Below are positions 1 through 64,000 of a stretch of 64,000 nt of DNA, in pieces. The position numbers and the translations under genes are program-made. The DNA lies in contig NIVC01000946.1 of assembly GCA_002269645.1 (NCBI GenBank), forward strand, positions 124,001-188,000, read 5' to 3'. The notes below the pieces were generated by a model, which saw only the letters and a list, made by a program, of their open reading frames with translations, had not been told where the DNA came from and searched no databases. Position 1 is the first letter of the stretch, and each line of letters begins with the position of its first letter. The DNA is from Macrostomum lignano. Its lineage: Eukaryota.

Positions 1-1
1 C

Positions 2-2736
2 TGCCGGGCGGACACCAGCCGCGGCGAGATGGCCCGCCACCTGCAGATCTGCACCCTGCGCACCTCAGCCGTGGTGCCAGCAGCTGACGTTGCCAGACTG
101 TTGGAGGACATGCGATCCGAGCTGGAGGCGGCCAGGCAGGACTTCATGACCAAGCTGGCCGAGCAGAAGCTCGAGATGGACCTGAGACTCGACGCGCAGC
201 GGCGGCACCTGGTGCAACGGGAGCACTGCCTGCAGGAGCAGCTGGAGGAGATGCGGCGGCTCTACGCGCGGCTCAGCGAGGTCAGTTTCTCCCTACTGAT
301 CTGGTTGGGCATGAGCAACTCTGGCTTTTAGCTTTCAGGCCGGCTCTGCGAGGATTACCCGCCTGACTTGACTGTCTTCTAATCTAAGGGGCGATAAGAA
401 CGGGCGGGGCACCGGCTACAGAGGGGGCGCCAGCTACAGAGGGGAACCGGCTACAGAGGGGGCGCCAGCTACAGAGGGGCACCAGAAGCTACAGAGGGGG
501 CGCCAGAAGCTACAGAGGGGGCACCGGCTACAGAGGGGAACCGGCTACAGAGGGGTCGCCAGAAGCTACAGAGGAGGCGCCAGCTACAGAGGGGGCGCCG
601 TTTACAGAGGGGCACCAGAAGCTACAGAGGGGGCGCCAGCTACAGAGGGGGCGCCGGCTACAGAGGGGGCACCGGCTACAGAGGGGGCACCGGCTACAGA
701 TGGGGCACAGGCTACAGAGGGGCACCGGCTACAGAGGGGGCACCGGCTACAGAGGGGGCGCCGGCTACAGAGGGGGCACAGGCTACAGAGGGGGCACAGC
801 CTACAGAGGGGGCACCAGCTACAGAGGGGGCACAAGCTACAGAGGGGGCACAGGCTACAGAGGGGGCACCGGCTACAGAGGGGGCACAAGCTACAGAGGG
901 GGCGCCAGAAGTTACAGAGGGGGCGCCGGCTACAGAGGGGGCGCCAAAAGCTACAGAGGGGGCACAGGGGGCGCCAGCTACAGAGGAGGCACCAAATACA
1001 GAGGGGGCACCGGCTACAGAGGGGGCGCCAGCTACAGAGGAGGCACCAAATACAGAGGGGGCACCGGCTACAGAGGGGGCGCCAGCTACAGAGGAGGCAC
1101 CGGCTACAGAGGGGCACCGGCTACAGAGGGGGCGCCAGCTACAGAGGGGGCACCGGCTACAGAGGGGGCACAGGCTACAGAGGGGGCACCGGCTACAGAA
1201 GGGGCGCCGGCTACAGAGGGGCACCAGAAGCTACAGAGGGGGCGCCAGAAGCTACAGAGGGGGCACCGGCTACAGAGGGGGCACAAGCTACAGAGGGGGC
1301 ACAGGCTACAGAGGGGGCACAGGCTACAGAGGGGGCACAGGCTACAGAGGGGGCACAAGCTACAGAGGGGGCACCAGAAGCTATAGAGGGGCACAGGCTA
1401 CAGAGGGGGCACAAGCTACAGAGGGGGCACAAGCTACAGAGGGGGCACCAGAAGCTACAGAGGGGGCACAGGCTACAGAGGGGGCACCGGCTACAGAGGG
1501 GGCACCCGCTACAGAGGGGGCACCGGCTACAGAGGGGGCGCCAGCTACAGAGGGGGCACCGGCTACAGAGGGGGCACAGGCTACAGAGGGGGCACAGGCT
1601 ACAGAGGGACCGGCTACAGAGGGGGCACCGGCTACAGAGGAGGCACCGGCTACAGAGGGGGCACCGGCTACAGAGGGGGCGCCAGCTACAGAGGGGGCAC
1701 CGGCTACAGAGGGGCACAGGCTACAGAGGGGGCGCCAGCTACAGAGGGGGCGCCGGCTACAGAGGGGGCACCGGCTACAGAGATGGCACCGGCTACAGAG
1801 GGGGCGCCAGCTACAGAGGGGGCGCCAGAAGCTACAGAGGGGGCGCCGGCTATAGAGGGGGCGCCAGCTACAGAGGGGGCGCCAGAAGTTACAGAGGGGG
1901 CGCCGGCTACAGAGGGGGCGCCAGAAGCTAGAGAGGGGGCAGGGGGCGCCAGCTACAGAGGGGCGCCAGCCACAGAGGGGGCGCCAGCTACAGAGGGGAA
2001 CCGGCTACAGAGGGGTCGCCAGAAGCTACAGAGGAGGCGCCAGCTACAGAGGGGGCGCCGGCTACAGAGGGGCACCAGAAGCTACAGAGGGGGCACCGGC
2101 TACAGAGGGGAACCGGCTACAGAGGGGTCGCCAGAAGCTACAGAGGAGGCGCCAGCTACAGAGGGGGCGCCGGCTACAGAGGGGCACCAGAAGCTACAGA
2201 GGGGGCGCCAGCTACAGAGGGGGCGCCGGCTACAGAGGGGGCACAAGCTACAGAGAGGGCACAGGCTACAGAGGGGGCACAGGCTACAGAGGGACCGGCT
2301 ACAGAGGGGGCACAAGCTACAGAGGGGGCACCGGCTACAGAGGGGGCACCGGCTACAGAGGGGGCACCGGCTACAGAGGGGGCACAGGCTACAGAGGGGG
2401 CACCGGCTACAGAGGGGGCACCGGCTACAGAGGGGGCACCGGCTACAGAGGGGGCACCGGCTACAGAGGGGGTGCCAGCTAAATAGGGGGCGCCATGCAG
2501 TGTTTCATTTGCAATGACGCATGCAAGACAATCACAAGTAATGACCTGAAAATCTGTGACCGCCTGCATCACCTGTCATCTTACAGGACATCAAGAAGCT
2601 GATTCAGCAGGAGAAAACCAGCCGAACGGAGCTGCAGCGGATGGCGCAAGAGAAGGCGGAGCTTCTCCAATTGCTGCACCAGGCTTCCCGCTCGCAGGCG
2701 GTGCAGAAACTGCCGGAAAAAGTGACAGATTTATGA
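2..2736 (+). CDS. 3' end of a TRAF-type zinc finger / coiled-coil protein, RNF151/NRDP1-like by recollection; 5' part outside window
   Basis: Open frame from base 2 (CRADTSRGEMARHLQIC...RLDAQRRHLVQRE...RLSE), donor GT at 281 (phase 0), acceptor ttacag at 2586, terminal exon 2587-2736 in the same phase (DIKKLIQQEKTSRTELQRMAQEKAELLQLL...KVTDL*). The coiled-coil continues across the junction. The family name rests on remembered similarity, not a search. Confidence 0.7.
406..2495. repeat. Intronic GC-rich minisatellite, about 18-bp unit ACCGGCTACAGAGGGGGC with 17-21 bp variants
   Basis: Direct tandem periodicity; explains all repetitive ORFs in 528-2572. Confidence 0.97.
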
Positions 2737-2879
2737 CGCGGCAACTGCTGAACAGCGAACTTTCATTAGCGAAAGATAATCAATGCTGCATGTGTACATA
2801 TCTGTATAGCTCGATGTAACTGTTTAATAAGCAAAATCTCTGATCCTGAGAATACGCTCACCATTATTATCTGCCTATA

Positions 2880-3945
2880 AACCCTCAAATCTCACACCTG
2901 ATAGCTCTCAAATCTCATCTCTCAAATCTCTCAAATCTCACCCCTGATAGCTCTCAAATCTCACCTCCAAAATCTCTCAAATCTCACCTCCAAAATCTCT
3001 TAAATCTCACCTTCAAAATCTCTCAAATCTCCCTTCCAAAATCTCTTAAATCTGACCCCCGATAGCTCTTAAATCTCTTCTCCAAAATCTTTCAAATCTT
3101 ACCCGCAATTGTTCTCAAATCTCACCTTACAAAATCTTTTAAATCTCACCTCTGATAGCTCTCAAATCTCACCCCTGATAGCTCACAAATCTCACCCCTG
3201 ATAGCTCTTGAATCTCACCTCCGAAATCTATCATATCTCACCTCCAAAATCTCTAAATCTCACCCCCGATATCTCTCTTAAATCTCACTCCCGATAGCTC
3301 TCTTTAATCTCACCCCCGATAGCTCTTAAATCTCATCTCCAAAATCTTTCGAATCTCACCCGCGATGGCTCTCAAATCTCACCTACAAAATCTCTCAATT
3401 CTCACCCACAAAATCTATCAAATTTCACCTCTGATAGCTCTCAAATCTCACCTTTAAAATCTATCAAATCTCACCTCCAAAATCTCTCAAATCTCACCTC
3501 CAAAGTCTCTTAAATCTCAACCCCGATAGCTCTCAAATCTCATCTCCAAAATTTTTGGAATCTCTTCCCTGATAGCTCACAAACCTCTCCTCTGATAGCT
3601 CTCAAATGTCACCCCTGATAGCTCTCAAACCTCTCCTCTGATAGCTCTCAAATCTCACCCCTGATAGCTCTCAAATCTCACCCTGATAGCTCTCAAATCT
3701 CACCCCTGATAGCACTCAAACCTCTCCTCCAATATCTCTCAAATCTAACCCCTGAAATCTGTCAAATATCCCTTTTTAAAATCTCTCAAGTCTTACCCAT
3801 AAATTATTTAGAAAACTAAAATCTTAAATCTCTAAAATCTTAACGCAGGAATCTTTTTAAACTTTACCTTTGAAATCTTTTATCCCTCCCATCAAATCTC
3901 TAGAATCTCACCCCTGAAACATCTCGAATCTCATCCTCAAAACTC
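2880..3945. repeat. Degenerate pyrimidine-rich minisatellite, about 23-bp unit CTCTCAAATCTCACCCCTGATAG
   Basis: Repeated AAATCTC and CACCCCTGATAG motifs, diverged copies. Confidence 0.9.
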
Positions 3946-4710
3946 TAATCTGGACTGGGAGTATCATTTGAGCTATCACGAATCATCACTAGCCCGGTTA
4001 TACCTCAGAAAACTCGGGGAAGGGGTTGGTTTAACATTACATGTAGTCTAAGTTGTGATCCAGCGAAACAGCATGTTGGATTGAAAAATTTGCGCAAGGT
4101 ACGGATGTTTAGCTTACGCCAAACAAAAACTTTTAGTCCCTGTACAGTACTCCATTGCTTAATTCCTATTTTGTTTGTAGTAGCGGTGCTCAGATTGTTA
4201 CCTGCCAATGTTAATTACAATATAATATGCAATACGCGCGCGCCCAAGCTCTTCAGCTGAATGTCAAGGTTGTAAAAACTCAGCGGTGCTCTGTATGCAC
4301 ATTATGGCCATGATTCTGCGTGCGGGGAAGACATTGCACTTTAACCTGCCAATTACCACTGTGCCTATAAACAATATAACAGTATAAGCATACTTGAGCC
4401 GGCGTTCGGTCTTAATCAATTGTCAATTAGCGACTGCCAATCAGTTTGCCAATCAGACTGCTGGGGGGAATGGCTGGCCAACAACAATAGGTATCGCAGT
4501 AAAAGAAGGTTTGATTTATTACGAATGAGCATCGATCGGCTGGGAAGCATCATGGACGCGTCGCTACACTCGTATTAGCCAGGAAGTTCTTAAGCCTTAA
4601 ATCGGTGCAGAATATGGGCATATAGAACCTATATACTCAATTTCGTCAGTAGTCTCTGTAATTACATGCGTCATTCTTAGCAGCTTTTTATTTAATTCAT
4701 AAGAAAATCT

Positions 4711-5844
4711 ATCAAATTCTCAAAAAATAGCGTCTATGTCCCTAAACTACTGAACTCAAAACTTAAGCAGCCCATGTCGGCTTTTTGCACAAGTCACAAA
4801 AAACAGCGGTCGCACTACCCTGGGAATATAAGATCTATGGATTAGACGAACACATGATGTCATAGAAAACCTAGTTTATAGTTTTATATAGCATTTTGCA
4901 GTCAAGTTTGAACTGCGGGCATTCAAATTAGACGCTTGACCAGATCTCACTGCTGGCACAAATGCTATCTATGGCCTAGACAAAATCACACTGGTGGGCA
5001 CTCAATTTAGACAAGGGGCATTCAAATTAGACAAGTTCTCAGGCGCATTGGCTGGGCAATTCAAGATCGTGTTGCGTCTGTTGTCAGACAACCATTCTGT
5101 GAACCCTGAACTATGAAGATAAGAACAAGTTATAACAAAGTAAGCATGTGTGAACAAACAAAACAGGGTGCTCAGCACATCAATGAACAAGAAGCGATTC
5201 CCGCATTTGCCCGAGTGTCATCAGAGGGTTGGCATTCAACAAGGCGGCCAGATGGTCCTTCATTGCAGGATTCATTCGACGGTGCCTGGCTCCTCCCCTT
5301 GGTAGCGCGTATCGCTGGCCATCCTGAACAAACTTGTTCCAGATGTTGTACACTGATGATCTCTTGACATCCAACATGTTGGCAATTTCAGCCACAGAGT
5401 CACCACGTTGGCATGCCCCAATAATGAGGTCACGCTTCTCTCTGGAAATTCTTGCATAGCGACGAATCGGATTGTCCATGGTCTTTCTCTCTGGCACACA
5501 TAGACTTTCCGCTGCTTGTCTAAATTGAGTGCCCGTCAGTGTGTTTCAGTTTGTGCCACAGACATAAAGTTCTGCTTGACTTGGGGACGGATTCTGAAAT
5601 TTGGCTCTTCCCTTCTTGTCTAATTTGAATGCCCGCAGTTCAAACTTGACTGCAAAATGCTATAATAATTTTAGCTGTCTTGAGCCATAGATCTTTATAT
5701 CCCCTAGATAGGCCACTTTGTATGGCGGCAATAGGGAAGTGCTACCGCTGCTTTTCGTCACTTGTGCGAAAAAGTCGACATGGGTTGCTTTAATTTTGAG
5801 TTCAGTAGCTTAGGGACATTGACGCTATTTTTTGAGAATTTGAT
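4711..5844. mobile_element. Foldback/MITE-like element with about 130-160 bp imperfect inverted arms (4711-4840 and 5685-5844), interrupted by a Tc1-like insertion
   Basis: ATCAAATTCTCAAAAAATAGCGTC(T)ATGTCCCTAA... at 4711 is the reverse complement of ...TTAGGGACATTGACGCTATTTTTTGAGAATTTGAT ending 5844; AGATCTATGG (4831) pairs with CCATAGATCT (5685). No TSD identified. Confidence 0.8.
4889..5662 (-). mobile_element. Internally deleted Tc1/IS630-mariner element (774 bp)
   Basis: Perfect 45-bp TIRs (4889-4933 and 5618-5662) flanked by TA on both sides; ORF 5180-5497 encodes a paired-HTH transposase N-terminus (AEIANMLDVKRSSVYNIWNKF...GGARHRRM); a short WL..N..ILNCPANAPE relic of the catalytic region follows; internal copies of the TIR core GGGCA(T/C)TCAA(A/T)TTAGACAAG at 4996, 5016 and 5515. 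Confidence 0.92.
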
Positions 5845-6185
5845 TTCGCATTCTATGTATTAGCTCAGTATTTGCGAGATACTGAGATATTTGCGATTTG
5901 GTCGCGAGATGCAAAATTTTGGTCGCGAGGCCACATAAGCAGTTGTCCCATGATTTTGCGGGCCGCACGGCCCACGGAATCGTCAATGTGTGCCCGCGAT
6001 TTTAGTCTATGGCATTTATTATTAAGCGTAGAAAAAGATAAATTTATCGAAGTAACAGTACATGCTAGCCAGCATAACAAAAGTACATTTATAAACAATA
6101 CGTCAATAGCAGAATAGTTCATCAATGCTTCATCAAAAGCCATGCAGCGTTAAAGATGTAGAAGCTGAGTCTTACACCGTCTTTC

Positions 6186-6578
6186 TCAAGCACTGTTTGT
6201 CTCCTTTACAAATCGATGGATACTAGCCCGAAAGCCACGAATCGTATCCGGTGCATAGGTCTTCGTTCCAAGCGCAGGATTAGCTCGCAGACTTACGTAC
6301 CAGAGGCGCAGATAGCCGTCTAAGTAGCTTTCAATGTCATCAGGCAGGTTTTTCTCTCGAAGAAATTTCTTGAACCGATTAATTTGATTCTTAGTGGTTG
6401 CTAAGGTGGATGCCGACTTTGACGACTGTTCAAGTCGTTTGATGTCCTCTAGTTCTTGTACATCTAAGTCGCGATACGAATCTTCCTGAGTCCGTAGTTC
6501 CGCCAAAAACGTTTCCACGTCATTGAGGTTCAGGATTGGCAATCCCGACCACTGATCGACAGACGTCTTCGCGCTCAT
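6186..6578 (-). pseudogene. Crypton-like (tyrosine recombinase, DUF3504/KCTD1-ZMYM-related) N-terminal fragment
   Basis: Motifs STLATTKNQINRFKKFL, YLDGYLRLWYVSLR and TYAPDTIRGFRASIHRFVKE match the N-terminal helical region typical of Crypton-A recombinases; the ORF stops before the catalytic domain. Confidence 0.65.
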
Positions 6579-8189
6579 GGACGCAGTTTGGACATGAATT
6601 CCAATTCAGCACTATCCAAGCGGACCAAGCCACTAATATCGCCAGTGGCGATTCTTTGCAAATTGATCATGCCTCGTGCTCAATAATTTGTGCTCGTGCT
6701 TGTTGACTTCCATATATATATTCGCTCTTTTCTTCAGGATTCTACCAGCTGTTGCAAAAATACAGTTTAAAAAGCCTGAGTATTACCACAGACTAAAGTG
6801 GCGGGCAGGAATGAATTCCGTGCCCGCTAGTTTCGTCTATGGTTAATGCTTAGTGGCGCCCTCGAAATGATGAGACAACACAGTTCTGTCTATGCATTTT
6901 CGGGCAGAAATGAGACGGAATCCTCGGTCTGCTTCGCAGACCTCGGATTTCGCTCGTTCCTGCCCTCAAATCCATAGACAGAACCATTAGTTAATGAGTG
7001 GCCCATCTTGTGTATCTGCGATCTTTGGCTTGAGCATTCCAGTAAAAATGGTGACCTCAGTCCGGAATCTTTTAAGACGCCCCTCGTACTGAATATAAAC
7101 ACACAGATGTTGTCCTGCTCTATCGGTGAAATCAACCAGCTGTTTAATGAGCGTTCCAGTTTAATTTTAGCTGCAGATTTGTCTATGGTCGGAAAGCAAG
7201 AGTCCAGAGGATTAATAGCAATATTGGCTCCCCATGTTAGCTCGGTACTCATTGAAGCACTTGCTGCAATGATTGTGATTCGAAAGTCTAGAGGGTGAGA
7301 CATTGTGATAAATCCAAGTGCTGAGAATAAACACTGAAAACTTTCCATCTTGCTAATTGATTCATTTTGCAGCTAAAACCAGCGCCTCAGCGAAATTGCC
7401 ACGACTTGCATGATTTTCTACTATCAGTAGCAGTGCAATAACTTAAAAAACAAACAAACAAAAAAACAAGTCAATTAATCTCTGGCTAAATAGAAATAAA
7501 TTTGTTATAAACAGTCAAAAAACCAGGGAATTATCAATTGAAAACAAGTCAGAAAAGCATTCCATAGCAAATATGGATTATTATACAAGCAAAAGAAACC
7601 GCAGCAGCAGCAGCAGCAATAATTGGCGCGCAGCAAACTAAAGAAGCTATAACAATAAACTGACTGTTCCCAAGAAAAGCCAGGTGCAAAAAGAACACCA
7701 AAAAGAAAATAAAACACACAAACTATTCGAAACACGAGACAGATGGATGGACATTTACAACATCACTCATTTTCATACGGAGTTGGAGATCAATATGAGC
7801 AGTCCTGATGCGAAAACCATAGTAGAAAATACTAAACCGCTGGAATATAATTAATAATTCGTGCATAAATGAGATTTTATGATTAAAAATGTAGAAAGCA
7901 TGATGGCTTATAAAAATAAAACCAATTCTGTTCCATGTCAATCAATACTACACAGTGTAATAACTAAAGCATGAATTGTGTGCAGGACTGGCAGGCAGAT
8001 TAAGCAAATGGCATTGAAACATTGACAATCCGATGCGGCACAGGAGAAATAAGCGGATATTGTTGGCAAGCCCCCCCCCGGATTCTTGACACAACAGTTG
8101 TTAAAAATTGACGCAATTTGTCGCAAAGGAGAGGATTGACGATTTTTCTATCAGGAATTGCTGCCCAACTGGTTTTTAAGTTCTTTTCA

Positions 8190-9090
8190 AGCTTATGAAG
8201 ATTTGAGCTTATGAATATTCGAACTTATGCAATTTTGAGCTTGTGAAGATTCGAGCTTGTGAAGATTCGAGCTTGTGAAGATTCGAGCTTGTGAAGATTC
8301 GAGCTTGTGAAGATTCGAGCTTGTGAAGATTCGAGCTTGTGAAGATTCGAGCTTGTGAAGATTCGAGCTTGTGAAGATTTGAGCTTGTGAAGATTCGAGA
8401 TTATGAAGATTCAAGCTAGTGAGATTCGAGATTATAAAGATTCAAGCTAGTGAAGATTCGAGCTTGGGAAGATTCGAGCTTGTGAAGATTCGAGCTTGTG
8501 AAGATTCGAGCTTGGGAAGATTCGAGCTTGTGAAGATTCGAGCTTGTGAAGATGCAAGATTATGAAGATTCAAGCTAGTGAAGATTCGAGATTATGAAGA
8601 TTCAAGCTAGTGAAGATTCGAGATTATGAAGATTCAAGCTTGTGAAGATTCGAGCTTGGGAAGATTCGAGCTTGTGAAGATGCAAGATTATGAAGATTCA
8701 AGCTTGTGAAGATTCGAGCTTGTGAAGATTCGAGCTTGTGAAGATTCGAGCTTGTGAAGATGCAAGATTATGAAGATTCAAGCTAGTGAAGATTCGAGAT
8801 TATGAAGATTCAAGCTAGTGAAGATTCGAGATTATGAAGATTCAAGCTTGTGAAGATTCGAGCTTGGGAAGATTCGAGCTTGTGAAGATTCGAGCTTGTG
8901 AAGATTCGAGATTATGAAGATTCGAGCTTGTGAAGATTCGAGCTTGTGAAGATTCGAGATTATGAAGATTCGAGCTTGGGAAGATTCGAGCTTGTGAAGA
9001 TGCGAGATAATGACGTTCAAGCTAGTGAAGATTCAAGCTAGATTGTGAAGTTATGAGCTTATGAAATTTAGACCTTATAAAACGCCCCAA
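8190..9090. repeat. Minisatellite, 16-bp unit TTGTGAAGATTCGAGC
   Basis: About 55 tandem units with variants (ATTATGAAG, CTAGTGAAG, TGGGAAG). Confidence 0.97.
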
Positions 9091-9309
9091 CGTCTCTAAC
9101 AGACTGTCATGTCAGTGAAGCATGAAAATTTTCTGTTAAACTTCTTTGCACACAATAAAAAAGATTCGCTTAGCAGCAGAAATACCAAACTTTCTTAGAA
9201 TCATTTTTACGCAGAATATCTCGCTGGGCGACTTGAGTTCTGTTTGAGGAGTCTTGATTCTTAAACACAACACTAAGCACCGTTAGTTGGCTGAGCCGGT
9301 GGCGTCACG

Positions 9310-9987
9310 TCACGAGCAGCAGCCGCTGCCGCCTTCAGTTTCACCAGTCCCGTTTGCGGTCAGGCGGACAGCTGCTGCTGACGCAGACGAGTTCACTCCC
9401 CGTCCAACCCGGACACCGTCCCAGGCTGGCGACATGCCGGTGTAACGGCCGGCCATGAGCAGGCAGTAGACCCGCTCGGCCAGGCTGCGGAAACAGGCCT
9501 CAACATTGTGGCCGCTGATCGCGCTGGTCTCAATATAAGCCAACCCAAGCTGCTCGGCCAATCCGGACGCTTCGTCCAGGCTAACCGTCCGCTGGCCGGA
9601 CATGTCCGCCTTCTGGCCAACTAGCAGCAGGCCCGGATCCGGACAAGTCATATTCAAACGGGCCTCCTTAAGCCAGGCTGACACGCTACTAAAACTATCC
9701 CGATTAGTGACGTCAAAGACAATGAGAGCGGCTACTGCATTGCGATAATAAGAGCGAGTGATGGACCGGAACTTCTCGTGGCCGGCCGTGTCCCACAGGG
9801 TCAGCTTGATCCGGCTGCCGTCCGGCAGTTGAACTAGGCGAGCAAAGAAATCAACACCGACCGTGGCTTCGCAGGCCGTGTCGGCTGAGCCTTCGACAAA
9901 ATAGCGAACTAGGGACGACTTGCCAACCATGGTGTCGCCAATGATGATCACCCTGAACTGGTAATCGAACAGCGGCCCGGGCAGCAT
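9310..9987 (-). CDS. Rab39: Rab39/Rab42-family small GTPase, single coding exon, 225 aa
   Basis: YQFRVIIIGDTMVGKSSL (G1), TVGVDFFARL (switch I as in Rab39), WDTAGHEKFRSITRSYYRN (G3), GQKAD (G4), ETSA (G5), C-terminal CCS prenylation motif. Confidence 0.88.
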   Translation of the reverse strand: MLPGPLFDYQFRVIIIGDTMVGKSSLVRYFVEGSADTACEATVGVDFFARLVQLPDGSRIKLTLWDTAGHEKFRSITRSYYRNAVAALIVFDVTNRDSFSSVSAWLKEARLNMTCPDPGLLLVGQKADMSGQRTVSLDEASGLAEQLGLAYIETSAISGHNVEACFRSLAERVYCLLMAGRYTGMSPAWDGVRVGRGVNSSASAAAVRLTANGTGETEGGSGCCS

Positions 9988-10135
9988 GACACTGTCCAGT
10001 GTGTTCTCTCTCCCTTTGTTAACAGTCTTTTTAATTCAATATACCAATTGATCGGCGTCTCTGAAACATAGAACAACATATCGTTGGAAGTAGCGCTTCA
10101 TAAAATGTATGCTTGCAGTTCTGCGATACTGCAGT

Positions 10136-11567
10136 ACAGTAAGGACTGGTGGGTAGCTTAGCCCAGCTTACCGAACTGAACAGTAAGGACTGTTGAGTAG
10201 CTTAGCCCAGCTTACCGAACTGAACAGTAAGGACTGTTGAGTAGCTTAGCCCAGCTTACCGAACTGAACAGTAAGGACTGTTGAGTAGCTTAGCCCAGCT
10301 TATCGAACTGAACAGTAAGGACTGGTGGGTAGCTTAGCCCAGCTTATCGAACTGAACAGTAAGGACTGTTGAGTAGCTTAGCCCAGCTTATCGAACTGAA
10401 CAGTAAGGACTGTTGGGTAGCTTAGCCCAGCTTATCGAACTGAACAGTAAGGACTGTTGAGTAGCTTAGCCCAGCTTATCGAACTGAACAGTAAGGACTG
10501 TTGAGTAGCTTAGCCCAGCTTATCGAACTGAACAGTAAGGACTGTTGAGTAGCTTAGCCCAGCTGACCGAACTGAACAGTAAGGACTGTTGAGTAGCTTA
10601 GCCCAGCTTATCGAACTGAACAGTAAGGACTGTTGAGTAGCTTAGCCCAGCTTACCGAACTGTACAGTAAGGACTGTTGAGTAGCTTAGCCCAGCTGACC
10701 GAACTGAACAGTAAGGACTGTTGAGTAGCTTAGCCCAGCTTATCGAACTGAACAGTAAGGACTGTTGAGTAGCTTAGCCCAGCTGACCGAACTGAACAGT
10801 AAGGACTGTTGAGTAGCTTAGCCCAGCTTATCGAACTGAACAGTAAGGACTGTTGAGTAGCTTAGCCCAGCTGACCGAACTGTACAGTAAGGACTGGTGG
10901 GTAGCTTAGCCCAGCTTATCGAACTGAACAGTAAGGACTGTTGAGTAGCTTAGCCCAGCTTATCGAACTGAACAGTAAGGACTGTTGAGTAGCTTAGCCC
11001 AGCTGACCGAACTGAACAGTAAGGACTGTTGAGTAGCTTAGCCCAGCTGACCGAACTGAACAGTAAGGACTGTTGAGTAGCTTAGCCCAGCTGACCGAAC
11101 TGAACAGTAAGGACTGTTGAGTAGCTTAGCCCAGCTGACCGAACTGAACAGTAAGGACTGTTGAGTAGCTTAGCCCAGCTTATCGAACTGAACAGTAAGG
11201 ACTGTTGAGTAGCTTAGCCCAGCTGACCGAACTGAACAGTAAGGACTGTTGAGTAGCTTAGCCCAGCTGACCGAACTGAACAGTAAGGACTGTTGAGTAG
11301 CTTAGCCCAGCTGACCGAACTGAACAGTAAGGACTGGTGGGTAGCTTAGCCCAGCTGACCGAACTGTACAGTAAGGACTGGTTAGGTAGCTTAGCCCAGC
11401 TGACCGAACTGTACAGTAAGGACTGGTGGGTAGCTTAGCCCAGCTGACCGAACTGTACAGTAAGGACTGGTGGGTAGCTTAGCCCAGCTGACCGAACTGT
11501 ACAGTAAGGACTGGTGGGTAGCTTAGCCCAGCTGACCGAACTGAACAGTAAGACCTGGTAGGTAGGC
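10136..11567. repeat. Homogeneous minisatellite, 44-bp unit CAGTAAGGACTGTTGAGTAGCTTAGCCCAGCTTATCGAACTGAA, about 32 copies, just upstream of Rab39
   Basis: Direct periodicity; each unit has a 6-bp hairpin AACAGT-AAGG-ACTGTT; no spacers. Confidence 0.98.
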
Positions 11568-13387
11568 TACCAGAAAACTATATGATATTAATCTTATTAG
11601 CTTTAAGAGCGCCACAAATAATGACTAACAATGGAAGGTCACTAGACGATAAATAATTGACAAGGTCACACACTAAAAAAACACAACGAGGAAACACAAG
11701 CACTTGTTTATTTATTTCACGTGTAAAGGCAGAGTGTGAACTACAAGCTACATTAGTCAATTAATTAAAAGAAACGCACTTCACTCATTGTACACAAGAG
11801 CAGCGAAAAGTTGCATATTGGTTTAACAGTAAACCTACAAGAATGCCTTCCGAATGCCAAGAACACACGATAGTCTGTCTAAATAAAATAGTATTCAAGC
11901 CGTCATCAGAAAGTGCAGCTGAGATAGCACACTATAAAACTAAGAGGACTGCCCAGCGAAATATAGCCATACACTAAAATAGCGACACATCTACTCACCG
12001 GATTATCACTCTAAACTTTCTATCTCAAACCATATCTTTGCAGCTCGCTATTAGCTTTCAGACACCCCTCGAGGTTATCCCTACGCTAAGAAGCCGTTGC
12101 AGACTTCTTCAAGGTAGGAAAATCGACATTGGGAGACACTAAAGCACTTGCGGTCGCGGCGATTGCGATAGTGGCAAAGGTGACTGAGGAGGACGAATGT
12201 AACATGAAAGAGCTTGTAGTGCAGAAGACACGGGAACATTCAAAACCACCTTTGAGTAAGATCCGGGTACATAATCTTTAGCTGAAGCATGTGTCTGCTA
12301 AGTAAGGTCACACACCAGGACAAAATTGGCTCCAAAAGTGTGGGTCAGGAATAAGAAGCACCTGGCCAGGACCGACATCCAGGTGGCGCCGCACCCCAGT
12401 CTGATTTGGCACCGGTGGACTTTGGCGGTCCTGAAAGTCAACACTAGCATCGCCGGTTGCAGGCTTGACACGAAGCAGCAGGTGAAGACTGCCTTAGCTT
12501 AGAGGGAGGTCGCTTATTATAAAATAAGCGCCTCTAGACGACGACTCTCAAACGACGAGATGTCACGGTACAAGTCACCAAGGTCGTCAAAGTTGCCCAA
12601 GAGTTAATTTGAGGCGCGATAGAGTCGCTGCATGCTTGAATCACCGAATTGCGTCTAAAGTGCATCTTTAACTAACACGACTCTTGTAGTGTCGTACGAG
12701 TCGCGAAGACTTCCAACTCACGTTATGCGCTCGTGACGCAACAGTCACCTCTCCATCGAATTACAGTCGTTTGAGTCGTTTAAAAAGTCTCAAGAGTCGC
12801 TAGAGTCACCAGTGAGTTGTATGCAATATGACTCTAAAGATTATTGTCACGGTAACGTTTTCAACGGGCATGCTCACCTAATCTTTTGCTGAGGCCTCCA
12901 ACAAGTGAGAGAACTGAAGACTATGTTGAGATGCAAGAGCGGTTTTGTCAAATTTCGTTGCTCTGTTTTAGAAATTTAGCATCAGCCCTAGGTTTCGCCG
13001 GACAACCCTCGTATACAGGAAAAAATTCAAACTCAGAGTAGTAACAGGGGACCAGTAGCTTAATCCGCTGGCAACTGAAATGGTTACCTGTACCTGGGAG
13101 AAAATTATGGTGGACACAGCGAAGTCGCAAATGCACGATGCATTGTTAGAGATTATCTAAAAAAATAACACAGAAGAAAAAAACAGACAGACAGACAGAT
13201 TAACTGCTCAACAACAACAACATACACAGAATCATTTCCCGGTGCAAAAGAAGCAAGTTTAGTAGAATTTTACAAATTTATGTTTATTACACACCTGAAA
13301 AGAGACACGGGGAAGAGGTTAAATGAATGGAGAAGTTCAAAAGCACCAGCTGTAAATATTCGTCATAAATTGTTATCGAATACCTCG

Positions 13388-13441
13388 CTAGTTCGCTATT
13401 TTGTCAAAGGCTCAGCCAAAAGCCTCACCTGCAAAACCATG
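13388..13441 (+). pseudogene. Short inverted copy of the Rab39 coding sequence
   Basis: 13388-13417 CTAGTTCGCTATTTTGTCAAAGGCTCAGCC matches the Rab39 sense sequence of 9912-9883 at 29 of 30 nt; weaker similarity (CCTGCAAAACCATG vs CCTGCGAAGCCACG) continues about 25 nt. Confidence 0.8.
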
Positions 13442-13788
13442 AGGTTAAAATTGGCTAAAATTTTGCATTGCATTGCGACTGCTGGGGGGAGGGGGACTGC
13501 ATGGTCCGAATCGAATGTAAGATTACCTATCATATTAGTCTTACATTGATCAATTTAAGTTTTAAATTTATACGCTGATATTTTTTACAAAAGTTGTGAC
13601 AAACCGACACAAAGATATAGGTAGTGAAACCAAACTTCTACACAGAGAAGCAATGGAAGCACCAGTTCTTGTAAATATACGAAAAAAACACTTGATGTAT
13701 AGTTTTAAGAAAATAACATCGAGAGAAAGTCAGTATTACATATTCGTCGATCTAAATTGCACCTGAAAAAAATAGCCAACATTTCCCA

Positions 13789-16582
13789 CTACCACAATTT
13801 GGGATATTCGTCCGGTAGCAAAGAATAATTCCGACAGGTGGGACACACTGAGCACTCCTGAAACCAGCGACGAATACAGGCGTCGTGAAACAGGTGATCA
13901 CAGTCTAGCCGGCGCACCTGTTCCTTCTGCGGGTTCAAGCTGTCCAGACAGACAATGCACGTGTCCTCTTCGGCGCTGCCAGAAACAGTTGCTGAAGTTC
14001 TGCTGGCATTGCTTCCGTTTAACTTGTAGGCAGCACCGCCATTGGACTGTTGCTGCTGTCTATGCCGAAGGTGCTGCTGCTTAGCCTGATGCTTATCGAT
14101 CAGAATATTAATTAATTGTTGCTCAATTTGAGCACCAGGCCTGACGGTCATGCTGGCTAAGGCCTGACTAACCTGATCAACTGTCACGTACGGCAGTATC
14201 TGAAATGAAGCAAATTTTTAAATCGTTCAAAAGTTTTTCAATGTCGAAGCTCTCCGACATGTACTCCATCATATCGTAGTAAGATGCTCAAATTTATTAT
14301 GCCAAATTGAAAATCACCGAGGTTTGGACAGCTGGCATCAGTCAAAAAGTTCGAAATCAAATAAAATATCTTTAACATCGCTGAGCCTCTCTGCAGCAGA
14401 AGCTGCAGAACTCTCCAGACTCCATGTTTACAGGGTGCTCAAATTTGACTATTGTTAGAGGTCTTGAATTCTAATAATTAAAAAATTATTGACATTAAAA
14501 AACGTGGCTCAGCCCCAATTTCGAATTTTACTGGCTGTTCCTTGGGTACACATTGTTCCACCACGCTATCAAAGCCTCAATATCATTCCTAGCAATTCTT
14601 AAAAACTACAAATTTCGTAATGTAGAAAACAGCTTTGCCACGAATTTCGCTTGCTTGTGAAGCAATCCACTAGCATCACCAAGAATTTAACTTTGGGTCT
14701 TTACCGCAGATACTAGAATAACTAGATAAGATGGGCCACTCAGCACATTTGCGTGTAAGCTACTTTCAGTTCAGTAGTAAGTTAAACAGAAGCATTTTAA
14801 TGTATTTTATTACTTAGAGCTCATTTATTGGCTCTTACATCCCCCCAAGCTTAAACCCTCTAACCGCGGCCTTTCCACACTACCCCCAACCCCCAATTTT
14901 TATTGCCTTTCTCGGAATTCCAGCCTAAAGCTGCTATGTACATTTCAGTGAACTGGCTAATAAATGTACATTATTGCTGAACCAATTAGCAAGTTGTTTA
15001 CGCCTAGAAGCTTGGGCTTCTAAACTTATCAAAGTCAGCTGCCTTTATTTTTATAAAATAGCTTATGTATTCTTCTTTGCTACTGAACTGAAAGTAGAAA
15101 GCAATTTTACCAAGTATATATGCCTGAGTGGCATATCTATAGTTATCTTAGTATCTGTGGTCTTAACTCACGAAAATATTCTCAAGTTTCAGAGGAAATG
15201 CTATAGTGACTGTACAAGGTCAAAACCTAAATTTAGTTAATACAAAAAATTCTTTCTTTATTTGTTGCCTCTACAAAGAGGGGGGAGGGCGCAGATTGCT
15301 AGCCTCGGTGCTAAATATTTTCCTACCTTTTGCACCACAGGCATGTACTTTAGTGCGCCTCTCTGCTGCTCGGTCAGATCTCCATGAGCGCTGGCAGTCG
15401 TGCCGGCTCGCGGACCAATTGGACCAGGCAGGCTGTTGCAAGGCAAGCTGACGTTAACTGATCTCGGCCGAGCAGCCGGAGTCGCGGCCTGCGGCGGCTG
15501 CAATGAAGGCGGTGGCGGCGGCGGCATCTGCTGCTGCTGCTGCTGCTGTTTAGCAGTTTCCGCCTCGAGCTTCAGCGCTTTGAGGTCTGGCTTTCGCGGC
15601 GAGCGAGGCACCAATTTTTGGAATTGAGTCTTCACGTTGGCCGCCTTGAATTCTTCTTGCGTGTCAAGTTTGGACCTGGGCGCAAACAGAAAAAGAAGAT
15701 TTGAAGCTATTTGATATTTCAGTGCACAATCAGAACAACTGCTTTTAATTTGGCCGCATAAAAGTTAAAGCCATTCTTTATTCACCCATCCCATCCGGTC
15801 ACTACGTTTTTCGCCTATGGGCACAAGTTGTGGCTGGATTAATAATGTACAAAGTGTTAAAAATGCTCAGATATTTAAGAAAAGTGTATGAGAATAAACA
15901 AAGAAAAATAACAACAAAAAAGATAGTATTGAGCAGGATCCTTCGTGCAGTAGTCGTATCTCCGACAAGCTTAACCCTAATCCAAGCTTAAGCTTTAACT
16001 CTAACGGAGATATGAAGTTTCGGGGACATGAACCCCCTTTATTGGCATGGCTGTTACTTAATAGTGCCATCGCTGGCGGCATGACTGAGTCAGGTGACTC
16101 AGCGAAGTGGTCTTGCCGAAGTCTCAGCGAAGTATTCTAGAAAATAAGTATTTTCTAAGCGCGAAATAACTCAATACTAAGATTTCTGGGCCAAACACTT
16201 ACCGGCAGTCGGTGCGCAGCTGTTTTAGCGCGATCCGGCTCTGATCTAGTTCGGTGCAAAACTCAACCCAGATTTGCTCAGCCGCTGTTAGCGCAGCCGT
16301 ATGAATAGCTCCAGCCGCCGCCTCATTTAACGATGCTATAACAGCTCTGGCGTCATTTTCTCGCTCCTTAACCATGCTCATAGCTAGCAGATAGTGCAGA
16401 TCGACTACCTCGCTTTTAAATTCTTTAGAGGCTTCAGCAGACTCGGCGCAGGCCAACGAAAACGCGTCGCGTTGTTGTCGCAGAGCGTCATTCTCTCGAC
16501 GCAATGTGGCAACTTGATCGCGCAAACTATCGGTCTCGTTCTTTAATAGGTTTATAGGGCATCGCGGCGAACAGGGCTGCAT
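13789..16582 (-). CDS. Coiled-coil plus C-terminal RING-H2 E3 ligase, DZIP3/TTC3/RNF214-like, about 380 aa
   Basis: Exons 16582-16203, 15675-15327 and 14199-13789 join in frame by GT-AG junctions (phases 2, 0). RING-H2 CIVC-x15-C-x-H-x2-H-x2-C-x10-CPTC followed by RNYSLLPDEYPKL, similar to the LLPEEFP tail of DZIP3/TTC3. A polyQ/polyP tract lies in exon 2. The start is uncertain (in-frame TAA directly before ATG 16582). Confidence 0.82.
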
Positions 16583-18346
16583 TTATTTGGCTTTCGCTGG
16601 GAAGGCGGCTGAATTCGTGTTGAAGCGAAAAACAATGAGTTTAGCAATTAGCTTGTTGTTGTTTGCGTGACCCTTTTTAAATAGAGACCTCTCAAACGAT
16701 AAAATAATAAAATCAGTTCAGTGTACATCTATCTGAGTGAATAAAGAATGTACACTAGCTTCTTCGCCTAAAATGGTAATATGCGTACATCCAATCTAAT
16801 CTAATCTTATCTAAAGTCAAACCCCTAGCCTGGTCATGCATTCCTACCCCTATCGTAGACTGTACATGGCGGATAGACTTCTGTTTTATCAGTTAACTTA
16901 GTTTACGCCAGTCTAACCAGTCTGAGTGAGTGTTATAAACAAGAGCTGGTCGTAAAACCACCCACCCCATTCCGCCGCTCCTTTTACTAATTTTACTAAA
17001 TATCAAAAGTACAAGACCATGGGATGGACCCAAAGCTTTGATAAAAGCACAAGGAAGTGTTACCCTAGTGGGATCATTAAGGTTAGGGTCAAGTAAGCTT
17101 AGGCTTGTCAAGACGTTAATGATCAGAGCTCGAAGCTCAAAATGGTTATAAAGTGCAAGGCTCAAGCTCAAGGGGAGAATGCTGAGATGCCAAAGGATCA
17201 AGGATTTAACTGCTTAACTTAAAATTGAATCAGCCAACTATTAATTATCTGGATTATTATAAGCCAATTTTATGACACTAACAACTTACTCAATATTTTA
17301 GAGGACAAAATATTCATAAATAACTATTCGAAAGCCAAACACAAAAGTCAAATTCACGACACTACAATTATTTCTCATTCTATTTAAAGAAAAACTCGTA
17401 GATAAGAAATGAGGATATATATATAACTTACAGGCTAATAATCCCGCAGTTTAGTACACGAGAAGAAAAAGTACCCATACACAAAAAATTATCATATGCA
17501 CACGCATTATGATATTCACACAAGTGAGCTGTTTGTTAGCTATATAAACTTTGCTTGCAAAGACTGACAATTAGTTAGTTATGTCCCAGGTAAGAAATTA
17601 ATAAATATAGAATTACGGGTTACGAAGAGACTGCACCAGCAATAAAATAATTAGTAGATAAATAAATTGTACTTTGGCTTGGACTGTGTGACAAAACTGA
17701 TCGCGCGCGAGGTTAAGAAAATTGGTTACTGTTGGTACTAAATAATATTATAAGCAATACAAGCCACAGCTGTTTCCATCTACAGAGGCCATGGACTGAC
17801 AACATTTCCTGGGACGCTTTTAGTAGAAGAAAAATCCAGAAAAAAGATTATCACAGTACATATATTAGTAATAATAGTAATAATAATAATAGTAATAAAT
17901 AAAAAATGACGCGAAGATGACTTACAGTAGCGAAAAGAGCAACAAAAAATGGGTGTCGAATGCAATGCAGTTATGGGCTGACAGACGATGCACGGAAGTA
18001 TTTTTGGGTACACAGAAGCAAAATGAAAGCAACAGTAACACAGTGTCTTTCGTACTGAAATAATTAAAATTAATATTCACGTATGCTACTACATGAGCAC
18101 GTAAAAGCCATACAACATGAGTTATAGGATAGTTTTAATCCAATATCTGATGAACTCTGACTAATAGCAGTAGTATCCTTTGGACACTATATACATAACT
18201 AAATTAATAGCACGAGACGGATGGTGTTGCTATTACAGGTAAGGACTCTCTGGTTCACAATATTGCAAGCAAGAAGGGCACAGCTACATCTCCCTTCTCG
18301 CACTCCATTGTTACTGCTTGCTTCTGCTATATTTATTGCCAAGTTA

Positions 18347-21300
18347 TTAACAGTTGCAGCCGTTTGCCTGCTTGTCGCGGCCTTCCTGCAGACGAGTGCC
18401 TGCGAACAACAGAATAAAAGCACAAGAGTTGATTCTAAAACTATGCACACTTGTTTGCATGTGGCTACTATGAGTACTAGATATATGCTGAATCTTGAGT
18501 TTGCAATTCACTAGCCCGATGATGTTAACTAAAACAAAAAACTGTTGGATTTATGCATCAATGTGCACTATAGTTAGCGCTTATTGGTGTTAGCTAAAAG
18601 TACAATTTATGTTGAATCGTGTCTCAAACTCAAAGTACACAAGCCTATTGATGATATCTAAAAGTACAAGAGGATTAATTCCATCTAAAAGTACACTAGA
18701 CTGACGGTGATAAGCTAAAAGTGCACGAGAAAATTAAATTCATCTAAAAGTATATAAGCTTGCTGATTATAGCTAAAAGTGCGCGAGAGAATGAACTTCA
18801 ATCTAAAAGTAAACTAGCCTGCTGATGATAGCTAAAAGTGCAGATGCTAAACTAAATCTTACTCACCGGCCCCGGCAGCCAAATTAGGATCGCACTCCAG
18901 CGATTCGGCCATCTTGTCGCAGATGACGTCAACCAGTCGTTCGAATACGGCTTTGACGTTGATATTCTCTTTAGCGGAAGTCTCAAAGAACTCGAGGCCT
19001 GCAGATATTTCAGCAATGATAAAATATACTCACTTTTAATTGAAATGTCGGAATATTTTTACTAGATAGTTTATCAGAAAAACACTGCTGATTAAAAATT
19101 TAAGAAATGTTATAATATTAATTCACACTAAATAGTTCCGACATTTTAGGCCACATTAGCAGTTACGAGGAGGATCTCAAATATAAGAATTTCAGCATTT
19201 ACCAATCTCTTCAGCCAATCGCTGGCCGCTTAATTCGCTAATAACTCGATAGTCAGCTAGATCGCACTTGTTGCCAACCAGAACTATGGTGGCATCGTGC
19301 CAAGCGTGGGCTCTGATCTGAGTACACCTTTAGAATAATAGTCAGTAATAAGTATCTTTTAACAACAGATAACATTCCAAGAGAAATAGAAAAATACGCT
19401 TAGGGATATTAGAAAACAAATGCATTAAATTCACTAAGCAATATAGGAAATGCACAGCACTTACTCCTAACTCATTTCATGCATCAGTTGCATAGGAGTG
19501 ACATTTAATTTTGCTCCTAGCATATAAATCGACAGAATAAGACTTATTTAACAATGGATTTCAGTGGAACAGAGTTCAAGCGTGGCAGCTCCGAGAGGGA
19601 GATCACAGTTGGGAGAATCCCGGAGGAGGAATCCCTAAAGAGGAATCTCTACAGGAGACTCCCTAAAAGGGGAATCCCGAAAGGGGAATTCTAAAAGGGA
19701 ATCCCTAAAGTGGAATCCTTAAAGTGGAATCCTTAAAGGGGAATCCCTAAAGGGGAATCCCTAAAGGGGAATCCCTAAAGGGGAATCCCTAAAGGGGAAT
19801 CCCTAAAGGGGAATCCCTAAAGTGGAATCCTTAAAGTGGAATCCCTAAAGGGGAATCCCTAAAGGGGAATCCCTAAAGGGGAATCCCTAAAGGGGAATCC
19901 CTAAAGGGGAATCCCTAAAGGGGAATCCCTAAAGGGGAATCCCTAAAGGGGAATCCCTAAAGGGGAATCCCTAAAGGGGAATCCCTAAAGGGGAATCCCT
20001 AAAGGGGAATCCCTAAAGGGGAATCCCTAAAGGGGAATCCCTAAAGGGGAATCCCTAAAGGGGAATCCCTAAAGGGGAATCCCTAAAGGGGAATCCCTAA
20101 AGGGGAATCTCTAAAGGGGAATCCCTAAATGGGAATCCCTAAAGGGGAATCGCTAGAGGGACATTTTTAAATCAAAATCAGAAAGGGGGAATCCAAAGGG
20201 GAATCTATAAAGTGGAGTCCTAACTAAAAATCTCTAAGGATTTTCTCCACAGGAATTTCCATATATCCGGATAAGAGACCTTAGCAGGGGAATCGCAAAT
20301 AAAGAACTTTTCAAATGTTTTTCTCGAATCGCCACCGTACAATATATAATAAGAAAACACAAATACGGTATATAAACACTTATCTTGTGTTCAATGCCAT
20401 TTTCCGCAAGAAATTGTATCTTTTACACAAAAGTAGAATAGAAGAAGCACAAAAGATTGAAAAACATTAATCACTAATAAAAAGATGGCAATGAAGCAAG
20501 TGAACTGCGGTACAATACCCAGATCATGTGCCAGCCTAGCACCGCGCTCAATGGAGACAATGCGACTATCCTCTAAATCGCACTTGTTACCAATTAGAGC
20601 AATTTTGGCTGTGGACCAGGAGTGAGTCTGTATTGCCGTCACCCTGGGCATGGTAGCGATGCGTATGAGAGGCACCTTTGTTTTAAATAAAACACATGTA
20701 ATAGAAATAAAATCTAAAACGACGAATCCAGTTTTTTAGAAAAAAGGCAAAAAACCATCAAAGAAATAATCAGTTGAACAGCAGGAATACCAATTTGTAC
20801 TGTTTATACCGACATATACTCAGCAAGTTTCAATTCCTCGGAATTCAAAATGCTATTCTAAGATATTCCAATGGGATGTCTATCAAAATCATCAGCGCGG
20901 AATCCTCACTCAAACCACGCTTTGGTAGTTAGTACTTTCACTCTTAACTATTGACTATCAAACTTTAATAAAAAGAACAGTCCAAACAAATTCACCGAAC
21001 CGGAATAAAGAAAAAAGTTAATCGAAGAAGGAAAACTACGCTCGTAATTTGAACCAAAAAAACACCGGGATTTTTTAGGGCTTGGAAATTCGCACCGAGC
21101 TCATTTGCCAGCTTTTGCGCCGTTTTGGTGTCGACTCGGCGCTGACCTGGCTGGCAGTCGCACTTGTTGCCTACCAATACAACAACGGCACCTTGCCAGG
21201 CCTGACCGCGCACCAGCGTCACCCTTTAGTTAGTTGTGTGTGCGTGTGCGGTTTTAGAAGACGCAGTGGTTGGGGTTGAAGTAAACTAATAAATAAACTG

Positions 21301-24300
21301 TACACTAAAGCAAACTCTTGCCCCGACTTCATGTGGACCAGCTGGCAATTATCTTGTCATAGCAAGATCTGTGTATCCCAGCCCTACCCCCACCCCAAAT
21401 TAAAATAAAAGGGGACGAGATTCTACGAGCTATGTACACTAGCCCTACCCCACCCCATTTAAAAGGGGACGAGATTTTATGTACATCAGCCCTACCCTCA
21501 AATAAAAGGGGACGAGATTCTATGTACGCCAGCCCTGTCCCAGGACGAGAATATATGTACCGCCAGCCCTCACCCTGGCCCTCAGATAGATAGATACCGT
21601 GAAGGGGACAAGATTTCACGTACGCTCGTACATTTTATTAATTTTAGCTAGGGAGACTAGGGAGAAGAAAGCCAAGAGATAAAGAAATCAGACGCTACGA
21701 AGTTAACTCCAGCTAAATTTGCATACAAGGAAAACAAAGGTAAAATTTAGATTGACACAAGGGAAACAAATTTCAAAATATATGAATAGTGATATCAGTT
21801 ACAAAAAATAAGTTGCTTTAATATGGTTCCTGCTATATTTTATATTTCCTATAAATTTTAAATTGTAATAATAAAGTGCAATGACAACACTGAACATATA
21901 TAAAAGGTCGGTGTGCACAGGAGCGACAATAAAAGATGCATACAGACACTAATAAAATATTGTACCTTAGTACTCACATATTTTAATACAAGCGACTTAC
22001 CAGTCTTGCACGGCATTAAACGAATCCTCGTTGGTAACGTCGTACATTAGAATAAAGCCCATAGCGCCCCTATAATAGGCTGTGGTGATGGTTCGGTACC
22101 TCTCTTGACCAGCTGTGTCCTAAAAAGTAGTAACAGAAAACGCTATTTATACTACTCATTTTTACTGAAACGATTTTTAATATAGTTTGTTGCAATTTGC
22201 GTCCATTTTGCTATTTTTAAGTTTCGTACGATTCTTAGCTCAAGTTCGGAGATCATGCTTCGGGGCGGATCCGGAGTGATAAAGGAGTGATTCTCAGTAG
22301 ATAGATTGGTAGTGATTCTCAGACTCAGGGGAAGATCGGGAGTGATTCTTGGTCGGCGGATTAGGAGTGATTCTCAACATCAAGGTAAGATCAGAAGTGA
22401 TTCTCAGTGGACGGATCGAGAATGATTATTGCGTGGCGAATCAGGAGTGGTTCTTAGTGGGCGGATCGAGAATGATTATTGCGTGGCGAATCAGGAGTGG
22501 TTCTTAGTGGGCGGAGATCATAGGTGATTCCCAGGGAGAGATCAAGCGTGATTCTAGGGGCAGATCAGGGGTGATTGTCAGGGCGGATCAGGAGTGATTC
22601 TCATGGCGGATCAGGAGTGATTCTCTGGGCGGATCATGGGTGATTTTATGGCGGATGAGGGGTGATTCTCATGGCGAATCAAGAGTGATTCTCAGGGTGG
22701 ATCATAGGTCAGGTGATTTTATGGCGGATGAGGGGTGATTCTCAGCGTGGATCAGGGGTGATTCTCGGGGCGGATGAGGGGGGATTCTCAGGCCGAATCG
22801 GGGTGATTCTCGGGCCGGATCAGGGGTGATTCTCGGGCCGGATCAGGGGTGATTCTAGGGGCGGATCAGGGGTGATTCTAGGGGCGGATCAGGGGTGATT
22901 CTCGGAGCGGATCATGGGTGATTGTTATGTACAAATAAGAATCATTATGAAACAGCGCTTTGCAACTTTGATTTTGATGTGACGGACCTTCCGGATCTGA
23001 CTGCACCATGAAAGCAAGAATGCAAGTAGTTGCAAAGGCTAAGCAGAGTTTGAAATTGACCTGTCGATATAAATTAATAAACCGACCGGGTCCCGGAGGG
23101 CCAATTACTTTGTCGGGTTGAGACGCACAGGAAGTTGCGTCCCAGTGGCAGCGAAATTGATTGCCGCTAGTGGACAAGTTGATAGTCGATTCTATCAAAC
23201 ACGCGACAGTCGCACACGCAAAGGATTTAAGCTAATCTAACGGAATGCATAATAACCTTCAGTGGTTTTGATTATCAGTTGTATGAATTATTACCTTAAG
23301 AAAAAATGAATACAATAGATTGTTACTAATCAATAAACTTCACTCATCATTTTTAGAGTCGTGGAATTAACATATAGGAAATAGATTGAGCGAGATAAAA
23401 TGAGGAGATATAAGATTCATGATAGGCATAAGGAGAAGATTGACAGAAACAAGGGAAACATGTAAGAGTATAAAAGAGGGCGTGATACATGGGTTCTAAG
23501 ATACAGAAGTTTTAGAATACACTAAGGGTCGAGGGATATACAAATTGGTCATCGGAGACAAAATAGAAACGGGTCATGGAAGACACAAATGGTCATAAGA
23601 GATACAGAAGGGTCATAGAAGACACAGATGGGTCATGAGGGACACAGATAGGTCGTATGAGACACAAAAGGGTCATAGGAGACACAGAGAGGTCATAGGA
23701 GACACAAAAGGGTCATAGAAGACACAGATAGGTCATAGGAGACACAGATGGGTCATAGAAGACACAGATAGGTCATAGGAGACACAAAAGGGTCATGGAA
23801 GACACAGATAAGTCATAGGAGACACAGATGGGTCATGAGGGACACAGATAGGTCGTATGAGACACAAAAGGGTCATAAGAGACACAGAATGTCATAGGAG
23901 ACACAGATGGGTCATAAAGGACACAGATAGGTCATAGGAGACACAAAAGGGTCATAGGAGACACAGATGGGTCATAGAAGACACAGATAGGTCATAGGAG
24001 ACACATATAGGCCATAGAAGACACAAAAGGGTCATAGGAGACACATATAGGTAATAGAAGACACAAAAGGGTCATAGGAGACACAGATGGGTCATAGAAG
24101 AAACAAATAGGCCATAGAAGACACAGAAGGGTCATAGGAGACACAGATAGGTCATAGAAGACACAGATAAGTCATAGAAGACACAGATAGGTCATAGAAG
24201 ACACAGATAGGTCATAGAAGACACAAAAGGGTCATAGGAGACCCTGAGTGTCATAGAAGAAACAGAATGGTCATAGGAGACACAGATAGGCCATAGAAGA

Positions 24301-24833
24301 CACAGAAGGGTCATAGGAGACACAGATAGGTAATAGAAGACACAAAAGGGTTATAGAAGACACAAAAGGGTCATAGAAGACACAGATGGGTCATAGAAGA
24401 AACATATAGGCCATAGAAGACACAGAAGGGTCATAGGAGACACAGATAGGTCATAGAAGACACAGAAGGGTCATAGGAGACACAGATAGGTCATAGAAGA
24501 CACAGAAGGGTCATAGGAGACTGGGAGTCATTGAGTACACACGGCGAGTCATGACAAGCGGTTATTGGGGGAGTGGGAGATGTGACCAGAAGCCAGTGAG
24601 AGATGAGGCAATAAAGAGAAGCTACTCACCCAGATCTGCAGCTTGACCCGCTTATCGTGTCTAAAGACGGTCTTGACTTTGAAATCGATGCCAACAGTGG
24701 ACACGAAGGCGGACGTGAAAGAGTCGTCAGCGTAGCGAAACAGAAACGACGTCTTGCCAACGGAGGAATTGCCAATAATCAATAATTTGAACATGTAGTC
24801 AAAGTTCTGATCGGCCGCATCGCGAGATCCCAT
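18347..24833 (-). CDS. Rab3: Rab3 small GTPase, 5 coding exons with a triplicated exon 3
   Basis: Exon 1 24833-24630 ([26 protein letters not shown]...KLQIW), exon 2 22119-22001 ([22 protein letters not shown]...VQDW), exon 3 alternatives, exon 4 18998-18867 ([35 protein letters not shown]), exon 5 18399-18347 ([17 protein letters not shown]). All junctions are GT-AG and phase-consistent; CxC prenylation motif. Confidence 0.96.
18590..18845. repeat. Degenerate repeat with recurring (AG/AT)CTAAAAGT motif, Rab3 intron 4
   Basis: About 8 spaced copies of CTAAAAGT(A/G). Confidence 0.55.
19203..19327 (-). CDS. Rab3: Rab3 alternative exon 3c (125 nt)
   Basis: tctaaag|G...G|gtaaat; encodes (W)[41 protein letters not shown](G); phase 2 in, phase 1 out. 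Confidence 0.9.
19621..20220. repeat. Minisatellite, 14-bp unit GGGGAATCCCTAAA, between Rab3 exons 3b and 3c
   Basis: About 30 near-perfect units with degenerate flanks; the unit is quasi-palindromic. Confidence 0.97.
20519..20643 (-). CDS. Rab3: Rab3 alternative exon 3b (125 nt)
   Basis: gcccag|G...G|gtattg; encodes (W)[41 protein letters not shown](G); phase 2 in, phase 1 out. Confidence 0.86.
21096..21223 (-). CDS. Rab3: Rab3 alternative exon 3a (128 nt)
   Basis: ctaaag|G...G|gtgcga; encodes (W)[42 protein letters not shown](G); phase 2 in, phase 1 out. Confidence 0.82.
21345..21590. repeat. Short degenerate repeat (about 50-60 bp, 4 copies) CCCTACCCCCACCCC...AAAAGGGGACGAGATT
   Basis: Four diverged copies between Rab3 exon 2 and exon 3a. 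Confidence 0.75.
22255..22925. repeat. Degenerate minisatellite, about 21-bp unit GGCGGATCAGGGGTGATTCTC
   Basis: Tandem periodicity in Rab3 intron 1. Confidence 0.92.
23570..24520. repeat. Minisatellite, 20-bp unit GTCATAG(A/G)AGACACAGATAG
   Basis: About 47 tandem units in Rab3 intron 1. Confidence 0.97.
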
Positions 24834-25539
24834 CGCTGCTGCTGCTGCAACTGCGGTAATAAAATTATCGGTAAATAATAGAGAATTAATAAAACAATAG
24901 AAATCTATAAAAGCAACTCTAGAATTCTAGACAGGGAAAAAAACATTTAAAGGAACAGGGAGTCAAAACTGGGGGGGGGGCAGACGCGCACTAGGGACGC
25001 ACTGAATAGACAGCACAAGAGGAGACTGAACGATCAACAGTGCCAAACAGCAGCCAATGAAAAATCTATATGGCTAAAACGGATAAGGGAGAAGGGAAGA
25101 GAGAGAGAGAGAGAGCACTGCCTTTGAGCTTGCCAGCGTGGGCGGCAGTTGGCAGCACCGGAATCGATTCGACTAAACGCCCCCCCCCCTGCTCTCACTT
25201 CGTAGCTATCATTTCCTTGAAACCGCCGTTACCAACCGGACTGATTCTTCCTCAGATAGTTCAGATCATACACTCCCCTCTCTCTTTCTCTGTCTGGCAT
25301 AGCAGCTGGGCACTTGAAAGCGTTTCGTTGGGTTAAAAGGCGTCGGGCTGCGGAAGGCATTTATAAAATGCTAAACTGCTCCTTCTCCTACCTCTGCCTA
25401 GCCAGACCAAGTTTACACCTTGTATTAGAAAGTGAGATTATAGTGCACAGGTTGCTGATCAATTCCGACCGATAGCCAGAGGTTACAAGTGCAACAAATA
25501 GTTAACTCAGTTGGCACGGATCTGGGAGGCTCGCGGTGG

Positions 25540-25750
25540 TCTAGCAACTGGGGATCTGAGCGGCTAGCCTAGCAACTGGGGATCTGAGCGGCTAGCCTAG
25601 CAACTGGGGATCTGAGTGGCTAGCCTAGCAACTGGGATCTGAGCGGCTAGCCTAGCAACTGGGGATCTAAAAGGTTGGCCTAGCAACTGGGGATCTAAAA
25701 GGTTGGCCTAGCAACTGGGGATCTGAGAAGCTGGCCTAGCAACTGAAGAT
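25540..25750. repeat. Short tandem repeat, about 28-bp unit CTAGCCTAGCAACTGGGGATCTGAGCGG
   Basis: About 7 copies. Confidence 0.9.
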
Positions 25751-26774
25751 CTAGAAGGTAAGGTAACGGTGGCCCAGCAGCTTGAGGATCCGGGGCTGGT
25801 GCAATGACACAATCAGAGCACAGAAGTTGGCCTGTAAGAGCCGAAAAGGGGTTAATATAAAAAGCGAATAAAGTGGTTATGAGATGAAATTGAACTACAC
25901 ATAGACATTCGAACAGAATTAAGTGCACATTACCCCAATCAAAGTATGCTGTTTTCATTAACTGCTTGCTGTTCTCATAACCCAAACCCAGCATTCGAAT
26001 TGCTAGCAGTCACCCATAGCCTCCAATTATGGCACTCTGTCGCTAAGGTGAAGGGATTCCATGTACCGCAGCACACGGCAGGCGGGGACACGCCCAAGCC
26101 CCATTTTGTAGCCCTGCTTGAACAGTGCAGCGCACACAACCCCCCCTTCCAAACCAAACAGCGCCAATAACAGGGGGGGGGGACAAAAAAGTGCGTCCCA
26201 ATCAGCCAGCCACGGGAGCGACAATTCCATACTGCTTTCGTCTTTAAACAGGCGCACAAATCAATAATAATTCAGGGAGAATGCACTGAACTGCAGACAT
26301 TTATTATAATCCCAGAAGTAGGCGTGTTCAATCCTAGATTACTTATCTCTCTTGCTATACAATAGAAACCTATTATGTGAGTATTGAGTATCTAAAATCT
26401 TTAAAATAATATTTGAAAACGACATTAGAGCGCAACAAATCAACTCGGATACGGACGCACAAGTATTCTTTTTTTAATTATAGCCACTTACGTAAAAGTA
26501 CAAATAAAATTTGTATTCATAACTAATTAACAGCATATTAAGCCTAGTTAATTATAGCTTTGAAGAAAGAAACACAGTAGGTTTGGGTAAATGTAATCTC
26601 ACAGTTCAATACCTGGAGATCTAAGTATGCGATTCGCGTTATGTAACAGCAATAGCTAGACGAATTATAGGCAAGCATATATGTGAAGCAAATTAATTTT
26701 TAATAAGAGCAATCAAGTGGAAGGCAGGCATACTGCTCACTGCCTGGCTTCTGGGACTTACAAGCATCAACAAG

Positions 26775-27062
26775 AGGGAGACAGAGAGGGAAGGCGAGGG
26801 GAGATGAAGAGCAGGGAGATGGAGAGGGGAGGGGAGATGAAGAGGGGAGAGGGGATAAAGAGGAGTAGATGAAGAGGGAGAGAGAATGAAGAGGGGAAGA
26901 TGAAGGGGGAAGGGAAGATGAAGAAGGGGATATGAAGAGGGGATGAAAAGGAGGAGATAAAGAGGGTAAGATGAAGAGAAGAGAGGAGAGATAAATGCGG
27001 AGATGAGAGAATGGGGAGATAGAGAGGAGAGGGAAGAGGGAGGGAGGGGGATGGAGAGTGGG
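26775..27062. repeat. Purine-rich (GA) low-complexity tract
   Basis: Almost exclusively G and A for about 290 bp. Confidence 0.9.
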
Positions 27063-27647
27063 AGACAGCATCTGAACCCCAGCTTCATAAGCGCAGCATT
27101 AGAAAGGCAAAAATGGAGGGCAGACTGGTTGCATTTCAGCTCGGTTACAAGCAAATCTGTATGCGGCTATGCGGCATCCAGGTATGCAACTTCAAACAGT
27201 AATAATACAAGTATTATATATCGTTATCGAGCAGAAAAAGCATTGGATAAATCTAGCGCTAGAAGTACTGGTGACACTCGAGCAGGAAGAGCCCAATTAT
27301 AGGTAATGAACGACCCTAGGTGTGCGCCTGATAATTAATTGCTTAGGTAATTCTTTTTGACAGCTAGCAATTCAACCGTCGAATATCGCTTTTTACGCCG
27401 AAAGAAAGCAGACATGCAAACATTAGCAAAATATGTAAGACATAATGACCAGAGCAGATCAGCACAGCTAGGCGAACAAATCCCAAAATTCTACTGAATA
27501 AAACAGGAGCAAGCATAGAAACTGACAAGAGAAATTGATTTGGTACGCACAACTTATACAAGCAACTGACACTGGAAATGCGAACTGAGCACTGGACAGG
27601 CCGAAATCTTATGATTAATTATTGGCTTTTAGACTCCATCTTAACCA

Positions 27648-28495
27648 GCTGCTCCAGCCTCCCATTCATTCAGTGAGCTGCTGCCCCAGCCTCCCATTCA
27701 TTCAGTGAGCTGCTGTCTCAACCTCCCATTCATCCAGTGAGCTGCTGCCCCAGCCTCCCATTCATTCAGTGAGCTGCTGTCTCAGCCTCCCATTCATTCA
27801 GTGAGCTGCTGTCTCAACCTCCCATTCATTCAGTGAGCTGCTGCCCCAGCCTCCCATTCATTCAGTGAGCTGCTGCCCCAGCCTCCCATTCATTCAGTGA
27901 GCTGCTGTCTCAACCTCCCATTCATCCAGTGAGCTGCTGCCCCAGCCTCCCATTCATTCAGTGAGCTGCTGTCTCAACCTCCCATTCATTCAGTGAGCTG
28001 CTGCCCCAGCCTCCCATTCATTCAGTGAGCTGCTGCCCCAGCCTCCCATTCATTCAGTGAGCTGCTGTCTCAGCCTCCCATTCATTCCGTGAGCTGCTGT
28101 CTCAACCTCCCATTCATTCAGTGAGCTGCTGTCTCAGCCTCCCATTCATTCAGTGAGCTGCTGTCTCAGCCTCCCATTCATTCAGTGAGCTGCTGTCCCA
28201 GCCTCCCATTCATTCAGTGAGCTGCTGTCTCAGCCTCCCATTCATTCAGTGAGCTGCTGTCTCAGCCTCCCATTCATTCAGTGAGCTGCTGTCTCAGCCT
28301 CCCATTCATTCAGTGAGCTGCTGTCTCAGCCTCCCATTCATTCAGTGAGCTGCTGTCCCAACCTCCCATTCATTCAGTGAGCTGCTGTCTCAGCCTCCCA
28401 TTCATTCAGTGAGCTGCTGTCCCAACCTCCCATTCATTCAGTGAGCTGCTGTCTCAGCCTCCCATTCATTCAGTGAGCTGCTGTCCCAACCTCTC
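27648..28495. repeat. Minisatellite, 32-bp unit CTCAGCCTCCCATTCATTCAGTGAGCTGCTGT
   Basis: About 26 tandem units. Confidence 0.98.
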
Positions 28496-28834
28496 ATCCC
28501 TATATAGTCTAAGTTAATCAAAGCCTTTTTAGTCTCATTTATTTATGGCAATAAATAAACTTAAATACAACACACAAACAAAAAATTTAACGCAGGGAAA
28601 TAGCATAAGATAGCATATGTAAAACTTAAAATAAATTAGACGATAATTGGTTTGAAAAATGACATACAATGCAACTAGAATCAGCAGTCTGACAAAGTCG
28701 CCGTGTCACCTCTTGTATGGAGAGCTGGAATGATATCTGCAAATAAAGCGTACGAATAGTCGGTCCCCGTTAGCTTATGATTGTATGGCCTGCTTGTATC
28801 GCTAGGATGTCGTTAGAATGCACATCCCAGCCAT

Positions 28835-29560
28835 TTGATGTTTGCCGCTACCCCAGCACAATCTCAGTCCTTTGATCTTTGCCGCTAACCCCAGCACAAT
28901 CTCAGTCCTTTGATGTTCGCCGCTACCCCAGCACAATCTCAGTTCTTTGATGTTCGCCGCTAGCCCAGCACAATCTCAGTCCTTTGATGTTCGCCGCTAC
29001 CCCAGCACAATCTCAGTTCTTTGATGTTCGCCGCTAGCCCAGCACAATCTCAGTCCTTTGATGTTCGCCGCTACCCCAGCACAATCTCAGTTCTTTGATG
29101 TTCGCCGCTACCCCAGCAGAATCTCAGTCATTTGATGTTCGCCGCTACCCCAGCACAATCTCAGTCCTTTGATGTTCGCCGCTACCCCAGCACAATCTCA
29201 GTCCTTTGATGTTCGCCGCTACCCCAGCACAATCTCAGTCCTTTGATGTTCGCCGCTACCCCAGCACAATCTCAGTTCTTTGATGTTCGCCGCTACCCCA
29301 GCAGAATCTCAGTCATTTGATGTTCGCCGCTACCCCAGCACAATCTCAGTCCTTTGATGTTCGCCGCTACCCCAGCACAATCTCAGTCCTTTGATGTTCG
29401 CCGCTACCCCAGCACAATCTCAGTCCTTTGATGTTCGCCGCTACCCCAGCACAATCTCAGTCCTTTGATGTTCGCCGCTACACCAGCACAATCTCAGTCC
29501 TTTGATGTTCGCCGCTACCCCAGCACAATCTCAGTCCTTTGATGTTCGCCGCTAACCCAG
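28835..29560. repeat. Minisatellite, 37-bp unit TTTGATGTTCGCCGCTACCCCAGCACAATCTCAGTCC, just past the CLK stop codon
   Basis: About 19 tandem units. Confidence 0.98.
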
Positions 29561-29631
29561 CCTAATATTTGTCCTTTGAAATTCACCGCATACCTCAGCC
29601 CAAGCCCAGGAACAGATATTAGCAGAAAGAT

Positions 29632-32600
29632 TTACCGATGCGACCGCAGGTGCTGCGGCAGGGCCTCAAAGAACGGATGATGAATAGCTTCGCCTAGTGG
29701 TGCCCGACGCCTTGGCTCGTACTCGAACAGATCCTCCAGCAGATCGAATAGCAGCCGATGCTCCCGACTATCCGGCAGCTGGGTGTAGCGCCGCAACGGT
29801 TGCACGGCCGTCTCGGCGCCGCCCCATTTCCAGGCCAGCCGGCCCCTATGAAAATATTTTGTCTTTGGCGACGCTTCAATCATGCGAGTTGGCAGCCGGC
29901 CAAAGCAGCGCTCCATCATGGCCAGGTGCTCTAAATTGTCGTGCGTCATGAACAGGCACTCGCCGGTGTACAGCTCGAACACTATGCAGGCGATGGACCA
30001 GACGTCGCACGGATGCGACCAGCCTAGTTCCAGCACCACTTCGGGGGCGCGGTAGTGCCGGGTGGACACGATCTTGGTGTGGTGCTCGTGATCGAATGTG
30101 GCCGAGCCGAAGTCGATAAGACGAATTGTGGGATCGCGGAGCACGGTGCGCTAGGTAGGGGATGGGGGATAGCAAGATTGCGCTTACAACTGGGAATTCG
30201 ATTACGGGAATTACAACTGTCTCTTTAAACCGGGCCAGTGTTCAAAGCACTTGCGAGTAATATTAATAACTAAAACAAAACAGTAAGAATGCGTCAAATG
30301 ACTCATATGAGCACCTGACGATGGACCAAATGACTCATATGAGGACCTGACGATGGACCAAATGACTCAAGAGGACATGCTGATAGACCAAATGATTCAT
30401 ATGAGGACCTGACGATGGACCAAATGACTCATATGAGGACATGGTGACGGACCAAATGACTCATTTGAGGACATGGTGACGGACCAAATGACTCATTTGA
30501 GGACATGGTGACGGACCAAATGACTCATTTGAGGACATGTTGATGGACCAAATGACTCATACGAGTATTAGGACATGCTGATAGACCAAATGACTCATAT
30601 GAGGACATGATGGTGGAAAAAATCACTGATAAGAGGAAATGGTGATGGACTAAATGACTCATATGGGGCACCGCTGATGGACCAAAAGACCAACACTCTA
30701 GCGCCAATAACTCACCACTCGTCCAGTCTTGGGGCAGACATCGCGAACGCAATCGTTGGAGTTGCAGAACAAAATATTCTCGGGCTTCAAATCTGTGTGC
30801 GTCAGTCCGCAGTCGTGCAAAAATTTCACAGCGTAAGACAGCTGATAGGCCATGCTGCGCACCTGTTCAAACGGATACGGCGCGTAGTCGTTTCGCTTTT
30901 GAAAGTCGAACACTGACTCGCCGAGCATGTCGAACACCAAACAGACGTGGCCATGGTAGTTAAAGTGCTGTCGCAGCTGTACGCAGTGAAATCGGCCGTG
31001 CGGATCGCGGCGCTCCAGCGTTTGCAGCACCTTCACCTCCAGCATGGCGGCGTCCCGGTACTTCGGCACGTTGCGAACCACCTGGAAAGTAGCGGGCGAG
31101 CCCGTGAAGGCAATTTCTAAAAAATAAAAAAAACTGTTTCAGACTGACTACTGATAGTAGCTGAGTATGGGCATTACGATTATAAGCATACGACGTCCTA
31201 AAAAACCAGGAAGGTTATTAATATTAAACTAAATGATTCTGGGAAGCTGGCCCAGCAACTGATGATCTGGGAGGCCGGCGGGTTGCCCTTCAGCAACTGA
31301 GGATCTGGGAGGCTGCCGGGTTGCCCTTCAGCAACTGAGGATCTGAGAGGCTGCCGGGTTGCCCTTCAGCAACTGAGGATCTGGGAGGCTGCCGGGTTGC
31401 CCTTCAGCAACTGAGGATCTGAGAGGCTGCCGGGTTGCCCTTCAGCAACTGAGGATCTGAGAGGCTGCCGGGTTTCCCCAGCAACTGAGGATCTGAGAGG
31501 CTGCCGGGTTTTCCCAGCAACTGAGGATCTGAGAGGCTGCCGGGTTTCCCCAGCAACTGAGGATCTGAGAGGCTGGTGTGCTGAGCCTTACCTTAATAGC
31601 CACTCGTTCATTGCCCGCGCGCCTGTCGGCGGCCTCCAGCACCCGACCGAAGGTGCCCTCGCCAAGCAGGCGTACCAGGGTGTACTGGCCGGAGCGCATG
31701 CTGGCGCCTGGCTGCACTACCAAATGGCCGTCGCGGTCCTGCTGTACAAAGGACCGGGACCGGGACCGGGATCTGCGACTGCTGCTAGCCGGCGAGTCGT
31801 GACGCGACTGATGCTGCTGCAGTGGCGGCTGATAATAACGGCGTCGACTTCTAAAATTTTAAAGGTGATCAGATTGGCTTAAAGCATACAAGGTAATTGA
31901 ATTGAACAGTATTTATATGTACTGACAGTACTGTGAAATAAATTACAAAAAATGACTTATAGCAAAGAAGTGGACTGATAGCTATCTACTGAAGTAATGA
32001 CTGGTAGCTATCTACTGAAGTAATGACTGGTAGCTATCTACTAAAGTAATGACTGGCAGCTACATACTAACGGAACACTAAATTATTGATAAGCCATACT
32101 CCCTGCAATTCACCTGTAATGCGACCTAGTTGCCACGGACTCAGTGCGCGAGCTGTACCCATCTTGAATGCGACGCGACGATCCGCCTCTAGATCGGGAC
32201 CGGGATCTGGATGCTCTCGATTTTGCTCTACGTCGATGCGGCGACCGCTTACGCTGCCGACGCTGCCGGCTGTAGCTCTGGTGCCGGCTTCGCTGCCGAC
32301 GTCGGTACCGCGAGGAGCTGCGCTCTCGCCGGCTTCGATCTCGCGAAGTCGCCAATGACTGCCTTGCCGAACAGCCTGACTGAGTAGACGACGAAGGCGA
32401 GGAGGTGGAGCGCCTTCTGTGCCTGGCGGCGGACTCGCGCTGGGCTGAACGGCCGCGATAGGCGGGATTACGGCGCGACCGCCGGCTCGACCGGGAGCGG
32501 TAGCGCGACCGGCCATCGGACCGGGACGGCGACCGGAATCGGGACCGGGACCGAGACTTAGATCGGGACTCGTCGCTGTAGCTGTCTTGACGCCGGCTCT

Positions 32601-32736
32601 GCTCAACGGATCGTATCGAATGATGCGGCATAGAGGAAGGCGGCGGCCGCGGAGGTGTGAACTGCTGCTGTCTGTACGAGGCTAAAACGCCGTAATCCGC
32701 TAAGCCGCCCGAGTGTTGCTGGCCGTAGCAGTACAT
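29632..32736 (-). CDS. CLK: CLK/Doa LAMMER dual-specificity kinase with RS-rich N-terminus
   Basis: Exons 32736-32114 (RS domain; start provisional), 31850-31592 ([19 protein letters not shown]), 31081-30716 (HTDLKPEN), 30150-29632 ([23 protein letters not shown]). Junctions are GT-AG with consistent phases 2, 0, 0. Confidence 0.95.
30295..30685. repeat. Degenerate minisatellite, about 30-bp unit GGACCAAATGACTCATATGAGGACATG.., CLK intron 3
   Basis: About 12 copies, most containing TGACTCA. Confidence 0.92.
31250..31575. repeat. Tandem repeat, 36-38 bp unit CAGCAACTGAGGATCTGAGAGGCTGCCGGGTT(GCCCTT/TCCC), CLK intron 2
   Basis: About 9 copies; shares the AGCAACTG.GGATCTGAG core with the 25540-25750 repeat. 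Confidence 0.93.
31963..32065. repeat. 26-bp unit AGCTATCTACTGAAGTAATGACTGGT, 3-4 copies, CLK intron 1
   Basis: Direct repeats. Confidence 0.85.
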
Positions 32737-33720
32737 CCGTGACGGAGTCGACTGACTGGAAAGCGTGGCCGGGGCTGACTGAGCTGGAGACAAACGGGTC
32801 TGATATATATGCGCCCGCACCGGGACCTGCCCAGTGATCTATCGGGCACTAATAAAGTGCAAAGCGGCTTTTCAAGGGAAAAAGGAATGGCACAAAGTCC
32901 ATTAATTGCTCCCTTTTTATCCCCCTCAACGCTGTTTTATACTTTCGGAATTCTGGGAAAATGATTGCGCTGCATCAATTATTATGGTTGCTTCTACAAT
33001 TCAAAGGATTTAAAAATGGTTCGGCAAGGGTGAAACACATTAATATTTCTGGATCGAGTTACTTTTCCCACTTTTACACAGTTTGCGTCAGCTAGCTGGT
33101 AGCCAATCATCCAGGGCAATCACAATTACCGGGGGGGGAGGTTGGCGTTTTCTGTTTAAAAAAGACAAACCAAGGAGAAATCAGGCTCTCAAAGCACCAA
33201 TGCCGTCATTACTGAACCAAGCGCAACTCTACGCGTGACAAGGATAACGTGCTTGGTGCAAAGAATGGCCTTATCAATTTATAAGACTAGATTTTGGTAT
33301 TTAACAGTAGGAATAGCAAGCCGTTTCTCCGCCTGCTTTTAAACCAAAAGAGGAGCACCGTAATGGAGCGACCCAAGCGCCCATTTTAAAACAAGAATCA
33401 AGTCGCCAGCCCTCCAAATGATTCAGATATTCAACAATTCGACTCTCAACGTCGACTATGCGTGCATTAACTCTAACTTTGGTGGTAATTAGCCTTTACC
33501 AAGACAGCTTGTGGATCTTGTGCAAATGAAATTAATGTGACTGTGATTAATGTTGCCAAGGAGATTTCAGCCTCAAGGATTTGCCCTAGTCAAGAAATCC
33601 TTCTAAAGTTGATGATAATGATGACTACCTGTGCATATTCATTGAGGCTGACCTTTGACAAATCACATGTGAGTTGGTGCAAGTCTTTGGGATAGACCAA
33701 CAAACAATTGCCATTCACTT

Positions 33721-34338
33721 AATAGTCCACTGCCCTTGGCCCCCACCCCCACCACCATAGGTCACCACTCGGATCAACCAGTGGGTGGCTTCAAAGCACA
33801 GGGAGAGGTGGGCTAACGCCCCCAACTACCGGCAATCCCGTGTGGTTGTCCCTTGTCTTTCCTCTGCTCTGCCTAGGGCCTTGCTTGGACTCAACTGCAG
33901 AGACATCAGGGCGGTGACCATTGTCCTCTTGGGACGGGCTGTTTTCCCAGGCATCGCCACCTCCAGGGAAAAAATCCACAGTGAGAAATGCCCATTCTGC
34001 CTCTCCAGTGTCTAGAATGCGTCATCTGTGAATGCCCATCAGGACAGTCTCACTTACCTCGGCCTAAACCCGGACCTCTCCAACATTTTCAGGTCCGAGA
34101 ATCTCTGCCAGCTCGTCCGCTACCTAAGGGCTACCAGGCAAGTGACAATCTACCTCCTAGACTCTCCAGAGGGGGGGGCGCTGCAGACACCGACACCACC
34201 GGAACTCTGCAAACACTACACACACACAACACTAGCTGCCCATAGTTGCCAAGGGTTAGTGAAATGGGTGGCAATGCCTCCTTGCTATTTCTGGACCCAT
34301 GGAGCCCCCTACAGCTAAGTCAAGCTAAGTCAAGTAAG
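33721..34338 (+). mobile_element. 5'-truncated, decayed non-LTR retrotransposon 3' end (R1/LOA/I-type post-RNase H region) with a long flanking direct repeat
   Basis: Frames give [18 protein letters not shown]...EKCPFC...VICECP...LTYLG..PDL, the CCHC-type C-terminus of I-group LINEs; tail (GCTAAGTCAA)2; about 67-70 bp direct repeats at 33651-33720 and 34339-34405. Confidence 0.7.
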
Positions 34339-37300
34339 ACCTCTGACAAACCTCATGTGAGTTGGTGCAAGTCATTAGGATAGACCAAACAATTGCCACT
34401 CACTTGCATCAACTGGGCAAGGTGCACAAGTTGGCTCAATGGGTACCCTTTAAATTGTACAATTAGGGCCACAGATGTAGGGCAGAGGCAGCTATTCCTC
34501 TTTTCTCCTTTAGGTATATATATATACATAACTGGCTAAGGTCTATTGTTACAAGCAATGAAAAATGATGCTTATTGCTTATACATGAAAATCAAGTGTT
34601 GCTAGCCATAGTAAATGCTGATGCAACCCCTAAGCCACAGCCTAAAGCCAGACTCTAGCTCGTACCTCTGCAAGGTCATGCATTTGGTGGGACTAAAGGT
34701 ATAATCTTCTACAAGCTGCTGCCACCCAACATTGATTATGGCTGACCTGTATTATTAGTAGCTAGATAGATTGGCTGCTATAATTGCATAAAAGCAACCA
34801 AATCATGATATGGTCCAATTCTTGCATAATAATATTCACTTCACATTGCCAAACTGACTTGCCAAAGCTAAGAACTAGTGCTTTACTTCCCATACTCCCC
34901 CAACTTAGTACCTAGCAACTACTATCTATTCTTGGCCTTGCTTAATGCCTTGAAGAGCAAAAGTTTTGCTAATAAAGAAACCCCAGATAACTGGCTCAAC
35001 AATTTTTTGTCTTAAACCTAAAAAATTCTATACTAATAATATTATAATTCTGCCTAAAAAATGGTAACTAATTTGGAGCAATTAGTTTGTTTTTTTAAAG
35101 TCTTTCCACATATTCTTTTAAAAACTTCCTTGATATGGAAGAAAGTTCTGGAAATTGCAAGAACATTCTTAACAACTGAATATTTATTTGCTACTATAGG
35201 CTTTCTTTTTGCTTGTTTTGGCCTAGATGCCCAATAATAAAAATATGTTTTTTAAACTAAAGTCCCTTCTATAAAGTTTAAGAAGCTACTAAATGAATTT
35301 TAATCTTAGAAAGCTTTAAAGAATAATTGATAGCTATATAAGCAATCTAATTAAATATAGCTAGCCTAATTATTAGGTCTTAAATATAAGCTAGAGGTTA
35401 GCTAACTAATAAATTTCAAAATCTAAGATAAACTCAAAAAGGATATAGTCAATTTATCCATAAAGCTAAGGACAAGGTAAAATATATTATTATAAAACTA
35501 AATTGTTAAATCTAAGGTTAAAGAAAAACGCAACTTTTTTATGAAAATCTACTGACATTATCATTAGCCAACTTAGCCCCATAGTATATAGAAATAATTT
35601 AATGTCTTACTCCTATAAAAGAATACTTTTCTACTTCTTTGCATGGCACATTGATAAGATAGCTACTTTATCATTTATATCAATCAAAATACTATGGTGA
35701 ATCAGCTTCAGCTAGGTTGCTTGTTTAAAGTGGTAGAAAAATATATGAGAGCTATTAAAGCTCTAATATCTATATTTTTATTGTAAAATGATGCTACGTA
35801 TGCGTGAGCAATGAAATAATTTAAAAGTAGACAAATTGCCCATAACTCAATTGATAATAACTCAAACATAATATGACAAGCTAGCATAGATAATAAGAAA
35901 GAAATGAATAATAAGAAAGTACAAATACAAATCAATGCTCACACTAAGTGCATATATATACTAGTAGCTACACAACAAGTACTATGCAGATATAATAAAA
36001 ATTATTCATATGATATATATAGATAAAGTAGCTATCTTGCCAATATGCCAAGTTAGTATACATGTATAGATAAGCAGAAAATTATTCCCATGTTATTATA
36101 GGAATAAAACAGAAATTATTCTTAAATTTTTCTTATAGAGATAAATACTGCCTTATTATAGCATATTAGGGGCCTATTAGAATAACCAAAAACAAAAAAA
36201 TTAAAGATTTACATTTATATTTATTATTTAAGATAGGCCCTAGATAATATTAAACTTAAAGTATTTTATTATTTAAATCAAGTTATTTTAGGTACCTACT
36301 TTTTGCTTTTTAGCCTTGCCTAGGCTTATGGCCTAAGTAGTAATAGCCTAAAAAGTATTTATACAAGTTAAAATTAGATTGAGCCCTTCTTAGCAAATCA
36401 TAGGCCTAATAAAAAGATATTGCTTTCCATATGCAGGGCAACAGGCTTCGTCATAATTTATAGAAAAAGATGCTTGATTTTGCATAAAAGTAATTGAAAA
36501 AGAAAATAAGTGCCATTAAAAAGTTAAAACCAAATTAATCTTTGATTTGATGCCTATGATTAATGCCTATCTTTTTTGTTTTTGGACAAAATTCAATGAA
36601 GGATATTCATTATTTAATTAGCCAATATGAAAAAATTAGGCTTAATTGTCATTTTAAGGTTAGTAGGCCTAGAAGCTCAGCTAAAAGCTATCTAATTTAA
36701 TGAACATATTAGAAAAAAATGGCCTAACCAGTTAAAAATTTAGGCCTACTTGTTTTAATGCCCTTGGCTAGGGTTCTAGCACCAGAACCTATTTTCTAAC
36801 AGCTAGGGATCTGGCAATGCCATATAGAAGCAAATAAAGACTGCTAAGAACATATCTGAATATGTTCTTAGTCTGAATATTAGAAGCATCTCGTCCCAAA
36901 TCTTATCATATTGTCTTAAATTTTAATCTAGAACAAAATCTCAATATCAGCCACCTGTAGAAAGAAAAATATAATGTTCCATCTACATTATAATGGCACT
37001 GCCGGATCTGTAGCCATTAGAAAATGGGTTCTAGTGCCAGAACTCTAGCCATTGCCATATTGGTTAGGCCTATATGATTGGGGATTTTTGTTTGATATAT
37101 GAAATACACCTTGACCTTTTCACCTTGGGTAAACTCCACTCCCATTTTTACTAACAATGCTAGGCCCACATTAGGGCAAGACCCTATTGAATTTAAAATA
37201 GGCTATTATAACTGAAACTAGCCAGCCAGGCTTTACCTGTGGCTAGCCAGGGTATTTCCCAGTTCTGCCTTGGCAAACAATTGTCCCATACAATCAATCA

Positions 37301-37720
37301 TTTCTACTACCTGTCATGCTGTATCAGTAAGTCTAGTTAATTTTTTAAATCTATTTTTGATGCCAATTTCATTCACATCTGGACTCATTTTTGGCATTGA
37401 GTCTTCAGGTTTTAGGCATATAGGGCCTATTATTAGCCTTTATTAAGCCTAGCCTAGCCTTTATTAAAAAGAGCACGCAGTCTTTTTAATAGAGCCTTAA
37501 ACTTGTAAAATGAATTTAAAGGAAGACTGCTCTTTCTGAGGGCAAGACATTTCTTTCACTAGAACTACTTCTTCTGAAAGGCTAGGTCAAAGGCTGTTAG
37601 AAATGTTTGGGTCTTACAAAGTTTACGGTAGATTTAACAGATTTAACAGTTTATTTAAATGATTAAGCTTTTTAGAAACTTTCCACAAATTTAAGGATTT
37701 TCAGAAATTGCTATGACAAA
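34250..37720. other. AT-rich, strongly CpG-depleted island containing a decayed inverted repeat (36721-36821 and 36995-37070)
   Basis: By eye only about ten CG dinucleotides in about 3.4 kb; mismatches between the arms are nearly all transitions at reconstructable CpG sites. Confidence 0.75.
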
Positions 37721-38939
37721 CCTTTTTCGCTTTTCTGAAATAATTTGTTTATATTTATCAGCTGTTGTACTTTTTGCAGGAATAACTCCGTCGAGGCGTC
37801 GACCATTCAGAACCAAATCTTTAATAAGGTTATGAGACGTAAGCTGCAAGGAATAAGTTAGTTAAATTGTAATAAGAAGTATAGATTACCTTTGCGCAGC
37901 AGCTAAAATTTTCCGATACCTACAGAATGCCAAATTTCTCACGTTTCCAACGACATGTAAAGGTATCCTCTTCATCGTCATCGATAACAAAATACACGAT
38001 AGCTGACTCGCCTATCCGTGGACTTCTTAATTTGCTTTTGCTAAAAGTATAGTAATTTGAAATGACTACTGACATAATAATTATTGATGTGTGAGTAGAT
38101 AATATTAGTCCTTGCAGAGGCAAAAACTTAAGGAGTAATAACTAATAAACTCTCCATGCATATGTACATGCAAACATATATTTATATTTATAGATTCTAG
38201 ACTGAAACGCCTATAGATTCTATTCTCTTCTAAAAAAGGTGCAGAATCGATAAATTTAAAAATAGATACAAATGCAATTTTCCAGACCTTGCATTTTTAT
38301 ATCTTGCAATTAATAAATAGGAGACTGGATAAATAATAGTGAGCTTTTATTCGATATTCTACTGATAGTATAAATATAGAAAAAAAATTTCAAGCGAAAC
38401 CTCGGCTTCCTATTTGACCTTGAAATAATTCTCTTGACCTTTTTTTCAGTGGAATTTCAATCCCCTTTACATTGAGCAATTTCTTAGCCATGGCACATAC
38501 TGTACCGTCACTGGAAAATTTCTGATCGAATGTGTCAAGTTTCATGAACGAAATTGAGCCGATTACCAACTTTTAGTATATAAGAAAATGGTTAGATAGT
38601 AAAAGCAAAAATTACACGTAATGTATAAAATAAAAACTTTACTAAGTGTATATACGTTTTTACTATGTCCCAAACAGTACAATGTCTTCTCCCGGCTCCC
38701 CCTCTTTGTACTAGTCGTTTGATCGATTGGATCATTGCAGCGGTGGCGCGGTTTGTGTCTCAACTGGTTGCGGAGTGGGCTGCGGAAGTCCTCGATTACT
38801 TGACGCTCTTTAACCTCAATGCTCGGAGCTGGTCGCGACGCAGTTGTTACAAGTGCCTTCTGATTCCATGTGCTGATCGTAACGTCAGGTGACCATTGCA
38901 GTGGCGCTAAGAGCCGAGCTGAAGTGCCGCATCAGAGGC

Positions 38940-39950
38940 TCATACGCTGGCGCTCGCTCTCCTCGCCGCTAGTCAGTGTAGGCCGCCGTCCTGCCTTTCC
39001 TAGATCCACTGGGCGATTATCTGGCTATGCAGAGGTGGCGTCTTTTGAGCGGAGTCAGCAAAAGACAATGCGCAGTGCTTTAACTTCTGCCATGCATCAG
39101 CTTGGACGGGCTCTTGCCAGTCAGGGCGTGAGACATGCTGCGATAAGCCTCCAGGAACTGCAGCAGCACGCTTTGGCATTGTGCTCCGCCCTGGCTGCTC
39201 GGATGCCGTCCATCAGAGTGTAGAGTGTCTCTGGTGATAATCGTGTTCGCGCTCGGGTCGAAGTGCGCCAGGACCGGTGGATTGCAGATTCGGCTCCTGG
39301 AACGCTCGTTCGCATTCGGTCATCCAATTAAACTCGGCGGCAGCCTTGAAAAGAGGCCTCAGAGGCACCCTGGGAAAAGTTGGGCGCTAATCGCGTCAGG
39401 TAGTTGGTAACCCCAAAAACGCCTGAAGCTCCTTCCTAGCTATTTACCAGCTCCCTAAATACCTTGGTCTGAGACTCGGAGGGGTCCATGACGTCAGCCG
39501 AAAAGACGTAACCGAATAATTCGATCTCAGTCCTCCACAAGTGGTATTTTTCCTTGTTGGCCGTTAGGCCGACGTCCTTCATTCGCTTCAGCAGGGCTCG
39601 CAGCCTTGAATTGTGAAGACGATGAACTCCACTCCGCGCAGACTGGATATGAGGTCATCCAGCATCCTCTGAAAGGCAGAAATTGGGCCGAACGGCACCC
39701 GGCAGAACGCAGTAGATGCTCTGGTGCGTCGTAATGAATGCCGCCAAGTCTGCAGCTGTATCTTCATGTAGCCCACCTTGAGTTCGATCTTGGAGAACAC
39801 GCGACCGCCGGCTGTACTGATATTTTCCGAGATCTCGTCCAGCTGAGATATCGGATGTCGGTCGATGATGAGCGCCTCGTTCGACTCGCACACACACGTC
39901 GATGCAGACACAAATGTTGCCCTTCTTGTTGTTGGTGACAACCAGGTTGA
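38940..39950 (-). mobile_element. Degenerate Ty3/Gypsy pol remnant (RT and RNase H)
   Basis: ICVCID..NEALIIDRHPISQLDEI, RVFSKIELKVGY, FCRVPFG..AFQRMLDDLI (RT); ECERAFQE and ICNPPVLAHFDPSANTIIT (RT-RNase H connection), with several frameshifts and deletions. Confidence 0.88.
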
Positions 39951-40729
39951 AAATCCTGTTTTTTCTGGCTTGCCCCCTCCGTCTAAAGCTGCCATTCATT
40001 TTATTTTTCTCATTTTCATCTGCCCACATTTTCATTGGCTGGCGTCTTTTCATCTCTCTCTCGCGTGGGCTAGTCCAATCATGTGTCTCGCCGCTGAGGC
40101 ACCTGATTGACTAGCATTCCCTTTCTTCTCTCTCGCCCTTCAACTCTGTGATTTTTGCCCCCACCCCCAGCCCTGCGTGGCTAAGCCCACCCAGTCCCCT
40201 GCACAGTGCTCACCCAGTATTTATATGCGCGCGCGGCTCTCGCCCTCCCTGCTCTCTCTCTCTCACTCTAGCCCTACGCGTGCTTAAGTGAAAGTGAAGA
40301 TTCAACTAGAAGTACATTCAACTGAAGCTGAAAATATTAGAGGCCACGCCTGCATGAGCGCGACAAGTGACCCAGCCCGGTAAGACGCAGTGTTCGCTTT
40401 CGTTAGTTTGTATCGTCTCCATTACTCACTTCCGTCGCCACCGTCTTCCTTCGGGTTTGCGAAGTATCTATACGCCTCCAGACCCGTGCTCACCTCTGCC
40501 GCTGCTGAGTGGTTACCTGCTCACAGCCTCCTCATCTGCATCCCCCTCTCTCCGTGGGGCTGGCCGAGTGTCTGTACGCTCCCAGCCTCTCCACTTCCAC
40601 CTCGAAGTGTCCGTGCGCCTCAGGGGTCGCCACTCTCTCGCCTATCGCACCCGGCAAGCTCTGGACAGTCCAGTACCCGAACCCTTGATCGCCCCATCTG
40701 CGGTCCGCACGGACGGAAGCAGAAAATAC

Positions 40730-42654
40730 AACACGACCGGCTCAGCGGGAGCAGCCGGTATGGCAAGACGACCGCGCGAAAGACTCCGTTTGAGCAGGCG
40801 ACCAACCCGCGAGGCAGAGGAGGCCTTGGCGGCTGTCTATCTGCAGCGCCAGCAGGCTGCTGTTAATGACGCCATTCGGGCCGTCTCTGCCGCTGGGCCC
40901 GATGCCAGAGGCCGCGTGGCCTGGTCGGCTATCAATGCTCTGACGGGGCGAAAGCGGCGCATTCCACTCAACCTGTCAGGTGACTCTGCGGACGAGCGCA
41001 GGAACGCGCTGCGTGAGTTCTTCACCGCCATTGTCAACGCGCCGCCACCCCCGCTGCCAGACAGCCTAACGCTGCCGCCGGAGATGCCATTGCCGGCAGA
41101 GGAGAGCTTCAGCCTAGCACCAGTCAGCACAGCCAACGTTGTGAGGCTCGCCCAACAGTTACCGGGCGGGAAAGCGCTGGGTCCGGACGAGGTGCCCATC
41201 GAGGCGCTACGCATCCACTGTGTGGCTAGTGGGGCCGCCAGAGTGATGAATCGCGTGCTCTTCGGTGAGGAGGCACCCAACGAATGGACCACGGCGCACA
41301 TCGTCGCAGTTCCTAAGAAGCCGGGCACCACGAGGCTTGAGGAGCATCGAGGTATCTGCCTTCAGTCCTGCGCTGCGAAGTTGTTCAACCGGATGCTGTT
41401 ATCGCGGTTGCAGCCCGTGTTGGATCCGTACCTGCGCCATGAGCAGAACGGCTTCCGGCCCCATCGCGGCACAGTGACGCTGATCCTAGCTCTTCGTCGA
41501 GTCATCGAGGAAGCACGGATACGCCAGTCGATCCTGATTGTTATCTTCATAGATTTCAAGAAGGCATTCGACTCGGTCGTCAGGTCTGTGCTTCCAAAGG
41601 TGCACCGTGCGTACAACGTACCAGAGCAGCTGATTTCCGCCATCATGGCGATCTACCGTGATACGAAAGCTGCTATTTTAACACCGGACAGCCTATCGGA
41701 CTTCTTTGAGACATCCAGGGAGATACGCTTGCGCCGTTCCTGTTCGTTCTGGTGCTTGACTGGGAACTGCGGACTGCTCTTCCTACAAACGACGACGGCT
41801 TTCTGTTGCGGCGACGCGTGGGTCGACGTCAACCGGAGAGGCGGCTCAGCGTGCTTGGCTACGCTGACGACCTCGCCCTGCTGTCCTTAACTGTTGAGGG
41901 CGCCCAACGACAACTGGACAAGCTATTTGCTGTTGCGGCGAGTGTCGGCCTGGTGGTCAACACGCAAAAGACCGTCGTGCTCTGCGTGCCGGACGACATC
42001 GAGGCAGCGATTTTTTGCCGAGGCGCTGATGAACAGGCGACAGAGCTTCCGCGTTGTCGGCAGTTCGTCTACCTCGGCGGTCTGGTTCCCGGCGTCCGCG
42101 TGGATTTGCGGCGTCGCCACGGGCTTGCCTGGGCTGCCTTTCGTTCTGTGAGGGCAGTCCTGCAGTCCGAGGCCTTACCTGACCGCCAGAGGGCGGCGTT
42201 GTTCCAGGCGGTGTTCGAGACCGTCCTGCTGTACAACGACGAAACCTGGACGCTGACGGAGTCGCTCGAGCAACAAGTTGACGCGGCGCATGCTGGCCTG
42301 CTGCGCGCCGCCTTCAAGATCGGCTACAAGCGAGTGACCAACGCGGCTCTGTATCGCCTCGCTGGTCTGGTCCGTCCAAGCGACCTGCTGCGCCGTCGGC
42401 GACTCCAGCTCGCAGGCCACATCATCCGCGCCGAGTCGTACTGCCCAGAGCCGGTGCAGGAGGTGCTGCTGCTAACGCTGCAGGCACCCTACCGGCGGGG
42501 GCAGTCGCGCACTTGGCGTTTCGTCGACGGCCTGCTGACTGACGCCGGTGCCCCGGATTCGCGGCGGCGTGGCGTTCATCCACGACCTGGCCTTAAAGCG
42601 CGCCCTGTGACGCTAACCTGCGTATTCTGTTGTTGTTGTTGTTGTTGTTGTTGA
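40730..42654 (+). mobile_element. RTE-clade non-LTR retrotransposon, 5'-truncated, one frameshift near 41715, (TGT)n tail
   Basis: RT motifs KALGPDEVP, RGICLQSCAAKLFNRMLLSR, EQNGFRP, DFKKAFDSV, QGDTLAPFLF, YADDL, FVYLG; microsatellite tail 42628-42654. The 5' boundary is approximate. Confidence 0.92.
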
Positions 42655-43932
42655 TTGCGGAGTGCGGCTCCTTCAGATGGGGACCCAATTGAGGGCACCC
42701 AGGAGCCGCGCCACCAAGTGACCATCGGCAAGGTCGCTAAGGTTGTGAACTCCAAACAAGCGGCGTGTCGAATCCAAGGCGGGACATGTCAGTAGGTGAA
42801 ATTGGTCCACCTCGTCCTTGCAGAGCCTGCAGGTGGCCTCGTCGGTCGTCCCAATACGCTTCTTATAGTAAACCGACGTCGGACAGTGGCCTGCGCGGGT
42901 CTGCGAGACGAGGACCTTCTGATTTCTTGGGCCGTCGTGGAAGGTGAGGCGCCCCGAGTAGACTTCCCCCAGGTGACCCTCCAGGACGGGCTGGTACTGG
43001 ACGGACCTGCGCAGCAAGTTCTTGGCGGCAGCGAGCGCCAGCGGGATGTGCTGCTGCGGCAGGCTCGCGGCCCGCTTGGCCTCCCGGTCGGCCAGCTCAT
43101 TTCCATCGACGCCCACGTGCCCCGGGATCCACTGGATGGTGATGGCTGTGGCACGGATAGCGCATCGAATGAGGTCTTTGAGCTCCTCGAGCAGGCTGTT
43201 GGTGGTGGTAGAGTCGGCTTGGATGGCTCATATGGCGGCCTGGCTGTCGGTCAGGATAGCGGCATTTGGTGGTCCCTCCATCAAGATGTCGTCCAGGGCC
43301 AGGGAGAGGGCGCGGAGCTCGGCCTCAAAGGAGCTGCACCATCTGCCGGCCGCTGCACGCCCTGAACGGATGATCAGGTCCTGGCTGCTACAGTACAGTA
43401 TCCAGGCCGCTCCGCCCAGCTGGGTGCCGCCGGTGGCCGATCCATCGGTATAGTAGCAAGTGTCAGGAAGGCGCACTCTGCAGGTCTCCTCAAAGAGGTC
43501 GCGCCTGACCTGGATGTCATCGTACTTTTTGCAGGGACTGAGGAGATTAGGGAAGAGGCGAAGACGCTCCTGGCCGTTCAGCGCTTCCCAGGGAGGCGCG
43601 CGAATCCATGAGTTCAACAGTCTCTCAAACGGGAGGAGGTTGGTTAGAATTCTATCAGCTTGCTCCCGGAGTCCTCGGTTGGCCTTGAGACGGACGTCGG
43701 CTTCGCGCTCACAGATCTGGCGCCAAGGGTCGCTGGCCTTTCTTCTTTTGGCCTTTTCAACGGCGATGAGGGCTCTCCGTTTAGCCTCGACACTAATGGG
43801 GTCGCAATTTGCTTCCTTATAGACGGCCTCACAGGGAGTTTACTTCGGCAGACCGGTAACAAGTCTCAGGGCCTCACGCTGGGCCCGGTCCAACTCCTCC
43901 TATCTCGTTTTGGGCAGCCAAGGCATCCAAGC
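42655..43932 (-). mobile_element. 5'-truncated I-group (Nimb/Ingi-like) LINE with RNase H and CCHC domains, flanked by (CAA)n on both sides
   Basis: One frame with three nonsense codons: AWMPWL..ELDRAQREALRLVTGLPK*TPCEAVYKEA, then YTDGSA, SSFEAELRAL, ILTDSQAAI, QWIPGHVGVDGNELADREAK (RNase H), then RAGHC...CRLCKDEVDQFHLLTCP. Confidence 0.9.
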
Positions 43933-44482
43933 TGTTGTTGTTGTTGCTGCTTTGAGAAATGAGGAATAGGCCAGAAATGAAGGACTATTTTTTGTTCAAT
44001 ATGAAATGTATGAAGGCTATCCAAGAAAAAATACTGTGTAGTTATTAGTTATTGACTATAACAGTTATTTTCTCAGGATCACATATACTAGCTATTACAT
44101 GTAGCTTTGCTCGGTCGAAAAAGCATCAACAACTTCTAGCGGCGCTCTGAAAGGCATAAATAAACCAATTAGAATCCATATTTAAGAGCAGATCCCTTTT
44201 ATGAATCCCTATACCCACAATTAAAATTTTACAATCAACGCAAGATTGTCTGCCCAACGTCCTCCTGCCTACCTGCTCACCTGTTCAAAAGATCACTACT
44301 CACAATGCATGCTACCCTAGGCTAGCTCTGCAGCCTGTTTGGGGAGGTATCAGGTTGTGAGTATAATTTATGCGTCGCTTACATTGCTGCACAACTTGTC
44401 TTGCTGAGTGGCTAATTTAAAAAATGGGACGAGAAGCTAATGGGGGCTAAATTAATTTCAATAGCACGTAAATGACAATGTG

Positions 44483-44520
44483 CAAGGACTACTAAAGTCT
44501 ACTATTCCTAGTAGTCCTTG
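44483..44520. mobile_element. 38-bp hairpin mini-element with perfect 12-bp terminal inverted repeats CAAGGACTACTA
   Basis: CAAGGACTACTA...TAGTAGTCCTTG; a related 53-bp copy lies at 58812-58864. Confidence 0.55.
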
Positions 44521-44529
44521 TTGAACACG

Positions 44530-44820
44530 GAGGAAACCGTGGAGGGGAAACGCCAGAGGGGAAACACCGGAGGGGAAACGCCGGAGGGGAAACACCTGAG
44601 GGAAAACACATGAGGGAAAACACCTGAGGGAAAACACCTGAGGGAAAACACCTGAGGGAAAACACCTGAGGGAAAACACCTGAGGGAAAACACCTGAGGG
44701 AAAACACCTGAGGGAAAACACCTGAGGGAAAACACCTGAGGGAAAACACCTGAGGGAAAACACCTGAGGGAAAACACCTGAGAGAAAACACCTGAGGGAA
44801 AACACCTGAGGGAAAATATC
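44530..44820. repeat. Minisatellite, 14-bp unit CACCTGAGGGAAAA
   Basis: About 20 units. Confidence 0.97.
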
Positions 44821-45245
44821 CGCAAGCCACCAGACACAGCCATGCATAAGCGTAAAACATCAATCTGAACGAGAAGCTTATGAGAGTTCATTGCAAGAGC
44901 TTAAACTCATTGGTTTAAAGCCGACAGACTCATTCTCTCTTGCATTGCCATGGCGACAGAAAAATAAAATAAAAATATACCAGGCCTGAGTACGATGTAA
45001 AACTAGCTGGAGAACTGGATTAAAGGAGGGAGGAGGTCTTGTAATCTCGGATCCATCCAATGAGCATGCTAAAATTTGTAAATTCACATATATTCCCTCG
45101 TAGGGTAAAGTTTTCTATCTCAATCCCCAGGTCCCATATCCCTAGCAACTCGCTCGGATCTCATTTTTTCAACTAATTACCGTCTGTAATAGCTTACTAA
45201 TTGTCAGCTTCTGAAGGCACGAATTGCCTCAGCACTCGGCGATCA

Positions 45246-63724
<18,479 letters not shown>

Positions 63725-64000
63725 GTACGCTATTGATACACGCATTTACCACACATTCAACGTTCTGCACTCTGTGACTATCTTTAAACTGCATGAACTT
63801 TTCTCATGATGCGCGCAAAATACCTCCCTTGCAGATTATGTGCAGTGTGTTTTGACTCGAAACGACTTCAATTTTTATCGGTACCCATGGTCCGTGACAA
63901 AACAGGGGGAGGTGTGCAAACCCTGGGCCACCGTCGATGCAACTTACAAAGAGTACAATTCGTCGTGTATTTCTTGTGAGCACCGTTAACATCATTTTAG

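Follow-up and report, generated by a model that had tools for sequence, protein, structure and literature searches.

The minus strand of the window, i.e. the whole 64,000-nucleotide stretch analysed here, carries the single gene with which the flatworm Macrostomum lignano encodes Rab3, the classic Rab GTPase of synaptic vesicles and secretory granules, which outside the vertebrates is usually regarded as one gene giving rise to one protein. The gene model, built by reading the minus strand and joining the exons, features three alternative versions of exon 3 (3a, 3b and 3c) located between exons 2 and 4 (Table 1). All three resulting isoforms match the Pfam Ras family (PF00071, E = 1e-59 to 4e-62) and contain motifs G1–G5 of the Ras/Rab G domain, with SAK legible in the translations, and the C-terminus reads ...NGCNC followed by the stop codon. 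Comparison with solved structures placed Rab-3C first (E = 2e-105), followed by Rab-3B, fly Rab-3 and Rab3A (down to 5e-91) and then by Rab8 at 2e-64, while the top matches of the protein search were all named Rab-3. The Pfam and Rab-3C matches uphold the identification of the gene as Rab3 in the first-pass annotation of this DNA. Exons 1 and 2 of the gene are fly-like and initially pointed to an insect, an origin ruled out by the exact match to M. lignano; the window agrees with contig NIVC01000946.1 at 100% identity over 901 nt.

Table 1 Exons of the M. lignano Rab3 gene (window coordinates, given in the direction of transcription).
Exon	Position	Strand	Length (nt)	Acceptor	Donor	Features
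1	24833-24630	minus			GTGAGT	ATG at 24833; ends KLQIW; 97% identity to Rab3 probe
2	22119-22001	minus			GTAAGT	ends ...CAA GAC TG/gtaagt (NAVQD + TG), phase 2
3a	21223-21096	minus	128	...aactaactaaag	GTGCGA	alternative
3b	20643-20519	minus	125	...ccatgcccag	GTATTG	alternative
3c	19327-19203	minus	125	...ttattctaaag	GTAAAT	alternative
4	18998-18867	minus			GTGAGT	begins GC CTC GAG TTC TTT; phase 1 entry
5	18399-18347	minus				C-terminal CXC prenylation motif, then stop

The three exons of 128, 125 and 125 nt that had been proposed to lie between exons 2 and 4 were recovered on the minus strand, and all exon and junction coordinates given in the first-pass annotation proved exact. Every copy lies between an AG acceptor and a GT donor, with entry in phase 2, exit in phase 1 and no in-frame stop, again as originally described; in each, the coding frame is the sole open frame. 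Assembly of the possible exon combinations revealed that an open reading frame of 210 or 211 amino acids arises when exactly one copy is spliced in. In contrast, mRNAs containing zero, two or three copies are frameshifted and reach an early stop in every combination, as the length of each copy is 2 mod 3; the earlier claim that only single inclusion preserves the frame thus holds. No fourth copy of exon 3 was detected in the window by tblastn.

The donors of 3a, 3b and 3c are non-consensus, whereas exons 1, 2 and 4 carry GTGAGT or GTAAGT. These sites are weaker than those of the constitutive exons and typical of regulated exons. The acceptor of 3a (...aactaactaaag) additionally has a poor pyrimidine tract. 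Analysis of docking/selector RNA pairing, performed for this one species, yielded duplex energies no different from those of shuffled controls (z −1.6 to +2.8), and an inverted-repeat scan returned a few short AT-rich pairs involving 21930-21971.

At the sequence level, the loop tryptophan and the GNKCD motif are retained in all three copies, as had been noted before, and GGNAAYAARTGYGAY matches at three sites across the window, compared with 0.01 matches expected by chance. Pairwise amino-acid identity between the copies amounts to 37–49%, in line with the previous estimate that they differ at roughly half or more of their residues. The most divergent copy is 3a, which contains one extra codon and has a GC content of 61%, while 3b comes closest to the canonical flatworm exon (60% identity to Schistosoma). 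None of the copies encodes the canonical YSWDN loop found in neodermatan flatworms and the other canonical Rab3 sequences compared; the corresponding residues are QAWQG in 3a, HSWST in 3b and HAWHD in 3c.

As the genome is very repeat-rich and the locus is present as two near-identical copies, an assembly artefact, or the inclusion of exons from a separate Rab gene, had to be considered, and the first-pass annotation had itself named both as grounds for abandoning its reading. However, the same three exons were found in the same order on two different contigs, and the nucleotide identity between the copies is only 51–54%, so that they do not represent a collapsed or expanded repeat. Furthermore, no other Rab exons lie between exons 2 and 4, and the phases suit the Rab3 gene only. 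Both explanations are therefore effectively refuted.

The α3-β5 loop is one of three regions of Rab3 that contact rabphilin. To assign secondary structure to the exon-3 segment, and for this use only, we relied on an AlphaFold2 model of the 3a isoform that was calculated from a 20-sequence alignment and was of poor quality (pLDDT 56). The segment is predicted to comprise the end of helix α3, the α3-β5 loop, G4 (NKCD) and helix α4, and the predicted secondary structure thus agrees with the assignment in the first-pass annotation. In fly Rab3, residues WDN124-126 have been described as "the majority of the alpha3-beta5 loop" and as the second RabCDR (PMC4552854), and RabCDR2 overlaps with RabSF3 (PMC9308819). 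While it is plausible that an exchange of this exon alters effector specificity, replacement of WDN by AAA left the neuromuscular-junction function of fly Rab3 unimpaired (PMC4552854), a result that counsels caution.

A related arrangement was found in other spiralians. Molluscs, a brachiopod, a nemertean, a bryozoan and rotifers possess a two-copy exon-3 cassette consisting of a canonical "TQIKTYSWDNAQV" exon and a "TQIKTHAWSNA"-type exon, and the duplication with the same intron phases was located in the genomes of the mollusc Batillaria, the nemertean Tubulanus and the rotifer Adineta. The homologous alternative exon is used singly in other spiralians: protein models (RefSeq isoform models) of many molluscs, Lingula and the bryozoan Watersipora contain the alternative copy alone, and a bivalve transcript contig assembled from a public sequencing run (SRR19746222_19199) carries an uninterrupted open reading frame with only this copy. 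The two-copy cassette involves the same exon as in M. lignano, with the same intron positions, phases (TG/G ... G/G) and 125-nt length, and swaps the same part of the protein. In addition, the H-A-W signature that marks the alternative exon of lophotrochozoans recurs in 3c, and the T-H-S-W of the rotifers' second exon recurs in 3b. The M. lignano cluster is thus a three-copy form, devoid of the canonical YSWDN exon, of a Rab3 two-exon cassette present across several spiralian phyla. It differs from the other spiralian versions in the number of copies, in the lack of a canonical one, and in their order, as the HAW-like copy is the last (3') in M. lignano but the first in the mollusc and the nemertean. 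The identities of 3a, 3b and 3c to canonical and alternative-type exons (45–62%) do not discriminate between the two types, and because sequences of 42 residues are too short and saturated, orthology and independent duplication cannot be told apart. The first-pass annotation knew of no triple exon cassette in Rab3. Our literature search yielded no description of alternative Rab3 exons from any invertebrate, nor of the spiralian two-exon cassette, but the two-copy version in other spiralians renders the arrangement less singular than previously held. In several mollusc and rotifer gene models, the two alternative exons are erroneously joined within a single protein.

Within M. lignano itself, the three deposited models (PAA74454.1, PAA51520.1 and UniProt A0A1I8HI31) all use 3c, with PAA74454.1 corresponding exactly to the 3c isoform, and among the three copies transcript-based support exists for 3c alone. 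An exact look-up of nine variants of the 3a and 3b isoforms yielded no record, and homology searches for them came back empty, although one of them, run with a short query, returned only proteins of up to 157 amino acids and is hardly informative; as the searched collection seems to be without transcript-derived Macrostomum proteins, these missing records weigh little. The exclusive use of 3c in the deposited models also favours a rival explanation, in which only 3c, or 3c together with 3b, is ever spliced in and the remainder, most likely 3a, are unused relics of the duplication that look intact because they fell out of use recently. The features of 3a itself, namely its divergence, its extra codon, its poor acceptor and a 4-nt indel by which the two genomic copies of the locus differ around that acceptor, point in the same direction.

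The second genomic copy, situated on a different contig, contains 3a, 3b and 3c intact and in the same order, together with an identical exon 1. Between the two copies, 3a shows no differences (0/128), while its flanks of ±200 nt differ at 3.1% of positions and by indels (P about 0.02–0.03), which argues against 3a being a relic. No differences were found in 3b (0/125) and two in 3c; for these two exons the comparison is powerless, because the introns diverge by just about 1% (1.1% substitutions), and its generally low power leaves room for the relic explanation.

Comparison of the exon-3 copies with one another revealed proportions of differences of 0.55–0.83 at synonymous and 0.38–0.43 at non-synonymous sites, the former being near saturation. 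Yet each copy has kept an open frame, both splice sites and GNKCD, the codons of which differ between the copies at synonymous third positions only. Measured against 31 exon-3 sequences from other animals, each copy furthermore retains 14–15 of the 19 columns with a conservation of 90% or more, compared with the majority residue at 5–10 of the 23 variable columns (Fisher p = 0.001–0.02 for each of the three). Coding features retained in the face of saturated synonymous sites make 3a, 3b and 3c unlike long-dead exons, although a comparison of 3a with 3b gives a dN/dS of 0.64, a value that would fit relaxed constraint on either exon. As the two-exon cassettes of other phyla also show each copy used alone, we regard unused relics as a rather unlikely explanation.

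The frame rule could alternatively serve a regulatory purpose, with 3a and/or 3b acting as poison exons that, when joined with 3c, cause a frameshift and nonsense-mediated decay and thereby tune the amount of Rab3. Such a role would fit the early stop that double inclusion always produces and the weak donors of these exons. It would not, however, necessitate conservation at the protein level, whereas 3a and 3b retain residues critical for the Rab fold, their GNKCD codons differ from those of 3c only synonymously, and the homologous exons of other phyla are translated. Poison exons thus appear highly improbable.

Taken together, these findings probably reflect a tandem duplication of the third coding exon of Rab3, which gave rise to three alternative exons, one of which is spliced in each time to yield three isoforms. 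While use of 3c is evident from the deposited records, we infer that 3a and 3b are used as well and, hence, that splicing of this gene in M. lignano is mutually exclusive. The spliceosome would join exon 2 to either 3a, 3b or 3c and then the chosen exon to exon 4, giving Rab3 proteins of 211, 210 and 210 amino acids, respectively. These would share an identical P-loop, identical switch regions, helix α5 and prenylated tail, and would differ in the end of α3, the α3-β5 loop, the loop following NKCD and helix α4, with W-QG, W-ST or W-HD replacing the canonical W-DN of RabCDR2. The reading frame, at least, would enforce exclusivity, and mis-spliced mRNAs would be expected to undergo nonsense-mediated decay. 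The isoforms may differ in their binding to effectors or regulators.

Several known systems offer partial parallels. The human RAB6A gene contains two exon copies that differ in three residues near switch II. It resembles the M. lignano gene in that the duplicated exons of a Rab GTPase are used singly to produce isoforms with different partner binding, but M. lignano possesses three copies, in which more than half of the 42 residues differ and which affect α3, RabCDR2 and α4. The mutually exclusive exons of RAB6A and RAB6A' are mentioned in PMC1950890. For RAB37, a member of the same exocytic Rab group, tandem-exon-duplication substitution has been reported in vertebrates and Drosophila (Martinez-Gomez et al. 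2021, PMC8373072); it is a different gene, and it resembles M. lignano Rab3 in the swapping of homologous tandem exons. In the vertebrate RAB3A-D family, the Rab3 proteins likewise have switch regions that are almost the same and diverge elsewhere, but this diversity stems from whole-gene duplication and all four members retain the canonical YSWDN loop. Solved structures of Rab3 are close to our query, and the alignment with Rab-3C displays this canonical loop. Clusters of mutually exclusive exons under the control of docking-site/selector RNA pairing are known from arthropod Dscam exon 6 and 14-3-3 zeta. In both, as proposed for M. lignano Rab3, a single exon is chosen from a tandem array of more than two alternatives; in M. 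lignano, however, we found no docking/selector complementarity beyond that of shuffled sequences, and the frame rule alone can explain exclusivity.

At the level of gene annotation, the current M. lignano gene models leave out two probable coding exons. More tentatively, exon-3 swapping may represent an ancient spiralian route to alternative RabCDR2/α4 surfaces, which Macrostomum would have expanded to three functional isoforms while losing the YSWDN loop that is nearly universal elsewhere, so that different neurons or secretory cells of the flatworm could employ Rab3 proteins with different effector or regulator preferences. If the cassette is conserved, the exchange of exactly the α3-β5 loop and α4 would constitute a natural experiment on the role of this surface, and, if the interpretation is true, spiralians would diversify Rab3 by splicing, as a counterpart to the gene duplication that produced RAB3A-D in vertebrates.

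Searching the window with a Rab3 probe (tblastn) recovered, on the minus strand, exon 1, exon 2, three separate exon-3 matches (3a, 3b and 3c) and exon 4, while a fourth exon-3 match was found nowhere in the 64 kb. Direct reading of the DNA combined with exon assembly gave the gene model listed in the table, in which every Rab3 exon has an AG acceptor and all but exon 5 a GT donor; the exon coordinates and junctions of the first-pass annotation were reproduced exactly. A tryptophan codon is formed by the TG at the end of exon 2 and the G that opens each exon-3 copy, and a glycine codon by the G that closes each copy and the GC at the start of exon 4. With exactly one copy the frame stays open (211 aa for 3a, 210 aa for 3b and 3c), while assemblies containing zero, two or three copies were frameshifted and ran into early stop codons, in line with the single-inclusion frame rule that had been proposed from the sequence. 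The donors of 3a, 3b and 3c are non-consensus and those of exons 1, 2 and 4 consensus; regulated exons typically have weak donors. The evidence best supports a cluster of three alternative exons of which a single member is used at a time: exon 2 would be joined to 3a, 3b or 3c and the chosen copy to exon 4, and other combinations would be eliminated through the reading-frame constraint, presumably together with nonsense-mediated decay.

Coordinates of the Rab3 exons and of other features (window positions unless a locus is named)
Feature	Position	Strand	Length	Remark
Rab3 exon 1	24833-24630	-	204 nt	donor GTGAGT
Rab3 exon 2	22119-22001	-	119 nt	donor GTAAGT
Rab3 exon 3a	21223-21096	-	128 nt	donor GTGCGA
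Rab3 exon 3b	20643-20519	-	125 nt	donor GTATTG
Rab3 exon 3c	19327-19203	-	125 nt	donor GTAAAT
Rab3 exon 4	18998-18867	-	132 nt	donor GTGAGT
Rab3 exon 5	18399-18347	-	53 nt	stop codon, no donor
Minisatellites in Rab3 introns	19628-20160, 23571-24521, 22516-22929, 21430-21536			14-mer x 38 between 3b and 3c; 20/40-mer x 48 in intron 1; others
Segment just downstream of exon 2	21930-21971			pairs with the inverted-repeat arms
AT-rich inverted-repeat arms	20504-20517, 20337-20353, 19349-19361			near 3b and 3c; one overlaps the 3b donor
UniProt A0A1I8HI31 (P0122)	~24833-13800		479 aa	Rab3 exons 1-4 plus non-Rab part
Second Rab-like gene	9451-9969	-		apparently intronless
Minisatellite upstream of the Rab-like gene	10136-11552			44 bp x 32
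Large tandem arrays	406-2491, 50983-52554			G+C-rich 18-mer x 114; 54-mer x 29, 99% identity
Neighbourhood duplicated in L001	7200-34200			kinase, Rab3, RING-finger gene, Rab-like gene
Models with both exons	L003 (Batillaria locus) 15999-16951; L002 (Adineta locus) 6649-7005			database proteins P0005, P0008, P0028, P0056

As to how exclusivity might be achieved, steric exclusion needs introns too short to splice and does not offer an explanation, the introns between the copies being 452 and 1191 nt long. In a search of the Rab3 locus for RNA pairing of the arthropod docking/selector type, duplex energies were no better than those of shuffles. One 40-nt segment just downstream of exon 2 pairs with three short AT-rich inverted-repeat arms, a signal not significant against shuffles. 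Minisatellites crowd the Rab3 introns.

All three isoforms match Pfam Ras, and the best matches among solved structures were Rab3C, Rab3B, fly Rab3 and the Rab3A-rabphilin complex 1ZBD. For the 3a isoform, AlphaFold2 gave a model of low overall quality (pLDDT 56), with values of 63-90 in the exon-3 part, where a helix (99-115), a strand (121-127) and a second helix (140-150) were predicted. By these elements, exon 3 encodes the last part of alpha3, the alpha3-beta5 loop, the beta5 strand with NKCD, and alpha4, which agrees with the assignment of alpha3, the alpha3-beta5 loop, G4 and alpha4 made earlier. In fly Rab3, WDN124-126 forms most of the alpha3-beta5 loop and is itself the second complementarity-determining region, which contacts rabphilin (PMC4552854); Rab3A touches the SGAWFF element of rabphilin through three regions of this kind, and RabCDR2 is overlapped by RabSF3 (PMC9308819). 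The corresponding M. lignano positions read W-QG, W-ST and W-HD. As a caution, replacement of the fly WDN by AAA left Rab3 function at the neuromuscular junction unimpaired (PMC4552854).

The copies share 37-49% amino acid and 51-54% nucleotide identity in pairwise comparison. Synonymous differences (proportion 0.55-0.83, against 0.38-0.43 for non-synonymous ones) are near saturation, indicating that the duplications are old; 3a and 3b, the least saturated pair (dN/dS 0.64), both opening with GGTGACG, may be the younger one. Three matches to the degenerate GNKCD pattern are present in the window, compared with 0.01 expected by chance, and these sites differ among 3a, 3b and 3c at synonymous third positions only. 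In each copy the coding frame is the sole open one. In an alignment of 31 exon-3 sequences from other animals, with 19 columns at least 90% conserved and 23 variable, each M. lignano copy kept 14-15 of the conserved columns and agreed with the majority in just 5-10 variable ones (Fisher p = 0.001 for 3a, 0.02 for 3b and 0.005 for 3c). Exons that were translated during most of their history after duplication would be expected to show such a pattern, which speaks against a long-dead exon. The view that 3c alone is in use and the other copies are relics is possible mainly for 3a. If 3a and 3b were poison exons, preservation of protein-level features would not be expected.

Among deposited M. lignano models, only 3c is represented. 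With the 3b isoform as query, an M. lignano protein was retrieved whose cluster includes PAA74454.1, PAA51520.1 and UniProt A0A1I8HI31, all containing 3c. PAA74454.1 (P0121; BOX15_Mlig010871g2) equals the 3c isoform exactly, except for five leading alanines that stem from translation of the 5' leader; it lies on the same contig, NIVC01000946.1 of GCA_002269645.1, where 901 nt spanning 3a and 3b are 100% identical to the window. Neither exact look-up of nine variants nor homology search found a 3a or 3b isoform, which is weak evidence given that the collection apparently holds no Macrostomum transcript-derived proteins. No canonical M. lignano Rab3 appeared among the best 120 matches of two full-length searches, so that this gene is probably the only Rab3 of the species. 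A0A1I8HI31 continues from Rab3 exons 1-4 into a long non-Rab C-terminal part with a RING-finger-like end and probably represents a chimera of Rab3 and the adjacent RING-finger gene.

The same arrangement is present on a second contig, NIVC01003411.1 (L001), which is collinear with the window throughout the neighbourhood, so that an assembly artefact, raised initially as an alternative, is excluded. The other alternative raised, that the copies belong to a separate Rab gene, is excluded as well. L001 may be either an allelic copy or a duplicate of recent origin. All exon-3 copies are intact there, with differences at 0/128 (3a), 0/125 (3b) and 2/125 (3c) positions. As intron substitution divergence is only 1.1%, the comparison is powerless for 3b and 3c. 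Exon 3a is located in the most divergent stretch and shows no change, compared with 3.1% in its ±200-nt flanks, which also carry indels (P ~0.02-0.03), a modest, post hoc signal suggestive of constraint. The L001 Rab3 carries G>C in 3c, E>D and an extra Ser before the CXC tail. Copy numbers of the intronic minisatellites differ between the two genomic copies, and these differences account for most gaps in their alignment. Elsewhere in the window, a second Rab-like gene (Pfam Ras E = 1.6e-47; 41% identity to Rab3) lies just downstream of a minisatellite, and a 225-aa Ras-family gene is called at its place in L001; two very large, near-perfect tandem arrays explain the extreme composition of their intervals.

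Tandem pairs of exon-3-like segments were also found in the gene models of two molluscs, Batillaria and Nucella, and of two rotifers, Adineta and Didymodactylos. In many mollusc isoform models and one of the brachiopod Lingula, an alternative exon of the TQIKTHAWSNA type replaces the canonical YSWDN-type exon, with the rest resembling ordinary Rab3; a model of the bryozoan Watersipora reads LTNIQTHAWPSTSVVLCGNKCD. At the genomic level, Batillaria carries a THAW-type exon followed ~700 nt later by the canonical one, with the boundaries of the window (TG/gt, ag/G...G/gt, ag/GG); the nemertean Tubulanus has VTQIKTHAWEDAQVLLVGNKCD and then the canonical exon, and Adineta the canonical exon and then VLQIKTHSWEKTPVMLIGNKCD. 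SRR19746222_19199, a contig obtained by assembly of a public sequencing run, encodes a bivalve Rab3 in an uninterrupted 219-codon ORF with the alternative exon only and was taken as a spliced transcript, since introns interrupt all the genomic Rab3 genes that were examined. Some deposited mollusc and rotifer models join both alternative exons in one protein through intron read-through (e.g. ...DLGMPLKMLPRPRLRTVPWCTQIKTYSW...), which looks like misannotation brought about by the tandem exons. Neodermatan flatworms have the canonical exon. For Schistosoma japonicum, only one copy was found within 10 kb upstream and as far as exon 4, 7.7 kb downstream, the upstream intron being partly covered and exon 2 not reached; a pattern count gave one copy only in the annelid Dimorphilus.

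None of the three M. lignano copies is of the canonical type. Exon 3c shares H-A-W and the CTQI start with the lophotrochozoan alternative exon (62% identity to Batillaria). The HAW-like copy comes last in M. lignano and first in mollusc and nemertean. Exon 3b has T-H-S-W and LIGNKCD in common with the second rotifer exon and ...RG.RLAH.LG with the canonical flatworm exon (60% identity to Schistosoma), and 3a has no particular nearest relative (45-52%). The copies may derive either from an ancient cassette held in common or from duplications that recurred independently, alternatives that the 42 saturated residues do not tell apart.

Among Rab GTPases, RAB6A/A' is known to arise from mutually exclusive tandem-duplicated exons. 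The same holds for RAB37 (PMC8373072). Our literature search turned up no paper that describes a cassette of this kind in any animal's Rab3. The Rab3 cassette is nevertheless contained implicitly in the isoforms publicly annotated for molluscs and other lophotrochozoans, and the M. lignano version is an unannotated one with three members and without the canonical loop.
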